DNA of 64,000 nucleotides from an uncultured Bacteroidota bacterium (GTDB taxonomy: Bacteria > Bacteroidota > Bacteroidia > UKL13-3). Below, piece by piece: positions 1-64,000 of the stretch. Location: positions 4,103-68,102 of the forward strand of contig CAISCU010000006.1 in NCBI GenBank assembly GCA_903883965.1, in the 5' to 3' direction. Numbering within the stretch: position 1 is the first letter of the stretch; every line of letters begins with the position of its first letter. A model generated the notes under the pieces. It searched no databases. It was not told the origin of the DNA and saw only the letters and a list, made by a program, of their open reading frames with translations. Made by a program: the position numbers and the translations under genes.

Positions 1-8
1 TTAGAAGA

Positions 9-596
9 ATGTATGGGTATCAAAACCCGGGTCCTTCGCAGTCTACAAATATTAGAGTTAATAAAAATATTGTGCAACTACTTGATTATGAGCAGCCAGT
101 TGATATTTTAATTCTTGTAGATAATGGTCTTCTTAAGTTTGGTGGTTATCGAATAAATCTGGCAGCAGGTTTAGAAGATACCCTAATAAATGAACTAGAC
201 CCAATTTGGAATTTTTCAGGTAGAAACAGGTTGGTTGCGGAACGAGAAAGTACTGAGCAATCAACAAATATGGTTAATGAAGAGCGTTTGAACCTAACAA
301 AATTTGAAGTTGTCATCGGAAAAACTTACTTCAAACAGGGTTTTTTCAATGTTAGCGAAATATACTCTTCTGAATTAGGACCAGATAAGGCAATAATTGA
401 AATCTTACTTGGTCAAAATTCAAACAATAGCATTCTAGGATACATCAATAGGTCAGCAAATATTAATGGCTCCCCAAGAATTATGGGCGGTAAATCACTA
501 GCTGATTGGATAAAGAGAAATCTAATGATTAATGAAACCCTCACCGTAGAAATAATATCAAGTGTATCAATAAGGATTTATAAATCAGGTCTTTAA
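9..596 (+). CDS. hypothetical protein, possibly 5'-partial (no in-frame stop between window start and the ATG at 9)
   Basis: 195-aa ORF with no recognisable motifs; followed by a hairpin terminator. Confidence 0.4.
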   Translation: MYGYQNPGPSQSTNIRVNKNIVQLLDYEQPVDILILVDNGLLKFGGYRINLAAGLEDTLINELDPIWNFSGRNRLVAERESTEQSTNMVNEERLNLTKFEVVIGKTYFKQGFFNVSEIYSSELGPDKAIIEILLGQNSNNSILGYINRSANINGSPRIMGGKSLADWIKRNLMINETLTVEIISSVSIRIYKSGL

Positions 597-670
597 TATA
601 GATTATCTAATATATTTGATATTTTACAGGGGCATTTAATTCTATTTTAAAAAATAATTTCACAAGCTTC

Positions 671-700
671 AACTCCCTGCATAAACGCAGGGAGTTTTTT
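671..700 (+). terminator. Rho-independent terminator (AACTCCCTGC-ATAAAC-GCAGGGAGTT + T6)
   Basis: Perfect 10-bp stem, 6-nt loop, then TTTTTT; downstream of ORF 9..596. Confidence 0.6.
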
Positions 701-834
701 GTGCTCCAACTTCCCCTCCCAAGACCAAAAGTGTTGTCTGATATCTTCTAAAAACTTGCATTCTTGCATGCACAACTTGCACGCTTTGTTTTTGGGAAAC
801 TTAGAATAAACCTATAAAGTATTCTAAATCAATG

Positions 835-876
835 TGGTAGCCCCGACGAGAATCGAACTCACATCAAATGTTTAGG
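835..876 (-). repeat. Partial duplicate of the 3' half of tRNA-Arg (anticodon loop to CCA), an att-like direct repeat
   Basis: 837..876 matches 945..984 at 39 of 40 positions (by eye); includes an encoded CCA; no 5' half, D-arm or acceptor partner, so not a tRNA. Confidence 0.6.
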
Positions 877-945
877 TGCTGACGAAGCTGAGCATGTCAG
901 CATCCTGACTGGCTATGCCACGTCAGTGAAAACACTTTTAAAAAG

Positions 946-1017
946 TAGCCCCGACGAGAATCGAACTCATATCAAATGTTTAGGAAACATCTATTCTATC
1001 CATTGAACTACAGGGCC
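946..1017 (-). tRNA. tRNA-Arg (anticodon CCU)
   Basis: Cloverleaf folded by hand from the reverse complement: acceptor GGCCCTG/CGGGGCT (2 G-U pairs), D-arm GTTC-AATGGATA-GAAT, anticodon arm GATGT-TTCCTAA-ACATT, 4-nt variable loop, T-arm ATGAG-TTCGATT-CTCGT; 72 nt. Confidence 0.7.
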
Positions 1018-1153
1018 ATTAGAATTCAAATACAGCTTGATTTAAATTCAGGCACCAAAAATACATGTTTTGAATCAATTCTTTGCAAAGTCATCGCTTA
1101 CTTTGTTGATTTGAATTGCTAAATTTACCCTGTTTTAAAACAATTAACCCAAT

Positions 1154-1489
1154 ATGAAACCCTTTTATATACTAGCCCTATTTTGTTTATTGAGTGTGTT
1201 TGCCCAAGCGCAAAAAGTATATGCTGTAGATTATGCTAACCAAGCAGATGTAAAAGTTTTTGTGGTAAAGTACGAAAATCAGGCTGACTTAAAAGTATTT
1301 AAGGTAAAGTACGAAAACCAAGCAGGTTCAAACAATGGCAAATGGTATTTTACGCAGTATGCCAATCAAGCCCAGAAAAAAATCTTTTTTGTAGATTACG
1401 AAAATCAGGCCGACCTCAAAATCTATTTTGTAACCTACGAAAACCAAGCAGGATGGATCCACTCTTCTAAAAAGGCTTTGTTATACTAG
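1154..1489 (+). CDS. Small secreted protein made of six ~12-aa tandem repeats (K-V-F-x-V-K-Y-E/A-N-Q-A-D/G)
   Basis: Signal peptide MKPFYILALFCLLSVFAQA; repeats YANQAD/YENQAD/YENQAG; 111 aa. Confidence 0.7.
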   Translation: MKPFYILALFCLLSVFAQAQKVYAVDYANQADVKVFVVKYENQADLKVFKVKYENQAGSNNGKWYFTQYANQAQKKIFFVDYENQADLKIYFVTYENQAGWIHSSKKALLY

Positions 1490-1499
1490 GTTTTAAAAT

Positions 1500-2645
1500 T
1501 TACTGCCCTGCGTAAATAAACATATTGCCACCAAATAAGGTAGGCTGCATCACATTGAAAGCAGCGCCACCTCCCGTACTGTTTACATTGTTGTTACCAT
1601 TGTAACCGCGGTCGGACATTTGAACAGTACCATTGTTCCAGCCACCTCCGTCGCTCCAATGTGCGCCAAAACTATGGCTGTGACTTGGCATTTCATTTAC
1701 GGTTTGGGTATGGCTTTCTTCACCAACACTATTACCCATGCTGCGGGCACTTAAACCTGCACCCGAACCAATGGTTCCTGGTACCCGGCCTCTAAAATCA
1801 GGCAAAGTAAAAGTGGTACTTCCGTTTCCTGCTCCAAATGAAGTGCCAATTAATGCAAATAAACTGGCGTAGGTGGTTCTAGAAACAGTTGCGCCATTGC
1901 ACAATAACCAGCCGTTGTGGTTGGCTCCTTGTGCAGAATATTTATAATCTCCAATGCTGTAGGGTAATTGCCAACTGGCTAAACCATTGGCATCTGAAGT
2001 GAGCACCTTATTGGCTGCTTGGTTCCCGTCTACCATTTTGATGCTTCCATTAACATCCAATTTGGCACTGGGTGTAGTTGTTCCAATACCCACTTTACCA
2101 GTTCTGTAAATGTCGGCTGTTTTGTTGCTGCCAGCATCGGTTGTACTTCCGCTTAAATACCAAGCTGTGTTGGAGGGTGCTGTATAAGTAACATAAATGC
2201 TGCCATTGTATGACCATAAGCTGTTGTCAACCGAACTGATATAAACATAATTGGCACTTGCTGGGTAATTGGGAGTAAATACTACCCCTACTGTACTAGG
2301 CGTGGCTTTGTCAAAATTTACAACGGCATCGGGTTGTTGGTTCATGATTCTTTGCCAAGCACCTCCATTGTAATAATAATAACCCGGTGTAACTGCATTA
2401 GGCGATGTGCCTGCACTTGCTGTATTATAAACCAGTAAGCCTTCGGCCGGATTGCTGATGGTGGCCTGGTCATTAGTACCTGTTAAAGCAATTCTAGGAG
2501 GTAAAAAACCTTTGTTGGTTGATGAAATGTCTAGTTTGGCTGAATTGTTAGGTGAGTTTGTACCTATACCTATTTGTGCAACTACATTTTTGCTTAAAAA
2601 TAAAGTTGCAAGTGTTATCAACAGAAAAGATTTATAATACCTCAT
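1500..2645 (-). CDS. Phage tail-collar domain protein (MdpB-like), secreted
   Basis: Signal peptide; two IGIGT..P.AKLD N-terminal repeats; C-terminal collar-type region (TLPDFRGRVP...GEESHTQT..EMPSHSH). Confidence 0.7.
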   Translation of the reverse strand: MRYYKSFLLITLATLFLSKNVVAQIGIGTNSPNNSAKLDISSTNKGFLPPRIALTGTNDQATISNPAEGLLVYNTASAGTSPNAVTPGYYYYNGGAWQRIMNQQPDAVVNFDKATPSTVGVVFTPNYPASANYVYISSVDNSLWSYNGSIYVTYTAPSNTAWYLSGSTTDAGSNKTADIYRTGKVGIGTTTPSAKLDVNGSIKMVDGNQAANKVLTSDANGLASWQLPYSIGDYKYSAQGANHNGWLLCNGATVSRTTYASLFALIGTSFGAGNGSTTFTLPDFRGRVPGTIGSGAGLSARSMGNSVGEESHTQTVNEMPSHSHSFGAHWSDGGGWNNGTVQMSDRGYNGNNNVNSTGGGAAFNVMQPTLFGGNMFIYAGQ

Positions 2646-2747
2646 ATAACCTGTATTTAAATTACCAAAATTGATTTAAAAAAGCTGCAATTGCTACTTA
2701 ACTTTTCATCAATTCTTACCCTATATTAGACAAACGTCTAATTCTGC

Positions 2748-3230
2748 TTACATATTTGGGTTGGAGCTAATTCTGAGTTGCGCGCCGTAACTGTTTACGT
2801 AATATTGTTTCAAGCCCCTTTTTGCTTCACCGGCTACTACACCACCATTTTGAGCAGAAAATTTAGAATGGCAACAGTTAACAAAGTTATTGCCCGAATA
2901 GGCACCACAAGCTAAAAACAAACCATTGTTTTCGAGGCTTATTTTTGCGCAACTGCTATCGGTTTGGTAGGGGCAGGCTCTATCAAAAGCCACGTATTGA
3001 TCAGTTCCAGAAAAGCCAGTATTGTATATGACAATGCCTTTGTATCCGTAATTGCTGTACATATACCCATTGGGAAATTTTAAATTGGCAGCATCGGGCA
3101 AATTCAGGTTCACATAAAAATCAACATATACTGGATTAAAAAAATCGCCAACTTGTTGATTGTCGAAACTATTTTTTTTGCATGCCCCCGTACACAAAAG
3201 CAGAAACGCAATTGCCCATACTTTATTCAT
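2748..3230 (-). CDS. Hypothetical Cys-rich lipoprotein
   Basis: Start re-picked at MNKVWAIAFLLLCTGAC (lipobox); the longer listed ORF overlaps hbd. Confidence 0.55.
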   Translation of the reverse strand: MNKVWAIAFLLLCTGACKKNSFDNQQVGDFFNPVYVDFYVNLNLPDAANLKFPNGYMYSNYGYKGIVIYNTGFSGTDQYVAFDRACPYQTDSSCAKISLENNGLFLACGAYSGNNFVNCCHSKFSAQNGGVVAGEAKRGLKQYYVNSYGAQLRISSNPNM

Positions 3231-4083
3231 AGCTGTAGAAACCCTTTCCGGTTTTTCGGCCATGCTGACCGGCATCTACTTTTTGTTGTTGTATTCTGCT
3301 TGGCCTGAACTTGCTATCTTGGTGAAAAAGTTGGTACATGCTACTGGTAACCGAAAAGTTGGTATCTACTCCAATTAAATCCATTAACTTGAAGGGTCCC
3401 ATTTTAAACCCACTAGCTTCCAACAGTTCATCCATGTCTTCATAAGTAGCAATGTTTTCTTCTAAGGCTTTTAAACTTTCAACATAAAAATGACGGGCAA
3501 CCCTGTTAACAATAAACCCTGGAGCATCTTTTGCCATGACACAGGTTTTACCCATACCATTGATTAATTCTTTGCACAATAAGGCAATTTGTGGATTGGT
3601 GGCAACTCCTGCAATGATTTCTACCAATTTCATTACTGGTGCAGGGTTAAAAAAGTGAATGCCCAAAACCCTTTCTGGGTGCGGAATTTGAGCTGCTATT
3701 TGGGTCATTGGTATAGATGAGGTATTGCTTGCCAGTATGCAAGATGGGCCATTGATTTCGGCCATTTGCTTGAAAAAACTGTGCTTGATTTCGAGTTTTT
3801 CTATGATGGCTTCAATAACCAACTCAGCTTTTACTTGTAAAATATCTTCAGTGAATACAATTTGACTAAATGCTTTTTGACTTGCTTCTGCACTGATTTT
3901 TCCTTTTTCAACCAGTTTGTCAAAACCTTTTTCTATACTTTGTTTGGCTTTTGTAAGCATGTGGGGGTTGAGGTCAAACAAAATTACCTTGTAACCCGCT
4001 TGCAGGCAAACTTGTGCAATACCTGTTCCCATAGTGCCAGCACCAGCTATTCCAATGGTTTGAATACGCGATAAATCAATCAT
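3223..4083 (-). CDS. hbd: 3-hydroxybutyryl-CoA / 3-hydroxyacyl-CoA dehydrogenase
   Basis: N-terminal Rossmann motif IGIAGAGTMGTGIA; family-typical core (ASNTSS, HFFNP). Confidence 0.8.
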   Translation of the reverse strand: MIDLSRIQTIGIAGAGTMGTGIAQVCLQAGYKVILFDLNPHMLTKAKQSIEKGFDKLVEKGKISAEASQKAFSQIVFTEDILQVKAELVIEAIIEKLEIKHSFFKQMAEINGPSCILASNTSSIPMTQIAAQIPHPERVLGIHFFNPAPVMKLVEIIAGVATNPQIALLCKELINGMGKTCVMAKDAPGFIVNRVARHFYVESLKALEENIATYEDMDELLEASGFKMGPFKLMDLIGVDTNFSVTSSMYQLFHQDSKFRPSRIQQQKVDAGQHGRKTGKGFYSYE

Positions 4084-4209
4084 GTGTGAACAAATTTAAC
4101 ATGCAATAGGCGTATATGCGAATGTTTCTTTACAAATCGAACAAAAATTTGACAGTTTAAATGATTGAGTTGTTTGAGAAAGCACTAATTTTGTAGAAAT
4201 AATTGACAA

Positions 4210-4536
4210 ATGATTACCGTTACAGAAAAAGCCAAAAATCAGATTTTCAACCTGATGCAGACTTCTGGCTACTCCGACAAACATTTTTTAAGGGTTGGGG
4301 TTGACAGCGGAGGCTGTTCTGGTTTGTCTTATAAGTTAGATTTTGATGATTTGGTGAAGGATGGAGATGAAGTGATTGAATTTGAGGGAGTTAAAGTGGT
4401 TACAGATAAAAAAAGTGTGTTGTATTTGTTTGGAACCGAACTGGATTTCTCTGACGGTTTAAACGGAAAAGGATTTACTTTCAACAATCCAAATGCCACA
4501 CGCACATGTAGTTGCGGTGAAAGTTTCGCAGTTTGA
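4210..4536 (+). CDS. erpA: Fe-S cluster insertion protein, HesB/IscA/ErpA family
   Basis: 108 aa; GGCSG motif and C-terminal CSCGESF. Confidence 0.85.
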   Translation: MITVTEKAKNQIFNLMQTSGYSDKHFLRVGVDSGGCSGLSYKLDFDDLVKDGDEVIEFEGVKVVTDKKSVLYLFGTELDFSDGLNGKGFTFNNPNATRTCSCGESFAV

Positions 4537-4578
4537 GGATAAATTTTATTTTGAGATTTGGAATTCAAATCTATTCAC

Positions 4579-4586
4579 TATATTTG
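4579..4586 (+). promoter_or_regulatory. Bacteroidetes sigma-A -7 box TATATTTG (TAnnTTTG) upstream of rpsT
   Basis: Matches TAnnTTTG about 48 nt upstream of the rpsT ATG. Confidence 0.3.
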
Positions 4587-4633
4587 CATCCCTTAATTGA
4601 GAACAATAAAGGATAATTTGATTACTAAAGCAT

Positions 4634-4942
4634 ATGGCAAACCATAAATCAGCACAAAAAAGAATTCGTAACAGCGCAACTAAGCGTTTACGCAATCGTT
4701 ACCAAGCAAAAACAACTCGTACACTTTCTAAGCGTTTGCGTTTGTCAACCGTTAAAAGTGAAGCTGAGAACTTATTAAAAGAAGTAAGTGCAATGCTTGA
4801 TAAATTAGCAAAAAGAAGCATCATCCATAAAAACAAAGCAGCTAACCAAAAATCAAAATTGGCTAAAGTTGTAAATAAAATTGGAACTGCTGCCGCTGTG
4901 ATTGAAAAGAAAAAAACCAGCCCTAAAAAAGCTAAAGCATAA
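4634..4942 (+). CDS. rpsT: 30S ribosomal protein S20
   Basis: MANHKSAQKRIR N-terminus; basic 102-aa protein. Confidence 0.9.
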   Translation: MANHKSAQKRIRNSATKRLRNRYQAKTTRTLSKRLRLSTVKSEAENLLKEVSAMLDKLAKRSIIHKNKAANQKSKLAKVVNKIGTAAAVIEKKKTSPKKAKA

Positions 4943-4962
4943 TTCAAGCAAAACATATTTTT

Positions 4963-4993
4963 AAGGCTTTCCTGAAAAGGAAAGCCTTTTTTC
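4963..4993 (+). terminator. Rho-independent terminator after rpsT
   Basis: AAGGCTTTCC-TGAAA-AGGAAAGCCTT followed by a T-run. Confidence 0.6.
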
Positions 4994-5026
4994 ATGCCTT
5001 TTTTTGTAGGTATGAAAAACCTACCC

Positions 5027-5716
5027 ATGTTCCAATCAAAGGGAATTAAGTCTTTATCGGTTGAAGACAGACCCCGCGAAAAACTCATAGATAAAGGCCG
5101 CTCTAGCCTTACCAATACAGAGTTGTTAGCCATCATTATAGGTGCAGGAAATGCACATGCCAGCGCCATTGATTTATCTAATCAATTGCTACAAATGGCC
5201 AATTACAACTTGAACGAGTTGGCTCAATTTACCATTCAGGATTACCTAAAAATTAAAGGAATTGGACAAGTAAAGGCCATTGCTTTGGTAGCTGCTTTTG
5301 AAATTGGTAGAAGAAAAATAGATTCAGCCGTACTACAGAAGCCAATAGTTTCCAATAGTAGAGAGGCGTATAACCAGCTAGCGGGTTTGATGTCGGACCT
5401 GAAACATGAGCAATTTTGGGTATTGTATTTGAACCGTGCAGGTAAGTTGCTTTCAAAAGTAAAAATCAGTGAAGGGGGCACTGCTGGTACAGTCGTAGAT
5501 CCTAAATTGGTGTTTTCTCAGGCTATTAATTTATTGGCAAGTACGCTTATTTTGGCGCATAACCATCCATCGGGGAATAATCGCCCAAGCGATGCAGACA
5601 TAGCTATTACCAAGAAAATAAAAGAAGGAGCTGTATTGCTTGATTTATTTGTTGCTGATCACATTATTATTTGTAACCAAGGATTTTACAGTTTTGCAGA
5701 TGAAGGGATGCTCTGA
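5027..5716 (+). CDS. radC: RadC-family JAB/MPN domain protein
   Basis: HhH region KIKGIGQVKAIA; JAMM motif HNHPSG..PS..D; start picked at MFQSKG (a longer ORF from 4994 is possible). Confidence 0.8.
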   Translation: MFQSKGIKSLSVEDRPREKLIDKGRSSLTNTELLAIIIGAGNAHASAIDLSNQLLQMANYNLNELAQFTIQDYLKIKGIGQVKAIALVAAFEIGRRKIDSAVLQKPIVSNSREAYNQLAGLMSDLKHEQFWVLYLNRAGKLLSKVKISEGGTAGTVVDPKLVFSQAINLLASTLILAHNHPSGNNRPSDADIAITKKIKEGAVLLDLFVADHIIICNQGFYSFADEGML

Positions 5717-5722
5717 TTTAAA

Positions 5723-6994
5723 TTAGCGGTATAAAGGAAATTGGTGCATCAATGCATTCACCTCTTGTTTTACTTGTTGGTGAATTTTTTCATCCTCAGG
5801 GTTCATCAACACACGGTCTATCAATGAAACAACAGTTTCCATATCTGCTTGTAACAACCCTCTTGTTGTAATGGCTGATGTACCAATTCTAATGCCTGAA
5901 GTTACAAATGGAGATTTGTCATCAAATGGAACCATGTTTTTATTGATGGTGATGTCTGCTTTAATGAGTGCGTTTTCAGCAGCTTTTCCACTTATTCCTT
6001 TGTTACGGAGGTCTATCAACATCAAATGATTGTCTGTACCACCCGAAATGAGCTCATAACCCAATTGCATAAATGCTGCAGCCATACTTTGAGCGTTCAA
6101 TTGAACTTGTTTGATATATGCTGTATAATCTGGGCTGAGGGCCTCTCCAAATGCAACTGCTTTTGATGCAATGACATGTTCGAGTGGTCCACCTTGTGTG
6201 CCTGGAAATACAGCTCCATCTAACATAGCCGACATCATTTTTAAATCACCTTTTGGTGTTTTGTGTCCCCAAGGATTTTCAAAATCTTTACCCATCATGA
6301 TTATTCCACCTCTTGGACCTCTCAAAGTTTTATGGGTGGTACTGGTAACAATATGACAATGTGGAATGGGGTCGTTTAACAATTTCCCTACAATTAAACC
6401 TGCAGGGTGAGAAATATCGGCTAATAAGATTGCACCCACGCTGTCTGCAATGGCTCTTAACCTCGCATAATCCCAGTCTCTACTATAGGCAGATGCACCA
6501 CAGATTATCATTTTTGGCTGTTCTTGTGCAGCTTTTTGTGCAACTTTATCCCAGTCTATTAAACCTGTTTCTTTTTCTACTCCATAAAAGCTAGGGCTGT
6601 ATAGTTTACCTGAAAAATTTACAGGAGAACCATGGGTCAAGTGTCCACCATGAGACAAATCAAAACCTAAAATTTTATCACCTGGGTTTAAGCAAGCCAA
6701 CATCACCGCTGCATTGGCTTGAGCGCCACTGTGCGGCTGAACATTTGCCCATACAGCTCCGAACATTTTCTTTAAGCGATCAATGGCAATGTTTTCTACC
6801 ACATCTACAACTTCACATCCGCCATAGTATCTTTTTCCTGGTAAGCCTTCTGCGTATTTGTTGGTAAGCACACTACCCATGGCTTCCATAACTTGTTTAC
6901 TCACAAAATTTTCTGAAGCAATCAATTCCAAACCTGTTTCTTGTCTGTGTAATTCTTCCTGAATCAATTTAAAAATTTCTGTATCTCTTGTCAT
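5723..6994 (-). CDS. glyA: Serine hydroxymethyltransferase
   Basis: 423 aa with canonical SHMT sequence throughout. Confidence 0.95.
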
Positions 6995-7144
6995 AAATCA
7001 AGTATTAGTCTTGCAAGTTATTTGAACTTCATTAAACCCAAAAGCTTTTTTATGAATAAATTTCAGCTAACTGTATAAATTTAAATACCATTTAAAAAAA
7101 AGACTTTATACCTTGCAGTACAATCCAAACATTTTCAAAAAATC

Positions 7145-8137
7145 ATGAAAGCAATTATACCTGTTGCAGGCATAGGAACCAGGCTCAGACCACATACGCA
7201 TACACAGCCTAAGGCTTTAATTCCAATTGCAGGTAAGCCGATCTTAGGTCATATTACAGAATACCTTCACAAACACGGTATTAATGAGTTTATTTTTATC
7301 ATTGGTTATTTGGGCGATAAAATTGAACAATACATACTCAAACAGTTTCCAGATATTCAAGCAAAATTTGTTATTCAAACTAGCGGAAAAGGTGTGGGTC
7401 ATGCCATTTGGTTGGCAAAAGAACACGTGCAACCCAATGATGAAATTTTAATTGTTTTTGGAGATACCATTGTAGATTTAAACGCAGATGCAGTATTGAA
7501 ATCAGACTGCTCTATGTTAGGGGTTAAGAAAGTGGAAGACCCAAGGTTATTTGGTGTTGCCGAAATTAACAAAGAAGGCTTTATTACCAAAATGGTTGAA
7601 AAACCTACCATACCAAAAAGCAATATGGCTTTGGTAGGTGTTTATAAAATAAAAGAAAGCGCCATGTTGTTTGAAGCCTTAGAAAACAACATTGCCAAAA
7701 AATTAACTACGCACGGAGAATACACACTCACCGATGCTCTAATGGGCATGGTAGAACAAGGGGTTCAGTTTAAAACCTTTGATGTAGACAATTGGTTTGA
7801 TTGTGGCAAAAAAGAAATTTTAATTGACACCAATGCCTTGTTGTTAAAGCGTCTGAATTACGATACCACAACCTACCAATTCGAAAATACCATTATCATT
7901 CCACCAGTTTTTATTGGTGAAGGATGCAAAATTAGCAACAGTATTGTGGGGCCAAATGTTTCTATTGGTGAAAATGCTATATTAAATTATGCAACAGTGA
8001 AAGACTCTATTATTGGGCCTTATGCACAAATAGAATATGCTATTCTACACCGATCTTTAATTGGCAATGATGCTTCGCTTAAAGGTATGATTCAAAGTTT
8101 AAATATTGGCGACAGTACTGAAATAAATTTTGGATAA
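7145..8137 (+). CDS. Sugar-phosphate nucleotidyltransferase with C-terminal left-handed beta-helix (hexapeptide repeats)
   Basis: N-terminal IPVAGIGTRLRP..PK nucleotidyltransferase motif; C-terminal hexapeptide-like repeats; paralog of 24134..25144. Confidence 0.7.
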   Translation: MKAIIPVAGIGTRLRPHTHTQPKALIPIAGKPILGHITEYLHKHGINEFIFIIGYLGDKIEQYILKQFPDIQAKFVIQTSGKGVGHAIWLAKEHVQPNDEILIVFGDTIVDLNADAVLKSDCSMLGVKKVEDPRLFGVAEINKEGFITKMVEKPTIPKSNMALVGVYKIKESAMLFEALENNIAKKLTTHGEYTLTDALMGMVEQGVQFKTFDVDNWFDCGKKEILIDTNALLLKRLNYDTTTYQFENTIIIPPVFIGEGCKISNSIVGPNVSIGENAILNYATVKDSIIGPYAQIEYAILHRSLIGNDASLKGMIQSLNIGDSTEINFG

Positions 8138-9086
8138 AATGAGCAATGCAATCACCCAATTATTTGGCATAGAACACCCAGTTATACAAGGTGGAATGGT
8201 TTGGTGTAGTGGCTGGAAACTGGCATCGGCAGTCAGTAATGCGGGTGGACTTGGCCTGCTTGGGTCGGGAAGTATGAGGCCCGATATGTTGAAAGAACAG
8301 ATTCAAAAATGCAAACAAGCCACTACAAAACCTTTTGGGGTGAATGTTCCGTTATTGTTTCCTTATGCTGAAGCACATATACAAACCATTATAGACGAAA
8401 AAGTTCCAGTTGTTTTTACTTCGGCAGGTAACCCAGCTTTATACACTTCTAAGTTAAAATCACACGGCATTAAAGTGGTGCATGTAATTGCCAATACCAA
8501 GTTTGCATTGAAAGCAATTGAAGCTGGTGTTGATGCTCTGGTTGCAGAAGGTTTTGAAGCGGGAGGACACAATGGCAAAGAAGAAACCACTACCATTTGT
8601 TTGGTTCCCGAAATCAGAAAACTTACCAATTTGCCTTTGCTTGCTGCTGGAGGTATAGCTTCTGGTTCTGCTATGTTAGCAGCCATGGCGTTAGGAGCAG
8701 ATGGGGTTCAAATAGGTTCTGCTTTTGCAGTTTGTGAAGAATCTTCTGCGCACTTGCTTTTCAAAGAAAAAGTGATCACTTGCAATGAAGGAGCTACGGC
8801 TTTGACCCTAAAAGACATTACTCCTGTTAGGCTCATTAAAAATGAATTTTATGAACAAATTCATGCTGCCATTGCTGCTGGTGCAACCAAAGAAACGCAA
8901 TTGGAAATACTAGGAAAGGGTAGAGCCAGAATGGGCATGTTGGAGGGCAATTTAACAGAAGGTGAATTGGAAATAGGGCAAGTGGCTTCTCAGTTAAAAG
9001 CAATCAAACCTGTTTCAGTTTTTATGAAAGAATTGATACAGGAATACCAGCTTGCCTTACAAAGAATTCAACAGCAATTGGTTTAA
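8130..9086 (+). CDS. Nitronate monooxygenase / FabK-like FMN-dependent oxidoreductase
   Basis: IQGGMVW..S...LASAVSNAGGLG and a TIM-barrel glycine-rich region. Confidence 0.75.
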   Translation: MDKMSNAITQLFGIEHPVIQGGMVWCSGWKLASAVSNAGGLGLLGSGSMRPDMLKEQIQKCKQATTKPFGVNVPLLFPYAEAHIQTIIDEKVPVVFTSAGNPALYTSKLKSHGIKVVHVIANTKFALKAIEAGVDALVAEGFEAGGHNGKEETTTICLVPEIRKLTNLPLLAAGGIASGSAMLAAMALGADGVQIGSAFAVCEESSAHLLFKEKVITCNEGATALTLKDITPVRLIKNEFYEQIHAAIAAGATKETQLEILGKGRARMGMLEGNLTEGELEIGQVASQLKAIKPVSVFMKELIQEYQLALQRIQQQLV

Positions 9087-10084
9087 TTTCCAGCGGTGAT
9101 GCTGTTTCTTATATGGTCTATTTTGTCGCGCATGAGTCTAAAAAACTGGTTCCTTTGTTTTTCTGCAATGCCACTGAGCAAGGTTGATTTTTTAACTAAA
9201 TTTTTTAACCAATGTTCGTTTTCGTTTACAAAATCGGCATTGGTAGTGCTCATCATGTTGAATGTATTGTTGCTCACATAAGCAATTTTAGTGGTGCCAA
9301 TGTTTGCCAATATACTGTTGTTACCAATCATCACCTCACTCTTGTAAAACCTAAAATTGTCGGGGTTTGAGGTATCACCCATTTTATTTCCTTTGGCTAC
9401 TTTTTCTTGTAATTGATTGATTTCTTCATTCAATAAATCACAAATTAATAAAGCATCTGATTTCTTTTTAAAAAAGCCCGATTCCCAAAAGTATTCTATT
9501 TGTTTGAGTGTGCTGTTAATGGTGTCTTCAGTCCAGATTTCTATAGAAGTTGTTTGATTGTAATTGTTGAGCAAGTCTTTGGCATAGGTAATTAAATCAT
9601 GGTCTATTTCTTTAGGGTCAAACAATTTGTCGCTGAATTCAGGTGCACACAAGATGCACTTGAGCCAATAAAACAACTTAAACGAAATCATTTCATCGCT
9701 AAAAAAATGATGCCAAACTGGAACATCATCAGCCGCATACAAAATTTCATTTGAGCTAGAGGCAGCAATTTTTTTGATGTCATTTCCCATGGCATGCAGC
9801 CACAATTTAAAATTGTCTTTTTTGTCATCGAGTTTCAAATAATCAAAACTCACTTTGTTGGCCAAATGTTGCAATTCTGGTTCAAAAGAAACCTTGAAGT
9901 GTTTACAAATCAGGGTAATTTCGGCAATATTGAAAAGTGTTTCGCAACGTATTCTTCTGTACGCACTGTCTGTACTCAACGACAACAAATCGGCCAGTTC
10001 ATCAACAAATGAAACATTGGTTGGCAATGCTGATTTAATTTGCTGTATAAACTTGTCTTGAATAATTTTTGCATTCTCTTCCAT
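9083..10084 (-). CDS. Hypothetical protein with N-terminal HTH-like segment
   Basis: Start re-picked at MEENAK, which leaves a 66-bp gap to phoD; VDELADLLSLSTDSAYRRIR resembles an HTH. Confidence 0.45.
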   Translation of the reverse strand: MEENAKIIQDKFIQQIKSALPTNVSFVDELADLLSLSTDSAYRRIRCETLFNIAEITLICKHFKVSFEPELQHLANKVSFDYLKLDDKKDNFKLWLHAMGNDIKKIAASSSNEILYAADDVPVWHHFFSDEMISFKLFYWLKCILCAPEFSDKLFDPKEIDHDLITYAKDLLNNYNQTTSIEIWTEDTINSTLKQIEYFWESGFFKKKSDALLICDLLNEEINQLQEKVAKGNKMGDTSNPDNFRFYKSEVMIGNNSILANIGTTKIAYVSNNTFNMMSTTNADFVNENEHWLKNLVKKSTLLSGIAEKQRNQFFRLMRDKIDHIRNSITAGN

Positions 10085-10149
10085 CTGACTCAGTCGGTTT
10101 ATTTTCCCTTGAGTGCAAGTTAAATAAAATAACCTTACAAAATGAGGGC

Positions 10150-11517
10150 TTATTTGTATTTGGCTTTGAGATTTTTTTCGTGAATTTGATGGGTCCAATT
10201 GACCTTTCCATTTTTGTCAAAACAAGTTATTTCTAGTTGTCTTTGTCCCTTTTTATTACCCGAAATGCCTATAGTGCAATAATTGTTATCTACTACCAAT
10301 GTGCCTGGAATTCTTTGTGGGTTTTTGGCTTCTTCTGTTTCTAATACATTCGAAACACCAGAGCTCAATGGCGAAGAGGTAATGTCAATAAAAGGATAAC
10401 CCAATTCATTGGCATAACTACTGTCTGTTAGTATTTCTGTGTGGTGCCTGTCGCCACTTATAAATACAACACCACTTATTTTTTGGTCTACAATAAATTG
10501 TAACAGTTCTTTCCTTTCTTTTTGATACAGGTTAAATGATTCTTTGTCTGTGTACTTATTCAAAACTTGTCCGCCTGCACATATAAATTTAAAGGGTGCC
10601 CTGCTGTGTTTTAAATTGTTTTTTAACCAATTTATTTGAGTTGCACCTAACTGGGTTTTGTTTGCTTTTGTTTCATCGATATCGCTTTCACTTCTGAAGG
10701 TTCTGTCGTCTAATAAAAAGAAGGCGGCATCGTTGTATTTGAAACTACTGTATACTCCAGTGTTATTTTCTCCAAAGGTTTTGTTACCCCAATAGTCAAT
10801 GAAGGTTTTTCTGGTATGTTCTTTTAGGTCGTAACTTTCATTGCCGTCGTTGTCGCCATAATCGTGGTCGTCCCAGGTTGCATAATGCTGTGTTTTTGCT
10901 AAAAATGCCTGTAAGTTTTTGTCTGAACGCGTATGTTGGTATCGGTAATCTATGCCACTAGCAGATGTATAATCGGCTTCTCTCAAATAAGTATTGTCGC
11001 CTAACCAAATCATTAAATCAACCGGGGTATTGGCCATTGCTGTTAAAATTGCAGTGCCTTGCCCATAGGGTTTGCCCGGCCTGTCATAAGCACTGTCGTT
11101 CACATACAAGCATGAGCCAAACATGAATTTAAAATCGGGTGCCGGAGTTCTCCACTCCCACAATGTTTTTGTTTTAAAAGTAAATGGGTAATCGGCTTTA
11201 AATTGTACTTTTTTGTTCAAAAATAGTTGGTATTCGTAGGTGCTTCCAAATGCCAGGTTTGTAAGTACAATTTTAGTATTTTGTGGTTTACAAGAACCGT
11301 CTAATTCTAGGTCTTTTTGGCTCCAATTGCTTTCACTTGTTTTTTTATATTTGATGCTCAATTGCTTGGTACAGCTGGTTTGTATCCAAATCAATACCTC
11401 TGCGTATTCTGAATAGCCATTCATAGGACCAGCTAATACTTTGGGTGTTTGTGCACTTATTTTTCCTACAACAATTATGCTCAAAATGAGCAGTGTGATG
11501 AACCGAATGCTTTTCAT
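10150..11517 (-). CDS. phoD: PhoD-like alkaline phosphatase (metallophosphatase)
   Basis: Signal peptide; GDNTY, WDDHDYGDNDG and GDRHH motifs. Confidence 0.8.
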   Translation of the reverse strand: MKSIRFITLLILSIIVVGKISAQTPKVLAGPMNGYSEYAEVLIWIQTSCTKQLSIKYKKTSESNWSQKDLELDGSCKPQNTKIVLTNLAFGSTYEYQLFLNKKVQFKADYPFTFKTKTLWEWRTPAPDFKFMFGSCLYVNDSAYDRPGKPYGQGTAILTAMANTPVDLMIWLGDNTYLREADYTSASGIDYRYQHTRSDKNLQAFLAKTQHYATWDDHDYGDNDGNESYDLKEHTRKTFIDYWGNKTFGENNTGVYSSFKYNDAAFFLLDDRTFRSESDIDETKANKTQLGATQINWLKNNLKHSRAPFKFICAGGQVLNKYTDKESFNLYQKERKELLQFIVDQKISGVVFISGDRHHTEILTDSSYANELGYPFIDITSSPLSSGVSNVLETEEAKNPQRIPGTLVVDNNYCTIGISGNKKGQRQLEITCFDKNGKVNWTHQIHEKNLKAKYK

Positions 11518-11587
11518 TTCATAAAAATTAATTCAAGACCAAAAGGCTTGCGTTACTATTTCAAATAAAGGACTAAATTGCCAATTA

Positions 11588-11962
11588 ATGAAGCAATCCG
11601 AATTTAGTATCACTGAATTAAACGACCAAGAAAAAGCACGTTGGTATCAAATTGTGTTTGATTTAAAAAAACAGTTCGGAAAAAAACCAGACATGAATGG
11701 ACTTTTGTTCATTATTGGTGTTCAAGAATTAGGCGTTTTACGTGAATTCAATAAACAAGAGAAGCTTGAACTCATGCATATAGCAACCGCCAAACTACTC
11801 AGTTACCAAGGCTATTATGCCTTTGAAAAGACAGACAGCGATGGTTGGCCTCATTATACACTAATTCAAACGCCACCTTACCTTGATTTAACTACTCAAG
11901 AGGAATTGCTCAAACGATTGGTAATTCAATATTTTGAAGAGCAAGGTTTTTTTGAAAATTGA
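11588..11962 (+). CDS. Hypothetical protein
   Basis: 124-aa ORF with no recognisable motif. Confidence 0.4.
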   Translation: MKQSEFSITELNDQEKARWYQIVFDLKKQFGKKPDMNGLLFIIGVQELGVLREFNKQEKLELMHIATAKLLSYQGYYAFEKTDSDGWPHYTLIQTPPYLDLTTQEELLKRLVIQYFEEQGFFEN

Positions 11963-12017
11963 CGCATATTAAAATCCATTGATTTTTTATATTGCGATGA
12001 TGAAAATTGCAGTTCAA

Positions 12018-12896
12018 ATGAAAAAATATTTATTATTCCTGTTGATGTTGTTTATGGTTACTCAGACCCTAATGGCTCAAAAAAAGGCAACTCCTAAGGT
12101 TCAACATTCTCAAAAATATGCTCCTAGACCTATTCCAAAACCAACTGCATCCAAAGATGAAAGGCTAGTTGAAATTACAACCGATTTAGGGGTAATGGTA
12201 GCTAAATTGTACAATGAAACGCCTCAACACAGAGACAATTTTATAAAACTGGTGAAGGAGGGTTTCTATGATAGTTTGTTGTTTCACCGCGTCATTAAAT
12301 CGTTTATGATTCAGGGTGGAGACCCACTTTCTAAACATGCAGACAGCACAACCATGCTGGGCTCAGGAGACGTAGGCTACAAAATACCAGCTGAATTTGT
12401 AAAGCAATATTACCACAAAAGAGGAGCTTTGTCTGCAGCAAGAGACAACAATCCTGAGCGGGCTTCGAGTGGTTGTCAGTTTTACATTGTACAAGGAAAA
12501 ACCTATACCATAGAAGAATTAGAAAAAATCATCAATAGCAGAAATTTAAACAGAAAACAAGCCATGTTGTATGAACTGGCCAAAAATGATACCATTCAGA
12601 AAAGATTGGGCGAATTGCAAGCTGCAGGTCAAAAAGAGGCCTTCCAAAATTATGTAAAAAGTTTACAAGCTATTGTAGACAAACAGTACAATAAAAACGA
12701 ACCCGATAAGATAGATTACGATCAAGTAGATACTTATTTGAGAGTGGGTGGAGCCCCTCACCTAGACGGAGACTACACTGTATTTGGCGAACTGATGTCT
12801 GGTTTTGAGGTGTTGGATAAAATTGCTACTATTCAAACTTTACCTGGTGATAGGCCAGTTAAAGACATTCGAATGAAAATGCGCATGTTAAACTAA
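12018..12896 (+). CDS. Cyclophilin-type peptidyl-prolyl cis-trans isomerase, secreted
   Basis: FHRVIKSFMIQGGDP cyclophilin core; signal peptide from MKKYLLFLLMLF. Confidence 0.85.
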   Translation: MKKYLLFLLMLFMVTQTLMAQKKATPKVQHSQKYAPRPIPKPTASKDERLVEITTDLGVMVAKLYNETPQHRDNFIKLVKEGFYDSLLFHRVIKSFMIQGGDPLSKHADSTTMLGSGDVGYKIPAEFVKQYYHKRGALSAARDNNPERASSGCQFYIVQGKTYTIEELEKIINSRNLNRKQAMLYELAKNDTIQKRLGELQAAGQKEAFQNYVKSLQAIVDKQYNKNEPDKIDYDQVDTYLRVGGAPHLDGDYTVFGELMSGFEVLDKIATIQTLPGDRPVKDIRMKMRMLN

Positions 12897-12905
12897 GTTT
12901 TTTGA

Positions 12906-15449
12906 ATGCGTTTTATTTTCTGCCTCTTTCTTACTTTTCCGATGTTTCTGTTTGCCCAACAAGAAACAATTATTTCTGGTAAAATTCGCGATAACAGAAC
13001 CAAAGAGCCTCTGCCATATGTAAGTATGGGTTTTAAGGGTTTTGCAGGCGGTACTACTTCTGATTTTGAGGGTAGGTTTAAAATTAGCAGTAAGCAAGAG
13101 GTAGACAGTTTGGTGCTAACCTATATGGGATATAAGCGAAAGTCAATTAAAATCAATAGGCACCAAACGCAAGTACTTAACATAGAATTGGAAGAAAAAA
13201 CACAGGAGATGTATGAGGCCGTGATTAAACCAGGCATTAACCCTGCTTTGAGAATTATTCAGGCTGCCCGTGTAAATAGGAAAACCAACGACCAAGAGCG
13301 CTTTCCAAATTACCAACAAGATACTTATTCTAAACTTGATGTATCGTTAACCAATGTATCGGATGATATGAAAAAAAATCCGGTGTTTAAGCCTTTACAA
13401 TCTTTGTTTGATACCATCAATCAAATGAAAAATACTGAAGGAAAGCATATCATACCGGTAATGGTAAGCGAAACCTATTCTACGTTTTATTACCAAAGTA
13501 ATCCGGTTAAAACCAAAGAGGTCATTCATGCCAATCATTATTCTGGCATTGGGGTTAACAAGAATTCGTACATCACTGATTTGTTGGGAGGAGAACTCAT
13601 TCGCTACAATTTAAATGGTAATTTTGTGCGTTTGTTAGGTAAAGATTTCATGGGCCCAATTGCTGAAGGTTCTAACAACACCTATATCTATACCTTGCAA
13701 GATTCTGTAGAAAACAACGGTCATAAGAACTACAAAATACAGTTGAATTTGCGTCGTAAAAAAGACTTGGGTTTTGAGGGTACCATTTGGATTGAAGATT
13801 CTTCTTATGCCATCAACAAAGTAGATTTAACCATCAGCAAAGAGTCTAATATCAATTTTATTAATCGCATTCGCATTCAACAGGAATGGGTTCCAGTTGC
13901 CCAACAAACTTGGATGACCGCCAAGAGCCGAATTTATTTTGACTTTGACCGAATCAGTAAAAACAGTACTGGTGTTTTAGCGGGCTTTTATTTTATCAAT
14001 AGCAATTTTGATTTGAACCAAGACAAACCAAGTGATTTTTTTGATTTTCAGGTGGTCAACAATGCGCAAGAAGAAACAAAAGATACCAGCTTTTGGAACA
14101 ACAAGCGTTCAGAGCAATTGTCTAACATAGAGAAAGAAATGTTTTTAAAGGTAGATTCAGTGAATAATTTACCTGTTGTCAAAACATACATAGAAATAGT
14201 TCAGTTAATTGTGGAGGGTCACAAACGGATCAACAAATTAGATTGGGGTCCTTATTTGAGCCTTGTTTCGTACAATCCTGTTGAGCACTTGAGGCTTAGA
14301 TTGGGTTTTAAAACCAATTTTAAATTTAGTAATAAAGTTGCTTTGGGCGCCTATTTGGCCTATGGTGTGAAGGACGACCAATTCAAATTTGGATTCAATG
14401 CAGATTATATTTTTGATTCAAAAAAATGGACCAAAATTTCGCTTGCATACAGAGACGATTATGAAGTATTGGGCATTACCAATTCGCCCATTAGTTCGTT
14501 GGCAAACAATGGCATATTCCAGTTCTTTAATTTCTTTGCAGATAAAGTGAGAATGAATGCTACTCAAGAGTTCAAACTCAACTATACCAAAGGTTTTAGC
14601 AATTATTGGTCAATCAATTCAACGTTTTCTTTAGCTACATTTAAACCAGTTGGCATACTAAAAAATGAATTCAGTTTTTTACAAGAAAACAACCAGGGTA
14701 AATCAGATACTTTAAATAGCTATTTAAATACCAGTATAACCATTGAAGCCAGATGGGCCTATCGCGAAAAAATGATCACCAGAGGTAACCGCAGGGTTCG
14801 TTTGCAACAAGCCCGCCTACCTGTTGTGGTACTGGCTTACCAAAGGGGTTTGAAAGGCTTAATTTCTAATGAAGGCTTTGACTATGACAAGTTCAGTTTT
14901 ACCCTTTCGCAACACATCAATACAGGCATTTTAGGAACTGCAGATTGGTGGATTTATGGCGGTAAAGTTTTTGGAAAACTGCCTTATCCGTTGTTAGATG
15001 TGGCCAGAGGAAATGGCAGTATTTTATACAGCGATTACAATTTTAGTTTGATGAATTTTTATGAGTTTATCAGCGACCAATTTGTACATGCATCTTACGT
15101 GCAACACTTAGAAGGTTTATTGGTAAACAGAATTCCGGGATTGCGCAACCTGAAACTTAGAAACATGGTTATACTGAAAACAGCTTATGGAACGATTAAC
15201 CAAGGCAACTTAACTGTAAACGACCTTCATGGAATTAACAATACTCCTAACGACAATTACAAATACATTCAAACGTTTTCGCAAGGTCCGTATGTTGAAT
15301 TGGGTTATGGTTTTGAAAATATTTTGAAGATATTCTCAATTAGCTTCCATCACCGCTTGAATTATTTGAACATCAGGACTGAAAAAGGAGAAAAACCCCA
15401 TGATAAAAGGAGTTTTGGTATAAATCTGGGTTTACGTATTCAATTCTAA
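12906..15449 (+). CDS. DUF5686 / carboxypeptidase-regulatory-like domain outer-membrane protein
   Basis: Signal peptide, CarbopepD_reg-like N-terminus (ISGKIRD...PLPYVSM), about 850 aa beta-rich. Confidence 0.7.
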   Translation: MRFIFCLFLTFPMFLFAQQETIISGKIRDNRTKEPLPYVSMGFKGFAGGTTSDFEGRFKISSKQEVDSLVLTYMGYKRKSIKINRHQTQVLNIELEEKTQEMYEAVIKPGINPALRIIQAARVNRKTNDQERFPNYQQDTYSKLDVSLTNVSDDMKKNPVFKPLQSLFDTINQMKNTEGKHIIPVMVSETYSTFYYQSNPVKTKEVIHANHYSGIGVNKNSYITDLLGGELIRYNLNGNFVRLLGKDFMGPIAEGSNNTYIYTLQDSVENNGHKNYKIQLNLRRKKDLGFEGTIWIEDSSYAINKVDLTISKESNINFINRIRIQQEWVPVAQQTWMTAKSRIYFDFDRISKNSTGVLAGFYFINSNFDLNQDKPSDFFDFQVVNNAQEETKDTSFWNNKRSEQLSNIEKEMFLKVDSVNNLPVVKTYIEIVQLIVEGHKRINKLDWGPYLSLVSYNPVEHLRLRLGFKTNFKFSNKVALGAYLAYGVKDDQFKFGFNADYIFDSKKWTKISLAYRDDYEVLGITNSPISSLANNGIFQFFNFFADKVRMNATQEFKLNYTKGFSNYWSINSTFSLATFKPVGILKNEFSFLQENNQGKSDTLNSYLNTSITIEARWAYREKMITRGNRRVRLQQARLPVVVLAYQRGLKGLISNEGFDYDKFSFTLSQHINTGILGTADWWIYGGKVFGKLPYPLLDVARGNGSILYSDYNFSLMNFYEFISDQFVHASYVQHLEGLLVNRIPGLRNLKLRNMVILKTAYGTINQGNLTVNDLHGINNTPNDNYKYIQTFSQGPYVELGYGFENILKIFSISFHHRLNYLNIRTEKGEKPHDKRSFGINLGLRIQF

Positions 15450-15494
15450 GGAAGTTTGGGTATTTCCGTTTAAATTTGATTCCATATTTTAAAA

Positions 15495-17195
15495 GTGCAT
15501 AATCAAGTTTATACAATTGCCAAAGTTTGCAGTGAGTTTGGGTGTACACACGCCATCATTTGCCCTGGTAGCAGATCAGCTCCATTGTTGTATGCATTCA
15601 AACAAGAAACCAATATTACTTGTATTTCAGTCATTGATGAACGCAGTGCTGGTTTTATTGCCTTGGGTATTGCTCAGCAAACCGGTAAACCCGTGGTATT
15701 AATTTGTACTTCTGGTACTGCTTTGCTCAACTTTTTTCCAGCAATAGCTGAAGCCAAATACCAACAAGTTCCACTCATTGTTTTGAGTGCAGATAGGCCT
15801 CCAGAAATGCTCAATCAACAAGATGGTCAAATGATCATGCAAAAGGGTGTTTATGGCAAACATGTAAACAGTAGCCATGAATTGATGTGTGAAGAAGATG
15901 GCAGTTCTGACTTGTTGTTAACACAAAGAATTGTACAAACGGCATTGGTAGAAACAATGGAGCCAGGTAATAATGGGCCCGTTCATGTGAATGTTCCGTT
16001 GAGAGAACCACTTTATCCTCAGGCTTTATCAATAAAAACCCCCGCTTTAGCTGTGTTTGATAACATTTCAAATACGGCATTGCCATTTTCTTTAAAAGAT
16101 TTAGACCAATTTGCTCAAGCATTTAAACAAGCAAAAAAAATAATACTTGTGCTTGGCCAACACAATACAGATATAGAATTGGAAACTATTCTTGCTCGAT
16201 TTTCGAAACTAGAGCAGGTTGTATTGTTGGCTGATGTTGTTTCTAATCAACACCTACAATCTGTGGTCCCGAATTTTGATGCGGTTGTTCAATATGCCAG
16301 TCCGGAATTGTTACATACCATTGAACCAGATATGGTTATTTCATCGGGTGGGCCGTTGGTGTCTAAAGCATTAAAAATATGGCTTAAAAGTATCAAGCCC
16401 CAATGGCATTTTAGAATCAGCGAAGAGTTAAAACCAATCAACACATACGGAAATCTGACCCATTTTATTCGCAGTTCATTGCCAGTTTTACTCACTAGAT
16501 TTTTAGAAACAGCGCATTCAATTGAACCCATTACTGAGTCCTATTCAAAACAATGGGAACAACTTGGAGAGAAAGCGTTATCCTTACAACAGGCACTTTT
16601 TTCACAACAAAAATGGTCTGAACCCTTTGCAGTTTCAAGTGTATTAAAAGCCATTCCAACAGGCTCAATTTTACACATTGGCAACAGTGGATCTATAAGG
16701 TTTGCGAGCTGGCTTGGATTAAACGGATTTAACGGTAAAGTATTTGGTAACAGAGGAACAAGCGGTATTGAGGGATCTGTATCAACAGCTATTGGAGCAG
16801 CTATTGCTAACCCTTCGGCCATTCATTTTTTAATTTGTGGAGACTTGTCGTTTTTATACGATACCAATGCATGGTGGTTAAGCAAATTGCCACAAAATTT
16901 AAAAATTGTGGTCTTAAATAATGTTGGCGGAAAGATATTTGAATGGATAGAGGGTCCATCTAGATTTCCCGAACACCTCAATTTTTTTACAACACCTCAT
17001 CACAGAAACATTGCTCAAACGCTTGCTACTTTTGGCATTCAGTGCACCACTTGCAAGTCTTTAGATGCATACAACTTAGCCCTTTCAAGTTTTATACAAT
17101 CTAAACAAACCCATGTTTTGGAATTGGTATTTGATACCGAAATCAACTTGTCGGCCATTCAACAATTTAAATCTATACAACTCACTAATTCATAA
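15495..17195 (+). CDS. menD: 2-succinyl-5-enolpyruvyl-6-hydroxy-3-cyclohexene-1-carboxylate synthase
   Basis: ThDP-enzyme N-terminus (CPGSRSAPL); 566 aa; followed by menB. Confidence 0.9.
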   Translation: MHNQVYTIAKVCSEFGCTHAIICPGSRSAPLLYAFKQETNITCISVIDERSAGFIALGIAQQTGKPVVLICTSGTALLNFFPAIAEAKYQQVPLIVLSADRPPEMLNQQDGQMIMQKGVYGKHVNSSHELMCEEDGSSDLLLTQRIVQTALVETMEPGNNGPVHVNVPLREPLYPQALSIKTPALAVFDNISNTALPFSLKDLDQFAQAFKQAKKIILVLGQHNTDIELETILARFSKLEQVVLLADVVSNQHLQSVVPNFDAVVQYASPELLHTIEPDMVISSGGPLVSKALKIWLKSIKPQWHFRISEELKPINTYGNLTHFIRSSLPVLLTRFLETAHSIEPITESYSKQWEQLGEKALSLQQALFSQQKWSEPFAVSSVLKAIPTGSILHIGNSGSIRFASWLGLNGFNGKVFGNRGTSGIEGSVSTAIGAAIANPSAIHFLICGDLSFLYDTNAWWLSKLPQNLKIVVLNNVGGKIFEWIEGPSRFPEHLNFFTTPHHRNIAQTLATFGIQCTTCKSLDAYNLALSSFIQSKQTHVLELVFDTEINLSAIQQFKSIQLTNS

Positions 17196-17198
17196 ATT

Positions 17199-18023
17199 AT
17201 GCAGTCAACTATTGCATGGGAAACCATTCAACCTTTTCAAGAAATTTTGTTTCAGTTTTATGATGGCATTGCCAAAATAAGCATCAATAGACCTGAAAAG
17301 CACAATGCTTTTACACCATTAACTGTTAAAGAAATGTCTATAGCAATGGAAATTGCTAGACAAAGAGAAGATGTTTATTGTGTTATTTTAACGGGTGAAG
17401 GAGGCAATGCGTTTTGTAGTGGCGGCGACCAAAGTGTGAGAGGTCATGGTGGATACGTTGGGGATGATGGTGTGCCTCGTTTAAATGTATTAGATCTACA
17501 AATGCAAATCAGAAGAATACCTAAACCCGTTGTTGCAATGGTAGCCGGATGGGCAATAGGTGGTGGGCATGTATTGCATGTGATTTGTGATTTAACCATA
17601 GCAGCCGAAAATGCAAAGTTTGGCCAAACTGGCCCAAAAGTTGGAAGTTTTGATGGTGGTTTTGGCGCAAGTTATTTAGCCAGATTGGTGGGTCAGAAAA
17701 AGGCAAGAGAAATCTGGTTCCTTTGCGATCAATACAACGCTCAAGAAGCATTAGACATGGGCTTGGTAAACAAAGTTGTTCCGCTCGAACAGCTAGAAGA
17801 AACCACCGTAGCCTGGTGTAAAAAAATGATGGAGAAAAGCCCAATTGCGTTGCGCATGCTCAAAAGTGCGTTTAACGCCGAATTAGATGGGCAAGCAGGT
17901 ATTCAAGAATTGGCGGGTAATGCAACACTCTTGTATTATTTGAGTGATGAGGCGAAGGAAGGTAAAAACTCGTTCCTAGAAAAAAGGAAGCCCGATTTTA
18001 AGAAGTTTCCTAAGTTTCCTTAA
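17199..18023 (+). CDS. menB: 1,4-dihydroxy-2-naphthoyl-CoA synthase
   Basis: Crotonase fold with MenB-typical sequence ([13 protein letters not shown]). Confidence 0.9.
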
Positions 18024-18843
18024 TTGTTTTTGCTGTAACCAACAGGCCATTTCCCTGTTTTTTGGGAGTGGTATAATCTAGTACCATGCATAAAATATTA
18101 ATGGGAATAAACAATACAATTGCTAGTGTTGCCATTGATTTTATGAGTAGGTTACCGTGCATGAGCAAGAGGTATAACCCGGTGCTGATTTCGTGGCTTA
18201 GTATTCCCCAAAACCCATAGGTATATTTTTTTGAAATGGGTTCAAACCCCGTATTTTTTAATTTATCTATTAACTCAGTTTCTGAATAAATGCGTTGCCT
18301 ATTGTGAATGTGTTCGTAATTGGGGTAACGTATACTAACCCAATTGAAGAACCCTGTTATTTGCTTGCCGTTTATGGGCACATATATCAAAAAAGTGGCA
18401 TCTTTTTTTAATGCTGCATGCATGTTTTGAAGTGCTTGAACATCTTTTTGTATGTATTGCAGCACACCTACGCTTAACAATACATCTGCTTTGGTTTCTA
18501 TTTTTTCAAATTCAATATCTGCTTGTTCAGAATAGAGGTTGTTACAAGGGTAATTTTTATTAAATAAAACACTTTGTGGTTGCTTATCTATTGCCCAAAA
18601 TTGCGCTTTGGGATAGCGATTGCAAAAAGGAATGAGGTATTGAGACTCTCCAGCTCCAACATCTATTGCAATGAAATTTTCTGGCAGGGTTTTGAGTGTT
18701 TTTTTCCAAACAGACAGAATGGTCCATTTTCTCAATTGTACATAATAATTCAGCACAAAAACGAGTCGTATTAGCACAGGATATTTGATCAACCATAATG
18801 GGTATTGGTAGTTCAAAATATTGCATTTACTAGCTATTTTCAT
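18010..18843 (-). CDS. Class I SAM-dependent methyltransferase with C-terminal membrane segment
   Basis: [11 protein letters not shown] (motif I-like); start re-picked at MKIASK to clear the divergent NUDIX gene. Confidence 0.55.
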
Positions 18844-18875
18844 GTATCTTACTCGTCTATTTACCGCTGTAAAAT

Positions 18876-19430
18876 ATGGACAAATCTGCTCATTTACACA
18901 ACCCATGGAAAATCAATCATTCAGAGGTGACTTATGAAAACCCATGGATACAAGTTCATCACCACGCTATTTTACATCCAACTGGGAAGCCTGGAATTTA
19001 CGGGGTGGTTCATTTTAAAAACCTGGCTGTTGGGATTTTACCCATAGATGAAAATGGTTATACGTATTTAGTTGGACAATTCCGATTTCCTTTAAATGCG
19101 TACTCTTGGGAAATTCCTGAAGGTGGTTCTGCAATTGGAGAATCGCCATTAGAAACTGCAAAAAGAGAACTGTTAGAAGAGTGTGGTTTATTGGCCTCAT
19201 CATGGGAGCAACTCCTAGAATTACATCTCAGCAATTCAGCAACTGACGAAAAAGCAATTGTATATTTGGCACAAGGCATAAGCCTAGATATTGCTGATCC
19301 AGAAGACTCGGAACAATTACAAATACAAAAAGTACATTTTAATGAAGTTTACCAAATGGTGATGCAGGGTGAAATTACAGATGCCATTACAGTTGCAGCT
19401 ATTTTGAAGTACCAACTGATGAAACGGTAA
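18876..19430 (+). CDS. NUDIX hydrolase
   Basis: Nudix box GG..IGESPLETAKRELLEECG. Confidence 0.8.
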   Translation: MDKSAHLHNPWKINHSEVTYENPWIQVHHHAILHPTGKPGIYGVVHFKNLAVGILPIDENGYTYLVGQFRFPLNAYSWEIPEGGSAIGESPLETAKRELLEECGLLASSWEQLLELHLSNSATDEKAIVYLAQGISLDIADPEDSEQLQIQKVHFNEVYQMVMQGEITDAITVAAILKYQLMKR

Positions 19431-19435
19431 ACCAT

Positions 19436-19461
19436 AAAAAATGCCACATTTGCGGCATTTT
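19436..19461. terminator. Bidirectional hairpin between convergent genes
   Basis: AATGCC-ACATTTGC-GGCATT flanked by A-runs and T-runs. Confidence 0.45.
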
Positions 19462-19465
19462 CAAA

Positions 19466-20263
19466 TTACTTGTTAATCCAAATTTTCTTACTTATTCGGG
19501 TGTCGTTGATGCGAACCTGTACAAAGTATATTCCATTATTAAGTTCAGGTAGTTCAAAGCTGTATGCCTTGTTGCCCATGCCCTCAACACTGTTCTCTAG
19601 GTTCAGCACTTCTCTGCCAGTTAGGTCAACTAAAACAATTTCTATAGCCGCATTCTTTTTCAAGTCAAAAGCCAAGTTCAGGGTTTTGCCAATTACAGGG
19701 TTTGGATACAAACTCAATTGACTCAGGTATTCATTTTCATTGATTCCAGTTGCAGATTTTTCAGCAACAGTTAATTTTTGAGTTCTTGTAATACTTGTAT
19801 TGTTAGCAAAAGCACCATAAAAATCAACTGGGCCTGTACCGGCTGCCGGCGCTTTCCAAGTGAATGTCCATACAGCTGGGGTTGTTGATTTGGCCGCAGT
19901 ATGTGTAACATACTTTCCGTTTACTAGGGTATTTCCAGTACCAGCAGTAAGAGTACCAGCTAAAGTACCATCAGCAGTTTGAGGACTTACCTCAAATCCC
20001 TTTTTTCCACCGTTATTAACTGAAACAGTTATGGTATAATTGTTACCAGCTGTATAACCTTCGGCTGGAATGTCTGAAGTAATGATATTGGTTGTAGCAA
20101 CACTAGCTGTTCCTCCATGACAAGAAGGATTGGCGCAGGTTATTCCAGACTCAGCAGGCCCGCCGGCATAACCTGCGGGAGCCCCGTAAGGATATGATTG
20201 AAGACTGTCCATTCCAATGAAACCAAAAGCCAAAACCAAACCTATAGCGTAAATTTTTTTCAT
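19466..20263 (-). CDS. Secreted protein with T9SS C-terminal sorting domain
   Basis: Signal peptide from MKKIYAIGL; T9SS-type C-terminus ...GIYFVQVRINDTRISKKIWINK. Confidence 0.65.
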   Translation of the reverse strand: MKKIYAIGLVLAFGFIGMDSLQSYPYGAPAGYAGGPAESGITCANPSCHGGTASVATTNIITSDIPAEGYTAGNNYTITVSVNNGGKKGFEVSPQTADGTLAGTLTAGTGNTLVNGKYVTHTAAKSTTPAVWTFTWKAPAAGTGPVDFYGAFANNTSITRTQKLTVAEKSATGINENEYLSQLSLYPNPVIGKTLNLAFDLKKNAAIEIVLVDLTGREVLNLENSVEGMGNKAYSFELPELNNGIYFVQVRINDTRISKKIWINK

Positions 20264-20335
20264 GTTTTCAATTTTTGTTAGTAGACCAAATATAGGAATT
20301 TTAGGTTGCATGTTCACCTAAAAAATCCTTAAAAA

Positions 20336-21664
20336 TTAGCGCAACCACTTGCTTGGGTCTTGCAAATTGGTTTGCTTATAGATTTCAAAATGCAGCAAGG
20401 AATGGTTTTCAGATTCGTTTTGCGACAAAGTTCCGATGCTTTCTAAAGCATCTAATTGTTGGCCTTTTTTTACTTTGATATTTTCTAAGCGGGCGTATAC
20501 AGAATAATATTCACCATGGTTTACCAGTACCACATTGTCTAGGCCAGGAATGGTAAAACAGCGAACCACCTCACCTTTAAATACACACTTTACATCGGCG
20601 CCTATTGGCGTGCGTATATCTATTCCATTGTTTTTAACCATTACTCCTTTGAGTTCGGGGTGTTCTCTTGTTCCAAACCTAGAAGCAATAGTACCAGCAT
20701 CAACAGGCCAAGGTAATTTACCTTTGTTGTCTTCAAAGTTTTTACTCAAGGCTAAACCTGAGGTTGATAAATATGAATTTGTAGTGGTTTGTTTTTGAGG
20801 TTCTGGTTTGGTATTTGATTTTTTGGCATTTGCCAAGCGCTTGGCTTCTTCAGCTTTTCGTTTGGCTTCTTCAGCCCTTCGGGCTTCGGCAATTTCTTTT
20901 TGAATGAGTTCTCCAATAGCCTTGTTTAGCAAGTTAGACATGCGTTCTTGGCGAATAATCTGACCCTTGATATTGCTTACCTGTAGCTGTAATTTTTCTA
21001 ATAAATTGGTCTCTTCTTTTTTGTCAATTTCCAGTTCCTTTTTCTCGGTTTCTTTTAATCCCATCAAGTTCATTTTTTGGTTTTTGATGGCAATCATTTC
21101 ATTGATGGCTTCTATGATTGATTTTTGTGTTTTTAAAATCAACTTTGATTGTTCAACCCTATACCTTCCATACTGGTTAAGGTATTTGATTCTTCTAAAA
21201 GCCTGAAAAAAGTTTTTTGAATCAAAAACAAACATGAGCTGGTCGTTGAAATTCCTTTTTTTATAAGCAGCTAAAATGTTTTTGGCATAATCTTCTTTGA
21301 GTTGCACGAGGTCGTTTTCTAGAGTTAAAACAGCTCTTTTTTGGCCCTCTATTTCAATGGACAGTTCAAATGTTTCTTGACCAATATGGTCTATCATTTG
21401 TTCTCTGGTTTTAATTTGAACACCCAGTACATTTAATTGTTTCAGTGAATTGCTTTCTTCTTTTTTGGTTTCGGCCAACCGTTTTTTGTTTTCTTCAATT
21501 TTCAGTTGAAGTTCTTTTCTCTTGGCTTCTAATTCTTTTCTTTTCTGGCTTACTTTCTGACCCAAAACATTGCTGTATAAAAAGCAAAAAGCAATTAAAA
21601 CCAATAGCTGTTTAGTGCCAATGGATCTGAGCGAATGCAAGTGATTGACTAACTTAAAACACAT
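20336..21664 (-). CDS. M23 peptidase with long coiled coil (EnvC-like murein hydrolase activator)
   Basis: Coiled-coil N-terminal half; C-terminal LytM/M23 domain (HGEYYSVYARL). Confidence 0.8.
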   Translation of the reverse strand: MCFKLVNHLHSLRSIGTKQLLVLIAFCFLYSNVLGQKVSQKRKELEAKRKELQLKIEENKKRLAETKKEESNSLKQLNVLGVQIKTREQMIDHIGQETFELSIEIEGQKRAVLTLENDLVQLKEDYAKNILAAYKKRNFNDQLMFVFDSKNFFQAFRRIKYLNQYGRYRVEQSKLILKTQKSIIEAINEMIAIKNQKMNLMGLKETEKKELEIDKKEETNLLEKLQLQVSNIKGQIIRQERMSNLLNKAIGELIQKEIAEARRAEEAKRKAEEAKRLANAKKSNTKPEPQKQTTTNSYLSTSGLALSKNFEDNKGKLPWPVDAGTIASRFGTREHPELKGVMVKNNGIDIRTPIGADVKCVFKGEVVRCFTIPGLDNVVLVNHGEYYSVYARLENIKVKKGQQLDALESIGTLSQNESENHSLLHFEIYKQTNLQDPSKWLR

Positions 21665-22454
21665 TTACTTTATAGTTTTTGGGAACAGACAATTGCCAAT
21701 CTCTTTTTTTATTGAAAGAAAGGTTATTCATAACCATCTCTATGTTGAGCTGTTTGTCACTTTTTAATTGGATAGCTATTTTTTCTGGAAATTGATTTTT
21801 GTTTTCAGTAACAAATTGGCTGTAACCTATATTGAGACTTTGTTTTTGAACACTGTCTTGAATATGGGTTTGAATGACTTTGAATAAATTGTTCAAATTG
21901 ACATGTTGTTTGAACCCAGAAAACTGGTTAAAAACAAGCAAGCCGTTGTTGTTTTTTTGAACTGTGGTCGACTGAATATCTAGTGGATAAAGCACATTCC
22001 CTAATAACAAATTTTCAATTTGTGAATACCCCAATGGAAGGCTTGTAAAATTGCCGAGGTAGTTGTAAGAGGCGCTGGTATAAGTTCTATTGATATAATC
22101 CAAAATGCGCATTGAATCAGTTTGGAAAACAATTCTAGCCACATTGATAAAGCCCATTGCTTTTACATTGATCCAGGTTTCTTTGTTTTTTTCGATTTGT
22201 ATCTCTAAGTCTAGGCCTATAGTTTGTTTTCCATCATCGTATTTTACAGCTGCTTTGCTACAATACCAATTTGTTTGATTGGCATTTGTATTGATTTGTT
22301 TGATTTCTGATTCGTAGTTCTTGGTTTTGACCTCTTGTTTTTGAAGTACAGGAACCAATTTTGGTTCTTGTACTACTTTTTTTGTTTTGCACGAGAAGGC
22401 AATAAAAAAGCAGAAAAAACAAATTGGCATTAACAGCTTTTGATAGGCCTTCAT
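21654..22454 (-). CDS. DUF4292-family lipoprotein
   Basis: Lipobox FSCK; sits in the conserved TPR-DUF4292-M23 arrangement. Confidence 0.6.
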   Translation of the reverse strand: MKAYQKLLMPICFFCFFIAFSCKTKKVVQEPKLVPVLQKQEVKTKNYESEIKQINTNANQTNWYCSKAAVKYDDGKQTIGLDLEIQIEKNKETWINVKAMGFINVARIVFQTDSMRILDYINRTYTSASYNYLGNFTSLPLGYSQIENLLLGNVLYPLDIQSTTVQKNNNGLLVFNQFSGFKQHVNLNNLFKVIQTHIQDSVQKQSLNIGYSQFVTENKNQFPEKIAIQLKSDKQLNIEMVMNNLSFNKKRDWQLSVPKNYKVNVF

Positions 22455-24121
22455 TGCTTTAGTTTCTTTAATAGCTCTACACTGTCAGCACCCAAGTCTT
22501 TAGCTTTTTTCCATGCATTTTTTGCTTCTTGAGTTTTTCCCAACTTAAACAAAACATCTCCTAAATGTTCATTTACTTCCGCATTGTTTGGGGCTTTTTC
22601 TAAAGACTTTTCTATGTAAACTAAAGCTGATTCGTATTCTTTTTTCTGATAAAGAATCCAGCCATATGTATCGGCATACGAGGCGTTCTCCGGATCTAAA
22701 ATCATAGAGCGCTTGCTTAAGCTATCTGCCAAGTCTAAATTTTCTTCTCTCAAAGACAAATAGTAAGCATAGTTATTGAGTGCGTATGCATTAGATGGGT
22801 CAGTTTCTAATGAATAGGTATAAGCCGAATCAGATAAACCATATCTTTTTGCATAGTTTGCCGCATCGCCCATCATGGCATACATTTGTGATCTTAAATT
22901 GCTTTCTTCGGCAAATTCAATACCCATTTGAATAACAGTTATAGCGTCGTTGTATGCTTTTAGTTGTATAGATGCAAATGCACTATGGTAATAGCCCAAC
23001 GCATAAGTTGGAAACAATTCATTGGTTTTTTTGGCATCTTCCAAAATCAATTTGTAATCGGCCATCAATTGGTCGCATTGTAAAATTTGTTCCCATGCAA
23101 TTAATCCTCCATCATTTTGTTCGGAGGCTTTTAGGTAAAATTCGCGCGCTTTATCAGGCTTTCTACTTTCGAGTTGTAAGTCGCCTTTGATTAGATAGGG
23201 CCCAGCATTTTCAGGATTTGTTTGGATCAATACATCTGCAAGAAAATCACAAAAGGTATTTTGTTTTTCTCCAAAAAAGTTACTTGGAATGATACTGGTA
23301 AATGCACTCAACTTAGACTTGATGTTTCCATTCCCTTCTAAGCCTTTTTTTAGGTAATGAAAACAAGAATCTTTTTCATTTTTTAATTTATAATAATCGC
23401 TCAATGCAAAAGCAGCATAGCTATTTTGGGGTTCAACTTTTAAAATTGAATTGTAGATTGATATTGCTTCTTTTTCTTTGCCATTGGAGAGGTATAAATC
23501 GGCCAAAGCACCCCTGTATTGTTGATTTTGTGGAAACTTTGCAATGAGCTTTTCCAACTCACGAATGGCAGCTGGAAGCTTGTTTAACTGCAAATAAATT
23601 TGTTCTTTTTGCTTGGTGATGTCTTCGCTAACGCCAACTTTTTTTTCGAGTTGATTTAAACTTTTAATGGCTTTCTTTGGGGCATTGTTTTGCAATTGAA
23701 TAAAAGAAAGTTCATACAAAAAATCAGGATTCTTGCTCGTTTTGTACCTATCAGCTAGAAACAATTCTGCCGCTGCATAATTTCTATTGTATTTATAAAT
23801 ATCTAATAAATTTTGTGCATACCAATCATTGGTCTTTTCTAGCTGGTATGCTTTTTCTGCATAAATTTCTGCCTCTGTTCCTTTTCTTTCTGCAAACAGC
23901 ACGGTGCTCAATTGAAAATTGGCGTTTGCTTGTGTAGGTATAATATGCAAGGCTTTTTTAAATTCATTAACTGCTTCCTTGGTATTTCCTTGCATCTTTT
24001 CCTTCATGCCATTGAAGAAATGGGTATCGAAATTTTGTCTGGTTTGTTCTGGAATGTCTTGTGCAAAACAGGTTCCATAAACCAGAAAGCAAATTGTTGC
24101 AATGAGTATGCGTGTTTTCAA
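22451..24121 (-). CDS. Tetratricopeptide repeat protein
   Basis: Signal peptide and many TPR-like helical repeats. Confidence 0.75.
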   Translation of the reverse strand: MKTRILIATICFLVYGTCFAQDIPEQTRQNFDTHFFNGMKEKMQGNTKEAVNEFKKALHIIPTQANANFQLSTVLFAERKGTEAEIYAEKAYQLEKTNDWYAQNLLDIYKYNRNYAAAELFLADRYKTSKNPDFLYELSFIQLQNNAPKKAIKSLNQLEKKVGVSEDITKQKEQIYLQLNKLPAAIRELEKLIAKFPQNQQYRGALADLYLSNGKEKEAISIYNSILKVEPQNSYAAFALSDYYKLKNEKDSCFHYLKKGLEGNGNIKSKLSAFTSIIPSNFFGEKQNTFCDFLADVLIQTNPENAGPYLIKGDLQLESRKPDKAREFYLKASEQNDGGLIAWEQILQCDQLMADYKLILEDAKKTNELFPTYALGYYHSAFASIQLKAYNDAITVIQMGIEFAEESNLRSQMYAMMGDAANYAKRYGLSDSAYTYSLETDPSNAYALNNYAYYLSLREENLDLADSLSKRSMILDPENASYADTYGWILYQKKEYESALVYIEKSLEKAPNNAEVNEHLGDVLFKLGKTQEAKNAWKKAKDLGADSVELLKKLKQ

Positions 24122-24133
24122 ATTGTGTTGAGT

Positions 24134-25144
24134 TTAACCCTCTGTACTGTAATCGCCTATGCTCAAATCTTTGGCTTGTCCTTTGTATACCACATGACTG
24201 CCAATCATTGCATTTTTAATCACTGCATCTTTAATTTGGGTGTTGATTTGAACGATACTGTCTGAAAGGATAGTGTTTTCTATAATACAACCATCTCCAA
24301 TACTCACATTTGGTCCTATTACTGCATTTTTAAGCTGAACATTGTTTCCAATATAAGATGGCTGAATTACAACAGAATTCAATTGTTGAACGTTTGTTCC
24401 CATCATTTTTTCGCCATCAGCAGACATAAAGCTTAATATTCTAGAATTGGTATACACAGTAGCGTTTTTATTGCCACAGTCTAACCATTCAGTTACCTGC
24501 CCAGGAACAAATTTGGTTCCTTTTTTCTTCATGTTCTCTAGTCCGTTTGTGAGCTGGTATTCTCCTTTTTCACGGACATCGTTGTCGAGTAAATATTGCA
24601 GTTCACTTCTTAAATAAGCACCATCTCTAAAATAATAAATACCAATGATGGCTAAGTCAGAAACAAATGTTTCAGGTTTTTCTACAAAATCGGTAATGGT
24701 ATTGTGTTCATTTACTTTGATTACACCAAAAGGTTTTGGGTCTTCAACTTTTTGTACCCAAATAATTCCTTCTTGGCTTCTGTCTAGGGTAAAATCAGCT
24801 TTGAACAAAGTATCAGCAAAAACAACCAATACATTTCCGTCTAAACTTTCTTTTGCGCACATGATGGCATGAGCTGTGCCAAGTGGTTCGTGTTGGTAAT
24901 ATATTTTACCAGCTGCGCCCACACTGTTGGCTACTGAAATCAATTTTTCTTCAACTTCTTGTCCAAAAGTGGGGCCAATGATGTACGCCACTTCTTCAAT
25001 ATCGTTTCCACATACTTTTGCAAGGTCTTCAATTATTTTTTGAACGATTGGTTTTCCTGCAACAGGTATAAGTGGTTTAGGAACGGTCAAGGTATGTGGC
25101 CTCATTCTTTTTCCCATTCCGGCCATTGGTACAATGATTTTCAT
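24134..25144 (-). CDS. Sugar-phosphate nucleotidyltransferase with hexapeptide-repeat C-terminus (paralog of 7145..8137)
   Basis: PMAGMGKRMRP..PK motif; same architecture as the 7145 gene. Confidence 0.7.
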   Translation of the reverse strand: MKIIVPMAGMGKRMRPHTLTVPKPLIPVAGKPIVQKIIEDLAKVCGNDIEEVAYIIGPTFGQEVEEKLISVANSVGAAGKIYYQHEPLGTAHAIMCAKESLDGNVLVVFADTLFKADFTLDRSQEGIIWVQKVEDPKPFGVIKVNEHNTITDFVEKPETFVSDLAIIGIYYFRDGAYLRSELQYLLDNDVREKGEYQLTNGLENMKKKGTKFVPGQVTEWLDCGNKNATVYTNSRILSFMSADGEKMMGTNVQQLNSVVIQPSYIGNNVQLKNAVIGPNVSIGDGCIIENTILSDSIVQINTQIKDAVIKNAMIGSHVVYKGQAKDLSIGDYSTEG

Positions 25145-25194
25145 TTTATGCGCAATAATTAGTTTCGAAAATTACAATTTAGTTTTGAATCTTT

Positions 25195-25641
25195 TTAATC
25201 GGAGTTTTTTACTCCCGTGCTCCCGTATCCCCCGTTCCCTCTCTCAGTCAAGTCTAATTCATTTACTGCTTCCCAAGAAATGCTTTCATGTTTGGCTATC
25301 ACCATTTGCGCAATTCGGTCTCCATGTTCTATGGTAAAGTCTTCTTGTCCATGATTGATCAATAATACCTTAATTTCACCCCTGTAATCGGCATCAATGG
25401 TTCCAGGGCTATTTAATACACAAACCCCATTTTTATATGCGATCCCACTTCTAGATCTTATTTGGGCTTCATATCCTACAGGTAATGCAATTGAAATGCC
25501 TGTTTCCACCAATTTTCTTTGGCCTGGTTTCAATAGAATAGGCGTTTTTAAATTGGCCATAAGGTCCATACCTGCTGCATGAACAGTTTGGTATGAAGGC
25601 AATGGATTATTTGTAAGGGATTTAATTTTAATCTGCTGCAT
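25195..25641 (-). CDS. dut: dUTP diphosphatase
   Basis: All five dUTPase motifs present ([37 protein letters not shown]). Confidence 0.95.
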
Positions 25642-27100
25642 GCAAACGAGTTTTTGATTTTTCTATGACAACTGCAATCAATATAAATAATACCAAAAGA
25701 CCATTTCCAACCAGATAATAGGTATGGTTTTGAGTGAGACTGCTTTGAAGGTAATAGCCAATGCCATATAGCAATAATGCCAAAATTGAATAGCCAAAGA
25801 AACTGGCCACTTTATAAGGAATTGGGTAATATTTCTGTCCCATGGCATATCCCAATACCATCATGGTTCCATAACAAATTGAGGTTGAAAGGGCTGCGCC
25901 GTAATAACCTAAAATTGGGATTAGCATATAATTGAGAATTACGGTAATGATTGCACCCGCAATAGCTATGTATGCCCCTTTGCTGGTTTGGTCTGTTAGT
26001 TTATACCAAATACTTAAATTGTAATAAATGCCTAAGAAAATATTTGCCCACAACAATATGGGTACAATGATTAGTCCTTCCCTGAATTCAGTTCCCATAA
26101 ACTGCTCAAATAAGCGCATATTCAACATCACCATTAAAAAAATAGACAAACAAACCAGAATAAACACCTGCATTACGTCGGCATATATCTGGGTTTTGCT
26201 GCTGTTTTTTCCATGTTTAAAAAAGAAAGGCTCTGCTGCGTATTTAAAGGCTTGAATAAATAAGGTCATAACAATAGATAACTTGTAATTGGCGCCATAT
26301 ATACCATTCATACGTAATGCTGTTGATTGGTCTGGAATCAATTGAACCAGCATAATTCTGTCGAGGGTTTCATTGATCATTCCAGCAAATCCGATAAACA
26401 TGATTGGAATGGCATATTCTAACATTTCTTGATACAGTGCCCTGTTTCTTTTAAAGCGAATAGCAATGATTTCGGGTATCAATAAAACAAAAGTTAAAAG
26501 GCTGCCACATAAATTAGCAATCAATATAACAGAGGGGTCAATATCATTGCTAATAAATGGCAATAGCCTCTGATTTTCTTGGATCCAATAAGGGCCTATT
26601 AACAAGAAGTAGACATTTAAGAATATGGTCACTGCAATTCCTGCGTTTTTAATCAGTGCAAAACGCAGTGCTTTGTTTTCTTTTCGGAGCAAAGCAAATG
26701 GAACCGCGCAAATGGCATCTAAGGCAATAATAACGGCTACTATTTTAATATAGTAAGCGGTAGCCCCCATGTGTATGAGTTCTGCAATTTGGCTGGCAAA
26801 CAAAAACGTACAGCATCCAAACAACAAACTAAAGAACAATACTGAACGCATAGCTGTAGAATAAATGCTTTGTTCATGATTGTGTTTTTCTGCAAACCTA
26901 AAAAAGGTTGTTTCCATGCCATGGGTGAGCAGTACATTTAAAAAAGTGATATACGCATACAAACCTGTAATTGTACCAAATTGTACCAGATTAAATACCC
27001 TTGTCTGAATGGGAACCAGCAAATAATTTAAAAAGCGCCCAACAATGGTGCTCAAGCCGTAAATGGCTGTTTGACCTGCAAGTTTTTTTATGGTGCTCAA
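25628..27100 (-). CDS. Polysaccharide biosynthesis protein / oligosaccharide flippase (MOP superfamily)
   Basis: 490 aa, about 12-14 TM helices, Wzx-like N-terminus. Confidence 0.8.
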
Positions 27101-27185
27101 AGTTTTTTATGCAATAAACAAAAATAATTGAATCCAATTGAATTCTATTTTACACATTTTGCATTTCAGCGCTTAATTTAGCAGG

Positions 27186-29006
27186 ATGTTTCATAAGGGT
27201 ATAACTATTTTCATTGCCATTTTTATTTTCTGTTCTCAATTGCTGCATGGACAACAACAGGATGAACAATTGGCCAATCAATTTGCCCAAAATGGAGAAT
27301 GGGCTAAAGCGGCAGATTTGTACGAAAAATTAGCCAACAAGACACCCAATTCAATGTATTATTACGACAATTTGTTAAAGGCATATCTTGAACTCAAACA
27401 AGAAAGTGCTGCAATAAAATTGGTAAAGAAACAAAATAAAAAATTTCCAAGAGTGGCTGTTTATGCTGTAGACCAAGCTTATATCTCTTTTTATTTTGGC
27501 AATAAAACAAATGCCACAGAGGTATCTTCAATGCTCATCAAACAGTTAAATGCCAATGAGCAATCAGTCAATGATTTATCTATGGCTTTTACCAAAAGAG
27601 GTTTTTTAAGAGAAGCAATTCAAACGTATTTAAGAGGCAGAGAATTGTTGCAAAACGATCAATTGTTTTGTTCAGATTTAGCCGCCTTGTATACTGATTT
27701 GGATAACCGCAAAGCTGCCATAGAAGAGTGGGTTAAACTATTGAGTTTAGACCCAACCAAGATGGAAGAAATACAGGGTTTACTACAGCATTTGCTTCAA
27801 AACAACCAAGACTTTGACAATTGCAAAACAGCCCTACTCAAACAATACAAATTGTTTCCGGACGAAAATTCCTTACAAGACATGCTCATTTGGTTTTATG
27901 TTCAAAGAGCAGATTATGCTTCTGCATTGATCTTTACTAAAAAAATAGATAAAAAGCAGGGTTTAAATGGCAGAAGAACATTGGAATTGGGTTTGTTGGC
28001 ATTTTCTAATAACAAATTTGATGATGCCATAATTATATACAGTGATGTGTGTAGTTTGGGCGCCGCTTCTCCGTTTTATTATTATGCCAAACAAGAATTG
28101 TTGAGTGCCAGAACACAAAAATTGCTATCTGGCAATTACACCCAAGCTGATTTGTTATTGGTAGAAACAGAATACAACAATTTATTAGCCAAAGAAGGCG
28201 ATGATGCCAAAACAAGGTTCAGCTTGGCAAGTTTACAATTCAATTATTTACACAACAACCAAGCGGCCATCCTCAATTTTTCTAAAGCTATTCAGTTAAC
28301 AACCGACCGCACTTTTGCAGCTACTTGCAAATTGGCTTTGGCTGATGTATATACAGTAACTGGGGAGGTATGGGAGTCGGTGTTGTTGTATGGACAAGTA
28401 GATAAGGATTTTATGGAAGAGCCCTTAGGACAGGAAGCCAAATTTAGGTCTGCTAAATTGAGTTATTTTTTGGGTGAATTTGATTGGGCAAAAGCTCAAT
28501 TAGATGTTTTAAAAACAGCCACGACCCAGTTAATTGCAAACAATGCCATGGAATTGTCACTGTTAATTCAAGAAAATACAATAGACAGCAATCAAGATGC
28601 CCTGAAATTATTTGCTAGGGCTGATTTACTGGCTACTCAACAACATTTTCTAGAAGCTCTTGCGCTTCTAGATAGTATTGAACGCGCATTTCCTAAAAAT
28701 GTGTTGTTTGATGATATGTTTTACAAACGTGGTGAAATTGCAGCGGCAATGCGCTTGTATGAACTAGCTGCTCAGCAATTTGAAAAAGTATATACTTTGT
28801 ACGCTACCGATATTTTAGCAGACCAAGCAGTAATTAAAGCTGCGCAATTATTTGACTATAAATTAAACAAACCTCAGAGCGCTATGCCCTTATATGAATT
28901 GTTAATCAAGCAATACCCAGGTAGTGTATACAGCAATGAAGCAAGAAAGCGCTATAGGCTATTGAGGGGCGACCAATTATTTAACCAAAAAGAACCAACA
29001 AAATGA
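27186..29006 (+). CDS. Tetratricopeptide repeat protein, secreted
   Basis: Signal peptide and TPR-like repeats. Confidence 0.7.
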   Translation: MFHKGITIFIAIFIFCSQLLHGQQQDEQLANQFAQNGEWAKAADLYEKLANKTPNSMYYYDNLLKAYLELKQESAAIKLVKKQNKKFPRVAVYAVDQAYISFYFGNKTNATEVSSMLIKQLNANEQSVNDLSMAFTKRGFLREAIQTYLRGRELLQNDQLFCSDLAALYTDLDNRKAAIEEWVKLLSLDPTKMEEIQGLLQHLLQNNQDFDNCKTALLKQYKLFPDENSLQDMLIWFYVQRADYASALIFTKKIDKKQGLNGRRTLELGLLAFSNNKFDDAIIIYSDVCSLGAASPFYYYAKQELLSARTQKLLSGNYTQADLLLVETEYNNLLAKEGDDAKTRFSLASLQFNYLHNNQAAILNFSKAIQLTTDRTFAATCKLALADVYTVTGEVWESVLLYGQVDKDFMEEPLGQEAKFRSAKLSYFLGEFDWAKAQLDVLKTATTQLIANNAMELSLLIQENTIDSNQDALKLFARADLLATQQHFLEALALLDSIERAFPKNVLFDDMFYKRGEIAAAMRLYELAAQQFEKVYTLYATDILADQAVIKAAQLFDYKLNKPQSAMPLYELLIKQYPGSVYSNEARKRYRLLRGDQLFNQKEPTK

Positions 29007-29320
29007 TCATTTACAACGTAACCTTAAATGTCGATGACAGCATTCACAGCGAATGGTTGACATGGATGCAGCAAACCCATATTCCTGAAGTATTGGCTAC
29101 AGGAATGTTTCAATCTGCAAAAATACTCAGACTCTTGACCCGTCAGGCTGATGAAACCGGTGAAACATATGCCGTTCAATACCTTGCCAAAAACATGCAA
29201 GATTATTTTAGCTACCAAGAACAGTTTGCGCCAGCATTGCAGCAAAAAACACTCGATAAATATGGGAATAAATTATTGGCATTTCGTACATTAATGGAAG
29301 AAGTTTCACCAATTAAATAA
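29003..29320 (+). CDS. DUF4286-family protein
   Basis: MIIYNVT..V...EW..WM...HIPEV N-terminus; 105 aa; start overlaps the TPR gene stop. Confidence 0.6.
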   Translation: MIIYNVTLNVDDSIHSEWLTWMQQTHIPEVLATGMFQSAKILRLLTRQADETGETYAVQYLAKNMQDYFSYQEQFAPALQQKTLDKYGNKLLAFRTLMEEVSPIK

Positions 29321-29470
29321 AATAAACACCAGTATAAACTACACATTTCTTTAAAAACGCAACACAAAAAACCACTAAAACACAAAAAACCACCAAATAA
29401 ATAAGTATAAGTGTATAATAAATAAATTTTATTCTACTCAAACTGAGCACATTAAGGCAAGGCAACCATT

Positions 29471-29540
29471 TAAATAGTAAAAACCTCCGTTTAAATAGTA
29501 CATTTGAATTGGCAATTCGATTGTACAACCATTTAAATAG
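29471..29540 (+). promoter_or_regulatory. Three direct repeats (C)ATTTAAATAG(T)A at 29471, 29491 and 29531, flanking a sigma-54-like -24/-12 element TGGCAA-N5-TTGT at 29510..29524
   Basis: Repeats read directly; 10 of 12 consensus positions match TGGCAC-N5-TTGC; upstream also ACACAAAAAACCA twice. Confidence 0.3.
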
Positions 29541-29547
29541 AAGTTTT

Positions 29548-29817
29548 ATGAAAACCCTCATTTTAAACAACGCTCACCAAATTCAAAACCAAGAAAATAC
29601 TTTAAAGGAACGCATTGGTTACGAAATTGAAAAAGGTAAAAAGGAATTGGTTGATTTTGCCAAATACTTATATGTAGTTGCAGTATTTGTTTTATTGGTA
29701 GTTGCGGTTTTAGAAATCAAACGCATGTATCAAATAGATTTGTTCCCAGGCATAGATACTCCTTTCGATAATATCTATTTTGCTGGTAAAGAGCAGTTTG
29801 GACAAGGTGTTCTTTAA
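29548..29817 (+). CDS. Small single-pass membrane protein, hypothetical
   Basis: First ATG of the ORF (listed ORF starts at a TTG at 29509); one TM helix YLYVVAVFVLLVVAVL. Confidence 0.4.
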   Translation: MKTLILNNAHQIQNQENTLKERIGYEIEKGKKELVDFAKYLYVVAVFVLLVVAVLEIKRMYQIDLFPGIDTPFDNIYFAGKEQFGQGVL

Positions 29818-29843
29818 CTCAAAGTTCTGTTCAATAGGAATTG

Positions 29844-31310
29844 TTAAATTTCTTTTCTAAGCCTAGCAACAGGAATGTTCATTTGTTCTCTGTATTTGGC
29901 AACAGTTCGGCGGGCAATATGATAACCTTTGTCTTTTAGAATTTCCATTAGCTTTTCGTCTGGAAGTGGTTTTGATTTTTCTTCTGCCTCAATGGCATCT
30001 TTCAAAATCTTTTTAACTTCTCTGCTACTCACTTCTTCTCCATCTTCGGTGGCAATGCCTTCACTAAAGAAGAATTTAAGTGGAATTACTCCAAAATCAG
30101 TTTGAATGTATTTAGAGTTTGCTACTCTACTAATGGTTGAAATATCTAAATTGGTTTCTTCAGCTATGTCCTTTAGAATCATAGGCTTGAGTTTGGTTTC
30201 ATCACCTTCTTCGAAATAGCCTAATTGGTAATTTAAAATGGCATTCATAGTCAGTAACAAAGTATTGTGTCTTTGTTTGATACTATCTATGAACCATTTG
30301 GCACTGTCCAATTTTTGTTTGATAAATTGAACGGTTTCTTTTTGCTCACGACTTGGGCTCTTGCTTTCTTCATACCCCTTTAGGGTTTCCATATAAGACC
30401 TGCTGATTCTTAAATCGGGGGCATTTCTGGAATTGAGCTGAATCAAATATTTGCCATCTTGTTCAATCAATACAAAATCAGGTGTGATGTACTGGGTGGC
30501 TGTATTGTCAATTGCTTCTCCAGGTTTTGGATTGAGTTTTGTAATTAAAAGGATGATTTCTTTTAATTCTGCTTCCGTTATTTTGAGTGTTTTGGTTAGT
30601 TTTTCGTAATGCTTTTTGGTAAAATCTTCAAAATGCTGATCAAGAATTTTAATGGCATTGATAACCAATAAATTGTTTTGGTCTTTTCGGTAAAGTTGAA
30701 TTAACAAACATTCTTGTAATGATGTAGCACCAATTCCGGGGGGATCCAGTTTTTGAATTTTATGAAGTACGCGCCTCATCTCCTCCAGATTGGTTTCAAT
30801 GTTGATGGAAAAGGCCAAGTCGTTTACAATGGCTTCTAGTGGTCTTCTTAAATAACCATCATCATCTAAAGTGCCAATTAGTTGTGTACCAATTGCCAGT
30901 TCCTTATCTGATTCTGCAATGCTATTGAACTGGTCTTGGAGTTCTTCGTGAAAAGAATGCGATTCTACAATAGGCCTTTCTTTGCGTTCTTCATCTCCTT
31001 CATCACTCAAATGAAAACCTTCGGGATCGTATTCATCATTGACATATTCTTTTACATCAAATGTTTCATTGGCAATAAAATCTTCTACAGATAAATCTTC
31101 CGAAGAAACTTCTTCAGTATTGGTTTCTGTTTCTTTATCAGCAGGAGCTGCATCTTCGTCTGAGGCCCTCAACAAAGCTGGGTTTTCTATGAGTTCTTGG
31201 TCTATGCGTTGAATAATATCGACACTATTGAGCTGCAACAGCTTGATAAATTGTATCTGCTGTGGCGATAGCTTTTGTAGCTGACTCTGTTGTAATCCTT
31301 GTTTTAGCAT
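29844..31310 (-). CDS. rpoN: RNA polymerase sigma-54 factor
   Basis: Gln-rich region I; C-terminal HTH and RpoN box (ARRTVAKYRE). Confidence 0.9.
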   Translation of the reverse strand: MLKQGLQQSQLQKLSPQQIQFIKLLQLNSVDIIQRIDQELIENPALLRASDEDAAPADKETETNTEEVSSEDLSVEDFIANETFDVKEYVNDEYDPEGFHLSDEGDEERKERPIVESHSFHEELQDQFNSIAESDKELAIGTQLIGTLDDDGYLRRPLEAIVNDLAFSINIETNLEEMRRVLHKIQKLDPPGIGATSLQECLLIQLYRKDQNNLLVINAIKILDQHFEDFTKKHYEKLTKTLKITEAELKEIILLITKLNPKPGEAIDNTATQYITPDFVLIEQDGKYLIQLNSRNAPDLRISRSYMETLKGYEESKSPSREQKETVQFIKQKLDSAKWFIDSIKQRHNTLLLTMNAILNYQLGYFEEGDETKLKPMILKDIAEETNLDISTISRVANSKYIQTDFGVIPLKFFFSEGIATEDGEEVSSREVKKILKDAIEAEEKSKPLPDEKLMEILKDKGYHIARRTVAKYREQMNIPVARLRKEI

Positions 31311-31391
31311 CGATGGTGTTCAAACAAAAATAAGGATTTATAGGCTCAACAGATACAACCGCGTTTAAAAATAGTCAGGTTTTAATAAAAA

Positions 31392-32108
31392 TTAATCGGA
31401 TTCTTCGGTAATCAATACAAATTTGTATCCAATTCCCCTTGCGGAGTGAATGTAATTAGGTTGTTTTGGATCTTCTTCAAAGTATTTTCTCAGTGCCAAA
31501 ACAAAATTATCAATGGTTCGGGTATTAGGGATAACCGTATAATCCCAAACTACTTTAAGAATGCGCTCTCTGCTTACCACTTGGTTTTTATTTTCTATGA
31601 GCAAACGCATGAGTAAAATTTCTTTTTTAGTTAACTCAAATACCCCATTTACTCCTTTTGCCTCATGGCTTTCAAAGTTGATCCAGTTGTTACCAAAATG
31701 AAAAAGTTTTGGAATACTGCTTTCGCTTTTGATTTTTATTTGTTTGCTTTTTTGCAATAGTTTTTGAACCCTCAAAATTAATTCTTCCAATTCAAAAGGT
31801 TTTGTCAAATAATCATCTGCTCCTTTTCTGAGACCGTTTATTCTGTCTTCTGCGGTATTTTTGGCCGATAAAAACAAGATGGGAATATGGGCATCGTACA
31901 AACGCAAATTTTCACAAACCATTAGTCCGTCCATTTCGGGTAACATAATATCTAGAATAACTAAGTCAAACTTCTGCTCTCTAAATGCTTTGATACTTTC
32001 AGTACCTGTTCGGCAAACAAAAACGTCATAAGACTCCAATTCTAGGTTCAGTTTGAGTGCATGTTGTAGATGCAACTCATCTTCTACCAATAATATTCTA
32101 TCACTCAT
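31392..32108 (-). CDS. OmpR-family response regulator
   Basis: Receiver domain (LLVEDE, D at DLVILDIMLP) plus winged-helix C-terminus. Confidence 0.85.
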   Translation of the reverse strand: MSDRILLVEDELHLQHALKLNLELESYDVFVCRTGTESIKAFREQKFDLVILDIMLPEMDGLMVCENLRLYDAHIPILFLSAKNTAEDRINGLRKGADDYLTKPFELEELILRVQKLLQKSKQIKIKSESSIPKLFHFGNNWINFESHEAKGVNGVFELTKKEILLMRLLIENKNQVVSRERILKVVWDYTVIPNTRTIDNFVLALRKYFEEDPKQPNYIHSARGIGYKFVLITEESD

Positions 32109-33207
32109 GGGTTTTAAATCTTATTTTGAAAATACTTCCGCCATCTAAACCATTTTCCACAACCACATCTGCTCCTAATTTGATAGCCAAATTTTTCACT
32201 ATATATAACCCCAAACCTGTACCATTTGTTTTACGGGTATTTTCGTCCCCAATTCTAAAAAACTTATTGAACAATTCTTTTTTAGCAGATTCACTAATAC
32301 CAGGTCCTTTATCAATCACTGACATCTCCACCTGTTTTTCATGTTTTGTCAGTACAACCTGAATTGCAGAATTGTCGGGAGCATATTTAACTGCATTTGA
32401 GAGTAAATTGGTTAAAATGGTATCTACTGCTGAGCTATCGGCGTACACAAAAATTTCGGGTTGAACAGTCAATTGAACGCGTTCTTTTAAATTTCTTGGT
32501 GTGACAAAAAACAATACCGACTTTTCTACCAATTTGCTCAAATTCACTTCTTCTAAATTCAAATGAAACTGCGTGCTGTCAAGCCTTGCAGACAATAACA
32601 GGTTTTCAACTAATAAATTCAGTCTTTCGTTTTCAGCAAGTGAATTTTGGATGATGGTTTCTATTTGTGTTTGTTCTAACTTTCTTTTTTGAAGTGTTTC
32701 TAAATACAGTTTTATTGCTGTTAAAGGTGTTTTGAGCTCATGTGTTACAGAAAGTAAAAAATTGGTTTGATTACGCTTGAGCGCAAGGTCTTTTTTAAAG
32801 GTTGCATATATTCTGTAAAGGCCCCAGAAAATAATCGCCATAATGGCAAGCCCCTCTAAAATGTACATCCAAAGTTTGCGTTTGTAGGCAGTTTCAAGAG
32901 AAAGGTAAGAGCTCTCTAAAGGCCTAATCATGAAATTAGATATAGGGTCAGCATTTGGCAAAAAAACCAATTCTAGCTTTGGAAAATGAAGTATGAAATA
33001 TTTTTTCATGCCTATACTGTCTTCATACAATTCTTGCTGTTTGGCCAATTCAACATCTATGCTTGCTTTGTAGCACATTGTTTCAATGTTTTCTTTTTCA
33101 AGTTCATAGATCAGTTTTGCCGATCTACAATGGGCATAGGTCCACCAACTGAAAGCGCTTATAATGTAAAAAGACAGTAAAATAAAAATCAGTTTAGGGC
33201 TAATCAA
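32101..33207 (-). CDS. Sensor histidine kinase
   Basis: Two TM helices, H-box HELKTPLTAI, N/G boxes (GTGLGLYIV); overlaps the RR start. Confidence 0.8.
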   Translation of the reverse strand: MISPKLIFILLSFYIISAFSWWTYAHCRSAKLIYELEKENIETMCYKASIDVELAKQQELYEDSIGMKKYFILHFPKLELVFLPNADPISNFMIRPLESSYLSLETAYKRKLWMYILEGLAIMAIIFWGLYRIYATFKKDLALKRNQTNFLLSVTHELKTPLTAIKLYLETLQKRKLEQTQIETIIQNSLAENERLNLLVENLLLSARLDSTQFHLNLEEVNLSKLVEKSVLFFVTPRNLKERVQLTVQPEIFVYADSSAVDTILTNLLSNAVKYAPDNSAIQVVLTKHEKQVEMSVIDKGPGISESAKKELFNKFFRIGDENTRKTNGTGLGLYIVKNLAIKLGADVVVENGLDGGSIFKIRFKTHE

Positions 33208-33213
33208 GAGCTT

Positions 33214-33429
33214 TTAAGAATTTAAGATGGTTCTTTCTTGTTTGATGTATTTTTTTAAATTGATCCAGAAGGCCATTACCAAGTATACAATCAATGGAGA
33301 TCCAATGGTTAAGCAAGATGCATATATAAAGTACAGCCGAATCCGATTGCTGGATATACCAAACTTTTCACCGATGTAGCTACATACTCCAAAAGCGCTT
33401 TTTTCTATACTGTATTTGATATTTTCCAT
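33214..33429 (-). CDS. PspC-domain membrane protein
   Basis: KSAFGVCSYIGEKFGISSNRIRLYFI followed by a TM helix; 6 bp upstream of the HK. Confidence 0.65.
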   Translation of the reverse strand: MENIKYSIEKSAFGVCSYIGEKFGISSNRIRLYFIYASCLTIGSPLIVYLVMAFWINLKKYIKQERTILNS

Positions 33430-33583
33430 TTGTTAATGCTGCAAGTTTGGTAGCTTTCAACGTGATGAATATACGCTTATTTTATTAAAAACACATTAAT
33501 AGACAGTTTTGCTGTCGGATTGTTTTTAAAATCATTATTTTGCATTGCTTTTTACAGCTGTAAAAGCAAAAAAAATTGAATAC

Positions 33584-35845
33584 ATGAAAAAAATTATTTT
33601 TACTTTTTTGGGTCTCGGTTTTTTAATGGCCAAAGCCCAAACCACTTTGCCAACATCGTGGAGTTTTGCAAATCCTGCTCCAACTGGTGCTGCATCACCT
33701 AGCCCAACCGGTCCTGAATCTAATGGTCCTACAGGTTGGTCAACTAAATTAGACATCAATGCTTCAGGTAATACACCATTTACCTACTCTTCAGGTCAGG
33801 ACGGGAATGCTGCTTGTAAACTGGATGCAACTGGTGAATACGTGAAAATATGGTTTACCGACAAGCCCGGAGCTTTGAGTTATTATATCAAAGGAACAGC
33901 CATTTCACCAAATCCACCTTTCTCAGGCACATTTACTGTTCAACAATCTGCAGATGGTACTACTTGGTCTGATTTACATGTGTTTACTCAAGCAAATTTA
34001 ACTGCCACAAGTTTTACAAATTTTATTGATACACCTGCCGCAAATACACGTTATGTGCGCTTTTATTATTCACAGAAAGTATCCGGTTCAAATATTTCAT
34101 TAGACAATATTACATTGGCCAGTGCTCCTGCTACTCCAGCACCTAAAATGAATATCAAACAAGGTTCAAGTGACATTGTCAATTTCAGTACATTTGTTAT
34201 AGGCAAATCTGCCGCAACCACTTTTACCGTTGAAAACAAGGGCACTGCAGATACTTTGTTTGTAAATGGAGTTACCACAGGTGGTGATGCACTTGCAGAT
34301 TATACAATTACAGGTGCACCATTAGCAGTACCAGCAAATAGTTCTGCTACTTTTATTGTTAATTTCAGCACCAATTTAACGGGTACTAGAAAGGCATCTA
34401 TAACCATCAATTCTAATGATCCAGATAAACCACAGTTTTTAGTTTACTTATACGGTATTGGAGGTGATTTTGCATCAGAACCAACAGCTCAAGCCAGTTC
34501 TTTGAATTTTACCAATGTAAAAGCATACAGTTTCAATGTGAATTATTCAGCATCTGCTGCATCTGAAAAATATTTGGTGCTGAAAAAATTAGGTTCAGCA
34601 ATTACAGCAGCACCTATAGATGGGCAAACCTACCAAAGAGGAGATATCATAGGCGATGCACAAGTAGCAATGGTAGGAACTGATACCACTTTTAAACCAT
34701 CTTATGTATTGGCCAATTCTACTTATCATTATGCCGTATTTCCTTTCAATGGTCCAACAGGTTTTGAAAATTACACAGCCAATTCGCTTGCTAACAGTGT
34801 CAATACAACAGGTGCTAACTCAGGAAATTACTATACCGGAATTGACCCAACCAAATCAACTTTTCTAACAGATTTATCGGCTAAAATTAACACACACGAT
34901 ACCATTTACTACAGCAATTTTTCTAGTTCTTTGGTAAATAATTGGTTGGCCAAGGACACTACTGCTGGTAGAAAAGTAGTTTATTGTGTGTACACTCATT
35001 TGCCTTATGTTTATACTGAACCATTTGTATGGGCAAGTTCCGCTTCAAATGGTAATTTAACCAGAGAACATACCTATGCTCAAAGTTGGATGCCGAGCAA
35101 TATAGGCAATGCAAATTGGCCTAATGGAAGCAACAACAAAGAACTTCCTGAATACAACGACCAACACCATTTGTTTCCTGCAGACCAACTCAACGCAAAT
35201 GCTGTGCGCTCTAACTCTTCATTTGGTGAAGTTGTAACTGTACAATCTACTTCTCCATCTGGTTTTGGTAAATTAGGAACCAATGCCAATGGAATTAAAG
35301 TTTGGGAGCCTAAGGATGAACACAAAGGTGATGTAGCCAGGGCATTGTTTTACATGGCAACTTGTTACAATGGGGTAGATAGTAAAAACTGGGGAATGGG
35401 TATTGGTGCATTTAGCCAAGACACAGCAGTTTTGATGAAATGGCACAGACAAGATCCACCTAGTGAACACGAAATTGCCAGACATGAATATGTTTATTCA
35501 ATTCAAAAAAATAGAAACCCTTTTATTGACCATCCTGAATGGGCAAATTCAATCAATTTTGTAAACATGACATGGATTCCAACTTCTTCGGTGGGTTTGA
35601 AAGAACAAAATGCATTGAGTCAAGTTCAAGTTTACCCGAACCCAGTTCAAGAATCACAAATTACATTAAATGGTGCGCCATTTGGTACACATGCTTTGTT
35701 ATTTGATTATTCTGGCAAATTGATTTTCAAAGGGGATGTAGATGCCAACAATAGCATTCAAACAGGAAAATTAAACGCAGGAGTGTATTTATTGGAATTG
35801 AATTTCAATGGTGCCAAAAGCTATCACAAAGTGTTGAGCAACTAA
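33584..35845 (+). CDS. Extracellular endonuclease I family nuclease with N-terminal beta-rich domains and T9SS C-terminal domain
   Basis: Endonuclease I motifs (REHTYAQSW; DQHHLFPA..N..RSNSSFGEV); T9SS-type C-terminus ...GVYLLELNFNGAKSYHKVLSN; start picked at MKKIIFTFLGL. Confidence 0.8.
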   Translation: MKKIIFTFLGLGFLMAKAQTTLPTSWSFANPAPTGAASPSPTGPESNGPTGWSTKLDINASGNTPFTYSSGQDGNAACKLDATGEYVKIWFTDKPGALSYYIKGTAISPNPPFSGTFTVQQSADGTTWSDLHVFTQANLTATSFTNFIDTPAANTRYVRFYYSQKVSGSNISLDNITLASAPATPAPKMNIKQGSSDIVNFSTFVIGKSAATTFTVENKGTADTLFVNGVTTGGDALADYTITGAPLAVPANSSATFIVNFSTNLTGTRKASITINSNDPDKPQFLVYLYGIGGDFASEPTAQASSLNFTNVKAYSFNVNYSASAASEKYLVLKKLGSAITAAPIDGQTYQRGDIIGDAQVAMVGTDTTFKPSYVLANSTYHYAVFPFNGPTGFENYTANSLANSVNTTGANSGNYYTGIDPTKSTFLTDLSAKINTHDTIYYSNFSSSLVNNWLAKDTTAGRKVVYCVYTHLPYVYTEPFVWASSASNGNLTREHTYAQSWMPSNIGNANWPNGSNNKELPEYNDQHHLFPADQLNANAVRSNSSFGEVVTVQSTSPSGFGKLGTNANGIKVWEPKDEHKGDVARALFYMATCYNGVDSKNWGMGIGAFSQDTAVLMKWHRQDPPSEHEIARHEYVYSIQKNRNPFIDHPEWANSINFVNMTWIPTSSVGLKEQNALSQVQVYPNPVQESQITLNGAPFGTHALLFDYSGKLIFKGDVDANNSIQTGKLNAGVYLLELNFNGAKSYHKVLSN

Positions 35846-35868
35846 TTTTAGATACATATTGTATCATC

Positions 35869-35901
35869 AAAAGGAGGCGAGATGCCTCCTTTTGTATTTT
35901 T
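35869..35901 (+). terminator. Rho-independent terminator after the nuclease gene
   Basis: AAGGAGGC-GAGAT-GCCTCCTT then TTGTATTTTT. Confidence 0.55.
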
Positions 35902-35958
35902 AAACAATGAATGTTTGGCAAATTTGTTACCTTTATAGCAAGTATTTTAGTCTACCAA

Positions 35959-38900
35959 ATGTTCAAACCTATACAAATATCAGTTGTCTTTTGTTGCATG
36001 GTTTTTTGTGCGTTTTCTGCAAATGCTCAAATCTATTTTTCCGAAAATTTTGATCAAGCTTTTCAGATTAGCACCAATGCACCAATTGGGTGGACACAAA
36101 CTGCCAATAATTTATTGGGTGATGGATTGGCAACACCCAATGGTATTGATGGGCCTAAAAATTGGGAACAAAATAACAGTCCACAATCTACTTGGTTAAA
36201 AGGCTCAAATCAAGGCGTTGCCCCCTTAACAACTATTGGAAACGGTGTTTTGTGGTTGGAAGATTTTGCATTTGGTCCTCAAGCAAATACCATGTCGAGA
36301 AGGATTGAAACCCCAGCTATTAACTTAACTGCAGCTGTTGAGCCTTATTTGAAATTCAATTATTTTTGCGCGCAAGCTTCAAACGCTTTATACCCTCTGG
36401 TATTAATGGCTTCGGCTGATAATGGTTTAACTTGGAAACCAATTGCACATGTTCAACCCAATGCCGCAATTCCTACCACCTCACGCAGTGGATCTGGGGC
36501 CATGAGTGCAGCAACTAATTGGTCAAATATTTTCCTAAAAATCCCTTCTAATTATTGGGTATCACAAGCAAAATTTGCCTTTTACAGGAATGCATCTTAC
36601 AACCAAACAGCCAACTTATTTATAGATAGTTTGTGTGTTTTAGAATATACACCTACTACTATTCAATCAGTTCAAAGTGGCTTGTGGAGCAATCCCAGTA
36701 CATGGGCTGGAGCTGTGGTTCCTGATGCCAATTCACATGTAATTGTTTCGGCTAACCACACCGTTGAAATAGATGTAAACATTGCAAGAACCCAACGCTT
36801 AACCATTGATGGAACCTTGCGTTTTTATTCTTCATCAAGCGAACAAGTTTTGCAAACATTTGATCAAATGACCATCAGCTCAAATGGAAGCTATACCTCT
36901 AATACTACAATTAGTAATTTGGTTTCGAGGTGGACTTTTATAGGTGCAGGCCTCACAAATAATGGCAGTATCAATGTGAGCGGATCTACTAGTACTGCTT
37001 TGTTGTTTTCAGGGGGCAGTTCAGCCATCATCAATGGTTTAGGAACCTATAGCAATGGACACATACCAAGAATCTATCAACTCAATGCTGCTGGATTAAA
37101 TATATTGGCTCCATTAACTGTGAGCAATGCTTTTTATTTGATTGAAGGACCTGTACTGCAAGCGCAACTCTTGACTATTGGTTCAAGCGCTTTGGGTACA
37201 ACAGTAACCATTATAAAGAATGCCCGTTCTTCTTTTTTAAATAGACCCATATTGCCCAAATTAACAGTCAATAGAAATGTATTGTATGGGGGTACTGTGA
37301 ATGGCAATATGCCTGCTGCAATTCTCGGAAAAGACACTATTTTTAATGGCTATGAATGCGATTCTTTGAACAGTACAGAATCTATTATTTATGGTGGCTT
37401 AACCATTAATACCATGGACCACGTGAAACTCAGCTCAAACCTTCGGGTGGGCAGTTCAACACTTGGTGGTTCTTTGGCTTGTCAAAGGGGAATTGTTTTT
37501 ACAACAGCATCGAATTTATTGATTTTGGGCCCTTTGAGTACAGGTAGTATAGGTGCTGAGCCGGCTACCTCTAATCCTCCAACAACACAAGGTTCCTACG
37601 TAGTTGGGCCCATTAAATTTGAAAGAAACAACAGCAATTCAAACAGTATTTATATTCCGTTAGGATTGGGTACATCTTATTTACAAAATACGGTGAGCAG
37701 CAACCATTTAAAAACATTGGTTTTAAATCCGGGTGCCAATTGGAATAACCAGCAACTGACTTTTAAAATTTTATCGCAAACCAGTGGTCCTTTAGATACT
37801 GGTTTAACCTCTTTAATGTCTGATAAAACCTATCATATTGATTTGAATTCGGGTAACGACTTGCCGATAACAGCAAGCCTCACACTTCGTGGCATGAATT
37901 ATTCTTATGGCAATAGCGATAATTTATCTGGTAATATTAATCAGGTATATGTGGCTCAAGCTACTGGTCCAGCTGGCAACACCTGGAGAAGAAGGGGATT
38001 GCCTTCTAACAGCACTGGAAGCTTTGTTTCCAACACCATTTATACGTTTACATCTACTACAGCTTCACCTTATGGACCAATTGCTCCATTGGCTAGTAAG
38101 GGAAATTATTTTACATTGGTTTCCAATGCACCTGTCATGGGCATTTCAGGTACTACCATCACACGCAATACAGCTGTTATTGCAGCAGGTTCTCAAAACA
38201 ATGTCATGCTTAGGGTTAAAATCAGTACCAATGGACAACTCAACCGAAACCTTACACAATTCAATTTGTCTACTATAGGTACTAAAAATAATTTAGCCAT
38301 TGCAGCAGCTAAAATTTATTATACAGGTGCTGATTCTGTTTTCTCAACAGCAACTCAGTTTGGCTCAAGCATACTTAACCCAATAGGAAATTTTGTTTGT
38401 GCTGGTACCCAATCTTTGTTGGCTGGGAACAATTATTTTTGGATAGTTTATTCGGTTTCTGCTCAGGCCAATATTGGCGATAGTTTAGCTGCAAATGTGA
38501 ACAATTATGTGTTTAATGGCAGCACCCAAACACCAATATTGCCCAATCAAGATTACAGGGTAGTAACTGCAGCAATGAGTTTGTTGAATATGCAGGCAGT
38601 TCAAACTAATTTTTACAAAGTAGAGCAAGGTTCGGTTAACAATCAATTGTTGGATATTCGCTTGGTTATGAGCAGTACAGGAGCTCCAACAACGCTCACA
38701 GAATTTACTTTCAATACAAATGGTTCGGGTGCAAACCCTGCCGCATTAATTACAAATGCGCAATTGTATTATACAGGTAAAAGTGCTGTTTTTTCGACTC
38801 AAAATTTAATTGGAAAACTGATGAATCCGCAGGGAGTATACTCCTTAATAGCCAATATCAATCTAGCAAATGATACCAATTATTTTTGGTTAACCTATGA

Positions 38901-40869
38901 CATAGCCAATTATGCAACTGTGGGCGATTCGGTAGGTTCAAACCTGCAGTCATTGACAATTGCAGGTCAACTATTCAATAACAATTCAATTGGGGTATTT
39001 AACAGAAAAATAGTACAAGCTTATTGTAAATCATACGCCCAAAGCATCACCGACGAAGAAATTTGGAATGTTACATTGTCAAACCTAACAAACAGCACAA
39101 CATGTAGTTCTATTGGAGCTTATGGGTCTATACTAAATGCCTATAATAATTATACTTTGTTACCTGCTGCCAATTGTACAAAAGGACAGATCTATCAACT
39201 CTCATTGCTATTGGGTTCTTGTGCGGCAACCAATACCTCTAATGCAGCTGTTTTTATAGATTTTAACCAAAATGGTTTATTTACTGATGCTGGAGAACTG
39301 GTTTATACAAGCGGTTCGCATACGAGTAACAATACAGCAGGATTGTTTTTTACTGGAAACATAAAGGTGCCCATTTATGCCATTACTGGCCCTACAAGAA
39401 TGAGGGTAGTATATGCTGAACAATCTACTACACCATCACCATGTGGTGCATACGGCTATGGAGAAACAGAAGACTATACTGTTTTTATAAATGATCCAGT
39501 TGCAGGAACTTATACCTGGACAGGTACTTTGTCTAACGATTATACACAGCCCAATAACTGGTTACCATCACGAGTGGTTCCTAGTTTTGGAGACAGGTTG
39601 ATTTTTAATAGTACAGCAAACATTCAGCAGGTAATAACAGAACAAGTAAAGTCTATGTTTGTTGCCGATGGCATACAGGTTCAATTCAATGGTACTCATG
39701 GAGCAGTAATCAATGTCTTTGATACCCTTCAATTAGGCAATAATTCAAAGGTATTTTTAAAAGACAATATACAGCTCAAATTGGGTGCAGATACTACTTA
39801 CAACGGCACTTTAATAAGTGCTTCAAACGGTGGCATATTGGGTAATTTTTGTAGGTGGTTGAATGGCAACAATACCAGCCTTCTTTTTCCACTCATTGAT
39901 ACATTTGGATTGAGTAAAAAGTTGACTTTTACATTGAATCAATTGCCAGTAACATATGGCAGTGTAACGTTTCAGTTTATACAGCAAAAACCTTCAGATT
40001 TAGGCTTGCCATTGTTTGACCAAAGCGCATCTAAATGGGCACATCTGGTAGGGGTTAATGGTTACTGGGAAATGAGCCAACAAGGTTTTCCGTCTTTAAT
40101 AGATTACAATATACAACTTTCTGCCAATGGCTTTTATGGAGTGCAAAATGCTGCTGAATTGGTACTTATTTATAGGTCAGATTCAAACGCTAGTTGGCAA
40201 TCTTTGGGAGTACATGTGCCTACCACAGGTTCAAATACAATGCCCATTTTAGGTAGACAGTCTTTGACTCAAATTGGGCAATTTGGGGTAGGTTCAGACA
40301 TCAATTACAATTCTTTACCAGTTAAATTTTTGAGTGTTGATGCATGGAGAAATTTAAATGATGTAATGGTGTCTTGGAAAACTGCATTGGAAATAAACAA
40401 TATGGGATTTGAAATACAAAGAAGTGTAAATGATCAAGCCTATGATTCCATTGGATTTGTAAATGGAGCAGTTAATAGCATGCAAGTGCAATCTTATTCA
40501 TTTACAGACAATGATGCTTTTGTAAAAACAGCCAGCAATGAATTGTATTACCGCATTAAACAAATAGATGTAGATGGAAAGGCTACCTATACCCAATCAA
40601 AAAAGGTAATGGGCAATTCCATTCCATTTGCAGCAAAACCTGTTCCATTTACCAATCAATTATTGCTTTCTTTTTCTATGCCTTACCCTGGTAAAGCCAA
40701 TATTGCATTGTTGAATTTATCTGGTAAAAAGGTATTGGAACTAAACCCAGAATTAATGAGTGGAAACCAACAATTATTATTACCCAATTTAGAAGCTTTG
40801 CCTTCGGGTGTATACCTGTTGGAATTCCAAACCGATTCTGAACACATTCTATTGAAAGTTTTAAAATGA
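35959..40869 (+). CDS. Giant secreted protein with GEVED-like domain and T9SS C-terminal domain
   Basis: Signal peptide; GETEDYTVF (GEVED-type) motif; beta-rich throughout; T9SS-type C-terminus ...GVYLLEFQTDSEHILLKVLK; start picked at MFKPIQ (35911 possible). Confidence 0.7.
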   Translation: MFKPIQISVVFCCMVFCAFSANAQIYFSENFDQAFQISTNAPIGWTQTANNLLGDGLATPNGIDGPKNWEQNNSPQSTWLKGSNQGVAPLTTIGNGVLWLEDFAFGPQANTMSRRIETPAINLTAAVEPYLKFNYFCAQASNALYPLVLMASADNGLTWKPIAHVQPNAAIPTTSRSGSGAMSAATNWSNIFLKIPSNYWVSQAKFAFYRNASYNQTANLFIDSLCVLEYTPTTIQSVQSGLWSNPSTWAGAVVPDANSHVIVSANHTVEIDVNIARTQRLTIDGTLRFYSSSSEQVLQTFDQMTISSNGSYTSNTTISNLVSRWTFIGAGLTNNGSINVSGSTSTALLFSGGSSAIINGLGTYSNGHIPRIYQLNAAGLNILAPLTVSNAFYLIEGPVLQAQLLTIGSSALGTTVTIIKNARSSFLNRPILPKLTVNRNVLYGGTVNGNMPAAILGKDTIFNGYECDSLNSTESIIYGGLTINTMDHVKLSSNLRVGSSTLGGSLACQRGIVFTTASNLLILGPLSTGSIGAEPATSNPPTTQGSYVVGPIKFERNNSNSNSIYIPLGLGTSYLQNTVSSNHLKTLVLNPGANWNNQQLTFKILSQTSGPLDTGLTSLMSDKTYHIDLNSGNDLPITASLTLRGMNYSYGNSDNLSGNINQVYVAQATGPAGNTWRRRGLPSNSTGSFVSNTIYTFTSTTASPYGPIAPLASKGNYFTLVSNAPVMGISGTTITRNTAVIAAGSQNNVMLRVKISTNGQLNRNLTQFNLSTIGTKNNLAIAAAKIYYTGADSVFSTATQFGSSILNPIGNFVCAGTQSLLAGNNYFWIVYSVSAQANIGDSLAANVNNYVFNGSTQTPILPNQDYRVVTAAMSLLNMQAVQTNFYKVEQGSVNNQLLDIRLVMSSTGAPTTLTEFTFNTNGSGANPAALITNAQLYYTGKSAVFSTQNLIGKLMNPQGVYSLIANINLANDTNYFWLTYDIANYATVGDSVGSNLQSLTIAGQLFNNNSIGVFNRKIVQAYCKSYAQSITDEEIWNVTLSNLTNSTTCSSIGAYGSILNAYNNYTLLPAANCTKGQIYQLSLLLGSCAATNTSNAAVFIDFNQNGLFTDAGELVYTSGSHTSNNTAGLFFTGNIKVPIYAITGPTRMRVVYAEQSTTPSPCGAYGYGETEDYTVFINDPVAGTYTWTGTLSNDYTQPNNWLPSRVVPSFGDRLIFNSTANIQQVITEQVKSMFVADGIQVQFNGTHGAVINVFDTLQLGNNSKVFLKDNIQLKLGADTTYNGTLISASNGGILGNFCRWLNGNNTSLLFPLIDTFGLSKKLTFTLNQLPVTYGSVTFQFIQQKPSDLGLPLFDQSASKWAHLVGVNGYWEMSQQGFPSLIDYNIQLSANGFYGVQNAAELVLIYRSDSNASWQSLGVHVPTTGSNTMPILGRQSLTQIGQFGVGSDINYNSLPVKFLSVDAWRNLNDVMVSWKTALEINNMGFEIQRSVNDQAYDSIGFVNGAVNSMQVQSYSFTDNDAFVKTASNELYYRIKQIDVDGKATYTQSKKVMGNSIPFAAKPVPFTNQLLLSFSMPYPGKANIALLNLSGKKVLELNPELMSGNQQLLLPNLEALPSGVYLLEFQTDSEHILLKVLK

Positions 40870-40884
40870 TTCTGTTGATTTGCA

Positions 40885-41724
40885 ATGAAAATGACAATAA
40901 AAAAATACATATTTAGTTTAGCTATTGCTACACTTGTTTTGGGGTGTAGCAGTGAAAAAGATGCAAGTTTCACCGACAATTGTGGTGGCAAAGCCCCTGG
41001 TGGAGCAGTTGGATTATTAATGGATGTGAGCAGAGATTACCAAATGGGTTTGTCTACGGCCAATCAAATTGATTCAGATCCTAAAAACTATCAAGTATTG
41101 GATTCAGCCAAATATGCCACAGCCTATGGCTATTTGTATGCCATTCGTAACAATATTTTAAACTCAGGAAAAGTGTATTACAGAAATGAATTTCCTTGGC
41201 GTGTTCGCATCATTAAAAATGACAGCGTGCTGAATGCTTTTTGTACTCCTGGTGGCTTTATTTATGTATACACTGGTATAATCAAATACCTCGATAACGA
41301 AACACAATTGGCAGGGGTATTGGGTCATGAAATTGCCCATGCAGACAGAAGGCATGGTGCCAATCAAATGCTCAAACAATATGGTTTACAAACATTGATA
41401 GATATTTTTACTAGTGGAACCACCCAACAGTTGGCAACTTTGGCAGAAAATTTATTGATGCTCAAATTTAGTAGAACTGATGAAACGGAAGCCGATGATT
41501 ACAGTGTAAGGTATTTATTGGGTACACCTTATGATGCTCAAGGAGCAAAATTTTTCTTTCAAAAAATAGGCGGTTCACAACGTGTACCAGAATTTTTAAG
41601 CACACACCCCAATCCAGACAACAGGGTCAATAACATTGAAGCCACCTGGAGTTGTTTGGGAAGTGGAGGCAATAAAGAACTATTTGCACAACGCTATGCT
41701 TTGTTCAAAGCCAGTTTGCCTTAA
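40885..41724 (+). CDS. M48-family zinc metalloprotease lipoprotein
   Basis: Lipobox LVLGCSS; HEIAH zinc motif. Confidence 0.75.
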   Translation: MKMTIKKYIFSLAIATLVLGCSSEKDASFTDNCGGKAPGGAVGLLMDVSRDYQMGLSTANQIDSDPKNYQVLDSAKYATAYGYLYAIRNNILNSGKVYYRNEFPWRVRIIKNDSVLNAFCTPGGFIYVYTGIIKYLDNETQLAGVLGHEIAHADRRHGANQMLKQYGLQTLIDIFTSGTTQQLATLAENLLMLKFSRTDETEADDYSVRYLLGTPYDAQGAKFFFQKIGGSQRVPEFLSTHPNPDNRVNNIEATWSCLGSGGNKELFAQRYALFKASLP

Positions 41725-41735
41725 CAGGCTAAAAT

Positions 41736-42440
41736 TTATAAGTTTTTGTTGTAGGTAGTTACATCAACTAAATCAAGCAAGGCAACTCTGTTTTGCTCAA
41801 AAAATGCATAATCTAAATTGCGAATTTCTGCTTCATCTTTGAAGTTGAAAGGGTATGCTTTTTCGGGATTATTGGGGTTTCTCTTGGTAACAATTCCTAA
41901 ACCTTGGTCTGTGTCTACTACACATACATTGAGGTCTTTTCTAAATGCCTTTAAATAAACAATGGTTTTCCAAACATCACCTTTCCAGCCACCAGTAAAT
42001 CCTCTTTCTTTCCATGCTGCAAAAGAAATTTCTTCTTCTTTGCTCAATGGGTTACAGTCGTGTAAAATAATGACACCATTGTCTGTTAAATGGTTCAAAC
42101 AATTGACAGCATCACGGGTAGAGTAATCAAACTCATGCATGCCATCAATAAAGCAAACGTCAAACTTTTCAGTTGGTTTATGGTTTTCAAAAAAGCTGTC
42201 GCTGGTAATCTCAAAATACTTTGCATTGAGGTTAGAAAGCAATGCAGGGCGATTGGGCTTTGCTATATAACGGGTAAGTTTTTTAAAATTGTCGAATTTA
42301 AATTCTGGATCTACGGCAATTTTATTTTTCACCTGAATGGAGAAAAAAACATTTCCTTGGTCAACACCTATTTCTAAATAGTTTTTTCCTGTGTTTTTAT
42401 TGATGAAATATTGAATAAAATCGTGTCTTTTGGTTAGCAT
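41736..42440 (-). CDS. Class I SAM-dependent methyltransferase (TylF/Methyltransf_24-like)
   Basis: Resemblance by eye: EIGVDQG and FIDGMHEFDY...ILHD. Confidence 0.5.
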   Translation of the reverse strand: MLTKRHDFIQYFINKNTGKNYLEIGVDQGNVFFSIQVKNKIAVDPEFKFDNFKKLTRYIAKPNRPALLSNLNAKYFEITSDSFFENHKPTEKFDVCFIDGMHEFDYSTRDAVNCLNHLTDNGVIILHDCNPLSKEEEISFAAWKERGFTGGWKGDVWKTIVYLKAFRKDLNVCVVDTDQGLGIVTKRNPNNPEKAYPFNFKDEAEIRNLDYAFFEQNRVALLDLVDVTTYNKNL

Positions 42441-42558
42441 AAATTTGTTTTTCTATCTGTGGTAAAAATACAAACAATCAGGTATAAAAGCCAAATTAAC
42501 CTTCATTGGCTTGAAACTCGTACAAATAAAATTAATTTTAAACCAAACTTTAAACCCA

Positions 42559-43032
42559 ATGTTAAATAAAAATGCTAAATGGGGAATGCTCATTGCACTC
42601 AATTGGGTGCTCATTTTGGGGTCTTGTAAACAAGAGTTATCCGGACAAAACAAAAATGCACAACTTGCCACCCTTCAAGGCAATTGGGTTGGACAGGGCC
42701 ATTTGTTTGACAAAGAACTCAATCAAAAATTAGGAACGATTGCTTGTGAAATTACCATTGAAAACGACAAAGTAAGCGGACAAATTGGAGAAGCTAAGTT
42801 GATGAGTACAAGGGTAAAGCAAAATGCATCTCATTTTGTAGTAATTGGGGAGTTAGACAGAGACTTTGATAGCCGTTATCCTTGTGGCAAAAGAAAAATA
42901 GAGTTGTTGACTCCTTTAACTGCAGCCAAGCAACCAGATGAGTTAGACATGGACTTCCACATCAAACAAAATCTGTTACTTGACTTTAGTATGTTTGTGG
43001 GGAATGTGAAACTCAAACGGGTGAATCAATAA
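42559..43032 (+). CDS. Hypothetical lipoprotein
   Basis: Start picked at MLNKNAKW; lipobox ILGSC. Confidence 0.45.
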   Translation: MLNKNAKWGMLIALNWVLILGSCKQELSGQNKNAQLATLQGNWVGQGHLFDKELNQKLGTIACEITIENDKVSGQIGEAKLMSTRVKQNASHFVVIGELDRDFDSRYPCGKRKIELLTPLTAAKQPDELDMDFHIKQNLLLDFSMFVGNVKLKRVNQ

Positions 43033-43033
43033 T

Positions 43034-46000
43034 TTATTGCTTCAGCACTTTTTTGTGGTAAACACTTCCATTGGTAGCTAATACTTCTATCATATAAACT
43101 CCAGCTGACAATTGCTGGGTATTGATTTCAGCCTGATCAGATTCAAGTACCAATTCACCATTTAAAGCGTAAAATTTAACAGTCTGAATGCGATTGTTGC
43201 CATTTAATATCACCTTTAAACTTTCTTTTACGGGCACAGGATATACTTGCAGGTTAGTATTGTTCTCCATGTTTGACAATCCAACTGCAGCATCAACTAC
43301 TACATCAAGTATTTGTGGAGTTCCAGTACAACCTTGGTTTGAAACTTCTGTTACTTGTATATTTTGAGTTCCTTTTGTTTGCCATTTTACTTGTACTTGA
43401 TGGGTTCCAACTCCTGCCATTACAGATGCTCCGGTTAATTTCCAATTAAATGATGAATTGCTAAATCCATCTACGCTGTAACTGGTTGTATCGAGTTTCA
43501 TGACACTGGTTAAGCCTGAAATAGTTGAAGTAGTAGGTGTAGGGTTGACTGTTATGTCTAAACCAACCGTAGGAGAATTACAGCCATTTTTTAAAATACT
43601 CAATTGGAAAGATCCAGTATAACCTTGGTGAATATTTTTAATGGTAGGTACGCGCAAATTTGAACTGAACCCTGCAGGGCCAGACCAATTGTAAATTGCT
43701 TGGTCTACATAGCCCGCATACAATTGCAAACTATCTCCACTGCATAATTTACTAATTGGGAAACTAGAAACACTTGGTGCTTTAGGTGCAGCATTCACTT
43801 GTAAAGTAGTTGATGCTGGTTCACTTGCACAATTTAACAAGCTAACAACACAGGCGTATTGTCCGGCTTGGTTCAATTGAATATTGCTCAAGTCAATGTT
43901 TTGGTTGCTTGATACAAATGCATTGGGGCCTACCCAACTGTAAGTTGCTTTGTTTACAAAAGGAGTAGTAATGCTCACCAAATCTCCTTCGCAAACAGGA
44001 TTGTTGTGCGTTAATACGGGGGTTGCAGGTTTGATATTTACCACAATGGTTTTGTTTTCATCTGCAGATTTACAGCCATTTAAAGTAGTGTGCACTACAT
44101 AGCTTCCACTATTGGTTGCAGTGCTACTCAAAATAGAAGGGGTTCTGAGGTTGCTACTAAACCCATTTGGACCAGACCATGCATACATTGCTCCCGCAAT
44201 TGTATTGGTACTTAAATCGATGCGTTCGCCTTCGCAAACAGCATCTGGAGCTGTAATTACTGGGGTTGCAGGAACTGCTTTTACAAACAAGCTACTGCTG
44301 AGGTTTTGAGAAGCACATCCTGAATCTGTTGCTATTACTTGAAAACTGCCAGCATCACTCGATTTTACATTTTGAATGTACAATTGGTTACCCGAAGTTG
44401 AAAAGTTATTTGGCCCAGTCCAGTTGTATGCCACATTAGGCCCAACATTGTTTGAATTTACTTTCACTAAAAAACTATCTCCTTCACATAAACTTGTGCT
44501 TGTAGAAGTTAGGCTAATGCTAGGTGTTGATTTTACAATGAAGTTGGTTTTACTAGTTGCCATCAATCCACATGCTTGAGTACTCACATTTACAGTGTAT
44601 CCACCTGCCATTGATTTGCTCACATTGCTCAAAGTAGGGTTTTGTGAACTTGAAGAAAATCCATTAGGCCCAGACCAAGCATAAGTTACACCAGCTATCG
44701 TGTTCACACTTAAACCACTGCTAATTCCTTCACATACAGGCCCTGCATTGCTTGCAACAGGTAAACTAGGCAAAGCCAATACACTGATGTTGATAGTAGC
44801 CGGAGTAGAAACACCACAAGTGGTTGTAGTAGCAGTAACAGAGTAAATACCTTCAGCTGCTTTTGAAATGGTATCTATTGAAGGGTTTTGGGCAGTTGAG
44901 CTAAAACCATTGGGCCCGGACCAACTGTATGTTGCACCTGTAATTGTAGAGGCAGAAAGGGTTAATGTTTTACCATTGCATACAGGTGTGTTACTACTCA
45001 AAGTAGGAACTGGTGCTGTAGCATTGATGCTGATAGTTGATGTGCGCGTTGATGAATTACAGTTATTGATTGAAATATACAATGAGTACAATCCGCCATC
45101 GGTTGCAGATACATTTGTTTTGGTTGGGTTTTGAACACTTGAACTGAAACCATTTGGTCCAGACCAATTGTAAATTGCACCAGCTACAGCGGCAGTAGAT
45201 AAGCTCAATGTTTGACCTACACAAAGTGGGCCATTGTTTGTGATTGCTGGAGTACTAGGAATTGAACTTACTTGAACCAATACGTTTTCAGATGGAGAAA
45301 TACAGCCGTTGTTGCTTACATATACACTATAGGTTCCAGCTTGGTTTGTGGCAGCTCCATTGATACTAGGGTTTTGCTGATTACTACTAAAATTGTTTGG
45401 TCCAGTCCAGGTATAAATGGCATTTGGGTAATTGCCTGTAGCAGTTAAATTGATATTTCCGCCTTCGCAAATTGAAATGGCACCACTCACAGTTGGTTTA
45501 ATAGGATTGTCTTTGCCAGTAACATTTACTTTTGATGGGGAGAAACTACAACCAGCTAAACTTACATTTAAGGTATAATTACCCGTATCGGCTTTAGAAA
45601 AATTCAAACGAATGGGGTTTTGAGAACTTGAGTTGAAACCGTTTGGTCCAGTCCAAGTATAACTGGCACCAGGTATTGTACCGGTGCTTAAACTCAACAT
45701 TTGGCCATAGCAAATGGGTCCATCACTCATGGCAATTGGAGGGTCTATATAACCTAAAGTAACAGATGCAACGGCACTCGAACATGCTCCCACCACTATG
45801 TATACATCGTATTGGCCGGCATTCAACATTGAAAAATTTGAAATTGTTGGGTTTTGATCAGCGGAGCTAAAGCCATTTGGCCCAGACCACACATAGGTTG
45901 CACCAGCAACGGCATTACAAGTTAAAGTTACAGTAGAACCCAAACAGTAATTTCCACCACCCCCAGGGGTTGGTGTTGCGGGCAATGATTCTACGTTGGC

Positions 46001-47038
46001 TGTTTTAGAATCTATGCAATCTATGTAGTACCCACTGATGGTATCTGATAGTGTAACTGTATAGGGTCCTGAGGTATTGTATGTTGTGGCTGTATCAATA
46101 GCAAAACCATTGACACCATTACCTAAATTCCAATGAAAACTTTTGTCCAATGATTTGAAAAACGACCTTAGGTTGTAAAATTTACTGACATTGATGATAG
46201 AAGAATAATTGGTAAAACTTATGGGAGATCCTGGGGTGTAACACGAAGGTGTTGTTTGAAAATCAGCAGTTAAAGCGTATTGAATTACGGGTTCAAACAA
46301 CCAATCAGCATTGAACAAAATGCCCACTCCAACATTTACCCAATAAGAACGGGTATTGACTGTTCCAAAACGAATAGAAGAACACCAGTCATTTGCTCCA
46401 TCTTGAGCAGTTAAAAATTCATTTGATATTAATTGAATTGCATTTGAACTGCTGTTCTCTACACTGATAACATACCCTTGTACATTGTTCACTACGATAG
46501 GTGTAGGAAATTGCACTCTTCTTTTATAGTCAGATAAAAATCCTGCACCAATATTGGTGTCCAAAGAAAAGGTAACACTTTGTAAAGCAGTGCCTATGGG
46601 CATAGAATCAGGTCCAGCATTGTAAAGATTAACGGTAATATTTTGACTGGCTATACCTAAAGTATTGGCCAATCTGCCATAAAAGTTCATGCCACTTACC
46701 AAAATTGGTTGAGGCGAAGGGAACCATTGGTGCGCAGCATTGGCAGGGGTGGTAGTGGTTGCAGTACTGTTGGTTATGTTCATTAACCTTAAACCAGTTG
46801 CTTTTAATAAACCAAACTCAATGGTATCAGGCCCGCATATGGTATTGCGGTTGGCTGCACCACTTGTTTTGAGGTTAAATGTAGTTTTATTCTTGAATGT
46901 ATTTTTACTAGGTAAAGCAATTGTTTGGTTGCTACTTGTCAATTGTTGTTGTGCAAATGTGAAATTGGTTACAAGCGCAAAGCACATCAATAAAAACAAG
47001 TGGTAAAATTTTTTCATGCCAATAAAGTTAAACAGCAA
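43034..47038 (-). CDS. Large adhesin-like protein with 10 tandem Ig-like repeats carrying Y-x-W-S/T-GPNGF-S-S-x-x-Q-N-P, plus T9SS C-terminal domain
   Basis: Ten W(S/T)GPN(G/A/N)F motifs counted in the translation; T9SS-type C-terminus ...GVYMIEVLATNGSVYHKKVLKQ. Confidence 0.75.
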   Translation of the reverse strand: MLFNFIGMKKFYHLFLLMCFALVTNFTFAQQQLTSSNQTIALPSKNTFKNKTTFNLKTSGAANRNTICGPDTIEFGLLKATGLRLMNITNSTATTTTPANAAHQWFPSPQPILVSGMNFYGRLANTLGIASQNITVNLYNAGPDSMPIGTALQSVTFSLDTNIGAGFLSDYKRRVQFPTPIVVNNVQGYVISVENSSSNAIQLISNEFLTAQDGANDWCSSIRFGTVNTRSYWVNVGVGILFNADWLFEPVIQYALTADFQTTPSCYTPGSPISFTNYSSIINVSKFYNLRSFFKSLDKSFHWNLGNGVNGFAIDTATTYNTSGPYTVTLSDTISGYYIDCIDSKTANVESLPATPTPGGGGNYCLGSTVTLTCNAVAGATYVWSGPNGFSSADQNPTISNFSMLNAGQYDVYIVVGACSSAVASVTLGYIDPPIAMSDGPICYGQMLSLSTGTIPGASYTWTGPNGFNSSSQNPIRLNFSKADTGNYTLNVSLAGCSFSPSKVNVTGKDNPIKPTVSGAISICEGGNINLTATGNYPNAIYTWTGPNNFSSNQQNPSINGAATNQAGTYSVYVSNNGCISPSENVLVQVSSIPSTPAITNNGPLCVGQTLSLSTAAVAGAIYNWSGPNGFSSSVQNPTKTNVSATDGGLYSLYISINNCNSSTRTSTISINATAPVPTLSSNTPVCNGKTLTLSASTITGATYSWSGPNGFSSTAQNPSIDTISKAAEGIYSVTATTTTCGVSTPATINISVLALPSLPVASNAGPVCEGISSGLSVNTIAGVTYAWSGPNGFSSSSQNPTLSNVSKSMAGGYTVNVSTQACGLMATSKTNFIVKSTPSISLTSTSTSLCEGDSFLVKVNSNNVGPNVAYNWTGPNNFSTSGNQLYIQNVKSSDAGSFQVIATDSGCASQNLSSSLFVKAVPATPVITAPDAVCEGERIDLSTNTIAGAMYAWSGPNGFSSNLRTPSILSSTATNSGSYVVHTTLNGCKSADENKTIVVNIKPATPVLTHNNPVCEGDLVSITTPFVNKATYSWVGPNAFVSSNQNIDLSNIQLNQAGQYACVVSLLNCASEPASTTLQVNAAPKAPSVSSFPISKLCSGDSLQLYAGYVDQAIYNWSGPAGFSSNLRVPTIKNIHQGYTGSFQLSILKNGCNSPTVGLDITVNPTPTTSTISGLTSVMKLDTTSYSVDGFSNSSFNWKLTGASVMAGVGTHQVQVKWQTKGTQNIQVTEVSNQGCTGTPQILDVVVDAAVGLSNMENNTNLQVYPVPVKESLKVILNGNNRIQTVKFYALNGELVLESDQAEINTQQLSAGVYMIEVLATNGSVYHKKVLKQ

Positions 47039-47092
47039 TATAAATTAAAATAACTTAAAAATTAACTTAAATGGGCTTTAAGTTCATTGCAC

Positions 47093-47126
47093 AAAAAAAC
47101 CCGATTGCAATGCAATCGGGTTTTTT
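47093..47126. terminator. Bidirectional Rho-independent terminator (terminates the OMP gene on the minus strand)
   Basis: AAACCCGATTGCA-ATGCAATCGGGTTT flanked by an A-run and a T-run. Confidence 0.6.
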
Positions 47127-47146
47127 ATAAAATTGAGATTGTTCTC

Positions 47147-47839
47147 TTAGAAACGGAATCCTAAACGAACACCACCTGAAGTTACTCCGAATAAATTGAA
47201 ATCGCTAGTAGTTCCAGTTTTTGTAGTAGTTGTTGTACCAGCAATAGTTTCACTATTTTCACCTTCACCAGTGCTAGACATATCAAAAATACCCAAACCA
47301 AATTCACCTCCTACGTATACACCATCAGCGATATAGTAATCAGCACCCATGAAAGCACCAATGCCTAAGCCAAAAGTACTTCCTGATTTGCTGCTTGATT
47401 TATTACCATCTGCAACACCAGCCCAAGCTCCAGGACCACCTGCAACTGCATTGGTATAATCAACTGTAGATGCAGTAGCAAAACCTAAATTCAATTGTGC
47501 TCCATAATATGGAGATAATTTAGCTGTACCAGCAAAGTGTTTTTCAATACCAGGGGCAATGGTTAAACCAAAACCGCTACTTGTTTTTCTTTCTACAGCA
47601 ACACCACTAACTGTTTCTTTGTCAGTAGATGAAGTCATACCAAAATTTGCACGCAAACGGTAAGCCATGTTGTCTGTAGCAAAATGACGGAATCTCAATT
47701 CAGGTGTAGTGTAAGAAAAAGAATTTAAACCAGCACCAGTGAAATTTACCTCTGCAGTTCTAGAACCAGCAGTTGGTTTTTGTGCAATTGCCAACATACT
47801 TAATGCTGCAAATGCGCTTGAAAGGATTAATTTTTTCAT
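47147..47839 (-). CDS. Outer-membrane beta-barrel protein (OmpA-like barrel / porin family)
   Basis: Signal peptide, alternating beta pattern, C-terminal ...GFRF. Confidence 0.65.
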   Translation of the reverse strand: MKKLILSSAFAALSMLAIAQKPTAGSRTAEVNFTGAGLNSFSYTTPELRFRHFATDNMAYRLRANFGMTSSTDKETVSGVAVERKTSSGFGLTIAPGIEKHFAGTAKLSPYYGAQLNLGFATASTVDYTNAVAGGPGAWAGVADGNKSSSKSGSTFGLGIGAFMGADYYIADGVYVGGEFGLGIFDMSSTGEGENSETIAGTTTTTKTGTTSDFNLFGVTSGGVRLGFRF

Positions 47840-48018
47840 GTTTGTAATAAATTTACAAATGCAAGTTCATCATTAAATTGTTAAACGCAAGTTCAAAAAC
47901 AAACGCCAAATGTGTATAAGTACTTTTTTTGATACACTTTTAAAAAGGGTCAATTTTTAATGTTTTCGTATTTGAAATATGACTTAACTACATTTGTTTA
48001 GATATATAAAAACAACAA

Positions 48019-49158
48019 ATGAAACAGCAACTACAAAGAAGAAGCTTCTTAGCTAAACTCAGTGCAAGTATTGCTACTGCTCTTGCAACACCATTGTTGA
48101 GCTTTTCCAAAAGAATAGAGAATACAACTCAGAATCAATCTGCCAATAAACCAATATTAACGGTTCAACCAATGGGGTTTCAGTGGGAAACCATGGATCC
48201 CTTTTTGTTTTGTGTGCACCATGAAGATTATTTTCCAAAAGGGAATTTGCAATGTGGACCACAAGGCACTTTGGCTGGTAGACATTTGGGAGATGATTTT
48301 ATTTTAAAAGATGGGTATAGAATGTACCATGGTAAAACGGTGCCAGGTTTTCCGGGTCATCCGCACAGAGGTTTTGAAACCATTACTATTGTTAGAAAAG
48401 GTTTGGTTGACCATGCCGATTCTATGGGAGCGGCAGGCCGCTATGGCAATGGAGATGTACAATGGATGACTGCTGGAAAAGGCGTTCAACACTCTGAAAT
48501 GTTTCCATTGTTGAGCCAAGTAAAAGACAATCCTTTAGAGTTATTTCAGATTTGGTTGAACTTACCAGCAAAAGATAAAATGGTAAAACCACATTTTAAA
48601 ATGTTTTGGTCAGAGGACATTCCAAAAATTGAAATGGTTTGTAAATCGCATTCCAAAATTGTAATTGAAGTCATTGCAGGAAAGTTCAATCAAACAAAAT
48701 CATTACAACCTCCTCCTGATTCTTGGGCTTCTAATCCATTGCATGAAGTGGCAATATGGAACCTATTAATGGAACCCAATTCTACTCTTGAACTACCTAT
48801 TTGTTCAAAAGGCATCAATAGAAAATTGTATGTTTATGAAGGAGCGAATTTGTCAATCAATGAACAAGCAATTCCAGCATACCACGCAGTTACGGTAGAT
48901 GGCACACAAGTTATTCGTTTAAAATCGGGAGAGAGCCCCACTCAGATTTTGGTATTACAAGGCAAGCCTATTGGTGAACATGTCATTCAATACGGGCCCT
49001 TTGTAATGAATAGCAAGGAAGAAATCAATCAAGCTTTTGAAGATTACCATGCCACTCAATTTGGAGGCTGGCCTTGGCCCAAATACGACCAAGTACATGA
49101 GCGTTCAGCTGGAAGGTTTGCTAAACACGCAGATGGTAAACTAGAAAAGAAAGCTTAG
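48019..49158 (+). CDS. Pirin-family cupin protein with twin-arginine (Tat) signal peptide
   Basis: QRRSFLAKL Tat motif; pirin metal-binding HPHRGFETIT. Confidence 0.8.
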   Translation: MKQQLQRRSFLAKLSASIATALATPLLSFSKRIENTTQNQSANKPILTVQPMGFQWETMDPFLFCVHHEDYFPKGNLQCGPQGTLAGRHLGDDFILKDGYRMYHGKTVPGFPGHPHRGFETITIVRKGLVDHADSMGAAGRYGNGDVQWMTAGKGVQHSEMFPLLSQVKDNPLELFQIWLNLPAKDKMVKPHFKMFWSEDIPKIEMVCKSHSKIVIEVIAGKFNQTKSLQPPPDSWASNPLHEVAIWNLLMEPNSTLELPICSKGINRKLYVYEGANLSINEQAIPAYHAVTVDGTQVIRLKSGESPTQILVLQGKPIGEHVIQYGPFVMNSKEEINQAFEDYHATQFGGWPWPKYDQVHERSAGRFAKHADGKLEKKA

Positions 49159-49664
49159 AACTTAAAATACAAGGCTGCTTCTCCGGTTAGGTTGTAGGCT
49201 TTAAAGTTATCGTAGGCAGCATAACCAGTCATGAGATTGAATCCAATTTGGTCGAAAAAAGGAATTTCTATGCCAAAGCCAAAACCACTGTTGATATAAC
49301 TATCTGTTTTGGTTTCGTATTTATAGGTTTTTTCGTTGAAATAATTTTTATCCTGGTTGTAGTAATAATGATTGCCTTCGTATAAATATAAAGTAATTTT
49401 TTGACCCTCATTTAATTTGTAGAGAAAGGTACAGCCCATACTGTAAATTTCTTGGGTACTGTTTTTAAAGGGTGCAAAATTTACTTGTACGCCCCATTTA
49501 CTTGGGGTGTAGCGGTAAGACAATCCATAACCTGTTGTAAAACCAATGCCCGCTCCTAAGGAATGTTTTGATTTTTTGCTTGTCTCAAGGTCTTGTGCTT
49601 TTGCAGAGGCTGATAAAATAAATAAACTCAAGAGGGTAATTGGGATGAATTTAAAAGTTCTCAT
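49155..49664 (-). CDS. Small outer-membrane beta-barrel protein, hypothetical
   Basis: Signal peptide from MRTFKF; C-terminal ...LYFKF. Confidence 0.5.
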   Translation of the reverse strand: MRTFKFIPITLLSLFILSASAKAQDLETSKKSKHSLGAGIGFTTGYGLSYRYTPSKWGVQVNFAPFKNSTQEIYSMGCTFLYKLNEGQKITLYLYEGNHYYYNQDKNYFNEKTYKYETKTDSYINSGFGFGIEIPFFDQIGFNLMTGYAAYDNFKAYNLTGEAALYFKF

Positions 49665-49792
49665 ACGTTTTTTGTTAAAGTGTAAAAATACAAACAAAAC
49701 TAATAAATAAACCTAATATATATCACCAATTAAGTTCATTTGTGTTTTATCAATAGTAATACCTTTACAGTGTACTTTAATACCCAAATACA

Positions 49793-51151
49793 ATGAAAAA
49801 ACTAATTACTATTTTGGCCTGTGGTGTCACATTTGCATCGCAAGCCCAGCAGACCCTTTTGAATGGAAATTTCGAAAACTGGGACTCTGTAGTAGCTGCT
49901 ACCCCAAACTATTGGCTTACTTCTGAGCGCGAGAATATTGGCTTAAACACAGCTACCAAAGCTACTGACGGATACAGCGGTTCTGCTATTAGATTAGAAA
50001 CCAAAGCAGGAGATGGCCGTGTGGCTTTTGGTTATTTTGTAAACACAGATGGAGATCCTACTCAAGGTCAGGGAGGCACGCCTTACACACAAAAGCCAAC
50101 ATCTTTAAAAGGCTACTTTAAGGGGACTGTTGTGAGTGGAGACAGTGCAGTGTTGTTGCTAATCTTTAAAAAGAATGGCAGCATTATCAGCAACCAACAA
50201 TTTAAGTTTGGAGAAAGCAAGGCCGCTTATACTGCTTTTGACTTTTCAATTAATTTAACCGAAAACCCAGACACTGTTATTTTAGCAGGTGCTGCTTCAA
50301 ATGTAGTAGATAACCAAAATCCTCCTATTGGAAGTGTGGCTTATTTTGATGAACTCTCTTTTGATGGGGCTTCAATTACACAACAATTACCCAATAGCAA
50401 TTTTGACAGCTGGGATTTTTTAACTTACTATGACTTACAAAATTGGACAGTGATGGGTGGTAGCGATCCACATACAACAGATGCTTATAGAGGTAATGCA
50501 GCTGTAAAATTAAGCAACCAAATGGGAGGAGACAAGGCATATGGTTCAGCATTGTTTTATGGTTCAGTTAACCAAAACCAGTTCAATGGTCAGGCTTATT
50601 TTCCGTATACCAAACAAAACGACACATTGGTTTTTTATTACAAATACACCCAAGTTGGAGGTGACACTGCTGTAGTTTTTGCTTCGTGTAAAAAAGACAT
50701 TTCGGTAATTGGGGGCGCTTACGTTTTGCTACAGCCCACAACAGTTTATACTAGAATGGAAGTTCCAATTATGTCATTTCAAGTACCAGATTCTTTGATG
50801 TTGGGTTTTGGTGTAGCAACAGGGCAAGTAACGGCACATATTGGCAGTGAATTGTGGATTGATGAAGTAACACTTAAATCAGAACCATTGAACACAGGTT
50901 TTGCCAATTTTTTGGCTAACAAACCAATTTTACAAATTTACCCGAATCCTTGTGCAGATAATTTAAGCGTTCTAAGCAATAGCCATCAAGTTTTGCAATA
51001 CGTAATCATGGATTTGAACGGAAAAATTTTACAAAACGATCAATTACAAAGTTCAAGTATTCAAACCCAATCTTTGGAAGCTGGTTTGTATGTGATTCAG
51101 TTTTATGAAAACAACCATTTGGTTTCTAGCAAAAGATTTGTGAAACAATAG
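49793..51151 (+). CDS. Secreted protein with T9SS C-terminal sorting domain
   Basis: Signal peptide; T9SS-type C-terminus ...GLYVIQFYENNHLVSSKRFVKQ. Confidence 0.65.
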   Translation: MKKLITILACGVTFASQAQQTLLNGNFENWDSVVAATPNYWLTSERENIGLNTATKATDGYSGSAIRLETKAGDGRVAFGYFVNTDGDPTQGQGGTPYTQKPTSLKGYFKGTVVSGDSAVLLLIFKKNGSIISNQQFKFGESKAAYTAFDFSINLTENPDTVILAGAASNVVDNQNPPIGSVAYFDELSFDGASITQQLPNSNFDSWDFLTYYDLQNWTVMGGSDPHTTDAYRGNAAVKLSNQMGGDKAYGSALFYGSVNQNQFNGQAYFPYTKQNDTLVFYYKYTQVGGDTAVVFASCKKDISVIGGAYVLLQPTTVYTRMEVPIMSFQVPDSLMLGFGVATGQVTAHIGSELWIDEVTLKSEPLNTGFANFLANKPILQIYPNPCADNLSVLSNSHQVLQYVIMDLNGKILQNDQLQSSSIQTQSLEAGLYVIQFYENNHLVSSKRFVKQ

Positions 51152-51168
51152 CAATCGGTTTGTCGGTT

Positions 51169-51209
51169 AACAAGAATGGGGGCGGCCGCAGGCCGCCCCC
51201 ATTCTTGTT
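51169..51209. repeat. GC-rich perfect palindrome: 19-bp arms AACAAGAATGGGGGCGGCC / GGCCGCCCCCATTCTTGTT with a 3-nt loop
   Basis: Read directly from the sequence; contains GCGGCCGC; lies between the T9SS gene and the dCMP deaminase gene. Confidence 0.7.
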
Positions 51210-51306
51210 ATAACCCCCATAAAAATAATATACAAATTACCTGTAACAAATAACCAGCTATCAGCTATTGGTTTAGTTTTTCATTTTTTATACAGACATT
51301 TGAAGC

Positions 51307-51798
51307 ATGAGTTCAAGCACAACTACAAGTTATTCTAGACCCAGCTGGGATGCCTATTTTATGGAAGTGATGGAAGCCATTAGCAAAAGGGCAACCTGTG
51401 ACAGGGGCCGAAGTGGCTGTGTCATTGCCAAAGAAAACCAATTGTTGGTTACAGGCTATGTGGGTTCACCCATTGGTATGTCGCATTGTGACGAAGTGGG
51501 GCACCAAATGAAAAAGGTATTGCACGAAGACGAAAGCATTACAGAGCATTGTGTAAGAACGGTTCATGCCGAACAAAATGCCATTTGCCAAGCTGCTAAA
51601 AATGGGGTGTCTATAGATGGAGCAACTTTGTATTGTAGAATGACACCTTGTAGGGTATGCGCCATGTTAATTATTAACTGTGGCATTAAGCGAGTGGTTT
51701 GTGAACGCAAGTACCATGCAGGTTCAGAAACAGAGCACCTATTTAATCAAGCAGGTATTCAGCTCGATTTTATACACAACGAACTGCAGCAATATTAA
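51307..51798 (+). CDS. dCMP deaminase family (ComEB-like) zinc deaminase
   Basis: HAEQNA ... PCRVCA motifs. Confidence 0.8.
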   Translation: MSSSTTTSYSRPSWDAYFMEVMEAISKRATCDRGRSGCVIAKENQLLVTGYVGSPIGMSHCDEVGHQMKKVLHEDESITEHCVRTVHAEQNAICQAAKNGVSIDGATLYCRMTPCRVCAMLIINCGIKRVVCERKYHAGSETEHLFNQAGIQLDFIHNELQQY

Positions 51799-52262
51799 AC
51801 CTTGTTAGGGTGAAATTTGATTTGTAAACCGGTCAAGAAATTTCGTAAAACTTGGTCTTTGCAAACTCGGTATTGCTCTTGTTCTGGTTTCCTAAATAAT
51901 GCACTTAATTCGTGTTTGCTGAATTTAAAATCGGCAAGTGCTAAAATTGCTAAAATGTCTTCGTCTTTTAAATTGAGTGCAATTTTGAGTTTTCTGAAAA
52001 TGGTATTGTTATTCAAACTCTTTTCGGGGTTTGGTAGTTCTCCTTCTTTCTTTCCACGTTTTAAAATGATGAACCCATTTAAAAATGCAGCCAAGTCTTT
52101 GTCGTATATAGGTTGGAACCCTTCATCCTCTTCTTTCTTGAGCCAAATACCTAATTGGTCTTTTTCAATTATAGCTCCACCATCAGCAAAAACATTCAGC
52201 ATCATTGCATCGTTCATATGAAATGCATACCGCAACCTGCGCAAAATATCGTTGTTGTTCAT
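51795..52262 (-). CDS. DUF1456 (YehS-like) protein
   Basis: N-terminal NDILRRLRYAF..., duplicated about 70-aa halves. Confidence 0.65.
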   Translation of the reverse strand: MNNNDILRRLRYAFHMNDAMMLNVFADGGAIIEKDQLGIWLKKEEDEGFQPIYDKDLAAFLNGFIILKRGKKEGELPNPEKSLNNNTIFRKLKIALNLKDEDILAILALADFKFSKHELSALFRKPEQEQYRVCKDQVLRNFLTGLQIKFHPNKV

Positions 52263-52300
52263 GGATCAAAAATAAGAAATTGTTTGAGGATACTTTTAGT

Positions 52301-52825
52301 TTAATGTGCACTTAGCTGAATGAGGAACCCAATCCAAGCTGAGCAAATTAAAATACCAATTATAAAGCCAATAAAAGCATATTTAAAATCAGGTGATTTG
52401 ATATTTTTTATTTTTGAGAATGCAATAATTCCGGAAATAATTGTAATCAATCCAAGTGGGAATGTAATTAAAGTTAGCGGAAAGATAAATACACAAAAAA
52501 GACTGATTAATCCCATTATAAATGTAAATTTAGAAATAGGTCTTAGTTTGGTAATTTCAGGAAAAACTCCTGAGCGGCCATGCCCCTTTTTGGGGTCAAC
52601 AATTTTAATTTTTGGTGTTAGCTGAATAGGTTTTGTTTCTTTTGTTGTTGTGTTAAATTTTACTTGCGTTAATTTTTCTTTTTCATCTAATATGTTCAAA
52701 GTTGGGTTATTGGGCTTTGCATAAACCAACTCGTTTGAAACAAAAATATTCTCTGCTATAGCTGTTTCTGATGTTTCTGTTTGACGACTCAATTTTTCAG
52801 AATCATTTTGATGAACCTTCACCAA
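52301..52825 (-). CDS. Hypothetical membrane protein
   Basis: Two C-terminal TM helices; soluble N-terminal part. Confidence 0.45.
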   Translation of the reverse strand: MVKVHQNDSEKLSRQTETSETAIAENIFVSNELVYAKPNNPTLNILDEKEKLTQVKFNTTTKETKPIQLTPKIKIVDPKKGHGRSGVFPEITKLRPISKFTFIMGLISLFCVFIFPLTLITFPLGLITIISGIIAFSKIKNIKSPDFKYAFIGFIIGILICSAWIGFLIQLSAH

Positions 52826-53084
52826 GTTTAAATTGTAGTGTCTTCCGCTCAGTAAATTGAGGCTACAAGCAGATAAAAAAATCCTGCACTCACTATGAAT
52901 GCAAGAAAATGTTGGGGTTTCATTTTCATTGGTTATTCAAATTTACATACAAGATAGGGTCTATTATACAACAGTGCAAATAAATTTGAACCTGTATCAA
53001 TGCTCCCAAAAGTGTATAAAAAGTGATTGTGCTTTTTATACTTTCCTATAATACCAATGTCAATTATTATTTGCTCATCAATAT

Positions 53085-53510
53085 TTAAATGCCAATATGT
53101 TCAACTACAAATGCTTTGCAGTATTCTTTAATTTGTTCGCGAACAGCCCTGAATTGTGCAGCAATTTCTGCTTCGGTACCAATGGCTTTGGCAGGGTCTG
53201 GAAAATTGTAGTGAAATTTTTGGGCTTGGCTTGGAAAATAAGGGCAACGTTCGTTGGCATTGTCACAAACGGTTATTACAAAATCAAATGGAATGTTTGT
53301 GTATTCATTGACATTGTTTGAAGTATGATGCGTAATGTCTATACCATCTTCTTGCATGGTGGCAATGGCTCTTGGGTTTACTCCGTGTGTTTCAATACCG
53401 GCACTATAAATATGGGTCAGGTCTTTGGCAAAATGTCTTAAATAGGCCTCTGCAATTTGGCTCCTGCAACTATTGCCTGTACAAAGTACCAATAAGTTTT
53501 TCTTTTCCAT
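53085..53510 (-). CDS. arsC: Arsenate reductase, LMW-PTP family (thioredoxin-coupled)
   Basis: CTGNSCRS P-loop; downstream Cys pair ...VCDNANERCPYF. Confidence 0.85.
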   Translation of the reverse strand: MEKKNLLVLCTGNSCRSQIAEAYLRHFAKDLTHIYSAGIETHGVNPRAIATMQEDGIDITHHTSNNVNEYTNIPFDFVITVCDNANERCPYFPSQAQKFHYNFPDPAKAIGTEAEIAAQFRAVREQIKEYCKAFVVEHIGI

Positions 53511-53513
53511 GTT

Positions 53514-53639
53514 TTAAACAAACAACCAAATGATGTTGATGATACTAAATTTTGGGTCAAAGCCAAACCAGAATTGCAATGCAATCACCGATAAGGTAAT
53601 GATGATTGGCTTTTTATATTTGATGATAAATGTTTTCAT
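53514..53639 (-). CDS. 41-codon hydrophobic micro-ORF (MKTFIIKYKKPIIITLSVIALQFWFGFDPKFSIINIIWLFV), not in the ORF track
   Basis: ATG 3 nt after the upstream gene stop; own stop 3 nt before the arsC ATG; one predicted TM helix. Confidence 0.4.
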   Translation of the reverse strand: MKTFIIKYKKPIIITLSVIALQFWFGFDPKFSIINIIWLFV

Positions 53640-53642
53640 TAC

Positions 53643-54122
53643 TTAACAACAGTTAGAACCAGGCGTGCAACATGCAGCTGGGGTAGACGTGATTTCTGCT
53701 AAATTTATTTTTTGTTTTTGAGGATGTATGCCACATTGGTCTTCAGCCAAACAAGCTGTTTGTGTGTTTTGAAGTAAAAAGTAGTTGCCATCAAAAGCCA
53801 ATGCATATTTGCCAATTGTAGCAGATTGGTATTCCACCTCAATTTCTTGGTCTTCTATACCCAATATTTGTTCCGAAAGTTCAATAATTTGTAATAATTT
53901 ATTGGGCATAAGCTGGTGATTCATATCATTGGCAGACCATAATTGAAAATTTACTTTTTTTTCTGTTCGGATAGTGCCTCCACAATCTATGAAATATTTG
54001 CTAGCCATGCCCACTTCGGTAATGTGAAAATGAGCAGGTACAATTGAGCCGTCTTCTAGTTTAAATTTGAGCTCGTTAAGGGTTGGTAAAATGAGTTTTA
54101 CTTGTGACAGTTTCATGGGCAT
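53643..54122 (-). CDS. ars-operon-associated protein (DUF6428-like) with C-terminal vicinal Cys pairs (AACCTPGSNCC)
   Basis: Operon position between arsR and arsC; CC..CC C-terminus resembles the ArsD tail but lacks the ArsD N-terminal CC. Confidence 0.5.
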   Translation of the reverse strand: MPMKLSQVKLILPTLNELKFKLEDGSIVPAHFHITEVGMASKYFIDCGGTIRTEKKVNFQLWSANDMNHQLMPNKLLQIIELSEQILGIEDQEIEVEYQSATIGKYALAFDGNYFLLQNTQTACLAEDQCGIHPQKQKINLAEITSTPAACCTPGSNCC

Positions 54123-54131
54123 ATATTTTAA

Positions 54132-54464
54132 TTAACAACAGGTGTTTTTTTGTTTGGTTAATTTGCCAGCCAATTTTGTAAAATAGGCTTGAATTTTTTC
54201 GATGGCTTTTTCATCTATGCAATAACAAATGGCATTGCCTTCAATATTGCCTTTGATTAATCCAGCATTTTTTAATTCTTTTAGGTGCTGAGAAATGGTT
54301 GGTTGTGCCAAAGGCAATTCATTGACTATATCACTGCAAATGCATGAATCTACTTTTGAAAGGTAGTCCAATATGGCAACTCTGGCTGGGTGGCCAATGG
54401 CTTTTGCAATGTTTGCAATTTGGTTTTGTTTTACTGAAAAATGATCAGACTTAGTGGTGCCCAT
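54132..54464 (-). CDS. arsR: ArsR/SmtB-family metalloregulator
   Basis: CICSDIV metal site next to the HTH (PTISQHLKELKNAGLI). Confidence 0.85.
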   Translation of the reverse strand: MGTTKSDHFSVKQNQIANIAKAIGHPARVAILDYLSKVDSCICSDIVNELPLAQPTISQHLKELKNAGLIKGNIEGNAICYCIDEKAIEKIQAYFTKLAGKLTKQKNTCC

Positions 54465-54495
54465 ATATTTTAATATTGCAATATAAATTAATTTT

Positions 54496-54530
54496 AAAAA
54501 AGGGCTTATGGAATTTCATAAGCCCTTTTA
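54496..54530 (-). terminator. Rho-independent terminator after the LruC-like gene (minus strand)
   Basis: AAAAGGGCTTATG-GAATTT-CATAAGCCCTTTT followed by a T-run on the minus strand. Confidence 0.55.
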
Positions 54531-54546
54531 CCTTTTAGTTTAAAAA

Positions 54547-57500
54547 CTATTTGGTGTAAATTTTTGCATTATTTCTGTACCCGTTTGTATTTAAATACCA
54601 ATCTGTATTTGTAGTGCCATTGCTCATTGCCCAGTTTAAGAACAACAAATAGCCTGTTGAGATATCTTGTTTTTCTTGCATGTAGGGAATTGAAGTAGAA
54701 ATGTCTAATGCCCAAGGCAAATTGTTTTTAGATTTATAGTACCTGCCCTGTTCTGGCATGCTGTTGTCATCGTCTGTGCCAAACCAATCATCATTCATTT
54801 TGTTGGTTGGAACCCTATTTTGTAAATGAAGTTCTTTGCTTCTAATTTGTAATGAATTGGCAGTGTCACCTATTATGATATATGGATTAAAAGCCGATTG
54901 AGGCAATTCACTAATGTTAACGGTTCCACCCGCTGGAGCCACCCCATTGTTTAAAAATTTCACCACAATTGAACTAGTATCATATGGGCTTTTAGGTGCG
55001 CTCATATAAGTATTCACGAAATTTCCATACCCATTTTCAGTAAGCACTTTGTAGATGTCATCAAAAACAATAATGTTGGCATAATCTTGACCACTTTCTG
55101 TGCCATTTAAGGCATTGCTTAACCAACTGGCACCACTTGCTTTTGAACCCGTTACGCTCGTTACTTTATTTGGAGCAATTCCATCCAATTGAAAAGCAAA
55201 GCCATTGTGAAGACCTGCACCCGTGCATCTTGCAACAAATGAATAGTTGATTTCTACTACTTGATTCAAGTTGTTTGTGACAGTATTGGATCTGTAATCA
55301 ACCACAACATCATTGAAGTCATAATCTGCAATGTTTGGCCATAAGTCTTCAAACATTAAGGTTCCATAGCCATCTGCTGGATAATAACTGTTAAATGCTT
55401 TATGAGGATCTTGAGGGTATTCATCCAAACAGTCATTGATGCCATCACTGTCTGCATCGGTATTACATGATCCAGAAATGGTCACTACAATGTAAGCCGT
55501 TGTACTTTGTCCGCCGGTATCATAAATTTTATAACCAATGCTTGCAGTGCCTTCGTAATTTGTAGCAGGAGTAAATTTCACAGAGTAATTTGGATTGATT
55601 GAAAAAGTTCCAACTAGGGTAGAGTCAGGTGCTGTACCGCCAATAAATTCAATTGATGACGCATTGAAAGCATAACTTCCAATTTGATCATTGGTTAATT
55701 GATTGATATTTACTGGTACGTTTAACTGCGTAAACGTAGTATCGTTAACGGCTGTAGGTGGTAAATTGCTGATGGTAATACTTTTGCTCATAGTGGCAGT
55801 TGTACAACCATTGTTTACATAATAATTGATGGTAGCTGTTCCGGGTGCGATACCTTTTACCACACCATTTGAATCAACAGTTGCAACGGCTGGATCGCTA
55901 CTGCTCCAAGTTCCGCCAGTAGTTGAGTCTGTGTAAGTAGTAGTGTAATTAGTGTACAAAGTATTTGCTCCTGTTACCGATGCAATAGAACCTCCTGAAT
56001 TATTAACAGTGAGTGTTTTATTTACTGTGGTAGAGCCACAAGCTGAACTGACAGTATAACTAATGGTAACTGTTCCTGTGTTCACACCGGTTACAATTCC
56101 AGAAGCATTTACAGTTGCAATGCTGTTGTTGCTACTACTCCAAGTACCACCTGTAGTTGCTGTGCTTAAAGTAATTGTACTACTATTACATACACTGTTC
56201 GAACCTGAAATTGGTTCAACATAAATTCCACCGCTGGGTGCCAATGACACTGTAAAGCTATTTGACACTGTTTTTTTGGTGGTGAACCAAGTATTCATTG
56301 TTCTTTGGTTTCCCGCGGGGTCCATCCAACTGTGCTGACCCGCAACGGTTGTAGAACCGCTAACTGGCGCTGTAGCCGGAGTACCTGTTAAACTTGTAGT
56401 TCCACCACTCAAGTTGTTATCATCCCAATACACGGTCATGGTTCCAATTCCGCTAGGTCTGACAATAGAAGCTAAATAGCCATTGGTGTGTTGTTCGGCA
56501 TCATAAACGGGTATATGGAGTGTTCCTACTTTGGTAGCTAGTTCAACTTTTAAATTGGCATTGTTAGATACAGTAGCGCCGAGTCCGTTGAGTCCGTCCC
56601 AAATAACACAATTGTTTCCTCCACTCACATAGGCTTCTAATACCCGGTCAACAGGATCGGTATAAATTCCATTGTTGTTTAAGTCTAACTTTAGTTCTGC
56701 TAGCGCATCTCCATTGATGGTAAAGTTCAAACAATAATTCCCTGGACAACCTGTTATGGAATTAAATGTGGCAGACCTATCACCCTTGGTTGCACTTGGG
56801 TATTCATCATTGTCGGGGTCGTTCAAGAATATTTTGAATTCAGGTCTATCGTTTGGATTGTTGGATCCAAAGTCTTTAGATTTCCTGTCTGTTACAATAT
56901 TTCCTGTATTACCAACCCCAGTTGAATTGGCAAAAATTCTAAAATAATATGGGCTCAAACCATTTAAGTCAACCTCTGTTACAACAGAGTCCTTTGAATA
57001 TACAAATAAGCTACCTACACATACATTCGGAGGGGTATAACCTCCAGTGTTAAATCCCCAATAGTACGACCACAATCTTCCTTTTTTAACATTGGTATTG
57101 CTGGTTCCATTGGCTACAGTTACATCGTAATATTTTAAAAATATTTCAGTAGTATTGGCTGTAGTATTAGAAGTGTTGAATTCTATATAGTAATCCCCGT
57201 TGTAACGAGTGGCTGCATTTGCATTTAAATCCAATTCGATTGGTAAATATCCTCCGGTATTTCCTGTTAAAGTTCTAGGTCCTGTGTTGGCTTCCGACCA
57301 GTTACTAATGTATCCGTTTCCAGAACTAGGAAGCAATGTAGGCCCTGCAACTACTGTACCATCTGGTCTTTTAATTCTATAATAAACGGTTTGGCTTGAA
57401 GTTGTTTTTTGAAAACCAACATAAATTTTTTCAGTGGTATAGTCTTTTACGTGGATGAACAAGCGGTCGTTCTGACTGGTGGCTGTCCAACCAGCAAATG

Positions 57501-57693
57501 TTGATGCAAATCCGCCCAAAGCCGAGCGGTTTACTTGAAGTTCAACATTGTTAATGGATGCAGATGGTGTCATTTCTTTTGTTCCTTCTGCTCTTGAAAT
57601 AACGGCATTTAAAAATAGAATAAACAAGCCCAAGAGCTTAGTATAGAATCGCGTATTTAAATGCATTTTAGAAGGTATAAAATTATATTTCAT
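54547..57693 (-). CDS. LruC-domain-like large surface protein with Ig-like (BIG2) domains and a TSP3-like D-x-D-x-D calcium motif
   Basis: DADSDGINDCLDEYPQDP plus FEDLWPNIADYDFNDVVVDY (LruC-type); two BIG2-like segments; no T9SS C-terminal domain. Confidence 0.55.
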   Translation of the reverse strand: MKYNFIPSKMHLNTRFYTKLLGLFILFLNAVISRAEGTKEMTPSASINNVELQVNRSALGGFASTFAGWTATSQNDRLFIHVKDYTTEKIYVGFQKTTSSQTVYYRIKRPDGTVVAGPTLLPSSGNGYISNWSEANTGPRTLTGNTGGYLPIELDLNANAATRYNGDYYIEFNTSNTTANTTEIFLKYYDVTVANGTSNTNVKKGRLWSYYWGFNTGGYTPPNVCVGSLFVYSKDSVVTEVDLNGLSPYYFRIFANSTGVGNTGNIVTDRKSKDFGSNNPNDRPEFKIFLNDPDNDEYPSATKGDRSATFNSITGCPGNYCLNFTINGDALAELKLDLNNNGIYTDPVDRVLEAYVSGGNNCVIWDGLNGLGATVSNNANLKVELATKVGTLHIPVYDAEQHTNGYLASIVRPSGIGTMTVYWDDNNLSGGTTSLTGTPATAPVSGSTTVAGQHSWMDPAGNQRTMNTWFTTKKTVSNSFTVSLAPSGGIYVEPISGSNSVCNSSTITLSTATTGGTWSSSNNSIATVNASGIVTGVNTGTVTISYTVSSACGSTTVNKTLTVNNSGGSIASVTGANTLYTNYTTTYTDSTTGGTWSSSDPAVATVDSNGVVKGIAPGTATINYYVNNGCTTATMSKSITISNLPPTAVNDTTFTQLNVPVNINQLTNDQIGSYAFNASSIEFIGGTAPDSTLVGTFSINPNYSVKFTPATNYEGTASIGYKIYDTGGQSTTAYIVVTISGSCNTDADSDGINDCLDEYPQDPHKAFNSYYPADGYGTLMFEDLWPNIADYDFNDVVVDYRSNTVTNNLNQVVEINYSFVARCTGAGLHNGFAFQLDGIAPNKVTSVTGSKASGASWLSNALNGTESGQDYANIIVFDDIYKVLTENGYGNFVNTYMSAPKSPYDTSSIVVKFLNNGVAPAGGTVNISELPQSAFNPYIIIGDTANSLQIRSKELHLQNRVPTNKMNDDWFGTDDDNSMPEQGRYYKSKNNLPWALDISTSIPYMQEKQDISTGYLLFLNWAMSNGTTNTDWYLNTNGYRNNAKIYTK

Positions 57694-57725
57694 GAAAAAT
57701 TACTTTAAAGATTGAGCCCTTGAGA

Positions 57726-58130
57726 TTAATTTAAATTGCTTTTGATGTGTATATTATCTGCTAAGGTAAACTTCTCTCTGTTCCCATTTAAATAAACATA
57801 AATGTTTTTGTATTTATTTTGAACAGTTAAGCTTGCCGAATAAGTATTTCCGGCTTTTACAATTGCCTTGTGAAACACCTCAGCATTTTCTCCTTGTATC
57901 AATAAAACACCTGTTTTGCTTGGGTTGATTTCAAAATGAACCGTATTGCTGGTTTGCCATTTAAAGTTTTCTGAAACACTCAACTCATTGGTCTTGCTTG
58001 GCTGCGTATGTTGTACTTGTTTTGGTTTAATTTGTTCCAAATCTCTTTTGCAAGATTGCAGCAGGGCTAAAACAGCAATTGTTGCCACTATTAATAAAGA
58101 CTTAAACTTGATTGAATTGAGCTTTTTCAT
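57726..58130 (-). CDS. Hypothetical lipoprotein, co-oriented downstream of the LruC-like gene
   Basis: Start picked at MKKLNS; lipobox LLQSC. Confidence 0.45.
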   Translation of the reverse strand: MKKLNSIKFKSLLIVATIAVLALLQSCKRDLEQIKPKQVQHTQPSKTNELSVSENFKWQTSNTVHFEINPSKTGVLLIQGENAEVFHKAIVKAGNTYSASLTVQNKYKNIYVYLNGNREKFTLADNIHIKSNLN

Positions 58131-58365
58131 TGAATTGAAATATTGTTCAACTCTACATACCAATTATTTATCCAAGCTGTTTTTCTTTTGTTTAAATAAT
58201 TGCAAAGTGCTGATAAATAATGCTTTGAGATTTTAAGATGAATGGCGTAATCACGGCCAGTAGTCCCAAAATGAAACAAAATACCATTTATGGAATGCCA
58301 TAAAATGATTGATGTGTTTGATGAATCATTTATCATAGTAAAAAATAATCATCAGCTTATCGTCT

Positions 58366-58713
58366 TTGTATAGTTCCCAAAAATTGACTTCAATTTTGGT
58401 AATAAATGATTGTTTGATTTATACAATGATTAAAATTTTAGACTTAAATGTTATTTTTCCGCGAGTTGTTGCATATAAATTTCTTGTAAACGCATTGGTA
58501 TCTGTATTAGTTGTTGTTTTAGGTGGTATGATGTGGGGGGTGTCTGGTATGTTTTTTTCTATTCCATTCTTAGCATTTTTAAAAGTGAGTTTCGATCATT
58601 ATCCTGGTCTTGAATTTTGGGGTAAATTATTGGGTATTCCAGAAAAAAGTCATTGCAAAACAAAGACTGATTTTGGCAAAATGAACCTTTGTTTAGGTCT
58701 CTGTCTCACTTAA
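58366..58713 (+). pseudogene. C-terminal remnant (about 65 aa) of an AI-2E/PerM-family transporter
   Basis: ...LVSVLVVVLGGMMWGVSGMFFSIPFLAFLKV... matches the conserved AI-2E C-terminus; the about 280 upstream residues are absent. Confidence 0.45.
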
Positions 58714-58804
58714 TGATAGGTTTTAGTCTTGAGGCATTTAAATTGAGGTATTCTCTAATTAGAATCAATGTTTGTCATAATCTTCCCATTCTTCCATTTC
58801 CATC

Positions 58805-59354
58805 TTAAAATGGATGAATGAATTCCATTTCATAATGAAATACACAGCTTTTTATCAATGTCAATTTATCAGAATCTTTAAGGTATTCGAATAAATCTTT
58901 CATGAGATGAGGAATATTTTCATGAGGCGGAGCAATTTGTTCAACTTTTGTTCCATGAACAATTCCCATACCTTGTTTTTGTCTATTTTCCAGCACTTTT
59001 AATTAATCCATTCATTAACTGAAGATGTGCTTTAAGAAAACTTTTGTCTGAAGAGAATTTATATGCTTGTAAATTTTCATACACCTGAATGGCATTTAAA
59101 ACTTCCAATACATCTTTTTCAGGGCCAATGACTCTTTTGTTCTCAACCAAAGCAGTAATTTGCTTCTCGGTTAATGTATTGCCTTTAATTTGTAAAGATG
59201 AATGAATGGTTTTAATTCTATTCTGCTTGCGAAGTTGAGGCGTTTGCTTGCTCAAATAATTTGCATTTACTTCTCCATTTTTTTCAGAAATAGATCGTAT
59301 GAATTGTAGAATTTTGGGAGTAATATCATAAGGCGGCTTCATTGATAGCATCAT
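58805..59354 (-). pseudogene. Fic/DOC family gene, frameshifted (two overlapping frames) and truncated right after the HPF of the Fic motif
   Basis: Frames 58983..59354 and 58805..58996 together read a Fic N-terminal half ending ...FHYEMEFIHPF; the rest of HPFx(D/E)GNGR is missing. Confidence 0.6.
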
Positions 59355-59845
59355 TTGATAGCATCAAAGCTACACTTTTTGCCAATGTCTAAAATTTTTG
59401 TTTGGGGGGTGGGGGGTTAGGTACTATGGTGGGTGTGGAGGGAAGAGGTTGGTATAATTGAAAAGAAAGCAATAGTATATGAAAGGGGTTCTTGTTTTTT
59501 ATACACTTTGTCACTTTTAGGTTGCAGTTCAATTAGTACTATATTTTTTAAAGTTCATTGAGTGACTTAAAGAAGTGATGTTTCTATAATCATAATCAAT
59601 TGAGAATTTAAATTAAAGTAACATAACGCATTAAGTATGTATGTTATGTTGGGTGAAGCAGAATGGAGTTATAAGCTGGTTTTAATTGTTTGAATATATT
59701 CAGATACTATGTTTTTTACTTGAGTATATGATTCAGATTTTTGATTACTAGGTTCATTTAAATACAGTGCCCTGTTTACTTCTAGCATGATACTCGAAAC
59801 GTTTTTATTTTTCTGGTAATGTTCCAATGGAACTATAGCTCCTCT

Positions 59846-60442
59846 TTAGGGCCAGTCAATTCCTAAAGTATAACCTGCTTTCTCATAAAAAGAAACCGAT
59901 AGCTCAATCAATTCCTTGCTTGTATGAAAAGCATCCGTTCCAATGTTAAAATCTGGTCTAATGGGGTTTTTATCAAGATCTCTTTCTAATGGTTTGCTAG
60001 GATATGAATGGCAGTCTATTATTATTGCTTTACCAAAGCTTTCTAACTGCTCGTTTACTGCCCTATTCAATTGCTGGTGGTGTTTCCAATAATAGGTATC
60101 TAGGATTCTTTGTTTTAATGCTGGGTTTACATTTCTGATAACTTCACCAACATCACTTTTCTCATACAATACGCCCATTCCAAACTGTGCCATCACTTCT
60201 TGTGTATCATCTGGGAATCTTTCGGGGTCACAAAATATTCTTGAAAATTCGGCCACAATCATCTCATCATCTTTTGATTCAAACAAATCGTCTGTATACC
60301 AATCCGTCAATTTTAAAATCTCTTTTTCAAGTATAGACGAATCTACCAAGTAACCTTCTGTTATTGGTATATGGGTTGATGCATGCGGGATGTGGAGGAT
60401 GAGTTTTTGCATAGGGGGGGTAAGATAGAAATGGATTTTCAA
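59846..60442 (-). CDS. N-formylglutamate amidohydrolase (FGase) family protein, short form (possibly C-terminally truncated)
   Basis: ILHIPHAST..IP and IIDCHSYP motifs; 198 aa, against about 230-290 aa typical for the family. Confidence 0.6.
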   Translation of the reverse strand: MKIHFYLTPPMQKLILHIPHASTHIPITEGYLVDSSILEKEILKLTDWYTDDLFESKDDEMIVAEFSRIFCDPERFPDDTQEVMAQFGMGVLYEKSDVGEVIRNVNPALKQRILDTYYWKHHQQLNRAVNEQLESFGKAIIIDCHSYPSKPLERDLDKNPIRPDFNIGTDAFHTSKELIELSVSFYEKAGYTLGIDWP

Positions 60443-60497
60443 ACGCTATAAAAAATTGGTCTTTTATCTTTTTGATTTTGGATCTAATTTAAATTGA

Positions 60498-62831
60498 TTA
60501 CTTCACTTTCACTTTCATTACTTCTGTTAAGGTTACTGCAAAAGGAATTCCAGCGGCTGTTACATGATTATTTTTTGCTTTTATTTCTTTGAATTTTTCT
60601 AATTCTTTAAAATTAAAACTTGCTCCTTTAAAATCATTGCATTCTTCTTTTTCTATTTCAATTACTAAATAATAGTCTTTAAGGTCGCCGGTTTTGTAAC
60701 CAATTAAGCTTGTGCCTTTATAAACTTTGGGTCCTTTCCTTTTTATTTTGAAAACTCTATTTGCGGTATCTTTTCCTGATTCTCTAAGTAGTAAATATTT
60801 TGCATTAACAACATTGTTTTCCAAACTTAACGACCCTTTGTCGTCATCCATCCTGAAATTATATTTCCCTTCTTTTTTGTACCAATCTATATTCGAACTA
60901 TTCTTGCAGTAGCCAACTAAAACAAATGTTTCATCTGGAATCAATTTTTCGTTTTTCGCTAAGTCTAAATATTCAGGCATTGGCTCGTTTAGAATATTTG
61001 TATCGTCCTTTTGATATTTGTGTATATCGTAAATTTTAACAGCAGTATGTTCTCTTTGAGAGGCTCTGTCAATAAAGTTTGCAATTACTTTTCTAATGAA
61101 AGTTTTTAATTGTTCTTTATCCTTATCGTCTTTATTGGGTTTAATTACAAAAGCACCTAAACCAGGTATCAATTCATGAAAGCCTCTAAATGGTTCATCC
61201 TTGCCTTCTCCAGGATATAAAACATAGGCTCCACCTGTTCTTCTAATTGCATCTTTATAGGCATGCATTTTCAGTAAGTCCTGATTTTTAACTGTTCCTT
61301 TCTTTACTTCCTCTTCTTCATCTTTTATGAGTTCCTTGTTTTCTTCTTCTGTCAACTCTTCGCCTTTAGATTTAGTAATTAATTTATAAAAATCTTTGAC
61401 TTTGTATTTTGCATCAAAATGAATGTGGGTTATTAATTCTGTCTTTTCAGCCTCTTTAGCTTCTTTTATTTCTTCAGGCCAAATAGATAAAGTAAAATCA
61501 GGCCGAAGGGTTGTAGTATAACTTCCTGCATTCGGAAAGGTTTTACCACCACCAAAAGAACGATTATAGGAGAACTGAATATTCAAATTTCTAGCGGTTG
61601 ATTTATAAACACCTTTCATTGCTATTGCCGTTCCTTGTTTTAAGTTAAGCGATAATTGTCCTTTGTCATATTGTATCAATTCTGCAATACTTTTTGGCTC
61701 AATCTCAAACACTTCTTTTAACAAGTCAAGTAGTGTAAAAAACAACCAATACTCGTATAGCGTGGCTATATCTTTTTTTCCAGCATCGTAAACATTGTCG
61801 CCACCATGCCAGATTAATTTGGCTGCTAAGTCAAATTTTAGCCAGGCATTTAAAACTTCTCTATAGCCGCTTTTTCTTTGAAGTACTGGGCTGTTTAGTT
61901 TTAAAGAGGTAGGTCTTGAAATTTCCTTAAAAAAAGATTGATTTAGTAAAGTAGATATTTTTGTTGCGAGCAGTCCTGATTCAAATTTTGCGGTCGAATA
62001 ATTTTCAAATTTCAATTCGCAATTTTCGCAGAAAAAAAGAAATTCTTCTAAAGCATGTTTAATAAAACGATTTTCGGATGTATCTATAGATTCTGTTTTT
62101 CTTGTACTATCTATTTTGGATGGAATAGAAGCTAATCCGAAATTCCTATTTAAAAAGTGATCACTACTTATTTCTATTCGCTTACTTTTGGCAACCAATT
62201 GTTTTATGTTTTTTTGATTAAATCTTTTTATTCTACGAATATCTTTTACATCATGTTCCTCTTCCCATTTGGTGGTAGGATTGGAAACTATTTTTTGTAT
62301 TGATTCTTCAAATTCTTGCGAGTCAATCAATGATTTTACAAAAGAAAATCGTTGATATAAAGTTTGTGGGTTCTTATTGAAATCAGTTTCAAAATGTTGA
62401 GTAATTGGTGAATCAATTTGCATGATTAAATCAGTGCATCTTTCAGTGATGTACTCAAGCATGTAGCGGTAATCTGTTCTATAATCAGACTTAACTGATT
62501 GAACCTCCAATTTAATTTTATAGGGTTTTAGCAGTTCTTCTATATGAATGATTTCTAAAGTTAAAGCTCCTACATAAGTATTGGGTGAAATAATTCCTAT
62601 ATGGTGCTTTCTGCTGTGAGCTTGCACGTAATCTGTCTTTTCAAAGGCATATTGGGTGTTTGAAAATTCATAATCATAAAAGTAACCTTCTTTAAGTTGA
62701 TAGCTACTTTCCCCTTCTTTATCTGCATCTATAACTTCAAATAACGTATCAGGTTTTTTAGCATCTATGGTTAGTGATAAACCTTTTTCTATAAAATCTA
62801 GTGGTATCTTTATGGAAGTTAATGATGTCAT
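60498..62831 (-). CDS. 777-aa multidomain predicted PD-(D/E)XK nuclease, McrC-like (DUF2357/DUF524-type)
   Basis: RPDFTL...HIHFDAKYK (PD...D-x-K), then KMHAYKDAI...GAYVLYP as in McrC-type cores; acidic linker; about 400-aa N-terminal and about 170-aa C-terminal domains unassigned. Confidence 0.5.
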   Translation of the reverse strand: MTSLTSIKIPLDFIEKGLSLTIDAKKPDTLFEVIDADKEGESSYQLKEGYFYDYEFSNTQYAFEKTDYVQAHSRKHHIGIISPNTYVGALTLEIIHIEELLKPYKIKLEVQSVKSDYRTDYRYMLEYITERCTDLIMQIDSPITQHFETDFNKNPQTLYQRFSFVKSLIDSQEFEESIQKIVSNPTTKWEEEHDVKDIRRIKRFNQKNIKQLVAKSKRIEISSDHFLNRNFGLASIPSKIDSTRKTESIDTSENRFIKHALEEFLFFCENCELKFENYSTAKFESGLLATKISTLLNQSFFKEISRPTSLKLNSPVLQRKSGYREVLNAWLKFDLAAKLIWHGGDNVYDAGKKDIATLYEYWLFFTLLDLLKEVFEIEPKSIAELIQYDKGQLSLNLKQGTAIAMKGVYKSTARNLNIQFSYNRSFGGGKTFPNAGSYTTTLRPDFTLSIWPEEIKEAKEAEKTELITHIHFDAKYKVKDFYKLITKSKGEELTEEENKELIKDEEEEVKKGTVKNQDLLKMHAYKDAIRRTGGAYVLYPGEGKDEPFRGFHELIPGLGAFVIKPNKDDKDKEQLKTFIRKVIANFIDRASQREHTAVKIYDIHKYQKDDTNILNEPMPEYLDLAKNEKLIPDETFVLVGYCKNSSNIDWYKKEGKYNFRMDDDKGSLSLENNVVNAKYLLLRESGKDTANRVFKIKRKGPKVYKGTSLIGYKTGDLKDYYLVIEIEKEECNDFKGASFNFKELEKFKEIKAKNNHVTAAGIPFAVTLTEVMKVKVK

Positions 62832-62836
62832 AAAGT

Positions 62837-63841
62837 CTAATTGTTTTTATTTTCAATTAGTTGTTGCAATTCTTTTTTACTTGGAAGAATCAATTCATAT
62901 TTACTTGCAAATACTTGGTTATTGTTTTCAGGTAAGGTAATTTCTACCAATGTGTCTTTTTTGTCTTTACATAGTATAATACCAATGGTTTTGTTTTCTT
63001 CTTCAAGTTTTACATATCTATCGTAGTAGTTTACATACATCTGCATCTGACCAAGATCTTGGTGTTTGAGCTTGCCAATTTTCAAATCAATGAGTACAAA
63101 ACATTTGAGCAAACGGTTATAAAATACCAAATCAACTCTATAGTGCTCCTCATCAAATGTAAATCGTTCTTGTCGACCAACAAACGTAAATCCTTTTCCC
63201 AATTCCAGAAGAAAATGCTCTAGTTTATTAATTAATTCTACCTCTAAGTCTGTTTCATTATATAAGTTTGATTCAGGCAGATTTAAAAATTCTAATATAT
63301 ATGGATCTTTAATGATATCACTTGCTGTTTCTACAATTTGTCCTTTTTTTGATAGTTCAATAACACCTTTTTTATCTTTACTCAACAACAATCTTTCATA
63401 TAGCGATGCATCAATTTGACGCTCAAGTTCCCTAACGGTCCAATTATTCTTTTCTATTTCAATTTCATAAAAACTGCGTTCTTCTTCATTGCTAATACGC
63501 ATTAAATGAAGATAATGAGACCATCCTATTGATTGCGAAAACGCTGTTTTCGCAATCTTATAAGTGATGTAGAATTTTCTTATGAGTTCTAGTTTTCTCT
63601 TGGAGAATCCTTTACCAAACTCCTTTGACAATTCATTGGAAAGTCTTTCTAATAAATAATCTCCGTAATTGGAGTAATGATTACCATCTTGCTCGTGTTC
63701 AACAATTCTTCTTCCAAGTTCATAATAAGTTTGAACCATTATTGAATTAACGGATTTGGTTACACCTAACTGAGCATCTTTTATTAATTGCTTAATTTGT
63801 GCTACAAACGAATTGGTTTTATCTTGAATTTCATTACTCAT
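62837..63841 (-). CDS. YhcG-family (DUF1016) PD-(D/E)XK nuclease
   Basis: N-terminal VQTYYELGRRIVE; C-terminal YRVDLVFYN..LKCFVLIDLKIGK nuclease core. Confidence 0.75.
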   Translation of the reverse strand: MSNEIQDKTNSFVAQIKQLIKDAQLGVTKSVNSIMVQTYYELGRRIVEHEQDGNHYSNYGDYLLERLSNELSKEFGKGFSKRKLELIRKFYITYKIAKTAFSQSIGWSHYLHLMRISNEEERSFYEIEIEKNNWTVRELERQIDASLYERLLLSKDKKGVIELSKKGQIVETASDIIKDPYILEFLNLPESNLYNETDLEVELINKLEHFLLELGKGFTFVGRQERFTFDEEHYRVDLVFYNRLLKCFVLIDLKIGKLKHQDLGQMQMYVNYYDRYVKLEEENKTIGIILCKDKKDTLVEITLPENNNQVFASKYELILPSKKELQQLIENKNN

Positions 63842-63846
63842 ACTAA

Positions 63847-64000
63847 TTATGCTTCAGCGTAACTGGCAAAACCATTTTCTACTGCGTTTTTATACATCCT
63901 ACAAATTTTTTCAAATGAAATTTTGTATTTGATATTATCATTTGCTGCAATTTGCACTTCAGTTAACTCATTGTTTACGAATTTATCTAAGTAATCTTCT
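63847..64000 (-). CDS. 3' end of an unidentified gene (C-terminus ...FEKICRMYKNAVENGFASYAEA), first gene of the same-strand operon
   Basis: Open frame runs to the window edge; stop 5 nt before the YhcG start. Confidence 0.4.
   Translation of the reverse strand, partial: EDYLDKFVNNELTEVQIAANDNIKYKISFEKICRMYKNAVENGFASYAEA

Follow-up and report, generated by a model that had tools for sequence, protein, structure and literature searches.

A McrC-like nuclease gene in an uncultured Bacteroidota bacterium very probably belongs to a McrBC-type operon with an inserted YhcG gene

A McrC-like nuclease gene seen apart from its McrB partner raises the question whether the enzyme acts without a motor or whether the motor has escaped attention. 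Such a gene is found in the window analysed here, a stretch of 64,000 nucleotides from an uncultured Bacteroidota bacterium. A sequence-only reading of this DNA had described a nuclease with no partner GTPase in view, while rightly holding that McrC nucleases need an McrB partner. The gene and the parts of its product are the following.

60498..62831, minus strand: McrC-like gene, 777 amino acids plus stop, encoding a beta-rich N-terminal domain, DUF2357, a PD-(D/E)XK nuclease and a C-terminal domain predicted to be YTH-like
62499..62831, minus strand: N-terminal beta-rich domain, residues 1-111, with about 10 strands and a pLDDT of about 80 in the AF2 model
61842..62600, minus strand: DUF2357, residues 78-330 (Pfam PF09823, E=2.7e-39, profile positions 1-251 of 251)
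61203..61763, minus strand: PD-(D/E)XK nuclease domain (PDDEXK_7, formerly DUF524), residues 357-543 (Pfam PF04411, E=4e-27)
61299..61361, minus strand: acidic Glu/Lys-rich insert EELTEEENKELIKDEEEEVKK, residues 491-511, inside the nuclease domain
60501..60998, minus strand: C-terminal domain, predicted YTH-like (EVE/PUA-like superfamily), residues 612-777, with a structured core at 636-777

The open reading frame begins with ATG, and the motifs that had been quoted from it are in place (RPDF at residues 443-446, FDAKYK at 472-477, KMHAYKDAI at 521-529 and GAYVLYP at 534-540). Its assignment as a McrC/DUF524-like protein with a PD-(D/E)XK core is borne out by the PDDEXK_7 match. The nuclease catalytic residues D445, D473 and K475 are intact; none of 90 homologs departs from D473 or K475, and at least 90% retain D445. 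The acidic linker that had been said to split the nuclease core is likewise present, lying between the D-x-K strand and the following helix, and is predicted by AF2 to be helical with low confidence. The N-terminal 400 or so residues had been considered unassigned, which does not hold, since DUF2357 is found there at full profile length, aligning over 253 residues without an insert. This domain is the helical N-terminal McrC domain that contacts and activates McrB (PMC11090510). The AF2 strands, read together with the published description of McrC homologs of the NxD clade (PMC11090510), suggest that residues 1-111 probably form an Ig-like beta-sandwich as in those proteins.

Beyond Pfam DUF2357 and PDDEXK_7, no McrC-type model matched the protein at E<=0.1, and PADLOC and NCBIfam searches with all 777 residues returned no match beyond a chance-level NucT (E 0.034). 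The full-length AF2 model has a pLDDT of 68.5, which drops below 50 over a large part of the nuclease core between residues 476 and 559. Its closest PDB fold is E. coli McrC (6ut6_G; Foldseek prob 0.99, with a low TM of 0.31 on the target). It is by fold search alone that the protein is tied to McrC structures, as PDB sequence searches with the single sequence and with the family profile gave no McrC match.

Three further genes surround the McrC-like gene in the window.

63847..64000, minus strand: 3' end of an McrB-like AAA+ gene of the NxD type, comprising the last 50 codons (to 63999) with a TAA stop at 63847-63849
62837..63841, minus strand: YhcG/DUF1016 PD-(D/E)XK protein, 334 amino acids (Pfam DUF1016_N 5.2e-40 and YhcG_C 7.2e-58; PADLOC PDC-S02 2.9e-138)
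59846..60442: FGase-like gene, neighbour of the McrC-like gene

The YhcG nuclease and the FGase-like gene had been recognised as neighbours before. The FGase-like gene was considered as a partner of the system and ruled out; none of the 80 related loci has it, so that its position here is incidental. The absence of a partner GTPase from view is correct only in a narrow sense, as the 3' end of the McrB-like gene is contained in the window, 5 nt upstream of YhcG. The sequence-only reading had itself named an McrB-like gene upstream of YhcG as the observation that would speak against a nuclease without a partner, and had proposed to look beyond position 64000. An McrB-like AAA+ gene is what is found upstream of YhcG, and its remainder lies beyond position 64000 on the same contig. 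The partner-less interpretation is therefore wrong; the appearance of a nuclease without a motor was created by the edge of the window together with an inserted gene.

Within the window, the McrB-like reading frame ends in ENGFASYAEA followed by the stop, and the protein encoded upstream in two of the compared loci (L001, L002) has the same C-terminal sequence. The gene is incomplete in the assembly, as the contig apparently ends before the N-terminus is reached. The protein carries a Walker A motif (GLSGSGKT), a Walker B motif (LDEMNLSH) and a GTVN-I-D-E signature, of which N187, D189 and E190 are invariant across an alignment of 25 McrB-like homologs. With the family profile, the top five PDB matches are all McrB GTPases (6hz4 of E. 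coli at 2.1e-8, 6ut3 at 1e-4), as compared to E values of only about 0.2-0.4 with the single sequence. Pfam AAA_5 stays below threshold for the copy studied here and reaches or exceeds the Pfam cut-off in some family members. In PADLOC the protein matches the candidate PDC-M26A only, and a literature search on PDC-M26 found nothing. Many relatives carry MrcB_N (up to 1.6e-29) or EVE (3e-12) domains at the McrB-like N-terminus, as detected by Pfam; the same search for the N-terminal type of the protein here, whose gene is truncated where the contig stops, returned no match. In E. coli McrB, MrcB_N is the domain that binds 5mC-DNA.

The partnership is conserved. The McrC-like family, which is centred on Bacteroidota, falls into at least 236 clusters when grouped at 50% identity, and 257 stretches of GTDB species genomes contain it. 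The McrB-like gene is located upstream of the McrC-like gene on the same strand in 75 of 77 related loci. The two genes are directly adjacent in 64 of the 77, mostly with an intergenic gap of 2-6 nt, and are separated by YhcG, exactly as in the window, in 11. McrB-like and McrC-like proteins co-diverge (rho 0.63, p ~1e-8). The commonest upstream neighbour in relatives is a C5 DNA methyltransferase, and a histidine kinase is also present; no conserved downstream gene was found among the related loci. HEPN genes and genes for another second nuclease or helicase (CnuE, CnuH) are missing from the conserved neighbours, the sole extra nuclease being the sporadic YhcG. A scan for terminators found none, and sigma-70 promoters were about as numerous as in shuffled sequence, the sigma-70 consensus not being meaningful for Bacteroidota. 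Taken together, the operon of McrB-like, YhcG and McrC-like genes is very probably a McrBC-type (Type IV, modification-dependent) restriction system of the NxD clade into which YhcG has been inserted.

The C-terminal domain deserves separate consideration. It had been left unassigned by sequence over about 170 residues, and this stands: its roughly 165-170 residues match no model in Pfam, NCBIfam or PADLOC. Pfam YTH and EVE did not match any of 34 diverse copies of the domain at E<=1, and its profile had no match among PDB sequences. Comparison by hhalign with the EVE domains of partner McrB proteins, of which only two template sequences were at hand, gave nothing informative, and the BFVD viral library returned weak matches only, one of them a DUF3850 protein. 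By sequence, the domain occurs only in this McrC family. The AF2 model (pLDDT 80, pTM 0.73) predicts a beta-barrel with flanking helices in the order b1-a1-b2-a2-b3..b6-a3. When this model was searched against the PDB with Foldseek, the top 50 matches were almost entirely YTH domains (prob ~1.0, TM mostly 0.4-0.54, rmsd 5-7 A), joined by three EVE/PUA-like proteins, MJECL36, VcaM4I and 2ar1. Fold search with the full-length model returned the same YTH/EVE matches.

At the level of the predicted fold, these matches support the earlier, admittedly speculative, suggestion of a reader of modified DNA, and more generally a domain that may read modified nucleic acid. Alternatively, the domain could be a module for structure, dimerisation or DNA clamping that has only its PUA-like barrel topology in common with base readers. 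The absence of YTH/EVE sequence similarity, the TM of only about 0.45-0.54 and the large rmsd favour such a module. On the other hand, the fold matches are homogeneous and come from one superfamily, and the near-invariant residues are mostly aromatic or polar: W650, Y657, N658, R660, Y712 and Y721 are conserved in 96-100% of 84 diverse copies (W650, Y657, Y712 and Y721 in 98-100%), in a domain that is otherwise variable (38-97% identity, as compared to 68-98% for the whole protein). Near-invariant residues of this kind amid a variable domain are the pattern expected of a ligand pocket, and we regard a purely structural module as rather unlikely.

YhcG might be regarded as an integral third subunit of a three-component nuclease tandem, contributing another cleavage or recognition step for which the McrB-like and McrC-like proteins are required. 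Its gene is packed closely, as in an operon, 5 nt from the McrB-like gene on one side and 5 nt from the McrC-like gene on the other. The exact junction is reused in the 11 loci, including the distant L045, whose McrC is 51% identical and whose own closest McrC relatives are without YhcG. Moreover, DUF1016 proteins are reported to co-occur with restriction genes (PMC3424549), and YhcG matches a PADLOC candidate. Against this, YhcG is missing from 64 of 75 McrB-McrC pairs, its divergence does not track that of McrC (rho 0.23, p 0.07), a 77%-identical copy is located elsewhere and on the opposite strand in one related locus (L051), and PADLOC scores the family as a single-gene candidate (PDC-S02 only). 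Literature searches for DUF1016 with McrBC found only survey papers on PD-(D/E)XK proteins, those for YhcG with defence found nothing relevant, and neither YhcG nor DUF1016 is mentioned in the main text of PMC11090510. An integral third subunit is quite improbable. As it does not co-diverge with McrC, YhcG looks like a sporadically acquired accessory or passenger nuclease rather than a core subunit.

Modified RNA has been proposed as the target of the related CoCoNuT systems, and the YTH-like domain here could likewise read methylated RNA. YTH domains are m6A-RNA readers, the best structural matches of the C-terminal domain are YTH-RNA complexes, and the NxD clade includes the CoCoNuTs, which are predicted to target RNA. 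Several features of the operon and its relatives speak against an RNA target, which is very improbable: HEPN or other RNases, coiled-coil fusions and a DUF2357 insert are lacking, the nuclease retains its PD-(D/E)XK site, MrcB_N and EVE domains are found on partner McrB-like proteins, and the upstream neighbour seen most often in relatives is a C5 DNA methyltransferase. In addition, YTH and EVE domains also bind modified DNA, as the fold matches themselves include two YTH-m6A DNA entries (9szp, 7l4y) and the DNA enzyme VcaM4I.

That the McrC-like protein is a stand-alone nuclease, in no need of an AAA+ GTPase and targeted by its own extra domains, is extremely unlikely: it bears a putative reader of its own, and in two related loci (L012 and L057; also L003) a McrC-like gene, or YhcG and a McrC-like gene, occurs with no McrB-like gene detected despite upstream DNA, but the McrB-like gene is part of the same operon here and in all but two of the 77 loci, DUF2357 is an McrB-activating domain (PMC11090510), McrB and McrC co-diverge, and the McrC of L057 is truncated.

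As a McrBC-type system, the operon would work much as described for its characterised relatives. By analogy with the E. coli and Thermococcus McrBC systems, the McrB-like AAA+ protein would form hexamers, and its variable N-terminal reader, which is MrcB_N or EVE in relatives, would bind modified DNA of foreign origin. The DUF2357 of McrC would insert into the McrB hexamer and stimulate NTP hydrolysis, and the PD-(D/E)XK domain with D445, D473 and K475 would cut the DNA, again by analogy with those two systems. The predicted YTH-like domain, constant across the family and with its conserved aromatic cluster, may provide a second recognition of a modified or flipped base on the nuclease subunit. 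As no McrBC member of the NxD clade has been characterised experimentally (PMC11090510), both the dependence on GTP and DNA as the target are extrapolated.

A further proposal goes beyond this. The constant, primary sensor of the modification might sit on the McrC nuclease subunit, as a YTH-like domain that is an orphan by sequence, has an invariant pocket of aromatic residues and occurs in every member of the family, while the N-terminal readers of McrB are freely swapped; at the same time, the junction between the two genes might be a preferred docking site that repeatedly captures YhcG to yield a functional two-nuclease system. We consider this combined proposal unlikely. In E. coli, McrB alone reads the modification. 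If the sensor did reside on McrC, target licensing in McrBC systems of the NxD type would differ from the E. coli paradigm.

The operon is thus ordinary in kind, a McrBC-type operon and not a new kind of system, and the apparent anomaly of a nuclease without a motor is removed. Its family is an abundant and compact representative of the experimentally unstudied NxD McrBC clade. Three of its features can be tested: the GTPase signature motif is shortened, McrC bears a reader-like domain beyond the reach of Pfam, NCBIfam and PADLOC models, and YhcG is present at one junction in some loci and missing there in others. Since McrC has no PADLOC model and the McrB-like and YhcG proteins match only the candidates PDC-M26A and PDC-S02, such systems may be under-counted in defence censuses.

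Among known systems, McrBC of E. coli K-12 (PDB 6hz4, 6ut6, 7vsr) provides the best PDB matches. Both share a two-gene core with McrB upstream, DUF2357 together with a PD-(D/E)XK nuclease, an AAA+ partner with Walker A and B motifs, and, in relatives of the present system, the MrcB_N (DUF3578) reader. They differ in the signature motif, which is NxxD in E. coli and NxD(E) here, and in the YhcG gene inserted between the two core genes. E. coli McrC (6ut6_G) has 339 residues, whereas the protein described here is more than twice as long with 777, the additions being the beta-rich N-terminal domain, the acidic nuclease insert and the C-terminal YTH-like domain. The second-best PDB fold for the full-length model is 9a5m, a weak match (E 2.5e-3, prob 0.66), which is an integrative model of B. 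subtilis YdiS/YdjA, the BsuMI restriction subunits of McrB/McrC type.

VcaM4I (EVE-HNH; PDB 6yex), one of the fold matches, resembles the McrC-like protein in the fusion of a PUA-like/EVE-superfamily domain to a nuclease. VcaM4I consists of one chain with an HNH nuclease and lacks an NTPase, whereas here the reader-like domain is located on a PD-(D/E)XK McrC served by an AAA+ motor, and the C-terminal domain has no sequence similarity to EVE or YTH that Pfam detects. The CoCoNuT systems (CnuB/CnuC) share an NxD-type McrB GTPase and YTH-like domains within the system, and their McrC homolog bears a beta-sandwich, which is probable here. They differ by their long coiled coils, which are fused to McrB, inserted in DUF2357 or encoded separately as CnuA, and in place of which we find DUF2357 without an insert and McrB N-termini that are MrcB_N, EVE or unassigned by Pfam, and by HEPN and the partners CnuH and CnuE, none of which is present here, where the PD-(D/E)XK site is intact. 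In addition, the YTH-like domain here is on McrC and not on McrB.

In motif, domains and neighbours the system resembles the non-CoCoNuT part of the NxD clade, whose description has been deferred to a later publication (PMC11090510). In this clade the signature motif is reduced to NxD, with E or D as the usual next residue, and the McrC homologs have an N-terminal Ig-like beta-sandwich and fused extra domains, including some of the EVE superfamily; its non-CoCoNuT McrBC systems are associated with methyltransferases and often have two-component genes nearby (Bell et al. 2024, eLife, PMC11090510). In the present system, too, NxD precedes a Glu, the McrC N-terminus is rich in beta strands and McrC bears additional domains, and its relatives have C5 methyltransferase and histidine-kinase neighbours. 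By its motif, McrC N-terminus and neighbouring genes it is probably a member of the NxD clade of Bell et al. 2024.

Concerning the identity of the operon around the McrC-like gene, we consider it very probable that it encodes an NxD-clade McrBC-type Type IV restriction system with an embedded YhcG nuclease. The operon genes and their downstream neighbour are the following.

63847..63999: 3' end of the McrB-like gene (last 50 codons and stop), 5 nt from the YhcG start
62837..63841: YhcG/DUF1016 nuclease gene (Pfam; also PADLOC candidate PDC-S02), flanking the McrC-like gene
60498..62831, minus strand: McrC-like ORF, ATG start, 777 aa
59846..60442, minus strand: FGase-family (N-formylglutamate amidohydrolase-like) gene, following the McrC-like gene after 55 nt

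The 777-aa ORF contains every motif that the sequence-only reading quoted: RPDF (residues 443-446), FDAKYK (472-477), KMHAYKDAI (521-529) and GAYVLYP (534-540). A Glu/Lys-rich insert occupies residues 491-511. Residues 357-543 fall in Pfam PDDEXK_7 (once called DUF524; E=4e-27), and the PD-(D/E)XK site D445/D473/K475 is conserved. The N-terminal part of about 400 aa had been left unassigned but contains a known domain, since DUF2357 matches residues 78-330 with its profile covered end to end (Pfam, E=2.7e-39). In Bell et al. 2024 (PMC11090510) this is the N-terminal domain with which McrC touches the McrB GTPase and activates it. Neither PADLOC nor NCBIfam holds a model for the McrC-like protein, and its C-terminal domain has no library model.

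The full-length AF2 model, built with 90 homologs, is of moderate quality (pLDDT 68.5). Its N-terminal domain (residues 1-111, pLDDT about 80) is beta-rich; a helical region (115-340) holding most of the DUF2357 match comes next, then an alpha/beta nuclease region modelled poorly around the acidic insert, a long helix (570-605) and, at the C-terminus, a compact alpha/beta domain (636-777). In a Foldseek search of the PDB the top match was E. coli McrC (6ut6_G, E 5.5e-4, prob 0.99), with the B. subtilis YdjA-YdiS model second; dozens of YTH domains came lower, as did VcaM4I, an EVE-HNH enzyme. According to Bell et al. (PMC11090510), McrC homologs that partner NxD GTPases, non-CoCoNuT ones included, have an Ig-like beta-sandwich as their N-terminal part, and the predicted beta-rich domain at residues 1-111 fits this description.

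The exact McrC-like protein occurs twice, on the 69.5-kb contig from which the window comes and in a second assembly (L001). In both, the next gene upstream of YhcG has the same orientation and encodes at least 415-466 aa; beyond its 3' end, this gene lies past position 64000 on the contig of the window. The encoded protein has no precomputed Pfam match. Walker A GLSGSGKT, Walker B LDEMNLSH and the motif IIGTVNIDETT are present in it and also at an 82%-related locus (L002). As a single sequence it matched only E. coli McrB in the PDB, weakly (E about 0.2-0.4), and with a profile of 25 homologs from related loci (A2) the five best matches were all McrB GTPases, from E. coli (6hz4, 2.1e-8, then 6ut6 and 7vsr) and Thermococcus (6ut3, 1e-4, then 6ut5). 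The relatives' McrB-like proteins bear MrcB_N (best E=1.6e-29), EVE or both at the N-terminus, and some reach or exceed the Pfam threshold for AAA_5. MrcB_N is the domain by which E. coli McrB binds methylcytosine. PADLOC candidate PDC-M26A matches the McrB-like proteins strongly (E about 1e-50) in two stretches (L001 3..1400, L002 7407..8912); our literature search found no mention of PDC-M26. N187-x-D189-E190 is invariant in A2. Bell et al. 2024 (PMC11090510) define by this shortened signature, NxD with E as the usual next residue, a major branch of McrB GTPases, one not yet characterised by experiment.

The C-terminal domain was found in 80/80 loci. An exhaustive phmmer search with residues 600-777 against 1.84 billion cluster representatives yielded 236 proteins only, all of them C-termini of McrC-family proteins of about 750-820 aa or fragments thereof. 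Modelled alone (pLDDT 80, pTM 0.73), the domain matched YTH folds in nearly all of its best 50 PDB hits (E from 4.5e-4, prob about 1.0), with TM mostly 0.4-0.54 and lower in a few partial alignments; three other matches were EVE/PUA-like (MJECL36, 2p5d; VcaM4I, 6yex; a Leishmania EVE-like protein, 2ar1). McrC homologs can bear fused EVE-superfamily domains, as stated in general terms by Bell et al. (PMC11090510). The earlier speculation that this domain reads modified DNA thus gains support, at the level of the predicted fold only. Since a Pfam scan of diverse copies and profile comparisons found no sequence-level link to YTH or EVE, we regard a YTH-like modified-base reader as likely rather than established. 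A purely structural role is the less likely reading, against which stand the homogeneous fold matches and the conserved set of aromatic and polar residues. Among close relatives its sequence varies much more (38-97% identity) than the remainder of the protein does (68-98%), whereas W650, Y657, N658, R660, Y712 and Y721 are 96-100% conserved among 84 diverse copies, the pattern expected for a putative ligand pocket. P0190, a high-GC, N-terminally truncated McrC-family member (579 aa), extends the YTH-like domain past low-GC Bacteroidota; the tail formed by its final ~100 residues looks frameshifted or of low complexity.

When GTDB genomes were scanned, one per species, 257 relatives were found; 80 loci (47-87% identity, nearly all in Bacteroidota) were retained, and their gene order was read by tblastn and ORF calling. 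The McrB-like gene lies directly next to the McrC-like gene in 64 loci (gap mostly 2-6 nt, overlaps in some); YhcG stands between them, as in the window, in 11; the McrB-like gene is absent in two (McrC truncated in one), and upstream DNA was too short for judgement in three. McrB-like and McrC-like divergence are correlated (Spearman 0.63, p about 1e-8), whereas YhcG does not track McrC (0.23, p 0.07). L010 and L045 carry YhcG, yet their nearest McrC relatives lack it. At L051 a YhcG 77% identical to the window copy (3964..4950) lies on the opposite strand, with about 3 kb separating it from a downstream McrB-McrC pair that has no inserted YhcG, consistent with YhcG mobility among defence neighbourhoods. 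For these reasons YhcG is a gene sporadically gained, lost or exchanged at this junction and not a core component; its repeated presence at the exact same junction is notable. That YhcG is an obligatory third subunit is improbable, given this sporadic distribution and incongruent divergence. At L003 (6176..9994) and L012 (6957..7991) YhcG and the McrC-like gene occur and the McrB-like gene is absent; upstream L003 has instead a 122-aa ORF, a YhcG-like fragment and a Schlafen-group-3 helicase. Operon decay or an alternative motor could account for this arrangement.

The neighbour most often found upstream is a C5 cytosine methyltransferase gene (12/58 loci), and histidine-kinase-type genes recur there, which fits the non-CoCoNuT, methyltransferase/two-component-associated part of the NxD clade (PMC11090510). 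At the 82%-related locus (L002/L007 4852..7143) the DNA directly upstream of the McrB-like gene encodes, in the same direction, three proteins: a Vsr endonuclease, a C5 DNA methyltransferase and one of 207 aa whose BsaWI-like match is weak. For a methylation-dependent system a C5 methyltransferase is an odd partner, which hints that the target differs from cognate 5mC. RNA targeting, as proposed for CoCoNuTs, is very improbable: no RNases or coiled coils were found at the loci, the relatives' McrB-like proteins bear DNA-type readers, and methyltransferases are neighbours. The sequence-only reading of a partner-less nuclease is contradicted by gene order and hardly credible, and with a McrB-like gene in the same operon, its 3' end within the window and its motifs and profile of McrB type, the apparent orphan is gone.

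No conserved gene was found downstream of the McrC-like gene in relatives. The FGase-like gene is outside the system, since it occurs in this organism's locus and is absent in 80/80 related loci. Other features of the window were observed nearby.

58805..59354, minus strand: broken Fic/DOC-like gene, two overlapping ORFs (123 aa and 63 aa)
58366..58713, plus strand: 115-aa ORF, AI-2E_transport (PF01594) per contig gene calls, far below usual transporter length
57726..58163: 145-aa ORF with signal-peptide-like N-terminus, ahead of the surface protein gene
54547..57693, minus strand: predicted surface protein, 1048 aa, Big_2, Big_9 and DUF4842
53084..54464, minus strand: arsenic-resistance-like cluster, comprising the next three genes
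54132..54464, minus strand: ArsR-type HTH_5 regulator
53643..54122, minus strand: DUF6428 protein
about 53084..53509, minus strand: low-molecular-weight phosphatase/arsenate-reductase-type gene (contig gene calls)

The 63-aa ORF matches Pfam Fic (E=4e-8) only to profile position 77/93 and ends just past 'HPF', within the catalytic motif; the pair is probably a pseudogene. This remnant, the short AI-2E_transport ORF and the low GC (0.29-0.34) together make the stretch at 58-59.8 kb, beside the restriction operon, look like decaying DNA.

By analogy with solved McrBC complexes, McrB-like hexamers would bind modified DNA, McrC DUF2357 would activate NTP hydrolysis, the D445/D473/K475 site would cut, and the YTH-like domain may add recognition on the nuclease subunit. 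We did not find the specific McrC/McrB family named in the literature searched, and the census paper (Bell et al. 2024, PMC11090510) makes no mention of a YhcG insertion; this family is unstudied. The kind of system is known and already catalogued computationally, and the family offers a good, compact experimental way into NxD-type McrBC systems.
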